Source: Flaccisagitta enflata (Eukaryota). Taken from it: DNA of 64,000 nt. Shown here in pieces: positions 1 through 64,000 of the stretch. The position numbers and the translations under genes were made by a program. How positions within the stretch are numbered: the first letter of the stretch is position 1; each line of letters opens with the position of its first letter. The notes beneath the pieces were generated by a model. The model saw nothing but the letters and a program-made list of their open reading frames with translations. It searched no databases and had not been told where the DNA came from. The stretch covers positions 8,742,001 through 8,806,000 of the forward strand of contig OZ231126.1 in assembly GCA_965153355.1 (NCBI GenBank), written 5' to 3'.

Positions 1-175
1 ACTTTTCAGTCGCGCAGCGTGCTGCGGAACTGAAAGATCCACTTTTTTGTCCGTCGACCATATTTGTCAATTTTGCGCGTTATTCTCGTACCCGCTTCTA
101 CTTTTGTGCTTGACTGGCCTCCTTGGGTCATCATGTATCCAGCCTTATTAAACTTTTGCTTGGGTAAACAATAGT

Positions 176-642
176 AGACAATGACTATGGCATTAATAAT
201 GGCAATGACGATGGCGATGGCATCTACTGTGGTTATGGCAATGTTATGGCAATGCTATGGCAATGTTATAACTAATTGCTATGTTAATTGCAACAGCCAT
301 AGCAACAGCAATGGCAATGGCAATAATGACAATGACCAAGGCAATGACCATGATAATGACGATGAAAATGGCATTGACAAATATAATGCAATGACAATGA
401 GGATACACAAAGGCAACGACAATGACAAAGCCAATCCCCATGCTACTGACAATGAAAATGGCATTTACAAAGATAATGCAATGACAATGACGATACACAA
501 AGGCAACGACAATGGCAAAGGCAATGAGCATGCTAATGACGATGAAAATGGCATTGACAAAGATAATGCAATGACAATGACGATACACAATGGCAACGAC
601 AATGACAAGAACCACGGTAATGCCTAATGGTACTGACAATGA
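176..642 (+). repeat. Degenerate (caatga/caatgg)n repeat with ~90-bp higher-order period
   Basis: gatgaaaatggcatt recurs at 361, 451 and 541. Confidence 0.8.
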
Positions 643-989
643 GGGGGCGTTTCTAGTCACAGGCAATTGCGTTTTTAGTCGCGTGCACGCGACTCTACAA
701 CCCGCTTTGTCCGTCGGTCGGTCGTTTGGTCCGTCACGTTTTACTTTTTTCAAGATTTTACTTTTTTTACCCCACTGCTCCTGCCCAAATGCTCTAATGA
801 CCTCAAATATGGCCTCTGCCCATCCGTAGGGTGCCCACTCACTGCCTCGTGGGATAGTTGAATTCATGAATATGTGCTCATGCTGTAAACGCGTTTAATG
901 GGAACTAACGGGTTTTTGTCTTCACTAGAAACACGCCCTAAATGTGGCAATGGCAAAGCTTCGATTAAGTTGTGATGCGTAGGAGTCGG

Positions 990-1230
990 AACAAGGCCAA
1001 CACCTTACAGTCGCGTGCGGTTGTTAAGACTATTAGACCGAAAGCCTAAAAGACCAAAAGACTAAGAGACTAAATGTAAATTGACTTAAATTGATTTTGA
1101 ATAACTTTAAATGACTTTTAATGACTTAAAATGGTGTAAAAGGGCGAAAAAAAGCAAAGTGTTACCGACAGACTGACCGACCGACCGACGGACTGAATGG
1201 GTTGTAGAGTCGCGTGCACGCGACTAAAAA
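990..1230 (-). mobile_element. Short family A element
   Basis: Same termini (aacaaggccaacacc...gtcgcgtgcg and gtagagtcgcgtgcacgcgactaaaa). Other copies or fragments lie at about 673-830, 5375-5705, 32106-32470, 32690-32800, 34367-34503 and 41368-41562. Confidence 0.7.
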
Positions 1231-1261
1231 GAGGGTCTTTAAGAAAAATCCCTCGAAAGCT

Positions 1262-1478
1262 GGTCGAAATGTGGCCGTTATACGGGCTAAATCTGGCCGA
1301 AATGTAGCCGTTATACGCGCTAAATCTGGCCGAAATGTGGCCGTTATACGGGCTAAATCTGGCCGAAATGTGGCCGTTATACGCGCTAAATCTGGCCATA
1401 ATGTGGCCGTTATACGGGCTAAATCTGGCCGAAATGTGGCCGTTATACGCGCTAAATCTGGCCGAAATGTGGTCGTTA
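1262..1478 (+). repeat. 33-bp minisatellite (~6.5 copies)
   Basis: Unit aaatctggccgaaatgtggccgttatacg(g/c)gct, with the g/c variant alternating. Confidence 0.93.
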
Positions 1479-2701
1479 TCATACATGAGAAATCAGCGCA
1501 TGCGTAGAAGAGAAAAGTGTCTTTTAAATCACTTTGTACGCCACTCACCGGGCATGAGTGGGAGGAAATCCACCGGAGGTACATGACGAAGAGGAAGAGG
1601 AGGAGGAAGAGGAAGAAGAGGAGGAGGAGGAGGGAAGGAGAGAATCGTGCATGGAACTGGAAGCAACTGAACTCTGAAGATATTAACGAAAAGATGGGGT
1701 AGAAGTAGTTAAGCCGAAAAAAGAAATGATGACGATGACGATAATGATGATGACGATGACGATGACGATGGCTATGACGACGACGCTAAAAAAAAAACAG
1801 GAGGAACAGGTGAAACAGAAGAAAGTTATATTGATACTGATGAAATCGTGAATCAATCGTGCGATAAAAAAAATGCATTTTATTTTGTCATCATTATATG
1901 ATAATTGATATTATGTAATGAGAGTATGAAATCGATGTTTCAATTAGACGGAGGGACGGACGGACAAAGGCTCTTATAGAGCTGCGTGTCCGCAACTACT
2001 ATCTTGGAAAAAATAAAAGTCCAAGCTGGATAAAAAAATGATTTCATTTCAGATTGGATCAAATATTGATTTTTTTTGTAAGCCCAGTATTTAGAATAAC
2101 CCTTTTGGAGTTTAGAAACCGCTTGTATCGGTAAGGGCATGCCTTGGCAAGGCGTATCAGGCCATTTTATAGCAAAATGCCTCCACTCAATTATTTAAAG
2201 TTTCTGAAAATCAACTTTCCCACTCTTTTTGATGTAGAATAAAAAAAAAAAGAGCTATGGGTCTCTGCTTGGCGGCAATATATAGCCCTGATCAACAGCT
2301 TTTAAACCGTCACCAATTTTTTATCTAAATTTTGCATATCAAAGCAACAGCAAAACAAAACATCATGCATTTCTATTCTATTCAAGTTTTCTGTGCACTT
2401 CCTGAAATCAACATTTTCACATATTCTGATGTAAAATCTAAACGCATAACGCTATGAGTCTCAGCCTGGCACCATTGGCTTGTCCTGTTTAATAGCACCA
2501 TTTTGATCACCAATTTTTATATCAAATCATAGATATCAAAGCTTAAACACAACAAAACGTCCTGGACTTTTATATTTCCAAGAAAGTAAAAGATAATTGT
2601 AAATTTTAGATCATATTCGAGGTCAACACGATATCATTTTATGGCATTGCTCGGTTGTTCTTGTTGTTATGTAATAAGATATTGCGGTCACATCAACTAT
2701 A

Positions 2702-3024
2702 CAGGGGTGTATATAATTCCATAACCTTTGATTATTTCCCCCCCCCCCCAGCCTTTGATTTTCTTCCCCGCGTCGTGTTACCAAATCAATGTTTTTCTTC
2801 CCTATAAACCACTAAAACTGGGTGCTTAAAGTTTAAATTGTGTTAAATTGTGTTTAACTTATCATGTTTTATGATTTTTTACTGCCAAAAGTTATATTTT
2901 CCTCAAGTTTTCTTTTTTTTTCTCTCTCTCTTTTTTCCTCCTTCCTTGTCTTGCCTTTCTCCAAACCCTTTGATTATTCCCCCCCCCCACAGGGGGGGGA
3001 AATACGGAACAATATACAGGCCTG
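2702..3024. mobile_element. hAT-like MITE
   Basis: Imperfect 19-bp TIR caggggtgtatataattcc / ggaacaatatacaggcctg. Exact 8-bp TSD caactata at 2694-2701 and 3025-3032. Confidence 0.85.
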
Positions 3025-3319
3025 CAACTATATCCACTCCGTACTTTATGTTTGCTTTCTTCAAATATTGTTTTTTAGTCGCGCATCAGTGACTTGTGAG
3101 AGGACGTGTCCGTACGCTGTGCCGTTGGTCCATCTGTCTGTAACGCGTTTGAATTGAAAAGTGCATGACAGCTTAAAATTGTTACCCTGCCCGTCCGCGA
3201 TCTGTAGTGTACTCCCGAGAGGTACTTATTCTCTTGTTCATATGTTTGTTTTTTTCTCTCTTTGTTTATTCCTTTTCTTCGTTTCATCGTTCCTTCGCTT
3301 CATTCTCTCCCCCCTTTTC

Positions 3320-3521
3320 ATTTATTCTTTCTTCCTTCCTGCCTTCCTTCCTTCCTTCCTTCCTCCCTTTCTTTCTTCCTCTCTTTCTTTTTTTCTTTCT
3401 CTCTTAGTTACTTTTTCCCTTTCTGTCTTTTTTTCTTTCTTTTCTATCTTTCATCATTTTGCGTCGCAATGACACAACGCTTTTTCCTTTCTTTCTTTCA
3501 TTCTTTCTTTCCTTCTTTCCT

Positions 3522-3589
<68 letters not shown>

Positions 3590-3840
3590 TTCTATCTTTT
3601 TTTCTTTCTTTTCTATCTTTCTTCGTTTTGCGTCGCAATGACACAACGATTTTTCCTTTCTTTCTTTCATTCTTTTGTTCCTTCTTTCTTTCTTTTTTTC
3701 TTTCCCTCTTTCTTTCTTTCTTTCCTTCTTTCCTTCTCTCCTTCTTTCCTTCTTTCCTTCTTTCCTTCTTTCCTTCTTTCCCTCTTTCCTTCTTTCCTTC
3801 TTTCCTTCTTTCCTTCTTATGACTCGCAATGACGCAATGC
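3320..3840 (+). repeat. (TTTC/TTCC)n field punctuated by a repeated tgcgtcgcaatgacacaacg block
   Basis: Block seen at about 3460, 3629 and, in degenerate form, 3822. Confidence 0.8.
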
Positions 3841-3861
3841 TTTTCCATTAACCTTTTTTTA

Positions 3862-3862
3862 G

Positions 3863-3939
<77 letters not shown>

Positions 3940-4201
3940 GCCACTTGGGAGGAGTGGAGTTTCCCATACTTTCGTACAGTAAGGGGCGTTCTGCCTGCCA
4001 ACGCAGTTACGTAGATCCACCATTCAAGGCGCCCATGTCCGGATCCATTGTTGCCCTCCCTTCCTCCCTTCCAACCCTCCCCTCTAGCTAGCTGTTTTTA
4101 CTGGATTCACCAGGCAACCCCTCTAACTCCAAGAGCCCGATCGAACCCGTGACCCAGAGGGCCACGAGCACACACGCTACACGTGATCCGGCTCAGGGTG
4201 C
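3862..4201 (-). mobile_element. Probable SINE or LINE 3' end with (AAC)n tail
   Basis: GC-richer ~260-bp body ending on the minus strand in ...cccaagtggc(aac)n. B-box-like GGGTTCGATC near 4140-4149. Confidence 0.4.
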
Positions 4202-4509
4202 AGCTGTCGACATCTTCACATTGTTGATAAGATTTTATGAATGTTGATTTTTGATAATTTTTTCATCTATTTCAATTACTTTTTTGCATTTAGATTCTGA
4301 TGCGAGACCACGCAATTATCCCGAGCGATTATCATGGAAACCAGTGGCTGTCGCCAAACATGTGAATTGCATGTGACATGCTTAGTGGAAATACTTAATC
4401 AATATCAAAATATGTAAAAAAATATCAAATGAAAAATCAAAAATATCAAGAAATGTTTGTCTGTTAAAAGAGACAGAATGAAAACAAAAGCCTGTAACAC
4501 AGCATTTAA

Positions 4510-5215
4510 AACGCAACCCAAAACAAAGGAAAAACGGCATGTGAGACAAAACCCAATCACAAATCCTAATATAATTGAAATACGGCATGTGAAACAAATG
4601 CCAATATGAAGGAAAGACGGCATGTAAAATTAGAACCAATACAATGGAAAAACGGCATGTAAAACAAATTTTAGCATGAGGAAAAAAGGCGTGTGAAACA
4701 AATCCCAATATGAAGGAAAAACGGCATGTAAAACAAAACTCAATATGAGAGAAAGACAGTTTGTGAAACGAATCTCAATATGAAGGAAAGACGGCATATG
4801 AAACAAAACCTAATAAAAGGGAAGGACAGCAAAAAAGAAACAAATCCCATTTTTTGGAAGAAAAAAAATAAAAGCAGATGTAAGAAGGGTTTATTTTCTG
4901 CAAAACCCATGTAGGGAAAAAACAGCAAGTGAAACAAGACAAACATGAGGTAAAGACAGCAAGAGAAACCAGACCAACAGAAGAATAAGATAGCAAGAAT
5001 AAAACAAAACCGATATAGGGGAAAAATATCAAAAAAAAAAAAACAAAATAGGGGGAAAACAGCAAGTGAAACAACCTATTTAACAGAAGAAAAAACATCA
5101 GAAAAAGAGAAACAAAACAACATAAGGGAAAAACGGCAAAAATGAAACCAAATCTATATAGGGGAAAGATGGCAAAAATAAAACAAAACCAAAATAGGGG
5201 AAACACGGCAAGTAA
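4510..5215 (+). repeat. Degenerate ~40-bp minisatellite
   Basis: Recurrent gaaaaacggcatgt(g/a)aaacaaa. Confidence 0.75.
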
Positions 5216-5879
5216 AAAATAATCTATTCAGCGGAATAAAAAAATAAGAAAATTAAACACCAGGTGACGTTAAAGTGAATTGCTAAACGCAATTCACAAC
5301 ATGGCAGGATACACGGCAAGACAATCGCGGACGGTTGGGCAGGAGCAGTAATGCGAAAACCGCCCGGAATTCAACAAGGTCGGATACACGGCTACCCCAG
5401 TCGCGTTGCGGGTGTGCAGGGGCCCTATTTGAGGTCACTTGATCATTTGGGCAGTAGCTGTAAGGCCAAAGACCACAAAAACCAAAAAAAAAGTAAAGTG
5501 TGACGGACGGACGGTTGGACGGACGGACGGACGGACGGTTGGACGGACGGACGGACGGACGGACGGACGGACGGACGGACGGACGGACGGACGGACGGAC
5601 GGACGGACGGACGGACGGACGGACGGACGGACGGACGGACGGACGGACGGACGGACGGACCGACCGACAAAGCGGGGTGTAGAGTCGCGTAACAGGCGAC
5701 TAAAAAAGAACATATAAGGAAATACTAAAGATTTAAAAAAACATAGAAAAACGAACATATTAGGAAATTCGAAAGAGCACAAAAAACCGTCCAATTGAAC
5801 AATTGACAGACCAATAACTAGCCCAATTCGTAGGTGCAGGCAGGAAAAAAAAGGAACGGTGTTCTGACAATTTTACTGA

Positions 5880-6342
5880 TCAAGCAACCTGCTTAATCCA
5901 CATATAGGAATGGGATAATATTTGCCAATTTCCATACTCATGCTCCCAGATCGACTTTCCAGTTCGTTGGCAATTGAGACATGCGTTAAAACAGTTTTTA
6001 TACCACCACCCGCCACCGAATTCTACTGCACAATTCCTGGAATCCCTTTTATCATCCCAATCATTATTATCCCTATCAGTTGTCGTGAAGTTCATTTCGT
6101 TGTGATATTTAAAAGGATCATGACTTCCCATATTTTGTATCTTGACTCTTTTTCCAATGCCTAATTTGTAACAGTCGTCTTCGGATGCGATTGAGAACTT
6201 TTCCCACTCTCCGATGCCCCACGTTCCTGATCGAGGACTTGTCGTTCCATCGTAAAGTAAATCATATTTGACTTGCACCATGAGGTTCCAAGTTCCACTT
6301 TTAGTGAGAGTGTGAAGACGGTCCAGGCCGAACCAAAACTCG
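5880..6342 (-). CDS. Fibrinogen-related domain (FReD) protein, terminal exon
   Basis: Acceptor ttattattag|C at 6343/6342. Reads EFWFGLDRLHTLT...FSIASEDDCYKL...HNEMNFTTTDRDN...NCAVEFGGGWWYKNCFNACLN...MWIK*, which matches the FReD signatures EFWLGL, HNGMxFST.D.DND and GGWWY..C. Phase 2 fits the upstream exon. Confidence 0.93.
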
Positions 6343-7196
6343 CTAATAATAAAGGATATAGATTAGGGGAGCGACGTTGAATGATGCTACTAGGTCATAA
6401 TAGACAAATGTGTTTCTTTGGTGACCAAAACGATGGCTGTAATATCAGGATCATGTAGCGGTAAAAGAAAGCTCAATGGATCGCCTACGCCAAACCATTT
6501 TGTAGTTTAGATAATTATGAACATTGATGAATCAAAAATATAAAAAGGCGTTTTTTTTCTAATCGCAAACTAGCGACTATACACAGTCAGTGGACAAAAC
6601 AAAATAGGTAGAGTACTCATTCTGTTGGCTTTGATCCAACCTGCTGTATACAACAATTGGTTGTTAGAATTACAGCCGGCTGTTATGCTACATAATAAAA
6701 ACAAGGCGAACACCTATAAGTCGCGTGCGAGACTTACTTACATAATCGCCGAATTATATAAGTATGTTATTTCCTGTAATAACAAAAATGACTATAATTA
6801 CCTATTGACCTATAATTGCCTATAATGACCTATAATTACCTATGATTACCTATAATTACCCATAATCAAATAATGACCTGTAAGTACCTATAAAGACCTA
6901 TGATTACCTATAAGTACATATGGACCAATAATTACCTATGATGATGTATGATTACCCATAATTACCCACAATTACCTATAATAACATAATGACCTATAAT
7001 TACCTATAATCACCTATGATTACCTATAATTACCTATAATTACCCATAATTAAATAATGACCTATAAGTGCCTATAAAGACCTATGATTACCTACAATTA
7101 TATATGGACCAATAATTACCTATAATGACCTATGAATACCCATAATTACCCATAACTACCTTTGATAACATAATGACCTATAATTACCTATAATGA

Positions 7197-8621
7197 TCTT
7201 TTTATTCGTCACGAAGACAGTGCATACATCGCATACGTCAATACACTAAACTAAGTTTGAGATGATGTAGGAAATGGAGTTAACCGTCATCAAATGATAG
7301 AGAGTTAAGAAAGTCAAGAGTACTATTTCCGAGTAAGTGCATGAACTGATGAAATTTTCGTGCACGAGAACGAAAAATGTCTGTCAGAGATGGATAACCC
7401 AACTCCTGTCTAAGAAAGCGAACACTTTCCCATCTATTATGGCCAAAGATCTTTCGTATGCAATCATTTATGGCTACATTCATAGGTTGAAATTGAGCGT
7501 TCAAGTAATTCAAAACCTCACAGGCATACGTGAGATTCGGGACACATACAGCGTAAAGTAACTTCATGGAGACCAATTGTGATGTACAAATAGAGGCATT
7601 GAAAATGGTATTCGCAGAACATCTCAAATTTCGCAAAGGTCGTAGATTAGAAAAAGTCAAACCATCTCCCGATACAACAGTTACACCGAGATATTTGTAG
7701 TCATTAACAATATCTAGTTCCTTTCCATACATTGTCAACGGGAGACAAGTTCGAGTTTTTCCAAAAAGCAAAATATTTGATTTCTTTGGATTATAGGTAA
7801 TACACCACTTCTTCCCATACTCAACACATGCGTCAAGAAGCAATTGCAAAGAGGATCTGCACGGTGCCATGAGGCAAAAATCATCTGCATACACTAAGGC
7901 TGCAATAAACACATCTTTTATATAGCATCCAACTTTTAACTTCCGTAATTCACCAATGAGGTCGTCAACGTAAATAGCAAAAAGATGAGGGCTTAAAACA
8001 CCACCCTGGCGCACGCCAGATTTTACAACAAATGACCGACTTAGGCTGCTATTCCATTTTACAGTGCTACTCAGATTAGAATACCAGTAAATCAGAATAT
8101 TCAAAAAACAAAGGGGGATATTCCGTTGCATTAGTTTAATGAATATACCAGAGTGGTTTATCTTGTCAAAACCTTTACTACAATCAAGAAAAGCAGTAAA
8201 AACTGTGGAATTACGTTCGGTAAAGTAATCTATGCATGTACGAAGGGAAAAAACAGCATGAGCACAAGAATGTCTTTTTTTGTAGCCGAATTGTAAGGAG
8301 TCCGTAATTAGCAAGTGACCAATTTTTGACAGAATAGCATTTTCAAATAATTGCGACAAAACTACTCCAAGCGTTAACCCACGATAATTGTTGGGATCAG
8401 AATGATTTCCTTCAGTATCTTTTACTAATGGAGTGATAACACCATTCAAAAATTCAAGTGGAACGTAAGCATGTTGAATCATTGCGTTGAATAATAAATG
8501 AATATGAACAGCAAGTTTTGGGGAGCCAAATAGAATATGCTCAGCTTTTAGAAAAGTAGACGTAGCTTTTCCAGTTTTAAGTGTTGACATAACATTTACC
8601 ATTTCATGCCATGTAAGAAAA
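7197..8621 (-). mobile_element. 5'-truncated non-LTR retrotransposon (LINE), RT and 3' UTR
   Basis: ORF 7280-8602 has RT motifs NYRGL, QFGY, LDCSKGFD, GVRQGGVLSP, YADD, YKYLG. A short 3' UTR ends in AATAAAAAG near 7200 on the minus strand. Satellite sequence resumes on both sides. Confidence 0.92.
7280..8602 (-). CDS. Reverse transcriptase, partial LINE ORF2
   Basis: 440 aa open frame with non-LTR RT motifs. No endonuclease domain because of the 5' truncation. Confidence 0.85.
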   Translation of the reverse strand: MVNVMSTLKTGKATSTFLKAEHILFGSPKLAVHIHLLFNAMIQHAYVPLEFLNGVITPLVKDTEGNHSDPNNYRGLTLGVVLSQLFENAILSKIGHLLITDSLQFGYKKRHSCAHAVFSLRTCIDYFTERNSTVFTAFLDCSKGFDKINHSGIFIKLMQRNIPLCFLNILIYWYSNLSSTVKWNSSLSRSFVVKSGVRQGGVLSPHLFAIYVDDLIGELRKLKVGCYIKDVFIAALVYADDFCLMAPCRSSLQLLLDACVEYGKKWCITYNPKKSNILLFGKTRTCLPLTMYGKELDIVNDYKYLGVTVVSGDGLTFSNLRPLRNLRCSANTIFNASICTSQLVSMKLLYAVCVPNLTYACEVLNYLNAQFQPMNVAINDCIRKIFGHNRWESVRFLRQELGYPSLTDIFRSRARKFHQFMHLLGNSTLDFLNSLSFDDG

Positions 8622-10057
8622 TGACGTATAATTACCTTTAATGACCTATGATTACCTATAATTACCTATGATTAGCTATAAATACCTATAATTGTCTACT
8701 GACGTATAATTACCTTTAATGACCTATGATTACCTATAATTACCTATAATTACATAATGACCTAAAATTACCTTTAATGACCTTTGATTACCTATAATGA
8801 CCCATAATTTCATAATGACCTATTTTTACCTATTATTATCTATAATAACCTATAATTACCTATAATTACATAATGACCTATAATTACCAATAATGATCTA
8901 TAATAACCTATAATTACCTATAATTATCTATAATTACATAATGACCTATAATTACCAATAATGACCTATAATTGCATAGTGACCTATAATGACCTATGAT
9001 TACCTATAATCACCTATAATCACCTATAATTACTTAATGACCTATAATTACCTGTAATTTACCTATGATTACCTGTACTTTACCTATCATTACCTATAAT
9101 TACCTATAATTACCTATAATTACCTATGATCATATACTGACCTATAATTACCAATAATGACCTATAGTTACATAATAACCTATAATTACCTATAATGACC
9201 TATAATTACCTATGATTACATAATGACCTATAATTACCTACAATGACCTATGATAACCTATAAAGACCTATGATTACCTATAATTGCATAATGACCTATA
9301 ATGACCTATAATTACCTATGATTACCCAAAATTGCATAATGACCTACAATTACCTATAATCATGTAAATAAAAAGTGAAATGACTATATTGACTAAAATG
9401 ACTAAAATGACTGAGAATGACTTAGAATGACTAAAAACGACTTAAAATGACTTAAAATGATGTATAATGACTTATAATGACTTACAATGACTTATAATGA
9501 CTTAAAATGACTTAAAATGATGAAAAGGAGTATATTGAATAAAATGACAATAATGACTTAAAATGACTTGGAATAACTTAAAATGTCTTAAATTACTTGA
9601 AATGACTTAAAATCACTTGAAATGACTTAAAATAACTTAAAATGATTTAGAATGACTTAAAATGATGAAAATGACAATAATGACTTAGAATGACTTGAAA
9701 TGACTCAAAATAACTGAAAATGACTTAGAATGACTTAAAATGATGAAAATGACTATATAGACTAAAATGACTTAGAATGACTTAGAATGACTTAGAATGA
9801 CTTAGAATGACTTAGAATGACTTAGAATGACTTAGAATGACTTAAAATGACTTAAAATGACTTAGAATGACTAAAAATGACTTAAAGAAATAAAATTGAT
9901 AAAAAAAGAAAAGTGTGACGGACTAACTGACAGACCGACAGACCGACCGACGGACAAAGCGGGTTGTAGAGTCGCGTGCACGCGACTAAAAATACAACTT
10001 TCACCAAATAGAGTATAACTTGCAGATTCATTTTCCTGAGGAAATTCTGAGAAGTTT

Positions 10058-11397
10058 TTTTAGTCGCGTGCATGCGACTCTACAACCCGCTTTGTCCGTC
10101 GGTCGGTCGGTCGGTCGGTCTGTCGGTTGGTCGGTCGGTTGGTCACACTTTACTTTTTTTATCAATTTTATTTCTTTAAGTCATTTTTAGTCATTTTAAG
10201 TCATTCTAAGTCATTCTAAGTCATTCTAAGTCATTCTAAGTCATTTTAAGTCATTTTAAGTCATTTAAAGTAATTATTGTCATTTTAGTCAACATAGTCC
10301 TTTTCATCATTTTAAGTCATTCTAAGTTATTTTAAGTTATTTTAGGTCATTTTAAGTGATTTTAAGTCATTTTAAGGCATTTAAAGTCATCCCAAGTCAT
10401 TTTGAGTCATTATTGTCATTTTAGTCAATATAATCCTTTTCATCATCTTTAGTCATTTTAAGTCATTTTAAGTCATTTTGTGTCATTATAAGTCATTATA
10501 AGTCATTATACGTCATTTTAAGTCATTTCTAGTCATTTTAAGTCATTCTAAGTCATTCTCAGTCATTTTAGTCATTTCAGTCAATAGAGTCATTTCACTT
10601 TTTATTTACATAATTATAGGAAATTTTAGGTCATTATGCAATTTTTGGTAATCAAAGGTAATTATAGGTCATTATAGGTCATTATGCAATTGTAGGTAAT
10701 CATAGGTCATTATAGGTAATCATAGGTCATTATTCAATTATAGGTAATTATAGCTAATCATAGGTAATCATAGGTCGTTATAGGTCATTATGTTATTAAA
10801 GGTAGTTATGGGTAATTATGGGTAATCATAGGTCATTATTGGTAATAATTGGTCCATATGTAAATATAGGTAATCATAGGTCTTTATAGGTAATCATAGG
10901 TCATTATAGGTAATTATAGGACATTATGTTATTATAGCTAATTGTGGGTAATTATGGGTAATCATACGTCATTAAAGGTAATTATTGGTCCATATGTAAT
11001 TTTAGGTAATCATAGGTCTTTATAGGTACTTATAGGTCATTATTTGATTATGGGTAATTATAGGTAATTATAGGTAATTATAGGTAGTCATAGGTCATTA
11101 TAGGTTTTCATAGGACATTATGTTATTAGAGGTAATTGTGGGTAATTATGGGTAATCATATGTCATTAAAGGTAATTATTGGTCCATATGTAATCATAGG
11201 TAATCATAGGTCTTTATAGGAACTTATAGGTCATTATTTGACTATGGGTAATTAAAGGTAATTACAGGTAATTATAGGCAATTATAGGTCAACAGGTAAT
11301 TATAGTCATTATCGTCATTACAGGAAATAACGTACTTATATAATTTGGCGATTATGCAAGTAAGTCTCGCACGCGACTTATAGGTGTTGGCCTTGTT
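10058..11397 (+). mobile_element. Helentron/DINE-1-like element (family A), second copy, inverted relative to the first
   Basis: ttttAGTCGCGTGCATGCGACTctacaacccgc, (GGTC)n, (aagtcatttt)n, (ataggtaatt)n, GCACGCGACTtataggtgttggccttgtt. T-rich insertion site. Confidence 0.78.
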
Positions 11398-11507
11398 TTA
11401 ATTCGCGTGGTAATCTTAGCTTTTGCTTTAGCTGGATCCTTCAGTTCGTAACGCAGAACAGTTAACAAAATTGAACAATTGAATTGATAGGAAGAAAATA
11501 ATTTCAC

Positions 11508-11637
11508 CTTTCGCCGCTCGAAAAGCCCTCTCTGTAGTCTTGCCAGACTTTATCCTTGAAGGCCGTTGCATCGGTGAAGTCATGACGTTGAATGAGAATC
11601 TCTATACTTCTACGAGCTTGAAACGACATCAGCTGGG
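11508..11637 (-). CDS. FReD protein, internal exon
   Basis: Acceptor tttttttttag|CC and donor GAAAG|gtgaaa. 130 nt reading QLMSFQARRSIEILIQRHDFTDATAFKDKVWQDYREGFSSGE, the FReD IQR...W.DY..GF motif. Phases match both neighbouring exons (G|CC and AG|C). Confidence 0.9.
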
Positions 11638-12734
11638 CTAAAAAAAAAGGTCTGATTCAAAATGTGTTCTCTTTCTTTTCAATTGTATGATTGGTAGAAC
11701 AATATCCCTCACTTTACTCAAACTGAATTTAATGAAAGAGAGCCTTGTGAACCCTCACTGACTAGTTAATACGCGCACCACTCCTAGTTTTCCATAAAAC
11801 AGAATCTGAAAAACATCCTTTCTTACTACCTTGGAAAAAATTATATCTACATTTGTGTCATTATGTGATTCATTGACCTTATATTTGTCAAAAGTTTATA
11901 TTAAAACTGTCAGTAAGTCATATGACCTTTTTTTTTATTAGAATTTTTTTGCAAAAGCATTCAGAACCATTTTCTAAAGCTATTATACATACTTATAGAT
12001 AATCATATCTAATCATTTATGAGCAAATTTGAGATTTGGGGAAGGTCTATAGTTTTGTCTGTCATTTTCAAACGGTCTAAACCACTGGAACAGGGACAAG
12101 TTCATCTTTCAGATTTTTTGATACAGATGATTTCCTTTTTTTAAAAATCTTTCTAGCTACTCTAGAAGCCGAGATATCTTGATATGGAGGTATCTCTAAA
12201 TTTTTGCAACTGCTTTTCTCCATATTATCAAAATGAATGTGTTTACATTTTTGCTTGTAGTTTCTAAACAATTTAAGATACAAAAACCAGAATAGACCCA
12301 TTTTTTATAATCTTTAATTTTTTTTCTCTATAAATCTATGTAGCATTTCTAGAATCTGAGATATCCAGAAGGTGTAGATATACTTTTTTCCTAGATAGTA
12401 TCTACCCAAAAAGCAAACTGCTCACCATAAGTAGTTAAGGGCAAATGATTCAACAAATCACCCGAGGGTAACATTGTTAAGAAACCATACCCTTGGAGGA
12501 TAGAATCGAGGTCAAGCTTAATGCAACCGCCGGACATTCTAATCCAAAGAACTGAGTAGTATCTTATCTTATTTCGAGGATTAAAATTCAACATTGCAAT
12601 CGCAATAAGGATCTAACAACGCATTAGGATCGACAACCATTTCTTTTACTCAAAATCAACTGGTCAGCAAAGTATTGATTTACGTATCATTTTCTGGTAA
12701 GATATATGAAGAGTCAAAGAATATCTTCTGTCCC

Positions 12735-12868
<134 letters not shown>

Positions 12869-13179
12869 AGAGAGACAGACAGACAGACAGACAGACACAA
12901 ACACAGAAAAACAAACACAGACAAACAAACAGACATTGGCTTTGTTGCCAGTATGCACAACTATTATCAGGGACATTTTAAAGTTCAAAAAGACCTCAGC
13001 TAACTTATTATCTCATTTTTGCGAAAAATGCAAAAGTACGAAAAATAAAGAAAGATTCAAAAAAATCATAACTCGAAAACTATTGATACCACAGAATTCT
13101 GCGAGGCGCCATTTGAAAGAGAAAAATAAGCTCTTTCTGAGCTATTGATTTTATGCGTAGTGTCCTTCAGCCCCAAAAA

Positions 13180-13886
13180 TTTATCAACTTTCCCAAACGC
13201 CCTATGAGGAAAAGGGAAAATCAAATTCCGCCATACGTCTTAAAAAGCCAAAGGTATTCTTCGACTTTTTCCAAACAATTTTATGATTTTACAATTTAAT
13301 GATTTCAAAACTTAAATTTTTTGTTACCATTCTGTGAACCGTAATCAGGGTTTTCACACTCAATAAGTTATAGGCGAGCATGCCTTCTCAGCGGGTGCGC
13401 TCTAGCGGTGCTTCACTATATGTTCTTTTTTCGTTGTCTCATTTTTTTTCCACTAACCTTGTTCATGCATTACTCTTTTCAAAGACTTTTCCACACGAGA
13501 TGTACTAGTATTTTGTTCTCTCTCTGAAGACTTTATCAACTTTTCAAAACGCCCTATGAGAAAAGGGGAAAATCAAATTCCGCCATAGGTCTCAAAAAGC
13601 CAAAGGTATTCTTCAACTTTTTCCAAACAATTTTATGATTTTACAATTTAATGATTTCAAAACTTAAATTTTTTGCTTCCATTCTGTGAACCGTACTCAG
13701 GGTTTTCAAACTCAATAAGTTATAGGCGAGCATGCCTTCTCAGCGGGTGCGCTCTAGCGGTTCTTCACTATATATTCTTTTTTTTTTTTCTCATTTTTTT
13801 TCCACTAACCTTGTTCATGCATTACTCTTTTCAAAGACTTTTCCACACGAGATGTACTAGCATTTTGTTCTCTCTCTGAAGACTTT
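13180..13886 (+). repeat. Tandem duplication of a ~353-bp unit (2 copies)
   Basis: tttatcaacttt..caaacgccctatgag starts at about 13180 and 13532. Both copies end in ctctctgaagacttt. Confidence 0.92.
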
Positions 13887-14051
13887 GTTGCCTGAATCTG
13901 TATTGTCACAACTAAAAAAAAAAACAATATGAGATAAAGTTCATGAGAATTTTCATGGAAAGTATAAAATGACATGATCCAAATAAAGTACTGTTGACGT
14001 GTATAATAAAATTCAAAAATGAAGAAATGAAAAAAAAACATGATGATTTAC

Positions 14052-14220
14052 CAACTGTATGAAGCAACGTTAAGACGCAAAGAATAGAAATGACAACCAC
14101 AACAACTTTCGAGGCTGAGGCCTTTGAGTGATGTTTTGGTCTACTTTCTTCTTTTCTCCCATCTTCGTCAACTTTGAGATTTGACATTTGCAAATGAGTG
14201 TCGTTTTGAGATTGTTGGCC
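14052..14220 (-). CDS. FReD protein, exon encoding cytoplasmic tail and transmembrane signal-anchor
   Basis: Reads GQQSQNDTHLQMSNLKVDEDGRKEESRPKHHSKASASKVVVVVISILCVLTLLHTV. Donor GTTG|gtaaat at 14052/14051 is phase 1 and fits the next exon. There is a possible start ATG at 14187 and a phase-0 acceptor aataacag| at 14221. Confidence 0.8.
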
Positions 14221-14351
14221 CTGTTATTGATCGAGCGTAAAGAAAACCAAGACTGTGGGTGAGCGAATTAGGCAAGTTACAATAATGGCAGGAGGAAATA
14301 AATGCAGATTGGAACAGCTGCAGCTGCTTGATGAATTGCATAATCTGATTT

Positions 14352-14735
14352 AATGAATGAATAAATGAATGGATGAATGAATAAATGATTGAATGAATGA
14401 ATGAATGAAAGAATCAATGAGTGATTAATGAATAAATGAATGAATGATTGAATGTATGAAATAATGAATAAATCAATAAATGAATGAATGAATGAATGAA
14501 TGAATGAATGAATGAATGAATGAATGAATGAATGAATGGATGAATGAATGAATGAATGAATTCATGAATGAATGAATGAATGAATGAATGAATGAATGAA
14601 TGAATGAATGAATGAATGAATGAATGAATGAATGAATGAATGAATGAGTGACTATATGAATGAATGAATGAATGAATGAATGAATGAATGAATGAATGAA
14701 TGAATGAATAAATGAATAACTGAATAAATAAATGA
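14352..14735 (+). repeat. (TGAA)n microsatellite
   Basis: Seen directly. Confidence 0.95.
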
Positions 14736-15980
14736 TTAAAAGGAGGAATGAATGGAGGAATGATTCCATGCAAAATAGAATGGCTGCCTCCGGGACAAAT
14801 CGACAGAGTAACTTACTGATCAATGGACATGTAGTGTAAGGGAAGCATGACATATGTTAGTTGGATATTGAGTGACAAAATCAACACGCATCTCGAATGT
14901 GTGACAAAAAGAAAAAGAAGCGTTTACCGTTGGTGAATTTGCCTTAGACTCGGACAAATCGTAGGAGTAAATGGGTTCATCATTCACATCCTGAGTATCA
15001 TTAACATAGTTGTGTTAATGATGTCAAAGGATTTGATGTTAAACAATTTATTGAGAAATTGGGAACGCTCTTGTGAACGATGAAGAATGAAATGTTTGGT
15101 TACTAAGCCTCTTCGTAAGTAGTATTATGGATTGCATTGTCGGCATTTAATTCTCTATGCTTGTGATATTTCTTCGTCATGATCATATTCATATCATGAT
15201 CATATTGATATTTCTTCATCATGATGATCAAACAAAAATTGTCAAGTATCTTGATAACAGTCCTCTTCTTTAATGGTCAAAAATATCTAGTCACTTCAAG
15301 ACCGTTATGCCGAGGTCCCGCTGATTTTACTTAAGGAGTGAATGACATTATGTAGTATTACCAATAAATATTATAAGTGATGTGAGGGCATGTTCAAGTT
15401 CTATCATAAGTCAATCCAGGATCAAATATGTCTTTTTGTGTTTCTACGAAAAATTAGCCTTTATAAGCCACAGTTTATGTTGAAAACATTTTTTTTGTGA
15501 CAGATGTCATGTAAGTGTCAATTACCATTTATTTACAGCAAGGAATCGTTCAGAAGTATGGAATAACCGAGTTTCACTGTAAATGCATCAAAGTAAAAAT
15601 GAGGCTGTAAAAAGCAAGATTACTACACCTCTTGTTTACAGCATAAGTTTCAGCCTGCTAGTAAGAGCCGTCAAGGAATAAATGACGATTGAAGTTTGCG
15701 TGGTTCCTACTGAGGCTGATCATGTAATAATTCTCATATAGTAAAGTATTTCTTTGCTTCAATCACAAGCCGAGTCACCTTGTTTGTAAACAAAAGGTCT
15801 CCATGACGATCACTGACGCTTGTGTAGATTTCGCTTTTAGAAGCTTTTGCTCCGCTAACGCAAAAACGTTTTTTTTTTTAAAAGAAGATTTTTTTTTCAT
15901 TTATGAAAGCCAGCTTATTTTATTAATGCCAAATGTGGTCAAGTAAAAGCAACGAAACTCAGCCAGTGAATCCCGTGCAG

Positions 15981-16081
15981 TGAATGCACAACTTTGGCGT
16001 CCGATTTGGTAAAGGAACAGATGAACGCCAATTGCATGGACAGCAACAAATCTGTTCGTCTGACAACGCATAGTATATTCG
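15981..16081 (+). CDS. Candidate internal exon of a small plus-strand gene
   Basis: gtgcag|T...TTCG|gtaaag, reading ECTTLASDLVKEQMNANCMDSNKSVRLTTHSIF. Its phase-1 end fits the exon at 16927. Confidence 0.3.
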
Positions 16082-16442
16082 GTAAAGACACTCCGCTCAT
16101 GAAAGAGAACCAATGGAGCAATGGATCAACAGACCGACAGACGGTCAAAGCCTGTTATAGAGTTGCGCAACTATAAGAATGAGAAATACAGAGCCAGAGA
16201 CAGATGGAAAATGACAGCCAGACTGAGCTTGAGGTAGTCACACAGGGACAGACAGACACAGATAGAAATAACAAACATGCAAATTGACAAACAGAGAAAC
16301 AATGACAAAAATGTTTCGTTCTATGCAGGCTACGCATATCCTACGTTAACAAAAGACAAAGTAAAGATCTACTCAATTTGATATCGTTAGCGGGATCAAA
16401 CACGTGCAATGTACACCATGGTAAAGACTTGTTTATGTGTTT

Positions 16443-16525
<83 letters not shown>

Positions 16526-16527
16526 TG

Positions 16528-16598
<71 letters not shown>

Positions 16599-16852
16599 TC
16601 TGACTCCGGACGTGGGAAAACATGGAACCTTCCCTGATTCGATGGGTAGTACAACTTTGATCGAACAGCATACGCAGAGCAATTGTGTGAGTGAATGAGG
16701 CGGGATTCGAATCTAGGGTTGGTATGACTAACCACTAGCCTTGGTAAATCTCGTTCACACTAAATACACATTCACTCATATACCGATGTTGTTTGCGATT
16801 TTGGACTCGCGCGTTTTGTACACATTTGCCCCCTTCATCGCTAATAAACTAA

Positions 16853-16897
<45 letters not shown>

Positions 16898-16926
16898 CTA
16901 CGCACATCAATCATTCACTCATTCAG

Positions 16927-17033
16927 GTTCCAGCATTGACGTCTTCAACAGCAAGGCGACTACCGCGATGACATATGTCGGCTTTTTGCTGCTGCTTCTG
17001 ATCCCATTCGCGGCCTACAATGCATTGCAATGA
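16927..17033 (+). CDS. Candidate terminal exon with hydrophobic C-terminus (GPI signal-like)
   Basis: Acceptor cattcag| downstream of a (CT)n tract. Reads SSIDVFNSKATTAMTYVGFLLLLLIPFAAYNALQ* (small residues, spacer, hydrophobic tail, stop). Confidence 0.35.
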
Positions 17034-17120
17034 CGGCGTTGACATCTTGCCATAATTCCAGCACTTTCGGCGGACTGGTGAGGGTCTCAGAGGGCCTGTT
17101 TCCACACAAGACAGTCGCAT

Positions 17121-17801
17121 GGGGGGCTTCACATAGCAAAAGTTGTGAGTATCCTCTCATCCTACTGGGGGAATATGGAGGAATAAAAATCATGAAGATG
17201 ATCATTTTTAATCGCGGACACGCGACTACACCTTGCCGTGTTGGTCGGTCGGTAGGTCGGTCGGTTGGTCCGTCCGTCCGTCCGTCCGTCCGTCACATTT
17301 TTGAAATCCGAGCGATTTTTGCATTACTGCTCCTGCCCAACCGTCCGCAACTGTATTGCCGTGTATCCAGCCTTGTTTTTTTCAAAATTCCTTCATCTTC
17401 CGTTTTTGTTTCAAATGGCCTTAAAGTTTCCACAGATTTCCCAGAATTCAGTGAAATCCTGTGTAGTTTTGGTACCAAAAAGGCAATGATTTATTTCAGA
17501 AAATCGTAATATTTGTAAAAATAAATTGAAATATCAGATCATAAGCTATGAAAGAGCATATGAAGATGCAGATCAACTATTCTTTGAAGAGTAAAAATTG
17601 GTAAAAGTTAATTCAAAGAATATTTGCATATTGTTTTATCCCACTACATTATGCAAATTAGGTCTTCAAAAACAATTAAAAAAAAACGGAAGAGTAACAA
17701 TTTTTGAAAAAAGATTAATGGTAAAGGTCCTAAAATTGACCACTCTACATAAGGTAAAGAGGGTGAAGAAAAATTACCAACTTTTGCTATGCGAAGCACC
17801 C
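17121..17801. mobile_element. Non-autonomous TIR element, Mutator-like
   Basis: TIR gggggcttcacatagcaaaagttg / caacttttgctatgcgaagcaccc. Flanking direct repeat acagtcgcat at 17111-17120 and 17804-17813. A DINE-like copy is nested inside. Confidence 0.75.
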
Positions 17802-18040
17802 AAACAGTCGCATTTTGATATGGCCATTCACTTGCTCCCTATATTTGTCCACTAGCCTGGTTCACTCGCTTGCTACCTCCATTCTAAGTCTTACTCACTT
17901 TACTCATTCCCTTGTGGGATGGGTAGTTCCATGAATGTTTGATCAGGCTGTGATACACCTAATTGATTTTTCTTTTCTGGAAAAAGAGAGGAAAACACGG
18001 CAATTGATCTTGATTGTCGAACCAGCAGATTGAGATTGAG

Positions 18041-18117
<77 letters not shown>

Positions 18118-19135
18118 GAGCAGGGCGATTACCAATGGAACAAGGCGTGCAATACGTACATTACAACCCAATAAGTGCGTTTGGTCTTTCTATATGATTT
18201 TGCTTGTTGTTGTTGTTGTGCTTGTTTTTGTTGTTGTTTTTGTTGTTTTTGTTGTTGTTGTTGTTGTTGTTGTTCATCTCTAGTAAATCGCATGTTAGAA
18301 ATTTTGGGTGCTGAATGAAAGTTATCACATATGTACTAATGAACAATACTTTTTTTCATTCAACGGTTTTCTCTATCAGATGGAGAAAGAAAATTGGAGG
18401 AATGAATCAACTTTTGAATGAGATTGCATGGGCAAAAACTGAAAAACGTGCATTGGGAAGGACTTCCGGTGGCTGTCTCAGCAGCGTTTATCGCGGCACC
18501 GGCCTTGATGAATTTGGGCTGGCTTCAGTCGCTATTTCGATCGCTTGTGATGCAATTTATTTTCTTTTTTTTTTTTACAAATGTTCTGTTTTACGCTACT
18601 TTACACCCGGCTTTGTCTGCTCATCCAACCCCAAAGGGTCGATGACCTATGTTTTCACACATGTGGGGGATTTTCTCCTCCTTCTCCTCCTCCTCCTCCT
18701 CCGCCCCCCTCCGCCAAGTCCTATCAAATTCTGCCATATTTTGCAGAATTCTGCAAAATTTTGCCAAATCCTGCCAAACTCTGCCAAATTCTACCAAATC
18801 CCTTCAAATTTTGCAAAATCCTGCCATATTTTGCCAAATTCCGCCAATTTTTGCCAAATTCTATGAAATTCCGCGAATTTTACCAAATTTGGCTGTCAAC
18901 CCAGCTACCAGGTGGTATGGTTATATGTGTGAAAGCTTAGGTCATGGACTCCTTCTGGGCCGCTGCTCTGGACCCTCCCTCATCTTAGTCACAATCTACT
19001 CCAGCAGGGCATGGGCAGACCATCTGACGCTTTTGCGACTAATATTATTTTTTGTTTTTGTTGTCTTTAGCCTCACTGCTGCTGTTGTGACCTCAGATAT
19101 AGCCTCTGCCCACTTACATGCGACTGTGATTGCTA

Positions 19136-19699
19136 CAGTAGACGTCGTCTAGACTTAAAGATACGGGGGAATTCATAATAGGAAAATGAATAAACCTATC
19201 AGACTGATATTAAGAATATAAACTGATTAAAGATTGCTTTATTGACAATAGGTCTTGGTTGCCATGAGAACACATTTTCATGTATTTCCGTTAAGATTTT
19301 GACAAATGTTTTGAGGGAACATTGCATAACATTAAATTTGCTACAACTTTCCTGCAATATGTTTTGTAAGAATGTCACTTATTTGGCGGTTGCTAGGGAG
19401 CATCACAGGGGTGTTACGCATAATGCTTCTCCTGAACAGCAGCTAAACTAGCAATATTCTTAAACGACACATTGTAAGAAAGTTTTAGCAAATTTAATTT
19501 GAACAATGTTCTCTAATAAAATATGTCAAAATATTGATACAAAAGTAGAAAAACATAAAAATGTATTTCCATGGCAACCAACACCTATCATCAATAAAGC
19601 ATCTTTACATCAGTTTATCTTTTAAATATCAGTCGCTTAGGTTTATAAATCATCCTATTATTAATTCCCCCTTCTTATTAAGTTTAGACGAATCTACTG
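19136..19699. mobile_element. Tc1/mariner/pogo-type foldback MITE
   Basis: TA|CAGTAGA...TCTACTG|TA. The arms are imperfect inverted copies over about 250 bp each. Confidence 0.85.
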
Positions 19700-20182
19700 T
19701 ATGTATCTGGCCTTGATTTCAAATGAACCATTATCAATATTTTCTGATCTCGTGAAAATTCATTAATACTCACTGATAGTTTTGTCCCAAGTTTGACAAA
19801 TAAAAACCTATCATTCAAGTGTTCTTAATGAGTGTCAGTATGCACACAGTAAAGCATGTTAGTGTCTTGTGTAAACGAAAGTCCGAATAGTTTGCAGTCA
19901 TAAACAGCAGGAACGACAGAGGACGCTCTTTTTAAAGAGGACAAATTTTGATATGTGTAAGTCAGTTTGTAGGAGTAATTTTGGATGTGTCATTGTATTT
20001 CCATAAGAGGGTCGGTCCATCCATCGATCTATCTGTGTCTGTCTGTGTGTCTGTTACACCTGTGCTCAAATCATGCAGATGACGCATCGAGTTGCCCGGA
20101 TGGGCTTGTTGCTCTAAAAGTTAGCTCTGTTTACTTCCGGTTTGGTTAGCCAGGCAAGAGAAAGGCCAGGTGGGATATACAT

Positions 20183-20827
20183 TACGTCTGTCAGAGTTTC
20201 TAGAAAAGCCAAAACTGTACTTCGCCTGGCAAAAATATTTTTCTTTTGCAAAAATGCTTTCAAATGAGCCATTGCACCGGTTTCAAATCATCCGGGAACC
20301 ATCATTAGGGTGACTCTGAAGAGAGACAGAATTTGCATAATAGAAAAAAAATTTCAATGATGACCCAATGCAAACTTCAACCTCACCCTAAACAGTCAGC
20401 GGACAAAACACAATAGGTATATATATCATACCGTTGGTTTTGATCCAACATGCTGATAGTAAACAAAATATTGTTTGCAACAACCAGTGGTTTGAATAAC
20501 ACCCGGCTGTAATGTTACAAAATTGTAGCATTACAGCCGGCTGTAATTCTAACAACCCGTAGTTGAATACAACATTTTGTTTGTTACAGCCGGCTGTAAC
20601 TTGAGCAACCGATTGTCGCATACAATATTTTGTTCTTGAGCAGTATGTTGGATCAAAGCCAGTGGTATGATATGTATACCTATAGTGTTTTGTCCACTGA
20701 CTGTAAAGATGGTTCCGCATTGATTTGAAACTCCACAATGGCTCATTTGAAAGCATTTTTGCAAAGGAAAATTACTTTTGCCAGGCAACGTACAATTTTG
20801 GCTTTTCTAGGCACTCTGACAGACGTA
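20183..20827. mobile_element. MITE with ~125-bp TIRs, containing nested insertions
   Basis: tacgtctgtcagagt..ctagaaaagccaaaa... is mirrored at about 20706-20827. 4-bp direct repeat acat on both flanks. Confidence 0.85.
20393..20703. mobile_element. CAGTCAG-terminal palindromic MITE (Tc1/mariner-like)
   Basis: cagtcagcggacaaaac ... gttttgtccactgactg|ta with internal tacagccggctgta palindromes. Relatives at 6583-6697, 21549-22591, about 40645-40860 and about 44334. Confidence 0.82.
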
Positions 20828-20871
20828 ACATACATGGTTTTAGCTGCATCAAAAGGCAGATTTTAACTGAC

Positions 20872-20985
20872 TTGAGCTATGAGTAGACATCTTTGGGGCA
20901 CATAGCTGAGGTCTGTCTCCTCTCGCTGACTCGGATCACGTCTGTGTGTGTCTGTGTAGTTCCAATCTTTGTCACAAATTGCGTC
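20872..20985 (-). CDS. Candidate symmetric (phase 0-0) internal exon
   Basis: Unique island between MITEs. aaaag|GAC...CAA|gtcagt, 38 open codons (DAICDKDWNYTDTHRRDPSQREETDLSYVPQRCLLIAQ). The acceptor is weak. Confidence 0.25.
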
Positions 20986-21678
20986 CTTTTCTTGGTAAAG
21001 AAAGAGGCAATAAAAAATGACCATAGGGTAGATAGTACCCTATAGGCTAAACTGAATGATCTTGGCTAACAGAACTTTTTGTTGGTCGCTTGTGTACAAA
21101 CTATTCATGTTAGAGAGCAAGTCCCTTTTTGATTGGTTAGTGTAGTACGTCCGGGAACATTTAAAGAGGGTCAGACTATTTGTTTCCTAAATTATATATA
21201 AATTAAGTCACCCCTTAAGTGAATGACTGCGTTATTGGACAGAATACTGAACAAATATTTAAACAAGGCCGGATACACGGCAACCTTAGTTGCATGCGGG
21301 TGGGCAGGAGCAGTGATGTAGAGGGCCATTTTGGCAAAAGCAGCGACGTCAAAATCGCGAAAATTGACAAATGTGATGGACTGATAGACCGATGGACCAA
21401 CGGACGGATTGACAGACGGACAAACAGGCGGACCAAAAAGCGGCAAAAAAAAAAGCGGCATTAGGGCATGAGGGACCCCCTGAGTGATGCACTGATGGAC
21501 GGACCAATGTATACTGTGCACGTAACGTGAAAGCGGGAAAAAAAATTGCAGTCCGTGGATAAAACACAATAGGTAGAGAACTCACTCTGGGTGCGTTTCT
21601 ACTCAAAGCCAGAAACACGTTTTTCAGGTAGGTTTTACAGTTCGCGATTTTCACCACCCTCATCCTGAAAAAATATTA

Positions 21679-21766
21679 GCCTCTTGCAGGGATTGAACCC
21701 ACGCTCAGAAGCAAGAATTTTCATTTGACTGGAAGCTCACGCTTTAACCACCTGCGCCACTGAGAC
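21679..21766 (-). pseudogene. tRNA-like sequence (degenerate)
   Basis: GTCTCAGTGGCGCAGGTGGTTAAAGCG...GTGGGTTCAATCCCTGCAAGAGGC has A-box and B-box, a T-arm, and a partial acceptor stem. A T6 run follows. Confidence 0.55.
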
Positions 21767-21912
21767 AATCACCCAAGTGTTTAAAATTATTTCTGGTAGA
21801 CTTGTTTAATAGAGAGGCAATTGAATAAGATAGCTATTACAGAACTGAACCCCCATAAATTGATCCAAAGTTGTAGAATAAGTCCACCAAAATTCCACAT
21901 GGATGAATGATT

Positions 21913-22005
21913 GCCCTAATGGCGTGATTGGTAAGGGCGTAGACTTCAAATCCAAGAAAGCTGAATCCCCAAGGCAATTTGGGAGAGTTCGTATCTACCT
22001 TGTGC
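21913..22005 (+). pseudogene. tRNA-like sequence (degenerate), loop CTTCAAA
   Basis: GCCCTAATGGCGTGATTGGTAAGGGCGTAGACTTCAAATCCA...GAGTTCGTATC. A-box, imperfect B-box, weak stems. A T7 run follows. Confidence 0.45.
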
Positions 22006-22604
22006 CTCAAATTTTTTTCAGGGAGAGTGAAGTAAAATCGCGATTTGCAAAACCCACGTTAGAAACACGTTTGTGTCTTTGAGTAGAAACACACCCTTGG
22101 TTGGCTTTGATCTAACCCACTGCCATTAAACAGAATGCTGTAAACAAAAACTGGTTAATAAAGTTACAGCCGGCTGTCATGCAAGAAAATTGACAACAAT
22201 CCAACTTTGATAGAAAAGAATGTGACTCGTAGATTATAATTCTAATGAAATTTTGAGAAGTTTGACATATCGCACTTGATATCTTTTATGAGAAATAGTT
22301 TTTTTCAACATTGCACTATAATGAAAGCAGGCATTGATAAAAATTTTCATTGTTGTATAAAAGCATATGTTGTAATATATCAAACTTCACAGAATTTCAT
22401 CAGGATTATGAATCTACAAGTTACATTCTTATCAGTGAAAGTTGGATTTTTTTTCTCTCGATTTTGTAGCATTACAGCCGGCTGTAATTTTAACAAGCAA
22501 TTGTTGTATACAGCATTTTGTTGAGCATCAATTGGTTGGATCAAAGCCAACGAAGTGAGTTCTCTACCTATTTTGTTTTGTCCATAGACTGTATACATAA
22601 TTAC

Positions 22605-22772
22605 CGTTGGTAACTTGGTTGAGGACTCAGGCAAGTCATAGGAATAGTCAGACTCTCCTTTTCCATTTTTAGAATAATTTATATAAGCCATTGTTGATTT
22701 AACAGTGGTCTTGTTGAAGTGAGCAATTTGGTGACTTTTCGGTGAACGAATAATATCCAACTGACTATCCAT
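22605..22772 (-). CDS. Candidate first coding exon, possibly of the FReD gene
   Basis: ATG at 22772, 56 codons of non-repetitive sequence (MDSQLDIIRSPK...LPESSTKLPT), ending at donor ACG|gtaatt in phase 0, compatible with the acceptor at 14221. Confidence 0.45.
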
Positions 22773-23015
22773 TCGGCCTTTTATGCTCTAGATTAGAAAA
22801 TGTTCCGCCATGGTCGAAATTAATCCCTACAAGTGGTGACTTAATTGTAAACATTTTCTTTTTTTGTTCCTCTTGAGGGGGGGGGGGACAAAGTTGAATG
22901 GGGGGACAGATCTTTTCTTCTTTTCTTTTTTTTTTCTTTTTTTTTTGAAGGGGACAGATCTCACGTGGCCATCTCGCCCCAATTTATTGGTTCCTCATAT
23001 TATTTGAGTCATTGT

Positions 23016-23605
23016 TTTTGGGCTACGGCCCCAAAGGGCCGATGACCTATGCTTTCACACATATGGGTGATTTTCTCCTCCTCCTCCTTCTCCTTCTCCT
23101 CCTTCTTCTCCTCCTTCTCCGTCCCCCCCCTCGCCTCGAGACTCTAAACCCAGCCTCGAGGTCCAAATCCCTGCCTCAATGTCCCAATCCTAGCCTTGAG
23201 GCTCCAATTCTAGTCTCGAGGCTCAAATTGCGGCCTTGAGGCTCCAATCTCAGCTTTGAGGCTCCAATGTCAGCCTCAAGACTCCAATTCTAGCTTTGAG
23301 GCACCATTCCCAGCGTTGAGGCTCCTGTCCCAGCCTTGAGGCTCCAATCACTGTTTCGTGGCTCTAATTTCGGGCTCAAAGCTTGGACCCAAGCCCTGCA
23401 TTTCCGATCCTAGCCAAGAGGCTCCAATCCAAGCCTGATGGCTCCATTGCAGCATCGTGGCTGAAATCCCTACCTCAAGGCTCAAATCTTAGCCCAGCAT
23501 AGGTCATCGGCTCCTTTGGGGCCGCTGCCCCACTCACCTTCACATCTTATATACACTAACTTGGGGGCAACGGGTACAGCTGACCATCTGACGCTTTTTC
23601 TACTA
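23016..23605 (+). mobile_element. Family B interspersed element with subterminal inverted repeats and a central 21-bp tandem repeat
   Basis: gggc(a)gcggccccaaaggg ... cctttggggccgctgccc followed by a gggtac..ctgacca tail. Relatives at about 18625-19040, 24925-25400, 25547-25800, 34920-35170, 35690-36060 and 47720-48500. Confidence 0.7.
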
Positions 23606-23811
23606 TTATTTTTAGTCGCGTGCTACGCGACTCTGAAACTCACTTTATCCGTCTGTCTGTCCATCCATAAGTCCGTCCGTCTGTCTGTCCATCGGTCCGT
23701 CCATCCTTCCGCCCGTCACAAATGTTGATTTTCGAGCTGTTCCTTGAGTACTCCAGAGTCAAACTTGAGGTTCTGTGTCATTTTTAGAGTGTCGTGTCTT
23801 TTGTTCACTTT

Positions 23812-24008
23812 TTAGTTGCGGACACGCAACTCTATAAGAGGCTTTGTCCGTCCGTCCGTTGGTTGGTTGGTCGATCGGTTGGTTGGTTGGTCGGTGGGTT
23901 GGTTGGTTGGTTGGTTGGTCCATCACGCTCGAGTTGAAAAGTGGGAAAACGCGCATTTCCGCCCCTGCCCACCCGTCCGCAACTGATGGCCGTGTATCCG
24001 GCCTTGTT
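23812..24008 (+). mobile_element. Compact DINE-1-like element, variant subfamily
   Basis: AGTTGCGGACACGCAACT hairpin, (GGTT/GTCC)n, 3' subterminal GTCCGCAACT, then gtgtatccggccttgtt. Related ends at about 1945-1998, 17215-17376, 31195-31350 and 31550-31587. Confidence 0.7.
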
Positions 24009-24243
24009 AATGTTCGTCAGAAAGTTTGTCAGAACGGTTGTGACGCTGCGTCACTGACGCACGCAACATGGTTCTAATGAACTTGTTTTATTAGTAGCGT
24101 CATATGAAAATTGACACGACTATACCCAACGCTTGTTTATATCCTGGGTAAAGGAACTTATCAGGGAACTAATAAAATGACGAGATTTCAGGAAGCTACT
24201 TTCGAAATCATAGATAGAACACCAGTTGAATGGTTTTAAAGTA

Positions 24244-24453
24244 GGGCGTGTTTCTAGTGACCACCAAAACACCTTTGAACGCGTTTACAACATGAACACA
24301 TGTTGTAGAATTTCAACTGTCCCAAAGTGAGTGAGTGAGCTCATGAACGGAGCGCTGCGGAGCGAGTGAGTGGAGCGAGCGAGCGGACGAACTAACGTAG
24401 CGAGCGACTGAGTGGCCCGTTAAAAACACGATTGTCTGTGACTAGAAACGCCC
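24244..24453. mobile_element. Small GGGCGT-terminal MITE (PIF/Harbinger-like)
   Basis: gggcgtgtttctagtgac ... gtgactagaaacgccc with internal (GAGC/GAGT)n. Relatives at about 645-940 (split by a family A copy) and 40863-41134. Confidence 0.7.
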
Positions 24454-25880
24454 TTAGTTTGACACTCAATTCCTTTTTAGGGAGCGGCCCCGAACGAACC
24501 GATGACTTAAGCCACGCTTTCACGCACATGAGGAAATTTCTCCTCTTCGTTTAGAGATGAAAGTGTCTCGTAATCTAGAAGGCTTTAAAACTGCCTCTTT
24601 TCACTGTTATGCTGCTGCTGCTTCTTCTTCTTCTTCTTCTTCTTCTTCTTCTTCTTCTTCTTCTTCTTCTTCTTCTTCTTCTTCTTCTTCTTCTTCAACT
24701 TCTCATCTTCTTCTTCTTCTTCTTTTTTTTTCTTCTTATTTTTTTTCTTCTTCTTCTACTTCTTCTTCCTCTTCTTCTTCTACTTCTTCTTCTACTTCCT
24801 CTTCTTCTTCTTCTTTTTAATGACGGACACGCAACTGTACAACAGACTTTGTTCGTCTGTTGGTCCGTCGGTCGGTTGGTCCGGGATGATCGAGTCGAAA
24901 AGTAGGAAAACGAGCGTTTTAATGCTTTTTGGGCAGCGGCCCCAAAGGGCCAATGTCCTGTTTTCAGACGTCCATACGTCTGTACGTCCGTATGTACGTA
25001 CGTCCCCCCCCCAAATCTTCTCAAGCCTCAAATTCCCATTGAATAACATGGGAAATTGACAAAATACAAGCTTCTCATTGAATAACATAGAAAATTTACA
25101 AAAAAAGTGAAAAATTGCATGATTCCCATTGAATAAGATAGAAAATTAATGAAAATTGAGAAAAAGGTGAAATTCCCATTGAATAACATGGTAAATTGAC
25201 AAGAAATTGAAAAAATGCAAAATTCCTTTTGAATAACATGGAAATGCTTCCAAGGCCTCAAATATGCCCTCTCAGGACGTCTGTGTCCTACAGGATATCG
25301 GCCCTTTGGGGCCGCTGCCCTGCTCTCACTCCAATTCTTCAGCTAATCACTCCAAGTGGCATTACACGCTGACCATGTTCGATCCTTGGATGACTTGTTG
25401 TGTATGGGTGTGGGGGTGGGGGGGCATGGATTGTGGATAGGGGTTGGACGCCCCTGCCCACACGTCTGCAACAATATTGTAACGGTATTGTTACTTGTTA
25501 GGAAATATTCTCTTAAATAAACCTGTTTTCGATCTCGTCATGATTTTTTTGGGCAGCTGCCCCAAAGGGGGCAAAGTCCTGTAGAACACAGGGGGACTTT
25601 CGTTTGTTCTTTCGTCTGTTTGTTTGTTTGTCCCCTCTCTGATCAGTCCTCTTAAGCCTCAAATCAGGCCTCTCAGGCCTCAAATTAGGCCTCCCAGGCC
25701 TCAAATTAGGCTTCTTAGGCCTCAAATCAGGCCTCTCGTGCCTCAATTCATGCTTCTCAGGCCTCTCAGACCTCAAATCGGGATCCTCACGCTTTTCAGA
25801 ACTCATACTACTGGTACATTGAAATAAGATTGTTCAAAAAAATTTTTTTTTCAATCTAAACAAGATTGATTATTTTTTTT

Positions 25881-26056
25881 CATGATGTGAAGATCAGAAG
25901 TGGAAGCGGAAGCGGAAGTGGCAGCGGAAGCGGAAGCGCTTGGTTCTGTGCTTTCGCTTCCGCTTCCGCTTCCATTATGAACCAAAATTTTTTTTTCGCT
26001 TCCGCTTCCGCTTCCGCTTCCATGCTCAAGCTACCGCTCCCGCTTCTGCATATCTA
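25881..26056. repeat. Inverted hexamer arrays (GGAAGC)n/(GCTTCC)n, probable hAT-type MITE remnant
   Basis: The array switches strand at about 25940 and continues as GCTTCC to about 26048. Confidence 0.6.
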
Positions 26057-26258
26057 GTTTTAAGGTTCGAATTCCTTTAAAGTGTTCTTAATCTCCTTGA
26101 TGTACGATGATGTTCAACTAAGTCTATTCATACTATCAATTAGTAGTTTGTGTACCTAAATCAAAAATAGTTGGATATGCCTCCTAGTTTCACAGGCGAA
26201 TAAAAAAGAATATTGTTTTTCCAGAAAAACTATCAAATTTTCTAAAATGTTTTTCGGG

Positions 26259-27088
26259 AAAAAAGTTGAAGTCAGTCTTCGACTTTTTGACATATTCCAG
26301 AGAAACATGGTTTTCATTTTCTTATTAGGATATTAAGGGTCTCAAAGGGGCGAATGTGGCTTCCAATGAAATTGATAGGGTAGGTAAATTTAATAATTCT
26401 TTTTCATTAGGCGCCAAGTGGAATGCTCTACGACAAATATTTTTCAAGTTATGAATTTTTCAATCTTTTTTTACAAAAAAATCAATGAGAATTCTTTTCG
26501 ATTTTTTACAATTTTGTGTAGGTTCAATAAAGAAGTGTATTGATGTCTTTTTAGCATGCAAATACAAAGAAATATGTTCCTTAGTGTAGCTGCTCATCGT
26601 TGAGGGTGCTTTTGAATATTCTAGCTCATTCAGCTCAATTTTTTTCTGTATTTTAAACATAGAGATAAATAGACGTTTTGATACTTGTCTTAGCATGCAA
26701 ATACAAGAAAGCATGTCAGTGAGCATAGCTGCTCATCTGTGAGGGTGTTTTTCAGTATTCTAGCTCACTTAGCTCATTTAGCTTAGTTTTTTAAAATTTC
26801 AAATGGGATGAATAAATGTTTTGATATGGGTTTGAGCATTTAAATACAAGAACATGTCAGTGAGCATAACTGATCATCTGTGTAAGTGATTTTGAGTGTT
26901 TTAGCTTAGCGAGCTCATTTGTCTCATTCCTATTATTCTCTGATTTTCAGTGCATTCAATACATACAATTGCTCTTGATTTGATCTAACAAATAAAAAAA
27001 ATCGCAGTAGCTGAAGTTGGAAGCATAGTGAAAAATGATCAATGCTTATGACTTTTTTCCTCACGGCGATAGACGCCATTGCTGGTAT
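26259..27088 (+). repeat. Dispersed ~820-bp repeat, copy 1
   Basis: Colinear with 42698-43508 (gaagtcagtcttcgac...tagctcatttagct subrepeats...gccatt.ctggta). Confidence 0.8.
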
Positions 27089-27139
27089 GATTATCAGTTA
27101 TTGTAATATTCTTTTATTCCTTTAGTTGCTTAATTAGGT

Positions 27140-30100
27140 TTCAGATAATTCGCGCCCGATGGTGGGCCAGTGGCGATTCAATGGCGAATGACTTATCAGA
27201 CTTTTGCTGGGCTTGACCCGCTATCGTGCGCGTGGTCTTTGAAACTTTTAGGCGGTGAAAGAAACTAGCTTCGTTTCAGCGATCAGAACTTACATCTGTG
27301 TCGACAATGGCGGCCTTCCTTGTCTTTCTCCTCGTCCTCTCCGTTGTCGAAAAACCATCAACATGCTATCGTGCGTCCACAAATTCAACATCTCCTTCGC
27401 CGCAACAATGCGACTTTCAACCGCGTTTTTTACAACAGCAACCTCAGCATCAACATCATCTACAACAGCAGAAACAACAACGACAGCATCTTCTTCTATC
27501 CGGCGACATTCATCTTCATCCCGGCCCTCAACGCTCAGAGGAAAAAAAGATAAGAAAGGTTGCTTATCCCTGTGTCGATTGTGGAAAGGGTGTCACGAAG
27601 GCCAGTAAGGCCATCGAATGCGATATATGTTTGAAATGGACGCATGTTCGCTGCTCACTGTCGGTCTCCATCGCTAAATATAACGAATGTGTAAGAGAAG
27701 GCAGAGAAATTGCGTTTGTTTGTGACCTCTGCAGCCTCTCGTCTCTACCTTTCTCTAACGACGATGGTGTCGGCGGATTTGGATCTGACGCTGAAATTTG
27801 TTCCAATGTGTCTGCCGTCTCTTTTAATTCGACTTCCGTTTCTTCTCATCCGACTTCCGTTTCTTCTCATCCGACTTCCGCTTCTTCTCATCCGACTTCC
27901 GCTTCTAATCTGACCTCCGCTTCTTCCAATTCGACTTCCGCTTCTTCCAATTCGACTTCGGCTTCTTCCAATTCGACTTCCGCTAAATCGTTTCCCTCGT
28001 GTCCTATTCCTAGCGTCCTAACGTCCAAGGGTCTTCATTTTCTACATTCGAACGTGCGTTCTCTTCTTCCCAAACTCCCTGAGATGAAACTCTTCTTGTC
28101 CCGCACCAAGGCCGCTGTTTTTGCAGTCTCTGAGACGTGGCTAGACTCCACGGTAGGCGATGGCGAAGTGGCCGTTCCTGGCTTCAACGTCATACGGCGG
28201 GAGCGGAACCGTAATGGAGGTGGGGTCGCGATGTACGTTCGTGACTCAATTGCCTTCAATCCTCGACCGGACCTCGCCGTTGATGGTCTTGAGGCGTCTT
28301 GGATTGAACTCCTCTTTCCGCGGACAAAGGGTATCCTCGTTTGTTCGGTATATCGTCCGCCAAATGACGGGGGATTTCTATCCAAGTTTGAACTTTCACT
28401 CTCTAAAATTTCCCCTGGAACTGAGTTTCATATTCTCGGGGATGTCAACATTGATTGCTTACAGAGATGTTCTCCCCTTTTGTCCAAGTATAAGGAAATA
28501 TTGGATTTTTTTGGTTGCACTCAGTTGATCACTGAACCAACAAGAATCACCCCTACATCTTCTTCTCTCATTGATCATGTTATTACTAACGTGAGTGATT
28601 TAATAGTGGAGAGTGTGGTGATTCTCAATGGTTTCAGTGATCATCTGATTGTTTATTGTTCTAGGCACAGTAGCAAGGATTTTTGTTCTGGTTCAAATGT
28701 GCGGTTTGTTCGTTCATTTAAATTTTATTCGAAGTACTCATTTCTTAGTGAACTGGGGAAGATTGACTGGTCTCCTATTCTTTCGTTGGATGATGTAAAC
28801 TTTTGTCTGTCTGAATTCAATTGTTTGTTTCGCTCTGCGATTGACACTGTTGCCCCATTGCGGGAGGTTCGTGTTAGGAACAAGATAAACCCATGGATGA
28901 ACGCGGATATCTTATCTTTAATACGTAAAAGAGACAGCCTTTTTTCTCGTTTTAAGAGGGACCGTTCCAATACTGTTGTGTATAAGGAATATTGCCGGGT
29001 TCGCAATAAAGTTCAGAGAGACATCAAATGGGCCAAGGAAATTTTTTTTAAAAATGGGGTTGAAAGGAATAGGGGTAATTCGGGGAAATTGTGGAACCAT
29101 TTGAAGTCTCTCGGCTTTAGTAAAAAGACGTCTAATTCATCCTCTATCGTTTTGGAACAGGATAATGTGAAGGTTTTTGACTCGTTTAATGTTGCTCGTA
29201 TTTTGAATGAGTTTTATACGTCGGTAGCAAGTGATCTGCTCTCAAAACTACCCAATCCCCTTGGTCTCTTTCACACGGCATCTGAGATTTTTAGAAGTTT
29301 TTACTCTAGTAAAATTGGTTTGCATCCTTCTTTTTGTCTCTCACCTGTCACGGGCCAATTTATTCGGGGTCAGCTTATGTCTTTGAATGTCAAAAAGGCG
29401 GTTGGGCTAGATGATATTTCTTCTCTTTTTCTAAGGGATGGTACGGATTGTATTGTAACGCCGGTAAAGCATATCATCAATCTTTCTATCATTACCGAAA
29501 CTGTTCCTGACTCATTTAAAAAGGCTAAAGTTATCCCACTGTTTAAAAAAGGTTCTACTTTAGATCCCGGCAATTACAGACCGGTCAGCATTCTAAATGT
29601 TCTTTCAAAAATCTTGGAACGTGCAGCTCACTCCCAACTTAGTGAATATTTGGAAAAGCGTGATTTACTTTTCGAGAATCAATCTGGATTCAGAGGGGGT
29701 TATTCTACTGATTCATGTTTAATTGGCCTGACGGATTTTATTAGAAGTGAAATTGGTAAAGGTTATTTGGTCGGCATGGTTCTGATCGATTTACAAAAGG
29801 CCTTTGACACTGTAGATCACTCTATTCTTCGTGAGAAGCTGAAATCTATTGGTATGTCTTCCACGGTTTGGTTTGAATCATATCTTTCGAATCGTAGTCA
29901 ATGTGTTGATATTGGTGGTACTCGGTCAGAATTTTTGCCTGTCACCTGCGGAGTTCCCCAAGGTAGTATTCTTGGCCCCTTGCTGTTTCTCATCTACATC
30001 AACGATATGAATATTAGCCTAACTTGTAGACTTTCACTTTACGCTGATGATTCCGCGCTAATTTTTGCCCATTGCGATCCTAAGGTCATCTCAGATCGTT

Positions 30101-31108
30101 TAAGTAGTGAGTTGTCAACCTGCAAAAGTTGGCTTGTGGACAACAGGCTGTCCCTTCACGTGGGAAAGACGGAGTCTTTGCTCTTTGGCTCAAAGAGAAG
30201 ATTGAAGGGGGCAGATGATTTTCGGGTTCACTGTGATGGGACGCCTGTTGAGCGCAAGTCCGACGTAAAATATCTTGGAGTATTATTGGATGCGAATTTG
30301 AATGGTTCCGTACACGCAGGGAACTTAATGAAGCTTTGTGCGGGTAGATTGGCTTTTCTTTACCGTCAATCGTCTCTTTTGGATAAAAAATGCCGACAAA
30401 CATTATGCTCAGCTCTTATTCAGCCATACATGGATTATTGCTGTAGTTCGTGGTACAGTGCTTTATCTGTAGCCTTAAAGGAAAGGTTGAACGTCATTCA
30501 GCGGAAGATGGTACGATTTGTTTTCAGCCTAGATAATCGTGCTCATGTAGACTGTTCTAACTTACGAGAATTAGCATGGTTAAGCGTTCCAGACCGAGTT
30601 AAATTTTTCAAATTGATGCATCTGTTTCGTGTACGTCATAATTTGGCTCCCTCTTACCTCATGCCTAATTTCAAACTTATATCGGTTGCCCATTCTCACA
30701 ACACTCGCGGAAGTAGAATTTTCACTTGTCTCGGGAATTGTCTCTGTTCTCCAACGGATTCGCGTATACGGCAATCAAACATTGGAATGAACTTCCAGAA
30801 TCTCTCAAGTCTATTGACGAGTTTAAAGTCTTTAAGCGCAAATTGAAGGAGTATCTAATCACTCAGTATGAATGATTTGCACGGATTTTATTGACGGATT
30901 TTCTGGTTTTGTTACGGCTTAATTTTTTACGATCCATGATTTTATATCTTTTACTATTTTATGAATTTTTTGTTATGGACCCCGTTGGAAAAAAGTCTTT
31001 TTAAACGACTTTCATGGGCTATCCATCGAATGCGACTGCTTACAATATTCTCAACCTCATTGTAATTTGTGTCGTTTCGTAAATAAATTCATTCATTCAT
31101 TCATTCAT
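27140..31108 (+). mobile_element. Near full-length CR1/L2-group non-LTR retrotransposon
   Basis: Long PHD-APE-RT ORF, 3' UTR, AATAAA and an (ATTC)n tail at about 31082-31108. The 5' boundary is approximate and no TSD was identified. Confidence 0.93.
27307..30875 (+). CDS. LINE polyprotein: leader, 2A-like motif, PHD finger, APE endonuclease, RT (frameshift near 30715)
   Basis: ATG at 27307. PHD C4HC3 at about 27571-27733. APE motifs HSNVRSL, SETWL, GGGV, VYRPP, GDVN, IDH, FSDH. RT motifs NYRPVS, QSGFR, DLQKAFD, GVPQGSILGP, YADD, KYLG. The canonical C-terminus (FAYTAIKHWNELP...FKRKLKEYL) lies in a shifted frame ending at 30875. Confidence 0.9.
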
Positions 31109-32574
31109 ACTAAACAAATTATCGTGAAAGTTGTCGAAACTGAATCTCAGCCTGGGCATTATTTCATTTCATTCTTAAAATTTCAGCAAATCTCAGGCTC
31201 TTGTCTTTTTTAAAAACAAGGCCTGATACACGGCAAGACAGTCGCGGACGGTTGGACAGGGGCCGTAATGCAAAAACTACTAGCGGTTCAGAAATATTTG
31301 GGACCTACCGACCGACACGGCAAGGTGTAGAGTTGCGCGTTCGCGACTAAAAAGTCTCTTATCGTATAACAAACCCGATGCGTCCTCATTTGAGGTATGT
31401 GCATAGAAAACATTGTGGCAAGAAGTGATGTGGGGTCACAATATCATCGCGGACGGATGGGCAAGGGCGTCCAACCCCCATCCAGCCCCCCCCCCCCCCG
31501 CTCGTTTTTCCACTTTTCGACTCAATCATAACGGCCGATTGATGAAAAGACAAAGCCTCTCATAGAGTTGCATGTCCGCGACTAAAAAGGTGTGACTGAT
31601 CCTAATTGTTTATCTTTACTAACAAGTATTGTTTCAAAAACATGGGCAGAAAAATAGTATGGCGCAAAATTCATGAATGGGGCAAGAAATATTAGAATAA
31701 TCCTCTAAATCAGAAAGAGAGATAAATCAAATTTTGGTGGTAGAAGGGACAGGAGCACAACGACAAGAAATTGTAATGATAGGTAAGTAACGCAGCTCAA
31801 GAGGATGCATCTAAAAATGATTGGGGGTGGTTGGTGGGGTTTTGGAAAAGGGGCAATTGATGGATGGACTGACAGACAGACCCACTTATTGCAATGCGAG
31901 GACGCATCATAAGATAAATAAAAAAAGATAAAAGAAGAAACAAAAAAAGGAAGAAAGATAAAATAAGAAACAAAAGATAGAAGGAAACAAAGAAAGAAAG
32001 AAAGACAGTAAGGAGACAAGGAAAGGAAAAAAAAACAAAGAAACGAAAATCAAAGAAAAAAGAAAGAAAGAACGAAAAAGAGAAAAAGAAAGAACGAGAG
32101 AGAGAATAAGGCCATTACCTATAAGTCGCGTGCGAGACTTTTAGATTGACTTAGAATGACTTAGAATGACTCAGTATACGCTTAAATGATTTTAAAAGAC
32201 TTAAAGAAATAAAATTGATAAAAAAAAGTAAAAATGTGACGGACCGACAGACTGACGGACGGACGGACGGACAGACGGACGGACGGACAGACGGACGGAC
32301 AGACGGACGGACGGACGGATGGACGAATGGACGGACGGACGGACTGATGGACGGACGGACGGACGGACAGACGGATGGATTGACAGACGGACAGACAGAC
32401 TGACGGACGGACGGACGGACGGACGCGGACGGACGGACAAAGCGAGGTGTAGAGTCGCGTGCACGCGACTAGAAATGTGACGGACGGACCTACCGACCGA
32501 CACGGCAAGGTGTAGAGTTGCGTGTCCGCTCCTAAAAATCATCATCATCAAAAAAAAAAAAAAAAAAAAAAAAA

Positions 32575-32678
<104 letters not shown>

Positions 32679-32970
32679 CTAGACCATTTGGGCAGGAGCA
32701 GTGAGGTAAAAAAAAAATCATAAAAAAAGTAAAGTGTAACCGACAGGCCGACCGGCCGACCGACGGACAAAGCGGGGTGTAGAGTCGCGTGCACGCGACT
32801 AACAATGATTAATTAATCATGAGGTTTCCATCGGCGTTGGAAGTCAGGTCATTAAAGAAATCATTGGCCTGAATCTTTCGTTATTGGATTCAATGGAATC
32901 GATAGATTGACTTTTAATAATCGGATTTGTTCTCAACGATTTAATAATGCGCAAAATTAACAAAAAATCA

Positions 32971-33313
<343 letters not shown>

Positions 33314-34201
33314 GATTTCACGCACGTGCGTCCGCGCTTGATCTTTTTCGGCGACGCGGTTCATCTCTCGTTCAAACTCGCGTTTTTTGCTTTTTGCGCG
33401 AGTTTGAGTTTTTGTCTGCGCAAAGTCTGCTTAAAGGTAGTTTGAAGAGACGGAGACATAACGAACCTCACGATAACGAACCTCATGGTAAGCTACGCGA
33501 CTCTACAATTCAAACTTTGTCCGTGCGCGACAAGTCAATGCGCGGAACTTGTACAAAGCAAATGATGATTTTTTTTCCCTTTCTTTCTCCTTCTTTCTCT
33601 CAGCGATCATGTACATGTGCCTCTCTGTGAGCAAAAATTTCCTCGATAAATGAATTGAATATCATCATGCGAAAGTCCCTAAATTAACAACCCCGATGAA
33701 AAAAAAAGAAACTTAAAGAATAACGTGAATCAACGAATGGAGACAAAACTGTCACAGTGATGATCCTCACTCGTTAATCTTAATTATGATACTTCCATCA
33801 CTCAATTCGCTTGCAAAGCGGATTAAATGCTTAAATGTTTTCTCTGTTCCAACGTCCCAATTTGACTATACCAATGAACAAGCACAATGACTTAAAAAAC
33901 AATTTGACCAGCAACGAAGTCAATCATGTCGGCTAAACCATGACCATGGCCGTTGACTCGCTACAATCCAAAAAACGATTTAATCAAAATGTAAAAGAAG
34001 GATTTTAAATGTAGGAAACAAAAAGTAAAAAAGAATCTAGGTTGAAATGACAAAGACCCCCAATAGTCGCCTTCCGATCATCATTTTACAATTTGCGAAT
34101 TAGAATGTGACATGTGAATTTTTAAAAATATCCTCTAAGAATGGAGGTAAATCGTGCACGCGCGGCTCACGCACACGCACAAACGCACGCGCACGCACAC
34201 T

Positions 34202-36825
34202 GGGGAGCTTGCTCGGCACGCAATTTTTTTTAGGCATCGCAGTGACTCAAAGTATCACCCACTCTTCACAAAAATCCACCAATTTCAAGGAAAATGACCT
34301 CAATCAAGTTTCTAGTGTTCCGCACCACGGTTACTGATACAATGAAGAACTATTTTTTTTTTAAATTTTTAGTTGCGTGCACGCGACTCTACAACCCGCT
34401 CTGTCTGTCTGTCTGTTGGTTGGTCTGTCGGTCACGCTTAGCTTTTTTTTGCCGCCCCTGCCCACCCGCACGCGACTAAGGTAGCATGGTATCCAGCCAT
34501 GTTTTTTCTCTGTTGCATTTGATTTAAGGCAGTTCTCACTGATTACGTGATTGCCACCTTATTTCTTACGTTATTTTCATTTTTTTAGTTTCTGCAATGC
34601 AACTCTATAAGAGGCTTTGTCTGTCCGTCCCTCCGTCTGTTCATCCAGATACTTTTTGTGTATGTCTGAGCAGCAGTATAGGGTATAGGACTCTTGGGAA
34701 GTCTATGAAAGTTCGTTGTTGGAAAGCAAAAGAAATTAAAGAAAGGGAGAAAAAAAGAAAGGAAGAAAAAGAAAGAAAAAAAGACAGAGTAACAAAGAAT
34801 GACAGAAAGAGGAAAACAAGTGACGCTGTGTTACAATATCGTCGCAGATGGGTAGGTGGGGGCATACAGCCCCACTCCACACACCTCTTACCCTGAAATA
34901 CACAGGAGGCATCTCTGTTTTTGGCTTGCGGCCTCGAAAGGACAAAGTCCTTTAGAACACAGGGGGACTTTCGTTAGTTCACCTAATCATTCATTTGGTC
35001 ATCCGTCCATCCCCCCAGGCCCTCTCAGCCCTGAGATCTGCCCTGTGAAGCCTGAAATCTGCCCTATCAGGACTGATTTCTACCCTCTCAAGCCTGATAT
35101 CTGCCCTCAGGCCTGCAATCTGTCTTCTCAGGCCTTAAATCTGCTCCTTCAGACCTGAGAGGGTAGAATTCAGGTCTCTCCGCCTCTGTCTCTCTCCGCC
35201 TCTGTCTCTCTCCACCTCTGTCTCTCTCCGCCTCTGTCTCTCTCCACCTCTGTCTCTCTCCACCTCTGTCTCTCTCCGCCTCTGTCTCTCTCCGCCTCTG
35301 TCTCTCTCCGCCTCTGTCTCTCTCCGCCTCTGTCTCTCTCCGCCTCTTTCTCTCTCCGCCTCTGTCTCTCTCCGCCTCTGTCTCTCTCCGCCTCTGTCTC
35401 TCTCCGCCTCTGTCTCTCTCCGCCTCTGTCTCTCTCCGCCTCTGTCTCTCTCCGCCTCTGTCTCTCTCCGCCTCTGTCTCTCTCCGCCTCTGTCTCTCTC
35501 CGCCTCTGTCTCTCTCCATCTCTCTCTGTCTCTGTTTCTCTCTGTCTCTCTGTGTCTCTCTCTATCTCTGTCTTTCTCCATCTCTGTCTCTGTTTCTCTG
35601 AATCTCTGTCTCTCTCCATCTCTCTGTCTTTGTCTGCCTCTCTGTCTCTGTCTCTATGTCTTTGTGTCTCTGTGTCTCTCTGTGTCTCTGTCTTGGGGCT
35701 GGGATTTGAGCCTTGGGGCTGGGAGTTGAGCCTTGAGGCTGGGATTTGAGCCTCGAGGCTCAGATTTGAGCCTTGGGGCTGGGATTTGAGCCTTGGGGCT
35801 AGGATTTAAGCCTCGAGACTGGGATTTGAGCCTTGAGGCTGAGATTTGAGTCTCAGGGCGGGGGGGGACGCACGTACGCACAGACGAACGAATTAAAGTC
35901 CCCCCCGTGTTCTACAGGACATCGTCCCCTTTGGGGCCGCTGCCCAAAAAGAAGAAGAAGAAGAAGAAGAAAAAGAAGAAGATGAAGGAGAAGGAGGAGA
36001 AAATAACCCCATGTGTGAAAGAAAAGGTCAACAGCCCCTTTGGGGCCGCTGCCCAAAAAGGAAGAAAATAATAACAAAATGTTCTTGTACGGAAAAATTT
36101 TTTGTACAAAAATTTTTTTTTTGTTGGCTCTAGATTTTTATTAAGAAAGAAATTTGAGGAATTATTGTTGCATTTTGAGGATGCTTTTCATGCGTTAACA
36201 GCGGGTATTCACCACGCTGTCCACGCATCTCTATACGTATGAGTTGATTAGGTGGTTTGTTGGTCTTTCAGTCTGTTTGTCAGCTGTGCTTGAGCTGAAA
36301 AGTTTCAAAAACACAAAAAGAGGCTTTTCTTATGCAAAGGAATGAATAGAGCATATACAATAACTGACCCTGCCCCTGCCCCTCATTCTGTCAAATATCA
36401 CTGCACTTGTCCAGCTGCACAAAGATTGCAAAGAATGCAGGAATGCACAAAGATTGCACCGGTTTTGAAGAAAAAGCCATCATGCATCAGTGGGAAGAGT
36501 GAGTTTAACCAACATATCTCTAGCTGGGCACTGTGGGCAGGATCAGTGATATAGCCCATGTTTAGGGTACATGAAGCACATGGGCAGGGGCAATGAGGCC
36601 AAAAATAAGTGACAATTGGATGGACATCCCACCATTGCTTTATATGAAGTTTAGTGCAAAAATGATCGCATTGCAGAATTCCAACAACAAAAACCACCTT
36701 GGTGCGGAACGCTAGAAATTAATCTGAGGTCATTTCCCTTGAAACTGAAGGATTTTTGTGAAAAGTTGGTGATATTCTGAGTCACTGCGATGCCTAGAAA
36801 AAATTGTGTGTCGAGCAAGCCCCCC
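34202..36825. mobile_element. Non-autonomous TIR element with ~130-bp TIRs (Mutator-like)
   Basis: 34202-34332 is an imperfect inverted copy of about 36697-36825. Flanks cacgcacact / aacgcacacg form an imperfect direct repeat. Confidence 0.72.
35176..35517 (+). repeat. 16-bp minisatellite
   Basis: (tctctctccgcctctg)n, about 21 copies. Confidence 0.95.
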
Positions 36826-38029
36826 AACGCACACGCTCATGCACACGCAGATGCAAACTCATCATTATTGAATGATCTTACATTCCTTCTTCTCTTGTGA
36901 GTCATTGAAACTCGACTAAAGCAATTTGTATGCAATAAGATTCAAAAGATTTTTTTGTCAGCAAAGTCAAAAAGGAAACTTTAAAAGGAAAAGCTTAGGA
37001 AGCAAAAGAAAAATAAACAAATAAGAAAACAAGCCCGATCAGGCAACGATGCGTCCTGACTGCATTTCTGTGCGTAGCGACTTCGGCACTAGATTTGGTT
37101 TGACTGACAGATGAAAAGACTTATTATCAGATCAAAAGAGGCTCTCAGAACATTCTAACGAGTGTTTGACTTGATCCTTAACATCCTCACGGCTGAAAAG
37201 GGCCAAAAACTTCGATTTTCAAGGAGGCGTAACGGACCGACCGACCGACCGACGGACCGACCGACCGACCGACGGACGGACCGACAGACCCTCTTATAGA
37301 GATGCGAGGACGCATCTAAAAAGCCGAAGCAAAAGTAAAATAAACGCGGAAAAAATTCCGGAGAAGAAGAAGAAAATTCCAAAGGAAATAAAAGAGAGAA
37401 AAAAAAGTTAGAAAAGAGAGAATAAGAAAAAGACTGAAGGAAATATCGTAGTAAGTACAAAAAACTTTCGTTACGATATCCCTGGGTGTCGTTTTTGCGA
37501 GCTTATTGCGTCGAAAATATTTCAGTGAATGTCAAGGCCCGAGACACACACTCGCCCGCCCCAGTCGCCCGCGCGATAAGGGGCAGGGGTAGGGGCAGCG
37601 ACAGGAGAACATCGAATTGTAATCGATAGACAGACGAAATGAGGGGCCACCCGGGGTCATCACACAGACAGACTTAGCAGAGGAGCTTATAGAGACAGAC
37701 ATTTACGACTTTATACTGAAAATGTCGTTTCAGTGAATCGCGAAAAAGGCAAAGAAAAAATGAGGGAGAAAAAAGAGCAGCGACCTGCAAACGTAGCAGA
37801 AGAGGACAATTCAACCGATTAGGACAATCATGCCATAAACACATATCACCCATTCACTAAATCTTCCTTAAAAACAAGTTTGCCAAGGACAATGTTGTCA
37901 GTGTCGATTTGGTCAAGGACAAGATTTTGATACAGAAAGGATGGCTGGGATTTTGTCGACACAAATTCGTCCCCCGAAGACAACAATTTTTTTTGTCATC
38001 GATTTCTGCGTGTGCCAATTTGAAACCAA

Positions 38030-40400
<2,371 letters not shown>

Positions 40401-42697
40401 CGACGTCACTTATACAAAGTCATATAAATAAACGATAGGGGATGAGTTAATCAATCTCCAATGAGCGATTAATTCCGTATAAGTCAAATATTGGTCATGT
40501 TTACATGACTTTTTTCTCCTGTCTATTTATAGCTCGATTTCAAAATGATATCTTAATTGCATTGGAGGGTCAATCGAGAAGAGTCGCAATTGGGCAGATA
40601 TACGGGTCCGGAATTTCTCGTACACATGTGATACTGATGCACCTACACAGTCAGAGGACAAAACAAAATGGGTATATATATCATGCCATTAGCTTTTCTA
40701 TAACTTACTAATAATAAAAAAAATTATGTATGCATTAACTGGTATTTGAAACTACAGCCGGCTGTAATGTTACATGATTAGAGCAATACAACTAATCATT
40801 GCAAACAACATTTTGTTTAATACAGTCAGCCGTAATTTCAGGTTTTGTCCGCTGACTGTACAGCGTGTTTCCACTAATGGCAGCAATCGCGATCTTTCCC
40901 GAGAGAGAGAACGAGCCAGTGAATGGAGCGAGCAAGTGGAGCGAGCGAGTACGTAAATGAAGCAAGCAAGAGGAGCAAGCAAAAATGGGAATGGAGCGAG
41001 CAAGAGGAGCGAGCTGTCAAAGCAGTGTGCCGCAGAACAAGTTGAAGGAGTAAGCGGAGTGAGCGAACAAACGTGGCGAGTGACCAAATAGCCCGTTAGA
41101 AACACTTTTATTTTGTGACTAGAAACGCACGCCCTAGTCAAAGCATACGGTTCACGTGACATAGTCGTAGAGATAGAGAGCCAGAGAACATCCGGAGTAA
41201 GCTTTTCATAACAACGCGACTCTCCTTGCCTCTTAATGTCGAAATACACGAGAAGAAGCCGGAATTATGATCTGCTATCGATTGCCTTAAATATCGCGAA
41301 TCTTGATTTTATCAACACTTTGTTTAAACGCGTTTTTACGGATTCTCTGAACTATTTTCTCCCTTTTTTGGTCGCGTGCACGCGACTATAACCCGCTATG
41401 TTGGTTGGTCGGTCGGTCCATCGGTCCGTCCGTCATCGTTAGCTTTTTGGCATTTAGGGGCGGTTTTTGCCCTGTTGCCCCTGCCCAAATGCTTTGGTCA
41501 GTATTTTTTATCATTGCCCTTGCCCAACTACACGCGACTTCGGTAGCCGTGCATACTGCCTTGTCTTTCTCTTTTTTTTACTTTCACGAAATGAAAAAGA
41601 AAACAATACAACATCGCGTATTGTAATGAATGATCAATCGGGTGTCCGATTGTCATTTCATGGATACAGTGTTACTAATAACATCATTCTCTAAGTCACG
41701 ACTCCATCAGCCACTTTTCGGTCCACCCGTCCGTCCCTCCGTCCCTCCGACCGTCCATCTATCTGTCTGTCCGTCACTTTTGTTATTTTTTGCGCCGCCA
41801 CTTCCGTCAATCTGTTTGAGTAGCATCTTGTCTAAATAACATGTCCCTGTCCACCTGCAGGCGACTATGGTTGCCGTGTATCCGTTCTCGGTTTTTTTTA
41901 TGAATGTAATTTCATTGCTGTTTTTCGTCTTAAACCAATCGCACAGAGTGACGGAAACGATGGCAGCCGCTGAAAGAGAGAATCTGCACGGGTTTTGCTC
42001 AAATTACTAATAAATTTTCGATCTGCAGTGATCTACTGCGTAAATCTTTATGTGGAAAAACCCCATAGCTACGCTTTAAAAAGATTGATGAGTATTTACC
42101 GTCGTTGGTTGTGACCCACTGACGAATAATTGCTTGATGCGTCATTCACTGACACCACATCAGTATGATCCATCTCGACTGAAACATTTTATGATGGCAC
42201 AACTCAAAAAATTTAGATTTAGATTTAGATTTAGATATGTTTAGCCTAAGGAAAACTTTTAGAAAAAAGTCTTATAGAAAGGCCGTCATAGTCATTTAGC
42301 ACAGCACAGCAAAGCAACACAGCACATCCGTGAACTATGGATTTTCATATTTGAAGATAAGCCGTTTTTTGCCCCTGCTTCCCACGATTTTCCAAACCCC
42401 ATTTTCAGAGTTTTCTTCATTTTTTTGCTTTTGCTCCTCAAGCAGTTTTTGATAATCATATTCTGAAAAAAAAGTTTCAAATGTGTAATAGTTTGGCATT
42501 TTATGATGATAAATGCCCTGGAGTAATCTGATTTCCTAACTAGGTAAAGGACCAAGAATCATGCTTTGTAATGCAAACCATTTTGTCACTTTATCATTAA
42601 ACAATTTTTTTTGAAATTGCTTTCATTTCGAAACAGTTTTTTGCTTTTGATATGAGATAGGTCTCAAGTATTCAATTCATTGATGAAGTTAATCGTG

Positions 42698-43508
42698 AAA
42701 AAAGTCGAAGTCAGTCTTCGACTCTTTGACATATTCGAGAAAAACAGGGTTTTCATTTTCTTATGGGAAAGTTGAGAATCTCCATTGAGCGATTGCAACC
42801 TTGGACAAAATTGATAGGGTAAATAAAATTAATAATTCTCTTTCATTTTGCACCAAGCAGAATGCTCTATGACAAATGTTTTTCGCTTTATGATTTACAA
42901 AAATTGCAAATGGATTTTTTTTTGATTTTTTATGATTTTAAGTAAGATCAATAGAGGAGTGTATTTATGTTTGTTTAAGCATGCAAATACAAGAGAAATT
43001 GTTTATGAGCATAGCTGCTCATCTGTGAGGCTGTTTTGGAGGATTCTAGCTCATTTAGCTCATTTAACTCAGTTTTGTTTTTTTATTTTAAATGTGATAA
43101 ACGAATTATTATTTTGATACATGTTTAAGAAAGCGGATATAAAAAGCATAACAGTGAGCATAACTGCTTATTTGTGATGGTGTTTTTAGGCATTTTAGCT
43201 CACTTAGCTCATTTAGCTCAGTTTTTTTTTCTGATTTTTAATGGGATGAATAAATGTTTTGATGAGAGCATGTGAACACAAGAAAGCATGTTAGTGAACA
43301 TAGCTGGTTGTCTGGTTGAGTGATTTTGAGCGTCTTAGCTCATCTAGCTCATTTGGCTCAATCCTATTTTTCTCTGATTTTCATTGCAATCAATACATAC
43401 AATTGCTCTTGATTTGATCTAACAGAAAAATAGATTTGCAGTGACTAAAGATAAAAGCTTGGTGAAAAGTGACTTTTTTCCTCACAGCAACAGCCGCCAT
43501 TACTGGTA
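42698..43508 (+). repeat. Dispersed ~820-bp repeat, copy 2
   Basis: Colinear with 26259-27088. Confidence 0.8.
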
Positions 43509-44429
43509 GTTTAAGTTTGAAAAAATCGCAATTGAATGTAGTTTACTGAAAAAAGAGAAAAAGATGACCTTTTAAGCACAAATTGTCATTTTTTAATTGA
43601 GTGTAAAAAGTATCAAACTTGGTAGAAAAGTTTGGCAATTTTTTTTTTATGCCAATCTAGCATCGTTCATATGTTTTTTTTTTTTAAATCAAATTATCTT
43701 TATCATTCGTTGAGCAGTGCCATTATGAACTGTTGCAGTGGATATGGATTCTATTGTATAAAAAACAACAGAACGGGTTTCACCCTCGATGAATAGCGAT
43801 GGAGCGATGGACAAGTTTGAATTAGTCAGTCAGTCAGTCAGCGATGGGCGCCTCTGCGAGAGTTGTCCCCAATGAGTCTGCAACGCAAAGAAATATGATT
43901 ACATCCCGTATGACGGACCTAGGAGTAGTGCCAATCCGCTGATAAGATATGCAGAGAAAAGGTAAATACAAGGTGAGAACCGCCTGAAAACTGTGGCACC
44001 CCAACTTACAGCCTTTACCAATTACATTGTGAAAACTTTTGAGGTAAAAAAAGAATGTTTATGTCAATAGGTACAAGTGGCGCCACTAGAGCAATTCTTT
44101 TTTAAAGTGCATTTTGCACTATAATTTGAAACTGGAGTGGAGATTACAAAATCGCCACCAGGAACCACTTTAGTGTCCTAAGCTTTGATTTGCAACGCAA
44201 AGTAAACTATTTATTGCTATAGTCTAATTTGTGAGGGAGGTGCTATAATTTTAGGGGGGGTTCACACCTTGTATTGCCCCTTCTGTAATTTCCTCTTATT
44301 TCTTTTATTGGCCATGACATATCTCCATCAATACAGTCAGTGGTCAAACCACCATTTGTGCACATATCACATGGTTGATATTAATCCAACGCTTAGATAA
44401 ACAATCCATGTGTAATTTTTTCTTATATA

Positions 44430-45419
44430 CAGGGTGTACCCTTTCTTTTGACCAATTAAGAATCGACATAGCTTTTCTCCTAGAAAAGTTAATCCAATTA
44501 TGAATAAAGGTCTGAATAGATCTTGAAGTGCAGTTTTTTTATGTCACCAATTTCTTGTATTTGCGTTTTTTAGCTTGGGAGCTACGGGAGTTTAAAGTAA
44601 ACAACTTTATTCAATCAACTAACCATTGTAAAAAAAAATGGACACTTTCTTAAAACTAATTTCTGTTTAACTATGAGCCTGAATTACAGAAAATCCATGA
44701 CTGTTTAAAAGCTCCGCAAATAATCTTCAAAATGTGATGTTGCTGGACATTGTAGCTTCATTCATTTAGAAATGGCAAAGGATTAAAGAAAAAAATCACA
44801 GATTGAAAAAAATGCTCATTTAAATCCTTTCCAATGAGAAATTTTACTCTTTTTGTTTTTGTCAATTACGCAACTCAGGATTGTCTTAGCTACTCGATAT
44901 CCATGAGCAAATTAAAGAGCTTTGTATTTCCTTTAGAATGGAGCCAAGAACAAATTTCTAACTCAATCCCTTCAATTTTTAGGTTACAATAAAGATAACC
45001 CATGAAATTCAGGTTGTACTGAAGTTCCAAATTCATGACCACTCGTCTTCATTCTTCTGCCATTTCTAAACGGATAGAGATAGGACAACCAGCAAGGTCT
45101 CATTTGAAAGATTTTTCACAGAGCTTCAAAATGGTCATGGATTTTTCTATGTTTTTCTCATTGCGTGGATGTGAAACACTAACAAACAAGCGGTTTGCTT
45201 CTTTTTTTTGCCATAGATATCCTGATTAAAAATGCAGGCTAGATATGGTTGTTTTCTTCAAACTTACATAGTGGGCATATTTGAAAGCGCAGATATAAAA
45301 AATTGGTGACATAAAAAAACTGCACTTCAAGATCTATTCAGACCTTTTTTCAGAATTGGATTAGCTTTTCTAGGAAAAAAGCTATGTCGATTCTTAATCG
45401 GTCAAAAGAAAGGGTACTG
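44430..45419. mobile_element. Tc1/mariner-type foldback element
   Basis: TA|CAGGGTGTACCCTTTCTTTTGACC... has a ~120-bp inverted copy at about 45299-45419, with the right tip partly deleted. A further inverted match lies at about 44690-44780 vs 45055-45146. Confidence 0.85.
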
Positions 45420-46400
45420 TGCTATGATGAAATTCGGCATTGATAATTTTATGTAAAATGATAAAGTATGAAGTGTCAAACTTTACCGCACTGTCACCGC
45501 AAATGAACTTCTCAATGCTTACATTTGCGTTTGGGTAGAAAGGAGCAGTGGTGCAGTAACCACGTTGGTCATTGTCAGTGATGCACAAAATTCCAGGTAT
45601 TTTGCCCATTCCAACACACATATTAACAAAGATTTCTCATTGGAAAATGATCTAGGACAAAATCTATGTTGTTCATCAAATGATGCATTCACATTGTTGC
45701 TTCCAATAATGGAAACAACAAGTAACGTGGGGTTACAATATCGTCGCGGACGGGTGGGCAAGGGTTTGCAACCCCCCTCCACAACCCCCTCCCCCCCTTA
45801 AAACATGCCGACTTGAGGGCGAAATGTGTGTTTCTTCACTTTTTGACTTGTGTATTATGGATGGACCAAGGGACTGACTGTCAGTCGAAATTTTTGGGGC
45901 AGCAAGCCAAAATCTGTGTCCCAACGAGTCTTGTGTCACAATGATTTTTCTATTACCTATGGCTATGTAGGAAATTATGCAACTAATATTACTAATCAGT
46001 ATTCCTTTTTGTTATAATCATTGTATCATCATACAGTGTAAAATGTTTACTAGTCAAAGCATAAACAAGCCAAAGGATGATGTTTTGTCATATGATGTGA
46101 AGCATAGCTATTGCCCAAAATTTTGCCACATTTGGAGCATTGTACTTCTCGCCTCTTGGGGTAAAGCAAAAATGTTTTCTATGAGGCATTTTTAAAGAGA
46201 ATTTCGATTTTTTGGTGAGAAAGAGAAAAGAGAAAATGGGATTAATTGGAAGGACCAAAAGGACGGTATGGATGGTGAAAACTTGGAAATGAGAAATGAT
46301 TCAGATCGATTTGGTTGATGAAGAAGGTCGAGGGCATCAACCTAGACGACCGAATGAATGGCTGAGGGGATGAAAAAACCCTTTTTTAGTTTTTTATTTC

Positions 46401-46511
<111 letters not shown>

Positions 46512-47719
46512 GTGTCCCAATGGAATTTGTGCCCCAATAAAAAGGGCAGCAATTGCCGCCCCTGACGCCCCATCAAATACGCCCATTGATCACTGACAGA
46601 TCAATGAACCAATGGACAACTGGCAGATCAATGAACCAATAAACGGGTGGTCAAAGCCTTTGGTAGAGTCATGTTTCCATGACTAAAAACTAGTTATGGT
46701 AAGCTTCATTAATCCTTATTGTCTTACGAACTTATTAGATTTTGTCCAGGATCATTTTCCAATGAGAGATCATCATTTTTCACAGAGTGAAAGATAGAAA
46801 AAAAAACTTGAAGAAGAGCCTCCCAAGATAAAACAATTTTCAGTCCTACCTACTGACTAACCGATAGACTGACCAATAAATGACTAACATAGCGAGTTAG
46901 GTATTGATTCGCATGCATGCAACTAAAGATGTGGAATAGGTATTATTCCCAACAAGGTTGAAAATTTCTCTACACCATCCACTGTATGCCAATATCCACT
47001 GTATACCAATATGTTGCTCATTCAGATTAAGGGTTTGTCAGTTGGTGAGTCTTTCAGTTTGCAGCTGCTCTTGAGATTATTCTTTAACTGCATGTGACAC
47101 TCGGGTGTGTCAAAATTTAAAAAACTTTTTTGATCAGATCGTCATCATCAAGGAGTGTTGGGACATTAATTCTAAGGTACTTACCATTTTTGTTTTTCTT
47201 AATTTCATTCATCTTCCGTTTTTTCAAATCTCCATTTAGCCCCTAATTTGTATATTGTAGTGCAGCTGGTTTTGCACCGGGATTCTAGATCATAAGAATA
47301 AAAATCAGAACCCATTTTTTATCTTATTCTTTAATCTAAAAACAATTGGTCAAAATATTTTATTTTTCATAAGAAGGAATAGTAACAAAAAAAACCATAA
47401 TTTTTTGAATGATATATCAGTCTCATTTTCAACAAAACTGGGTAGAGTCGCTAAAAGTATATATATTTTTGACAATCTTTACTCGCGCTGAAAAAACGGA
47501 AGATGATTGAAATTGAAAAAAATAAAGATGGTAAGTGTCTTGTAATTAGTGTTCTCACACTCCCTGATGATGATGAGCTGATCAAAAGACCTTTTATATA
47601 TTGACACACCCGAATGTGACACGCAACTCTATAAAGTGCTTTTCCTGTCCATCCATTGGTCTGTCTGTCCATAGGTACGTCCAATGGTTGGAAAAGTGGG
47701 AAATCAAGCATTTTGGATG

Positions 47720-48500
47720 CTTTTTGGGCAGCGACCCCAAAGGGGACAAAGTCCTGTGGAGGGGGAATCTGTCTGTCCGTACATACATCTGTACATACAT
47801 AAGTCCATATGTCCGTCCCCCCGCCCCATCCTCAAGGCTCTATCTCCTTTGGGGCCTATTTTGACTCAGATTCTGCCAAATAGCCCAAATCCAAGCAATA
47901 TGGCCCAAATCTAAGCAAAATGGCCCAAATCCAAGTACAATGGCCCAAATCCAAGCAAAATGGCCCAAATCTGGCCCAAGGTACATTGTTTTGGCCCCTT
48001 AGATCTATAAAGTGGCCTGCGATACCTAGATTCTTACCAGATCTGGGCCAATTTGCTTGGATTTGGGCCATTATGCTTAGATTTGGGCCATTATGCTTGG
48101 ATTTGGGCCATTTTGCCTAGATTTGGACCATCTTGCTTGACTTTGGGCAATATGGCAGAATTTGGGTCAGAATAGGCCCCAAAGGAGACAAAGCCTTGAG
48201 GATAGGGTGGGGCGACGAACGGACAGATGGAAGGATGGACAGATGGACAAACGGATGGATGGATGGATGGACAGATGGATGGACGGATGGACAGACGGAT
48301 GGATGGACGGACGGATGGATGGAAGGATGGATGGACAGTTGGATGGACGGACGGATGGACTGACAGATGGACAGATTCCCCCTTTGTTCTACAGGATTTT
48401 GTCCCCTTTAAGGCCGCTGCCCTGCTCGCCCTCAACTTAAATCACACACTACTCAAGCAGGGCATGGGTACTGCTGACCACTTACTGCCTTTGGGCTGCT
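47720..48500 (+). mobile_element. Family B element with internally palindromic 20-bp array
   Basis: (tggcccaaatccaagcaaaa)n at about 47880-47980 is mirrored by (ttgcttggatttgggcca)n at about 48040-48150, between family B subterminal repeats. Confidence 0.7.
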
Positions 48501-48758
48501 ACTGGGTATGTATGTTGGTAAGTGGGGGGCTGTGCAGTGTGCACCATGGCTGGGGGTTGGATGCCCCTGCCCACCCATCCACAATGATGCTGTGACCCTG
48601 CGTCACTTGCTGCTTATATTGCTGATGTTGAAAATTGCTCACAATAACCAACCAACTTTTATATTGTGTGTTTGTAACGATTTTCAGATCAATAAAACAC
48701 AGACAATCTTCCCCAAAAAAGGGGTGCCCACAACAATCTTAGTAATTTTACTACTGAC

Positions 48759-51700
48759 ATGGATCCATCAAAACAAACAAAAGTTTTGAATGAGGAGAGG
48801 ACTTGCACTAATGCTTCATTGGACAATACCAAAGAAACACTCAAAACAAATGTGATTGTCCATGATTTGCCATCTTTCAGTGACATATCTCTGAGTAAAA
48901 ACACTTTGTCAAACATTTTGCTAGATCCTCAAAAAGAAAAAGAAAGAATCACTGGAATATCTCCAGATGGCTCCAAAGCCTCTCATGATAGGATTGATGC
49001 TAAACAAGAGATAACTCCCCATTTGATATCTAATAGCATAGAAAACCCATTGGTGGTGAAAAAAGGTGATAGAGATAAAGGACTGGCCAACAACAACCTC
49101 TCGTCAATTGATGTAAAAAGTAAGTCTAGTAAGTCATATGGAAGTGCATCCAATGATTTCTCTGCTCATTCCATCAAATCCAGTGTTGAGAATATTCTTC
49201 CAAAACAACAAGCTGAGACAAAATCAGTTACTACAAAGCAAAGCCAATTGTCAAACATAACTGATGAAAAAACAACTAAAATCCCTAATTCTGATGATAA
49301 AACAAGAGATCATATTTTTGATAGTAAACCAGCAACAAAACCTTCATCAAATATTGCATCGAGAGATACTGGCGCAAAGGTTGATATCACTGAGAAGAAA
49401 GAAAGGAATGAAGTTCATCCAGAATCAAAGGGCAAACCAACTAACATGGATCAAACAAGGAAGTTATCCACAGAAGCAGTGTCATTGACCAATTTGCCAC
49501 ACAGCAGTGCATCTGTCAATAAGGATGCTGACCATGGCATGCTGTTGACAAAGAAAAACTCATCAGTAACGTCAAAAGAAGCCCCTCTTTCTATGAATAG
49601 CAAAAATTCAGAAAAGACAAAGGAAGAAAAACCATCTTCATCACCAATCATGAAAACAGACACAGGGGCTGAATTGCATGTTGAAAAAAAGCTTGCTCCA
49701 AACTCTTTAGCTCAAACAGGGAAACAATCCAGCGCTCTAACATCCTTAATTACTGCACATGGTAACAATAAAGATGCAACTAAACTGCATGAAGGACCTA
49801 TCAAATCAATTAGTGATACAAAATCAATGCAGAGTGTAACTATACCAAAGGTAGATGATACTGAGAAAAAGGAAAGCAAGGAGGTAAATCAAGGATCAAA
49901 AGGAAAACCAGCTCCTAAAGATGAAACTATAAAGGTAACTACAGAGGCTGTATTGTCAACCAATATGCCACCCAGCAGTGCATCAGTCAAAATTGATGGT
50001 GCCCCTGGATTGATGATGAAAATGAAAAACTCATCTGAAACTCCAAAAGAAGCCCAACCTTCTGTAAGTGGTAAAATTACAGAAAAGTCAAAAGAAGAAA
50101 AAACATCAACAGCACCAAAGATTACAACAAACACATCTAAACCTGGATTGAATGTTGAAAACAACCTAGGTGAAGTTTCAAATGTGTTGAAAAATGAGGG
50201 TCATGAAACTGTAAACAGTCTTGACAAAAGGCCAAAAGCAGAGGCCACTACCTCTGTAACATCATCCACTAACAAACCAAGCCAAACAAAAACTGGATCT
50301 TCTCTAAAAGAAAAGAACAAAACAGTCAGTAATGATCCTCCCTTGCCCTCCCTGACTGCTGACATTGACTTTAATTCCATTGATGATCCTTTCAAGCCCA
50401 GGAGGTCTTTGAAAATGGGTAATCCAAATGATCCTGTTGTCTTACAACCCCAGGCTGATAGTGATGCCAAAGATGATCCAGTTATGATAAAAAAGGAGAG
50501 GGAAATGGGGTCTGATAGTAAAGCTCTCAATGTGTTGAAAATTGAGGGTCATGACACGGTAAACAGTCATGACAAAAAGCCCAAAGCAGAGGCCGCTACA
50601 TCTGTAACATCATCCACTAACAAACCAAGCCAAACTAAAATTGTCAAATCAGTTAGTGATACAAAATCATTGCAGGGTGCAACAGTACCAAAGGTAGATA
50701 TTACCGAGAAAAACGAAAGCAAGGTGGTAAATCAAGGATCAAAAGGAAAACCAGATCCTAAAGATCAAACGACAAAGCTATCCACAGAGGCAGTACTTTC
50801 AACCAACTTGCCACCCAGCAGATCATCAGTCAAAATTGATAGTGCTCCTGACTTGATGAAAAAGAAAAACTCATCAGAAACTCTTAAGGAAGCCCTACCT
50901 TCTGTAAGTGGTAGAATTACAGAAAAGTCAAAAGAAGAAAGACCATCATCAGCACAAAAGATTACAACAGACACATCTAAACCTGGATTGAATGTTGAAA
51001 ACAAGCTAGGTGAAGTTTCAAATGTGTTGAAAAATGAGGGTCATGAAACTGTAATCAGTCTTGACAAAAGGCCCAATGCAGAGGCCACTACCTCTGTAAC
51101 ATCATCCACTAACAAACCAAGCCAAACAAAAACTGGATCTTCTCTAAAAGAAAAGAAAAAAACAGTCAGTAATGATCCTCCCTTGCCCTCCCTGACTGCT
51201 GACATTGACTTTAATTCCATTGATGATCCTTTCAAGCCCAGGAGGTCTTTGAAAATGGGTAATCCAAATGATCCTGTTGTCTTACAACCCCAGGCTGATA
51301 GTGATGCCAAAGATGATCCAGTTATGATAAAAAAGGAGAGGGAAATGGGGTCTGATAGTAAAGCTCTCAATGTGTTGAAAATTGAGGGTCATGAAACGGT
51401 AAACAGTCATGACAAAAAGCCCAAAGCAGAGGCCGCTACATCTGTAACATCATCCACTAACAAACCAAGCCAAACTAAAATTGTCAAATCAGTAAGTGAT
51501 ACAAAATCATTGCAGGGTACAACTGTACCAAAGGTAGATATTACCGAGAAAAACGAAAGCAAGGTGGTAAATCAAGGATCAAAAGGAAAACCAGATCCTA
51601 AAGATCAAATGACAAAGCTATCCACAGAGGCAGTACTTTCAACCAACTTGCTACCCAGCAGATCATCAGTCAAAATTGATAGTGCTCCTGACTTGATGAA

Positions 51701-54700
51701 AAAGAAAAACTCATCTGAAACTCTAAAGGAAGCCCTATCTTCTGTAAGTGGTAGAATTACAGAAAAGTCAAAAGAAGAAAGACCATCATCAGCACAAAAG
51801 ATTACAACAGACACATCTAAACCTGGATTGAATGTTGAAAACAAGCTAGGTGAAGTTTCAAATGTGTTGAAAAATGAGGGTCATGAAACTGTAAACAGTC
51901 TTGACAAAAGGCCCAACGCAGAGGCCACTACTTCTCTAACATCATCCACTAACAAACCAAGTCAAACAACAACTGGATCTTCCCTAAAGGAAAAGAAAAA
52001 AATAGTCAGTAATGATCCTCCCTTGCCCTCCCTGACTGCCGACATTGACTTTGGTGCCATTGATGATCCTTTCAAGCCCAGGAGGTCTTTGAAAATGGGT
52101 AATCCAAATGATCCTGTTGTCTTACAACCCCAGGCTGATAGTGATGCCAAAGATGATCCAGTTATGATAAAAAAGGAGAGGGAAATGGGGTCTGATAGTA
52201 AAGCTCTCAATGTGTTGAAAATTGAGGGTCATGACACGGTAAACAGTCATGACAAAAAGCCCAAAGCAGAGGCCGCTACATCTGTAACATCATCCACTAA
52301 CAAACCAAGCCAAACTAAAATTGTCAAATCAGTTAGTGATACAAAATCATTGCAGGGTGCAACAGTACCAAAGGTAGATATTACCGAGAAAAACGAAAGC
52401 AAGGTGGTAAATCAAGGATCAAAAGGAAAACCAGATCCTAAAGATCAAACGACAAAGCTATCCACAGAGGCAGTACTTTCAACCAACTTGCCACCCAGCA
52501 GATCATCAGTCAAAATTGATAGTGCTCCTGACTTGATGAAAAAGAAAAACTCATCAGAAACTCTTAAGGAAGCCCTACCTTCTGTAAGTGGTAGAATTAC
52601 AGAAAAGTCAAAAGAAGAAAGACCATCATCAGCACAAAAGATTACAACAGACACATCTAAACCTGGATTGAATGTTGAAAACAAGCTAGGTGAAGTTTCA
52701 AATGTGTTGAAAAATGAGGGTCATGAAACTGTAATCAGTCTTGACAAAAGGCCCAATGCAGAGGCCACTACCTCTGTAACATCATCCACTAACAAACCAA
52801 GCCAAACAAAAACTGGATCTTCTCTAAAAGAAAAGAAAAAAACAGTCAGTAATGATCCTCCCTTGCCCTCCCTGACTGCTGACATTGACTTTAATTCCAT
52901 TGATGATCCTTTCAAGCCCAGGAGGTCTTTGAAAATGGGTAATCCAAATGATCCTGTTGTCTTACAACCCCAGGCTGATAGTGATGCCAAAGATGATCCA
53001 GTTATGATAAAAAAGGAGAGGGAAATGGGGTCTGATAGTAAAGCTCTCAATGTGTTGAAAATTGAGGGTCATGAAACGGTAAACAGTCATGACAAAAAGC
53101 CCAAAGCAGAGGCCGCTACATCTGTAACATCATCCACTAACAAACCAAGCCAAACTAAAATTGTCAAATCAGTAAGTGATACAAAATCATTGCAGGGTAC
53201 AACTGTACCAAAGGTAGATATTACCGAGAAAAACGAAAGCAAGGTGGTAAATCAAGGATCAAAAGGAAAACCAGATCCTAAAGATCAAATGACAAAGCTA
53301 TCCACAGAGGCAGTACTTTCAACCAACTTGCTACCCAGCAGATCATCAGTCAAAATTGATAGTGCTCCTGACTTGATGAAAAAGAAAAACTCATCTGAAA
53401 CTCTAAAGGAAGCCCTACCTTCTGTAAGTGGTAGAATTACAGAAAAGTCAAAAGAAGAAAGACCATCATCAGCACAAAAGATTACAACAGACACATCTAA
53501 ACCTGGATTGAATGTTGAAAACAAGCTAGGTGAAGTTTCAAATGTGTTGAAAAATGAGGGTCATGAAACTGTAAACAGTCTTGACAAAAGGCCCAACGCA
53601 GAGGCCACTACTTCTCTAACATCATCCACTAACAAACCAAGTCAAACAACAACTGGATCTTCCCTAAAGGAAAAGAAAAAAATAGTCAGTAATGATCCTC
53701 CCTTGCCCTCCCTGACTGCCGACATTGACTTTGGTGCCATTGATGATCCTTTCAAGCCCAGGAGGTCTTTGAAAATGGGTAATCCAAATGATCCTGTTGT
53801 CTTACAACCCCAGGCCGATAGAGATTCCCAAGATCATTCAGTAATGACCAGAAAGGAGATGGAAATAAGGTCTGATAGTAAAGCTCCCAATGTGTTGAAA
53901 ATTGAGGGTCATGATACCATAAACAGTCATGACAAAAAGCCAAAAGCAGAGGCCGCTATGTCTGTAACATCATCCACTAACAAACCAAGCCAAACAAAAA
54001 CTATTAAATCAGTTAGCAATACAAAATCATTGCAGGGTGCAATTAAATCAAAGGTAGATATTACTGAGAAAAAGGAAAGCACGGAGGTCAATCAAGGATC
54101 AAAAGGAAAACCAGATCGTAAAGATCAAACTGCAAAGCTATCCACAGAGGCAGTACTGTCAATCAACTTGCCACCCAGAAGTGCATCAGTCGAAATTGAT
54201 GGTGCCCCTGACTTGATGAAAAAGAAAAACTCATCTGAAACTCCAAAAGAAGCCCTACCTTCTGTAAGTAGTAAAGTTACAGAAAAGTCAAAAGAAGAAA
54301 AACCATCATCAGCACCAAAGATTACAATAGACACATCTAAACCTGGATTGAATGTTGAAAACAAGCTAGGTGCAAATTCTCTAACTCAAAAAGAGAAACA
54401 AACCAGCTCTACCACATCCCCAACTACTGTGGGTAGCATTGCAAAAGAAAAAACTCAAATAGGTGAGGGAACTGTAATAACAATTAATGATACAAAATTA
54501 ATGCAGAGTAAAGCATCAAAGGATATTGCAACTATACCAAAGGTTGATGTTACTGAGAAGAAGGAAAGTAAGAAGGTAAACCAAGGATCAAAAGGTGAAC
54601 CAGCTACCAAAGATCAAACTATAGAATTATCCACAGAGGCAGTGTTGTCAACCAACTTGCCACCCAGCAGCACATCAGTTAAAATTGATGGTGCCCCTGA

Positions 54701-57700
54701 CTTGCTGATGAAAATGAAAAATTCATCTAAAACTCCAAAACAAGCCCTACCTTCTGTAAGTGGCAAAATTGCAGAGATGTCAAAAGAAGAAACACCATTG
54801 TCAACACCATGGATTAAAACTGACAATATTAAACTTGGATTGCATGTTGAAAACAAGCTTGAGGCAAATTCTTTAGTCCAAACAGGAAAAAAATCCAGCT
54901 CTCTAACATCCTCAATTACTACACATGGTAACAATGAAGATGCAACAAAACTGCATGAAGGAACTATCGAATCAGTTAGTGATACAAAATCAATGCAGGG
55001 TGCAACTATACCAAAGATAGATATTACTGAGAAAAAGGAAAGCAAGGAGATAAATCAAGGATCAAAAGGAAAACCAGCTCCTAAAGATCAAATTGCAAAG
55101 CTATCCACAGAGGCAGTACTGCCAGCCAACTTGCCACCCAGCAGTGCATCAGTAAAAATTGATGGTGCCCCTGACTTGATGATGAAAGTGAAAAACTCTT
55201 CTGAAACTCCAAAAGAAGCCCAACCTTCTGTAAGTGGTAAAATTACAGAAAAGTCAAAAGAAGAAAAGCCATCATCTGCACCAAAGATTATAACAGACAT
55301 ATCTAAACCTGGTTTGAATGTTGAAAACAAGCTAGGTGAAGTTTCAAATGTGTTGAAAAATGAGGGTCATGAAACTGTAAACAGTCTTGACAAAAGGCCC
55401 AAAGCAGAGGCCACTACCTCTGTAACATCATCCACTAACAAACCAAACCAAACAAAAACTGGATCTTCCCTGAAGGAAAAGAAAAAAATAATCAGCAATG
55501 ATCCTCCCTTGCCCTCCCTGACTGCCGACATTGACTTTGATGCCATTGTTGATCCTTTCAAGCCCAGGAGGTCTTTGAAAATGGGTAATCCAAATGATCC
55601 TGTTGTCTTACAACCCCAGGCTGATAGTGATGCCAAAAATGATCCAGTTATGACCAGAAAGGAAATGGGGTCTGATAGTAAACCTCCCAACGACGTTGAC
55701 TTTGATGCCATTGAAAATCCTTTCAAGCCCAGGAGGTCTTTGAAAATGGGTAATCCAAATGATCCTGTTGTTGTACAACCCCAGGCTGATAGTGATGCCA
55801 AAGATGATCCAGTTATGATCAGAAAGGAGATGGAAATGGGGTCCAATAGTAAACCTCCCAATGTGTTGAAAATTGATGGTCATGAAACTGTAAACAATCA
55901 TGACAAAAAGCTCAAAGCAGAGGTCACTACGTCTGTAACATCATCCACTAACAAACCAAGCCAAACTAAAACTATCAAATCAGTTAGTGATACAGAATCA
56001 TTGCAGGGTGCAACTATACCAAAGGTAGATATTACCAAAAAAAAGGAAAGCAAGGAGGTAAATCAAGGATCAAATGGAAAACCAGCTCCCAAGGATAAAA
56101 CTACAAAGCTGTCCACAGAGGCAGTACTGACAACCAACTTGCCACCCAGCAGTGCATCAGTCAAAACTGATGGTGCCCCTGACTTGATGAAAATGAAAAA
56201 CTCCTTTGAAATACCAAAAGAAGCCCAACCTTCCCTAAGTGAAAAAATTACAGAGAAGTCAAAAGAAGAAAAATCATCATCAGCATCAAAGATTACAACA
56301 GACACATCTAAACCTGGATTGAATGTTGAAAATAAGCTAGGTGAAGTTTCAAATGTGTTGAAAATTGAGGGTCATGAAACTGTAAACAGTCTTGACAAAA
56401 GGCCCAAAGCAGAGGCTACTACCTCTGTAACATCATCCACTAACAAACCAAACCAAACAAAAATTGGATCTTCCTTAAAGGAAAAGAAAAAAGCAATCAG
56501 TAATGATCCTCCCTTACCCTCCCTGACTACCGACATTGACTTTGATGCCATTGAAAATCCCTTCAAGCCCAGGAGGTCTTTGAAAATGGGTAATCCAAAT
56601 GATCCTGTTGTCTTACAACCCCAGGCTGAAAGTGATGCCAATGATGATCCAGTTATAACCAGAAAGGAGATTAAAATCGGGTATGATAGCAAAGCTCCCA
56701 ATGTGTTGAAAATTGAGGGTCATGAAACCATAAACAGTCATGACAAAAAACCCAAAGCAGAGGCCGCTTTGTCTGTCACATCATCCACTTACAAACCAAG
56801 CCAAACAAAAACTATTAAATCAGTGAACGAAACAAATTCATTGCAGGGTGCAACTATATCAAAGGTAATTACTACTGAGAAAAAGGAAAGCAAGGAGGTA
56901 AATCAAGGATCAAAAGGAAAGCCAGATCCTAAAGATCAAACTACAAAGCCTTCCACAGAGGCTGTACTGTCAACCAGCTTGCCACCCAGCAGTGCATCAG
57001 TCAAAATTGATGATGCATCTGACTTGATGAAAAAGAAAAACTCATCTGAAACTCCAAAAGAATCTCTACCTTCTGTAAGTGGTAAAAATACAGAAGAGTC
57101 AAAAGAAGAAAAACCATCATCTGCACCAAAGATTACAACAGACACATCTAAACCTGGATTGAATGTTGAAAAAAAGCTAGGTGCAAATTCTTTAACTCAA
57201 AAAGAGAAACAATCCAGCTCTACCACATCCCCAACTACTGTAGATAGCATTGCAAAAGAAAAAACTCAAATAGGTGAGGGAACTTTAAAAACAATCAATT
57301 ATACAAAATCAATGCAGAGTGAAGCATCGAAGGATATTGCAACTATACCAAAGTTTGATGTTACTGAGAAGAAGGAAAGTAAGGAGGTAAACCAAGGATC
57401 AAAAGGTGATCAAGCTACGAAAGATCCAACTATAAAATTATCCACAGAGGCGGTGTTGTCAACCAACTTGCCACCCAGCAGTTCATCAGTCAAAATTGAT
57501 GGTGCCCCTGACACACTGAAGAAAATGAAAAATTCATCTGAAACTCCAAAAAAAGCCTTACCTTCTATAAGTGGCAAAATTGCAGAGAAGTCAAGAGAAG
57601 AAAAACCATCATCAACACCATTGATTAAAACTGACAATATTAAACCTGGATTGCATGTTGAAAACAAGCTTGAGGCAAATTCTTTAGCTCAAACAGGAAA

Positions 57701-60700
57701 AAAATCCAGCTCTCTAACATCCTCAATTACTACACATGGTAACAATAAAGATGCAACTAAACTGCATGAAGGAACTATCAAATCAGTTAGTGATACAAAA
57801 TCAAAGCAGGGTGCAACTATACCAAAGGAAGATATTACCGAGAAAAAGGAAAGCAAGGAGATAAATCAAGGATCAAAAGGAAAACCAGCTCCTAAAGAGC
57901 AAATTACAAAGCTATCCACAGAGGCAGTACTGTCAGCCAACTTGCCACCCAGTAGTGCATCAGTCAAAATTGATGGTGCCCCTGACTTTATGATGAAAGT
58001 GAAAAACGCATCTGAAACTCCAAAAGAAGCCCAACCTTCTGTAAGTGGTAAAATTACAGAAAAGTCAAAAGAAGAAAAAGCATCATCTGCACCAAAGATT
58101 ACAACAGAAACATCTAAACCTGGATTGAATGTTGAAAACAAGCTAGGTGCAAATTCTTTAACTCAAAAAGAGAAACAATCCAGCTCTACCACATCCCCAA
58201 GTACTGTAGATAGCATTGCAAAAGAAAAATCTCAAATAGGTGAGGGAACTTTAAAAACAATCAATGATACAAAATCAAAGCAGAGTGAAGCATCGAAGGA
58301 TATTGCAACTATACCAAAGTTTGATGTTACTGAGAAGAAGGAAAGTAAGGAGGTAAACCAAGGATCAAAAGGTGAACCAGCTACCAAAGATCAAACTATA
58401 AAATCATCCACAGAGGCAGTGTTATCAACCAACTTGCCACCCAGCAGTTCATCAGTCAAAATTGATGGTGCCCCTGACACGCTGAAGAAAATGAAAAATT
58501 CATCTGAAACTCCAAAAGAAGCCAAACCTTCTGTAAGTGGTAAAACTACGGAAAAGTCAAAAGAAGAAAAGCCATCATCTGCACCAAAGATTATAACAGA
58601 TTCATCTAAACCTGGATTGAATGTTGAAAACAAGCTAGGTGAAGTTTCAAACGTGTTGAAAAATGAGGGTCATGAAACTGTAAACAGTCTTGACAAAAAG
58701 CCCAAAGCGGAGGCCACTACCTCTGTAACATCATCCACTAACAAACCAAACCAAACAAAAACTGGATCTTCCCTAAAGGATAAGAAAAAATCAGTAAGTA
58801 ATGATCCTCCCTTATCCTCCCTGACGGCCAACATTGACTTTGATGCCATTGATGATCCTTTCAAGCCCAGGAGGTCTTTGAAAATGGGTAATCCAAATGA
58901 TCCGGTTGTCTTACAACCCCATGCTGATAGTGATGCCAATGATGATCCAGTTATGACCAGAAAGGCGATGGAAATAGGATCTGATAGTAAACCTCCCAAT
59001 GTGTTGAAAATTGATGGTCATGAAACTGTAAACAGTCATGACAAAAAGCTCAAAGCAGAGGCCGCTACGTCTGTAACATCATCCACTAATAAACCAAGCC
59101 AATCTAAAACTATCAAATCAGTAAGTGATACTAAATCATTGCAGGGTGCAACTATACCAAAGGTAGATATTACTGAAAAAAAGGAAAGCAGGGAGGTAAA
59201 TCAAGGATCAAAAGGAAAACCAGCTCCTAAAGATATAACTACAAAGCTATCCACAGAGGCAGTACTGTCAACCAACTTACCACCCAGCAGTGCATCAGTC
59301 AAAATTGATGGTGCCCCTGACTTGATGAAAAAGAAAAACTCATTGGAGACACCAAAAGAAGCCCAACCTTCTGTAAGTGGAAGAATTACAGAAAAGTCAG
59401 AAGAAGAAAAACCATCATCAGCATCAAAGATTCCAAAAGACACATCTAAACCTGGATTGAATGTTGAAAACAAGCTCAGTGAAGTTTCAAATGTGTTGAA
59501 AAATGAGGATAATGAAACTGTAAACAGTCTTGTCAAAAGGCCCAAAGCAGAGGCCACTACCTCTGTAACATCATCCACTAACAAACCAAGCCAAACAACA
59601 ACTGGATCTTCCCTAAGGGAAAAGAAAAAAACAATCAGTAATGATCCTCCCTTGCCCTCCCTAAATACCGACATTGACTTTGATGCCATTGATGATCCTT
59701 TCAAGCCCAGGAGGTCTTTGAAAATGGGTAATCCAAATGATCCTGTTATCTTACAACCCCAGGTTGATAGTGATGCCAAAGATGATTCAGTTATGATCAG
59801 AAAGGAGATGGAAATGGGGTCAGATAGTAAAGCTCCCAAAGTGTTGAAAATTGAGGGTCATGAAACCATAAAAAGTCATGACAAAAAGCCCAAAGCAGAG
59901 GCCGCTATGTTTGTAACATCATCCACTAACAAACCAAGCCAAACTAAAATTATGAAATCAGTTAGCGACACAAAATCATTGCAGGGTGCAACTATATCAA
60001 AGGTAGATACTACTGAGAAAAAGGAAAGCAAGGAGGTGAATCAAGGATCAAAAGGAAAAGCAGATCCTAAAGATCAAACTACAAAGCTATCCACAGAGGC
60101 AGTACTGTCAACTAACTCGCCACCCAGCAGTGCATCAGTAAAAATTGATGGTGTCCCTGACTTGATGAAAATGAAAAACTCATCTGAAATTCCAAAAGAC
60201 GCCATACCTTCTGTAGGTGGTAAAATTACAGAAAAGTCAAAAGAAGGAAATTCATTATCTGCACCAAAGATTACAACAGACACATCTAAACCTGGATTGA
60301 ATGTTGAAAACAAGCTAGGTGCAAATTCTTTAACTCAAAAAGAGAAACAATCCAGCTCTACCACATCCCCAACTACTGTAGGTAGTATTGCAAAAGAAAA
60401 AATTCCAATAGGTGAGGGGACTTTAAAAACAATCAATGATACAAAATCAATGCAGAGTAAAGCATCAAAGGATATTGCAACTATACCAAAGGTTGATGCA
60501 AAGCAGGGTGCAACTTTACCAAAGGTAGATATTACCGAGAAAAAGGAAAGCAAGGAGGTTAATCAAGGATCAAAAGAAAAACCAGCTCCTAAAGATCAAA
60601 TTACAAAGCTATCCACAGAGGCAGTACTGTCAGCCAACTTGCCAACCAGCAGTGCATCTGTCAAAATTGATGGAGCCCCTGACTTGATGATGAAAGTAAA

Positions 60701-60719
60701 AGATGCCCAACCCTCTTGA
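48759..60719 (+). CDS. Giant S/T/K/E-rich modular repeat protein (3986 aa to the first stop), TACC-like DPF motifs
   Basis: 12-kb open frame free of transposons and microsatellites in a repeat-riddled region. The repeat-unit indels I checked are multiples of 3. A candidate acceptor ttttcag lies at 48681-48687. Confidence 0.88.
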   Translation: MDPSKQTKVLNEERTCTNASLDNTKETLKTNVIVHDLPSFSDISLSKNTLSNILLDPQKEKERITGISPDGSKASHDRIDAKQEITPHLISNSIENPLVVKKGDRDKGLANNNLSSIDVKSKSSKSYGSASNDFSAHSIKSSVENILPKQQAETKSVTTKQSQLSNITDEKTTKIPNSDDKTRDHIFDSKPATKPSSNIASRDTGAKVDITEKKERNEVHPESKGKPTNMDQTRKLSTEAVSLTNLPHSSASVNKDADHGMLLTKKNSSVTSKEAPLSMNSKNSEKTKEEKPSSSPIMKTDTGAELHVEKKLAPNSLAQTGKQSSALTSLITAHGNNKDATKLHEGPIKSISDTKSMQSVTIPKVDDTEKKESKEVNQGSKGKPAPKDETIKVTTEAVLSTNMPPSSASVKIDGAPGLMMKMKNSSETPKEAQPSVSGKITEKSKEEKTSTAPKITTNTSKPGLNVENNLGEVSNVLKNEGHETVNSLDKRPKAEATTSVTSSTNKPSQTKTGSSLKEKNKTVSNDPPLPSLTADIDFNSIDDPFKPRRSLKMGNPNDPVVLQPQADSDAKDDPVMIKKEREMGSDSKALNVLKIEGHDTVNSHDKKPKAEAATSVTSSTNKPSQTKIVKSVSDTKSLQGATVPKVDITEKNESKVVNQGSKGKPDPKDQTTKLSTEAVLSTNLPPSRSSVKIDSAPDLMKKKNSSETLKEALPSVSGRITEKSKEERPSSAQKITTDTSKPGLNVENKLGEVSNVLKNEGHETVISLDKRPNAEATTSVTSSTNKPSQTKTGSSLKEKKKTVSNDPPLPSLTADIDFNSIDDPFKPRRSLKMGNPNDPVVLQPQADSDAKDDPVMIKKEREMGSDSKALNVLKIEGHETVNSHDKKPKAEAATSVTSSTNKPSQTKIVKSVSDTKSLQGTTVPKVDITEKNESKVVNQGSKGKPDPKDQMTKLSTEAVLSTNLLPSRSSVKIDSAPDLMKKKNSSETLKEALSSVSGRITEKSKEERPSSAQKITTDTSKPGLNVENKLGEVSNVLKNEGHETVNSLDKRPNAEATTSLTSSTNKPSQTTTGSSLKEKKKIVSNDPPLPSLTADIDFGAIDDPFKPRRSLKMGNPNDPVVLQPQADSDAKDDPVMIKKEREMGSDSKALNVLKIEGHDTVNSHDKKPKAEAATSVTSSTNKPSQTKIVKSVSDTKSLQGATVPKVDITEKNESKVVNQGSKGKPDPKDQTTKLSTEAVLSTNLPPSRSSVKIDSAPDLMKKKNSSETLKEALPSVSGRITEKSKEERPSSAQKITTDTSKPGLNVENKLGEVSNVLKNEGHETVISLDKRPNAEATTSVTSSTNKPSQTKTGSSLKEKKKTVSNDPPLPSLTADIDFNSIDDPFKPRRSLKMGNPNDPVVLQPQADSDAKDDPVMIKKEREMGSDSKALNVLKIEGHETVNSHDKKPKAEAATSVTSSTNKPSQTKIVKSVSDTKSLQGTTVPKVDITEKNESKVVNQGSKGKPDPKDQMTKLSTEAVLSTNLLPSRSSVKIDSAPDLMKKKNSSETLKEALPSVSGRITEKSKEERPSSAQKITTDTSKPGLNVENKLGEVSNVLKNEGHETVNSLDKRPNAEATTSLTSSTNKPSQTTTGSSLKEKKKIVSNDPPLPSLTADIDFGAIDDPFKPRRSLKMGNPNDPVVLQPQADRDSQDHSVMTRKEMEIRSDSKAPNVLKIEGHDTINSHDKKPKAEAAMSVTSSTNKPSQTKTIKSVSNTKSLQGAIKSKVDITEKKESTEVNQGSKGKPDRKDQTAKLSTEAVLSINLPPRSASVEIDGAPDLMKKKNSSETPKEALPSVSSKVTEKSKEEKPSSAPKITIDTSKPGLNVENKLGANSLTQKEKQTSSTTSPTTVGSIAKEKTQIGEGTVITINDTKLMQSKASKDIATIPKVDVTEKKESKKVNQGSKGEPATKDQTIELSTEAVLSTNLPPSSTSVKIDGAPDLLMKMKNSSKTPKQALPSVSGKIAEMSKEETPLSTPWIKTDNIKLGLHVENKLEANSLVQTGKKSSSLTSSITTHGNNEDATKLHEGTIESVSDTKSMQGATIPKIDITEKKESKEINQGSKGKPAPKDQIAKLSTEAVLPANLPPSSASVKIDGAPDLMMKVKNSSETPKEAQPSVSGKITEKSKEEKPSSAPKIITDISKPGLNVENKLGEVSNVLKNEGHETVNSLDKRPKAEATTSVTSSTNKPNQTKTGSSLKEKKKIISNDPPLPSLTADIDFDAIVDPFKPRRSLKMGNPNDPVVLQPQADSDAKNDPVMTRKEMGSDSKPPNDVDFDAIENPFKPRRSLKMGNPNDPVVVQPQADSDAKDDPVMIRKEMEMGSNSKPPNVLKIDGHETVNNHDKKLKAEVTTSVTSSTNKPSQTKTIKSVSDTESLQGATIPKVDITKKKESKEVNQGSNGKPAPKDKTTKLSTEAVLTTNLPPSSASVKTDGAPDLMKMKNSFEIPKEAQPSLSEKITEKSKEEKSSSASKITTDTSKPGLNVENKLGEVSNVLKIEGHETVNSLDKRPKAEATTSVTSSTNKPNQTKIGSSLKEKKKAISNDPPLPSLTTDIDFDAIENPFKPRRSLKMGNPNDPVVLQPQAESDANDDPVITRKEIKIGYDSKAPNVLKIEGHETINSHDKKPKAEAALSVTSSTYKPSQTKTIKSVNETNSLQGATISKVITTEKKESKEVNQGSKGKPDPKDQTTKPSTEAVLSTSLPPSSASVKIDDASDLMKKKNSSETPKESLPSVSGKNTEESKEEKPSSAPKITTDTSKPGLNVEKKLGANSLTQKEKQSSSTTSPTTVDSIAKEKTQIGEGTLKTINYTKSMQSEASKDIATIPKFDVTEKKESKEVNQGSKGDQATKDPTIKLSTEAVLSTNLPPSSSSVKIDGAPDTLKKMKNSSETPKKALPSISGKIAEKSREEKPSSTPLIKTDNIKPGLHVENKLEANSLAQTGKKSSSLTSSITTHGNNKDATKLHEGTIKSVSDTKSKQGATIPKEDITEKKESKEINQGSKGKPAPKEQITKLSTEAVLSANLPPSSASVKIDGAPDFMMKVKNASETPKEAQPSVSGKITEKSKEEKASSAPKITTETSKPGLNVENKLGANSLTQKEKQSSSTTSPSTVDSIAKEKSQIGEGTLKTINDTKSKQSEASKDIATIPKFDVTEKKESKEVNQGSKGEPATKDQTIKSSTEAVLSTNLPPSSSSVKIDGAPDTLKKMKNSSETPKEAKPSVSGKTTEKSKEEKPSSAPKIITDSSKPGLNVENKLGEVSNVLKNEGHETVNSLDKKPKAEATTSVTSSTNKPNQTKTGSSLKDKKKSVSNDPPLSSLTANIDFDAIDDPFKPRRSLKMGNPNDPVVLQPHADSDANDDPVMTRKAMEIGSDSKPPNVLKIDGHETVNSHDKKLKAEAATSVTSSTNKPSQSKTIKSVSDTKSLQGATIPKVDITEKKESREVNQGSKGKPAPKDITTKLSTEAVLSTNLPPSSASVKIDGAPDLMKKKNSLETPKEAQPSVSGRITEKSEEEKPSSASKIPKDTSKPGLNVENKLSEVSNVLKNEDNETVNSLVKRPKAEATTSVTSSTNKPSQTTTGSSLREKKKTISNDPPLPSLNTDIDFDAIDDPFKPRRSLKMGNPNDPVILQPQVDSDAKDDSVMIRKEMEMGSDSKAPKVLKIEGHETIKSHDKKPKAEAAMFVTSSTNKPSQTKIMKSVSDTKSLQGATISKVDTTEKKESKEVNQGSKGKADPKDQTTKLSTEAVLSTNSPPSSASVKIDGVPDLMKMKNSSEIPKDAIPSVGGKITEKSKEGNSLSAPKITTDTSKPGLNVENKLGANSLTQKEKQSSSTTSPTTVGSIAKEKIPIGEGTLKTINDTKSMQSKASKDIATIPKVDAKQGATLPKVDITEKKESKEVNQGSKEKPAPKDQITKLSTEAVLSANLPTSSASVKIDGAPDLMMKVKDAQPS
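50381..53815 (+). repeat. 840-bp coding tandem repeat with 1680-bp higher-order duplication
   Basis: Sequence lines recur at offset 840 (50401/51241/52081/52921/53761). Diagnostic variants recur at offset 1680. Confidence 0.95.
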
Positions 60720-63700
60720 AGTGGTAAAATTACAGAAAAGTCAATAGAAGAAAAACCATCGTCTGCACCAAAGATTACAACAGACACAATTAAACCTGGA
60801 TTGAATGTTGAAAACAAGCTGGGTGCAAATTCTTTAACTCAACAGGAGAAACAATCCATATCTACCACATCCCCAACTACTGTAGGTAGCACTGCAAAAG
60901 AAAAAACTCAAATAGGTGAGGGAACTTTAAAAACAATGAATGATACAAAATCAATACAGAGTAAAGCATCAAATGATATTGCAACTATACCAAAGGTTGA
61001 TGTTACTGAGAAGAAGGAAAGTAAGGGGGTAAATCAAGGATCAAAAGGTGAACCAGCTACCAAAGATCAAACTATAAAGTTATCCACAGAGGCAGTGCTG
61101 TCAACCAACTTGCCACCCAGCACTGCATCAGTCAAAATTAATGGTGCCCCTGACTTGCTGATGAAGATGAAAAATTCATCTGAAACTCTAAAAGAAGCCC
61201 TACCTTCTGTAAGTGGCAAAATTGCAGAGAAGTCAAAAGAAGAAAAACCATCATCAACACCATGGATTAAAACTGAAAGTATTAAACCTGGATTGCATGT
61301 TGAAAACAAGCTTGAGACAAATTCTTTAGCTCAAACAGGAAAACAATCCAGCTCTCTAACATCCTCAATTACTTCACATGGTAACAATAAAGATGCAACT
61401 AAATTACATGAAGGAACTATCAAATCAGTGAAAGATACAAAATCAATGCAGGGTGCAACTAAACAAAAGATAGATATTACCGAGAAAAAGGAAAGCAAGG
61501 AGGTAAATCAAGGATCTAAAGGAAAACCAGCTCCAAAAGATCAAGATACAAAGCTATCCACAGAGGCAGTGCTGTCAACTAACTTGCCACCCAGCAGTGC
61601 ATCAGTCAAAATTGATGGTGCCCCTGACTTGATGAAGAAGATGAAAAACTCATCTGAAACTCCAAAAGAAGCCCAACCTTTAGGTGGTAAAATTACAGAG
61701 AAATCAAAAGACGAAAAACAATCCAATGCACCAAAGTTTACCACAGACACATCTAAACCTGGATTGAATGTTGAAAACAAGCTAGGTGCAAATTCTTCTC
61801 AAAAGGAGAAACAATCCAGCTTTACCACATCCCAAACTACTGTAGGTAGTATTGCAAAAGAAAAAACTCTAATAGGTGAGGGAACTTATAAAACAATCAA
61901 TGATACAAAATCAATGCAGAGTAAAGAATTAAAGGATATTGCAACTATACCAAAGGTTGATGTTTCTGAGAAGAAGGAAAGTAAGGAGGAAAAACAAGGA
62001 TCAAAAGGTGGACCAGCTACCAATGATCAAACTATAAAGCTATCCACAGAGGTAGTGTGGTCAACCAACTTGCCACCCAGCAGTGCATCAGTCAAAACTA
62101 ATGGTACCCCTGACTTGCTGATGAAAATGAAAAATTCATCTGAAACTCCAGAAGAAGCCCCACTTTCTGTAAGTGGCGAAATTGCAGATAAGTCAAAAGA
62201 AGAAAACCCATCATCATCACAAAAGGCAAAAACAGATAGGTTAGGATCAGCATTGCATGTTGATGACCAGCTTGGTGCAAATTCTTCAACTGAAACAGAG
62301 AAACAATCCACCTCTGTAACATCCCCAATCACTGCAGTTGGTATCACAAAAGAAAAAACCAAACAAGATAAAGGAATTGTCATAACAAATGATGCTTCCA
62401 TAAAGACATCCACGGTCAAAACTGCTACAGCACCTTCATCAGGCAAAGCCTCTGATGCACCAAACTATGACTTCCTCGTGAAAGCTGCTGAGGGCCTACT
62501 GGAGATGTTTTCAGATACTTCTAATGAACAAAAAACCTCAACAGACTCAATTAGGTCTCCAGCCAAAAAACCTGCAATCCCCAACAATGTTACTAGCAAA
62601 CGACTATCAAAAGATGATGTAGAAATTAGTCCAAAGGATGAGGATGTCAGAAAAGATGTATTAAACACTGACAGCACATCTTCCAAACATATAGACAAAA
62701 AGACAATATCTCCCATGATTCACAGTGAAAAAACTGTGTCTGTGAAAAAAGAGGGAAAGAATGATTCATTGATGACATCCAGCCAGAACCAGATGCCCAC
62801 AAGTAGTAAACTCTCTTCAGCATCTAGTCAGGATGCAAGAAAACAAAGTGACCCAAAGTTGCTTGACTCAAAGAAACCAGACAAGCTAGTTTCCAAAAAT
62901 TCCATAGAAAAAAATCAATCTCTAAACAGCCTTGGCAGATCACCAAAAGCATCACCAAAAGCCACACCAAAGGCCACACCAAGAGCTTCACCAAGAGCGT
63001 CACCTCGAGCAAATATCATTGGACAACCCAAAGCTGATCCTGCAAATATTGCCAGTAAAGTTTCATCGAAAACTCATCAAATTAGTGAAACAAAAAATAT
63101 AGAAACTATAGCTGCTAAAAAATCTAATACAGATAAGGTGTCAATGAGTCAGCAATTACAGAAAATTGAAAAAGAAAACTCTAGTTCTCAACATACTGGT
63201 ATGCAATCATCAGGTGAGAAGCAAGGTCATGACATTCAATTCATTGAGGCAAAGCTAAAAGAATCTCAACTTTTAAAAGGAAGTGATATCAAACAACAAA
63301 AAGTTACTCAGTTATCAGTGGTTGAGGATGCAAGGAATAAAAGTGTATCAGAAAAATCTCAAAGTGGAGAATTGATCTCATCAATTGCAGATAATGTAAA
63401 GAACAAAATGGCTCAAAAAACCAATGGTGATGATAAGCCACAAAACAATGCATCAAGTAAAATAGAAAGAGTTCCGTCCAAGCATAATACCAGCCAATCA
63501 GATAATCAAAGCTCATTTATGGTTGATGAAAAAGGACACAAGCCAACTGTAGTAATTTCTATTGATGAGCCATTAATGCCTTTCTCTACCAATTCTGGAA
63601 ATTCCACTAACAGAGAGAGCAAGAGATTGTCACTCAAAAATCGATTGCAGCATACAGACAAGCCATATGAAATGAAGACAGATGACAATTACAAAATCAG

Positions 63701-64000
63701 TAAACCACAAAATGAAGAAAAGATAAACCAAAACGCAGATACACAGAAATCGTCTGACACTCAAACAGATGGACGTAAAAAACTAAGCAGTGAAAAGGAA
63801 GTTCCTCATATCAAAAAGAATGATGATCAATCAAAAATTACAGTAAAGAATTTGGAAGATATGAACAAAGCAGATGTACATTCTCAAAGCACAGGCAAGC
63901 AGGAAGTGTTAGTTGCCACTGCCTCTCTACCAGCTATCAATGGCACTAACATCACAGGAGATATTAACAGCAAACTCTGTCCAGCAACCAAAAAATCTCC
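60720..64000 (+). CDS. In-frame continuation of the giant ORF beyond a single TGA, open to the window end
   Basis: Same frame and same repeat modules continue (SGKITEKSIEEKPSSAPK...), followed by unique S/T/K-rich sequence. No stop was seen in the parts I translated. The ORF track lists no closed plus-strand ORF here, consistent with run-off. Confidence 0.8.

What the first reader, a model, noticed from the sequence alone, without database searches (positions are those of the whole stretch)
21589..22096. MITE whose two arms each carry an outward-facing tRNA-like Pol III cassette with its own terminator
Seen: a 508-bp TIR element splits a host MITE. Its inverted arms extend into two mutually homologous tRNA-like units (21766->21679 on minus, 21913->22005 on plus). 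Each has A-box and B-box sequence, about 90 nt length (long-variable-arm size), and a T6/T7 run inside the TIR. Established: A and B boxes recruit TFIIIC and Pol III, oligo-T terminates Pol III, and tRNA-derived repeats normally spread as retroposed SINEs rather than inside DNA-transposon arms. Inference: this is a cut-and-paste family that disperses paired, divergent Pol III units or TFIIIC sites, with possible roles as small-RNA source or insulator.
Basis: partly seen in the sequence, partly recalled or inferred. Interest (0 to 1): 0.72.

Follow-up and report, generated by a model that had tools for sequence, protein, structure and literature searches.

The report
Transposon ends carrying tRNA-type promoters
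A small jumping-DNA element with a few hundred copies carries at each end an outward-facing tRNA-type promoter and stop signal but no intact tRNA, a layout it shares with giant 16-55 kb relatives in which no protein gene was found, and these promoters likely keep the element's ends open so that it can jump.

Summary
Confirmed and larger than reported. The 508-bp element is a MITE family (40 full copies listed, 496 exact end matches, 3-bp TSDs). Both arms carry an outward A box, B box and oligo-T. They are not tRNAs: stems pair at chance level, the left unit scores 20 bits on a host-tRNA model, the right almost nothing. The ~90 nt is variable box spacing, not a variable arm. The units are not stray SINEs. 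The same ends belong to nine complete giant elements (16-55 kb); in the main clan nearly every arm holds three promoter-only cassettes, boxes kept, sequence between them randomised. A second MITE family kept the same outer cassette in both arms. Copies vary 2-4 times more between the boxes and just upstream than in the centre, as at active Pol III genes, though duplicate pairs support this in only 1 of 4. No transposase was found; ends and TSD point to PHIS (Harbinger-like). The giants hold conserved non-coding hairpins. Most likely the cassettes recruit TFIIIC/Pol III to keep the termini accessible; no expression or binding data. Closest known: Helenus LTR elements. New variant; interest 0.68.

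The parts
21589..22096 (+). 508-bp MITE, one copy of family I
   Evidence: 40 full-length copies listed at 87-100%; 252+244 exact matches to the 20-nt end
21589..21673 (+). left TIR (terminal domain, GGG end), ending in the left unit's T run
   Evidence: 79% to right TIR
22013..22096 (+). right TIR (terminal domain)
21679..21766 (-). left promoter-only tRNA-like cassette, pointing outward
   Evidence: 20.0 bits, E 0.001 with host-tRNA model
21747..21759 (-). left A box
   Evidence: sequence; motif intact in 48 of 62 copies
21689..21700 (-). left B box
   Evidence: sequence; intact in 56 of 62 copies
21668..21673 (-). left T6 run (Pol III terminator-like) at the inner edge of the TIR
   Evidence: T5+ in 61 of 62 copies
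21913..22005 (+). right promoter-only tRNA-like cassette, pointing outward
   Evidence: boxes by sequence; no hit with the structured host-tRNA model in this copy
21920..21931 (+). right A box
   Evidence: intact in 53 of 62 copies
21985..21996 (+). right B box, damaged in this copy (A58 is T)
   Evidence: intact in 44 of 62 copies
22012..22018 (+). right T7 run (terminator-like)
   Evidence: T5+ in 58 of 62 copies
21767..21912 (.). AT-rich spacer between the two back-to-back starts; about 25 nt next to each unit are hypervariable, and its left part aligns with giant-element arms
21586..21588 (+). left 3-bp target duplication, decayed (TCT against TTG at 22097-22099), in the family's AC|WNW|GT target context
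21549..21588 (+). host inverted-repeat element, piece left of the insertion
   Evidence: inverted arm I5
22097..22591 (+). host inverted-repeat element, piece right of the insertion
   Evidence: inverted arms I1, I5, I6, I7

Best explanation
This is a non-autonomous cut-and-paste element that keeps, in both arms, the outermost of the tRNA-type promoter cassettes found in the arms of its giant relatives, and these cassettes likely work as landing pads for TFIIIC and RNA polymerase III that keep the element's ends open for a transposase supplied from elsewhere. Shown: family, TSD, layout, box-only conservation, lack of cloverleaf, link to the giants, second MITE family. Inferred: (a) TFIIIC/TFIIIB/Pol III bind and transcribe about 90 nt outward, stopping at the T run where the 78-bp terminal domain begins, so no transcript enters the TIR or the flank; (b) the bound complex forms open chromatin or a barrier next to each terminus, which favours excision, so lineages that lose the boxes stop spreading; (c) the transcription itself scrambles the unconstrained sequence between and upstream of the boxes; (d) the mobilising enzyme is a PHIS (Harbinger-like) transposase, not found.
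For: Layout fixed relative to the end: B box 110-114 nt from the terminus and T run 24-28 nt beyond it in main-clan giant arms and both MITE arms. Cassette 1 found in 17 of 18 main-clan giant arms, cassette 2 in 17 of 18, cassette 3 in 14 of 18. In cassette 2 (17 arms) mean pairwise identity is 0.79 in the A box, 0.83 in the B box, 0.47 between, 0.40 upstream, 0.32 downstream. Acceptor stems pair 41%, 31%, 30% in cassettes 1-3, no better than swap controls, against 125 of 126 pairs in 18 host tRNAs. A distant clan with different ends has the same layout and gave its own ~470-bp MITE family (87+89 end matches) with the outer cassette in both arms. In 12 close pairs of family I copies: TIRs 12/468 and 11/468 differences, centre 38/576, between boxes 59/265 and 40/310, upstream 35/144 and 28/156; an unrelated repeat family is uniform (chi2/df 1.4 against 9.2). 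Active tRNA genes have a ~4-fold more divergent inner 5' flank (PMC6130373, passages); Pol III genes have ~10-fold higher mutation rates (10.1101/2022.08.20.504670, passages). tRNA genes act as TFIIIC- and Pol III-dependent, orientation-independent chromatin barriers in fission yeast (PMC2040200, abstract).
Against: No RNA, ChIP or transposition data; the two runs laid were not from this organism by the look of the reads. Inside MITE family I the boxes are not more conserved than the centre (A boxes 4/70, 5/81; B boxes 4/72, 13/72; centre 38/576), and only 28 of 62 copies keep all six motifs, so selection on boxes is shown for the giants, not for the MITE. Only 1 of 4 duplicated-insertion pairs shows excess inner divergence (16/340 against 19/2518 in flanks, p 5.5e-7; the others p 1.0, 0.25, 0.30). 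No strand bias: C>T 0.082 against G>A 0.071 on the sense strand. The human study found the excess did not extend to SINEs. Cassette 2 has no T run. No transposase was found in or linked to the giants.
Confidence: 0.5

Rival explanations
1. The cassettes bring the two ends together: TFIIIC-bound sites cluster in the nucleus (recalled), which would help a transposase pair ends that lie 16-55 kb apart; the MITEs merely inherited the outer cassette.
For: Three cassettes per arm occur in the giants, one in the MITEs; box conservation is clear in giants but not above the centre in the MITE.
Against: Two MITE families of about 0.5 kb from different clans both kept cassette 1 in both arms, where end pairing needs no help; this could also follow from deletions that spare the first ~245 bp.
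Confidence: 0.2
2. The short RNAs are the useful product (small-RNA source, decoy or guide).
For: Cassettes 1 and 3 have terminator-like T runs, so discrete RNAs could be made.
Against: Sequence between the boxes is at 33% identity between the two arms of one element, equal to that between elements; no stems kept; length varies by more than 30 nt.
Confidence: 0.08
3. Neutral relic: tRNA pseudogenes or SINE heads fell into an ancestral arm and are simply decaying; boxes look conserved because bound factors shield them or because copies stop mutating fast once a box is lost.
For: In the MITE the boxes diverge at the centre's rate; parent tRNA cannot be assigned; Helenus is thought to have arisen by SINE insertion into an LTR (PMC10886601, Discussion).
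Against: Boxes, spacing and T run survive in nearly all giant arms while neighbouring sequence has reached near-random identity, in two clans whose ends align at only about 72-75%; the unit has no free-standing copies among 20 loci checked.
Confidence: 0.12
4. The 'boxes' are sub-terminal binding motifs of the transposase or its Myb/SANT partner that happen to look like Pol III promoter boxes.
For: Fixed distance of the B box from the end; repeated sub-terminal motifs are common in TIR elements (recalled).
Against: Two different motifs in tRNA order, at the tRNA spacing of 44-45 nt in cassettes 2 and 3, with a T run behind, and similarity over the whole unit to host tRNAs.
Confidence: 0.07
5. 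The element moves through a Pol III-made RNA, like a SINE or Helenus.
For: Box-only conservation is as described for Helenus (PMC10886601).
Against: Outer cassettes point outward and end inside the element, so neither can copy it; inverted ends and 3-bp TSD; no tail, no free units.
Confidence: 0.03

Closest known systems
Helenus / Cassandra / Ajax (TRIMp3; Kojima 2024, PMC10886601: abstract, passages and Discussion read)
   Same: A small-RNA-derived sequence sits in both terminal repeats of a non-autonomous element; conservation is confined to boxes A and B and the RNA is not a working tRNA.
   Different: Those are LTR retroelements with direct repeats, PBS/PPT and 4-5 bp TSD, where the promoter is thought to make the transposition RNA. 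Here the arms are inverted, the TSD is 3 bp, the outer cassettes face outward and end inside the element, and giants carry three per arm. The phrase 'DNA transposon' does not occur in that paper's main text.
PHIS superfamily MITEs: PIF/Harbinger, Pangu, NuwaI/II (Han et al. 2015, PMC4482050: passages read)
   Same: G-rich termini and 3-bp TSD; target context AC|WNW|GT (family I) resembles NuwaII C|TNA|G and Pangu ANT.
   Different: Autonomous PHIS consensus lengths are about 3.5-4.5 kb with DDE and second ORFs; the relatives here are 16-55 kb with no ORF signal. I did not search that paper for tRNA-like ends.
tRNA-derived SINEs (SINE2)
   Same: A and B boxes from a tRNA ancestor.
   Different: No body or tail, never free-standing in 20 loci checked, paired back to back, moved by DNA ends.
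tDNA chromatin barriers (fission yeast cen1; PMC2040200, abstract only)
   Same: What the cassettes most likely work like: TFIIIC/Pol III-bound tRNA promoters flanking a domain, independent of orientation.
   Different: There, real tRNA genes at a fixed host locus; here promoter-only units at the ends of a mobile element. Barrier activity not tested here.

Membership tests
MITE | short (up to ~600 bp), non-coding, terminal inverted repeats | tested here: met
   508 bp, 85-bp TIRs
MITE | short TSD and many uniform copies | tested here: met
   3-bp TSD in 27 of 57 copies, none at 4, 5, 8 or 9 bp; 496 end matches
MITE | derived from larger elements with the same ends | tested here: met
   same 20-nt ends on 7 complete giants; homology to giant arms reaches ~245 bp; the direct parent was not found
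MITE | lack of a Pol III promoter (as worded in PMC3879986) | tested here: not met
   A and B boxes in both arms; this is the respect in which it is a variant
PHIS (Harbinger/Pangu/Nuwa) | 3-bp TSD, termini starting with G | tested here: met
   against PMC4482050
PHIS (Harbinger/Pangu/Nuwa) | group-specific target (TWA, ANT, CWG, C|TNA|G) | tested here: inconclusive
   family I AC|WNW|GT with 16 different TSDs; family II TSDs TAA, TTA, TAT, ATA, TTT
PHIS (Harbinger/Pangu/Nuwa) | autonomous partner with DDE transposase and second ORF | tested here: inconclusive
   4 PF13359 exon hits of 14 candidates, none with these ends within the 50-90 kb fetched; none in giants. Other 3-bp-TSD groups such as Zator (recalled) not tested
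tRNA gene | cloverleaf stems | tested here: not met
   acceptor pairing 30-41% against 99% in host tRNAs
tRNA gene | covariance-model score above the Rfam cut-off / ARAGORN call | tested here: not met
   no RF00005 hit; ARAGORN default 0 of 24 arms; best 24 bits on a host model
Pol III type 2 promoter | A box, B box at usable spacing, downstream T4+ run | tested here: met
   (cassette 2 of giants lacks the T run)
Pol III type 2 promoter | TFIIIC binding and transcription | not testable with these tools
   no suitable run was found
SINE2 | free-standing tRNA head with body and 3' tail | tested here: not met
   20 of 20 unit-only hits fetched have the MITE centre beside them, 19 of 20 the left TIR
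TRIMp3 (Helenus) | direct LTRs, 4-5 bp TSD | tested here: not met
   inverted arms, 3-bp TSD
TRIMp3 (Helenus) | tRNA-derived sequence in both terminal repeats with conservation confined to boxes | tested here: met

The most novel reading that the evidence does not exclude
A new kind of giant (16-55 kb), protein-free DNA transposon whose ends are built from arrays of promoter-only tRNA cassettes that harness TFIIIC/Pol III as a required host factor for opening or pairing the ends, and whose cargo is a conserved non-coding RNA (three hairpins with one invariant loop, a long hairpin, a multi-stem domain); the MITEs are its minimal form.
Probability: 0.3. Interest if true: 0.87.

Novelty: new variant of a known kind. 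Interest (0 to 1): 0.68.

Why it matters
Pol III promoters in mobile elements are explained by the need to make an RNA intermediate (SINEs, Cassandra, Helenus). A cut-and-paste element needs none, and these cassettes point away from the element, so their long conservation implies a different use, at the level of chromatin or end pairing. That makes a clean test of whether the Pol III machinery is a host factor for DNA transposition, and each jump would scatter paired TFIIIC sites, candidate insulators, through the genome (two MITE families, roughly 250 and 90 copies by end counts). The giants add an unexplained class of long elements held together by conserved non-coding RNA motifs.

Tried and rejected
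Parent tRNA: local alignment to host tRNAs ranks Asn/Ser for the left and Arg(TCT)/Ser for the right unit with small margins; tRNA-Sec origin of the right unit (TCA triplet) considered, host Sec fetched, not in the top ten. Intron-containing tRNA or long variable arm: not supported, spacing is free. Transposase in the giants: 134 short frames from conserved blocks of element C, no Pfam hit above a curated cut-off; 8 longer ORFs, only low-complexity hits; synonymous/non-synonymous test and codon periodicity in 390 windows of the first 17 kb of C, best uncorrected p 0.02; L against M. A spliced gene in the less conserved right halves is not excluded. Harbinger-type exons elsewhere are not linked to these ends. 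Rfam on the interior gave only microsatellite artefacts; resemblances to U1, U3 and K-turn loops are recalled impressions without tool support. Expression: one small-share metatranscriptome (0.05) and one polyA run were offered; laid on the interior of giant C, 925 of 926 reads of X2 fit only partly and X1 gave short repeat pieces: no evidence either way. Public collections: island pattern 0 hits in metagenome and viral contigs; end pattern 0 in viral, 2 metagenome hits that do not continue like the TIR. Host tRNA flanks as a positive control for hypermutation were inconclusive: 33/740 upstream against 3/740 downstream, but ungapped comparison drifts further out. Terminal and internal branches of the copy tree were not separated, so post-insertion and lineage changes are mixed in the pair counts.

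Full report
Observation. The 508-bp element is at 21589-22096, with 85-bp inverted ends at 79%, inserted into one arm of another inverted-repeat element. The left unit (minus strand) has an A box, a B box and T6; the right unit (plus) has an A box, a B box damaged at A58, and T7. A scan for paired boxes gives 4 hits in both strands of the whole window, one of them the left unit. ARAGORN and Rfam call no tRNA here. A covariance model from 20 host tRNAs scores the left unit 20.0 bits (E 0.001) and misses the window's right unit; left units of five other copies score 14.8-24.0 and right units of three of them 7.6-10.4.

Family. A genome search scored 40 of 511 candidates, all full or nearly full length at 87% or more; the 20-nt end matches 252+244 times, the reversed control 0. 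Among 62 non-redundant copies (4 dropped as sharing flanks), 27 of the 57 with both ends intact have a perfect 3-bp TSD, none a 4-, 5-, 8- or 9-bp one, and the target context is AC|WNW|GT. Motifs are intact in 48 (left A), 56 (left B), 61 (left T), 53 (right A), 44 (right B) and 58 (right T) of 62 copies, all six in 28. A search with the left unit alone found 258 candidates; of the 20 loci fetched, 20 have the MITE centre beside the unit and 19 the left TIR. There is no sign of a free SINE.

Giant relatives. One divergent end (L073) led to seven pairs of inverted ends 15.8-47.4 kb apart. Their interiors are colinear at about 70-85% on different chromosomes; three of seven have a perfect 3-bp TSD. 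The terminal 79 columns are 93% alike within an element and 88.5% between elements, the own partner being the best match in 5 of 7. DNA-level inverted homology is about 85-120 bp in five elements and about 0.8-1 kb in the two that have the same arm type at both ends, but the layout is mirrored in all. Each arm has up to three cassettes: one outward with B box 110-114 nt from the end and T6-8 behind it, one outward at about 340 without T run, one inward at about 630; they were found in 17, 17 and 14 of 18 arms. The MITE keeps cassette 1 only; its left half aligns with giant arms to about position 245 (z 7.7), its right spacer does not, so its direct parent was not found. A distant clan with different ends (44.5 and about 55 kb) shows outward cassettes in the same place, and a second MITE family of about 470 bp (87+89 end matches) aligns with those arms over 230-250 bp and has the outer cassette in both arms.

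Promoter only. Acceptor stems pair at 55/133, 37/119 and 29/98 in cassettes 1-3, no better than swap controls (0.42, 0.32, 0.34), against 125/126 in 18 host tRNAs. Box spacing in cassette 1 runs from 43 to 76 nt; in cassettes 2 and 3 it is 44-45 nt as in ordinary tRNAs. In cassette 2 (17 arms; one row was lost to a slicing fault) identity is 0.79 and 0.83 in the boxes, 0.47 between, 0.40 upstream, 0.32 downstream; in cassette 1 the sequence between boxes is 33% alike between the two arms of one element. What has been kept is the promoter and terminator, not the RNA. No parent tRNA can be named.

Indirect sign of activity. In 12 close pairs of MITE copies (chosen on odd columns, measured on even) differences are 2.5% in TIRs, 6.6% in the centre, 6% in three boxes, 18% in the right B box, 22% and 13% between boxes, 24% and 18% in the 25 nt upstream. 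An unrelated repeat family (29 copies) is uniform by the same method, chi2/df 1.4 against 9.2. This matches the divergent inner 5' flank of active tRNA genes (PMC6130373, passages) and the high mutation rate of Pol III genes (10.1101/2022.08.20.504670, passages). Against: only 1 of 4 duplicated-insertion pairs shows an inner excess; seven same-site family II copies give 17/300 inner, 9/176 TIR, 9/300 flank; no C>T strand bias; the human study saw no excess in SINEs; copies were sampled by similarity, which favours conserved ends; and the host-tRNA control was inconclusive. No usable RNA run was found.

Coding and cargo. No transposase was found: no Pfam hit above cut-off in 134 frames and 8 ORFs, no codon pattern in conserved islands (the periodicity test covered the first 17 kb of element C only), and the four Harbinger-type exon hits lack these ends in the 50-90 kb fetched around them. 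Several long ORFs seen were not scanned. The conserved islands are non-coding; three are hairpins with one invariant loop on one strand, one is a multi-stem domain with length-variable loop, one a long hairpin. Covariation is slight (3 of 28 and 2 of 36 pairs) and Rfam names none. Their role is unexplained.

Mechanism. A cut-and-paste element needs no RNA copy, and the outer cassettes face outward and end where the terminal domain begins. The most likely use is the bound machinery: TFIIIC, TFIIIB and Pol III making open chromatin or a barrier beside each terminus, as tRNA genes do at fission yeast centromeres (PMC2040200, abstract), so that a transposase supplied in trans can reach the ends (0.5). 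End pairing over tens of kilobases (0.2), neutral decay (0.12), an RNA product (0.08) and look-alike transposase sites (0.07) are the rivals. Binding, transcription and any effect on transposition are inferred, not shown; selection on the boxes is shown for the giants and not for the MITE itself.

Known kinds. It is a MITE by every test except that MITEs are described as lacking Pol III promoters (PMC3879986, passages). Ends and TSD fit the PHIS superfamily, nearest NuwaII or Pangu (PMC4482050, passages), but without an enzyme it cannot be filed there. It works least like a SINE and looks most like Helenus, LTR elements with box-only tRNA sequence in both repeats (PMC10886601, abstract, passages, Discussion), whose direct repeats and RNA intermediate it lacks. 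Five full-text searches (listings only, plus passages of PMC3845634 and PMC2836005) showed no report of Pol III cassettes built into DNA-transposon arms; subscription journals, Repbase and Dfam were not searchable and no supplements were read, so an entry there may exist. One unchecked note of this scan (e1-7176811) describes an outward promoter-only cassette in an integrase-type transposon of another genome, a lead that the design recurs; look-ups by place and sequence returned nothing.

Verdict. Real, family-wide and part of a larger system. New variant of a known kind, interest 0.68; the bolder reading, a new kind of giant protein-free element that uses the Pol III machinery at its ends, has probability about 0.3.

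Noticed in passing
G000:C8:30226455-30259057 (L187-L190) and six more complete copies; G000:C3:80312061-80356571 and C1:79306044-79361264: Giant elements with the MITE's ends or related ends, colinear interiors at about 70-85%, 36-45% filled with repeats seen elsewhere (5 tested), no coding signal found.
   Followed up: yes
L188:4395-4435, 5070-5110, 5605-5645 and homologues: Hairpins with an invariant 13-nt loop motif, all on one strand, three per element in 7 of the 9 giants that have them and two in the other 2; stems differ between copies and clans. Looks like a repeated protein-binding RNA motif (K-loop-like, recalled).
   Followed up: partly
L188:4986-5125: Island 95% identical among six giants and found in three distant ones; multi-stem fold, 3 of 28 pairs with double changes; no Rfam family.
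   Followed up: partly
L188:2735-2885: Long conserved hairpin, 36 predicted pairs, 2 with double changes, in six aligned giants; pre-miRNA-like shape.
   Followed up: partly
L189:4-796: G-rich 26-bp tandem array, 30.5 copies, with counterparts in other giants.
   Followed up: no
L274:1501-1973 and other family II loci: Second MITE family, ~470 bp, 87+89 end matches, same two-cassette layout.
   Followed up: yes
giant arms, between cassettes 2 and 3 (alignment): Two arm types; one carries a conserved GTGGCGC-containing motif that recalls a CTCF site (from memory), the other a conserved ~45-nt block. Elements A and C have the same arm type at both ends.
   Followed up: no
L216:2828-3508 and 1581-2561 (minus): Two ORFs beyond the truncated giant J; the first has Walker-like motifs recalling a viral packaging ATPase (from memory); no Pfam hit above cut-off, absent from the other giants.
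   Followed up: partly
G000:C4:75.73-76.14 Mb and C7:68.63-68.65 Mb: Tandem arrays of host tRNA genes: a ~5.3-kb unit with many isotypes and a ~730-bp unit of tRNA-Arg(TCT); two tRNA-Sec genes with an upstream TATA.
   Followed up: no
L081-L084: Harbinger-type transposase exons at four places, apparently intron-split; not tied to these ends.
   Followed up: partly
window 41094-41130: 37-bp match at 82% to the MITE's right end; perhaps the end of a distant relative or chance.
   Followed up: no
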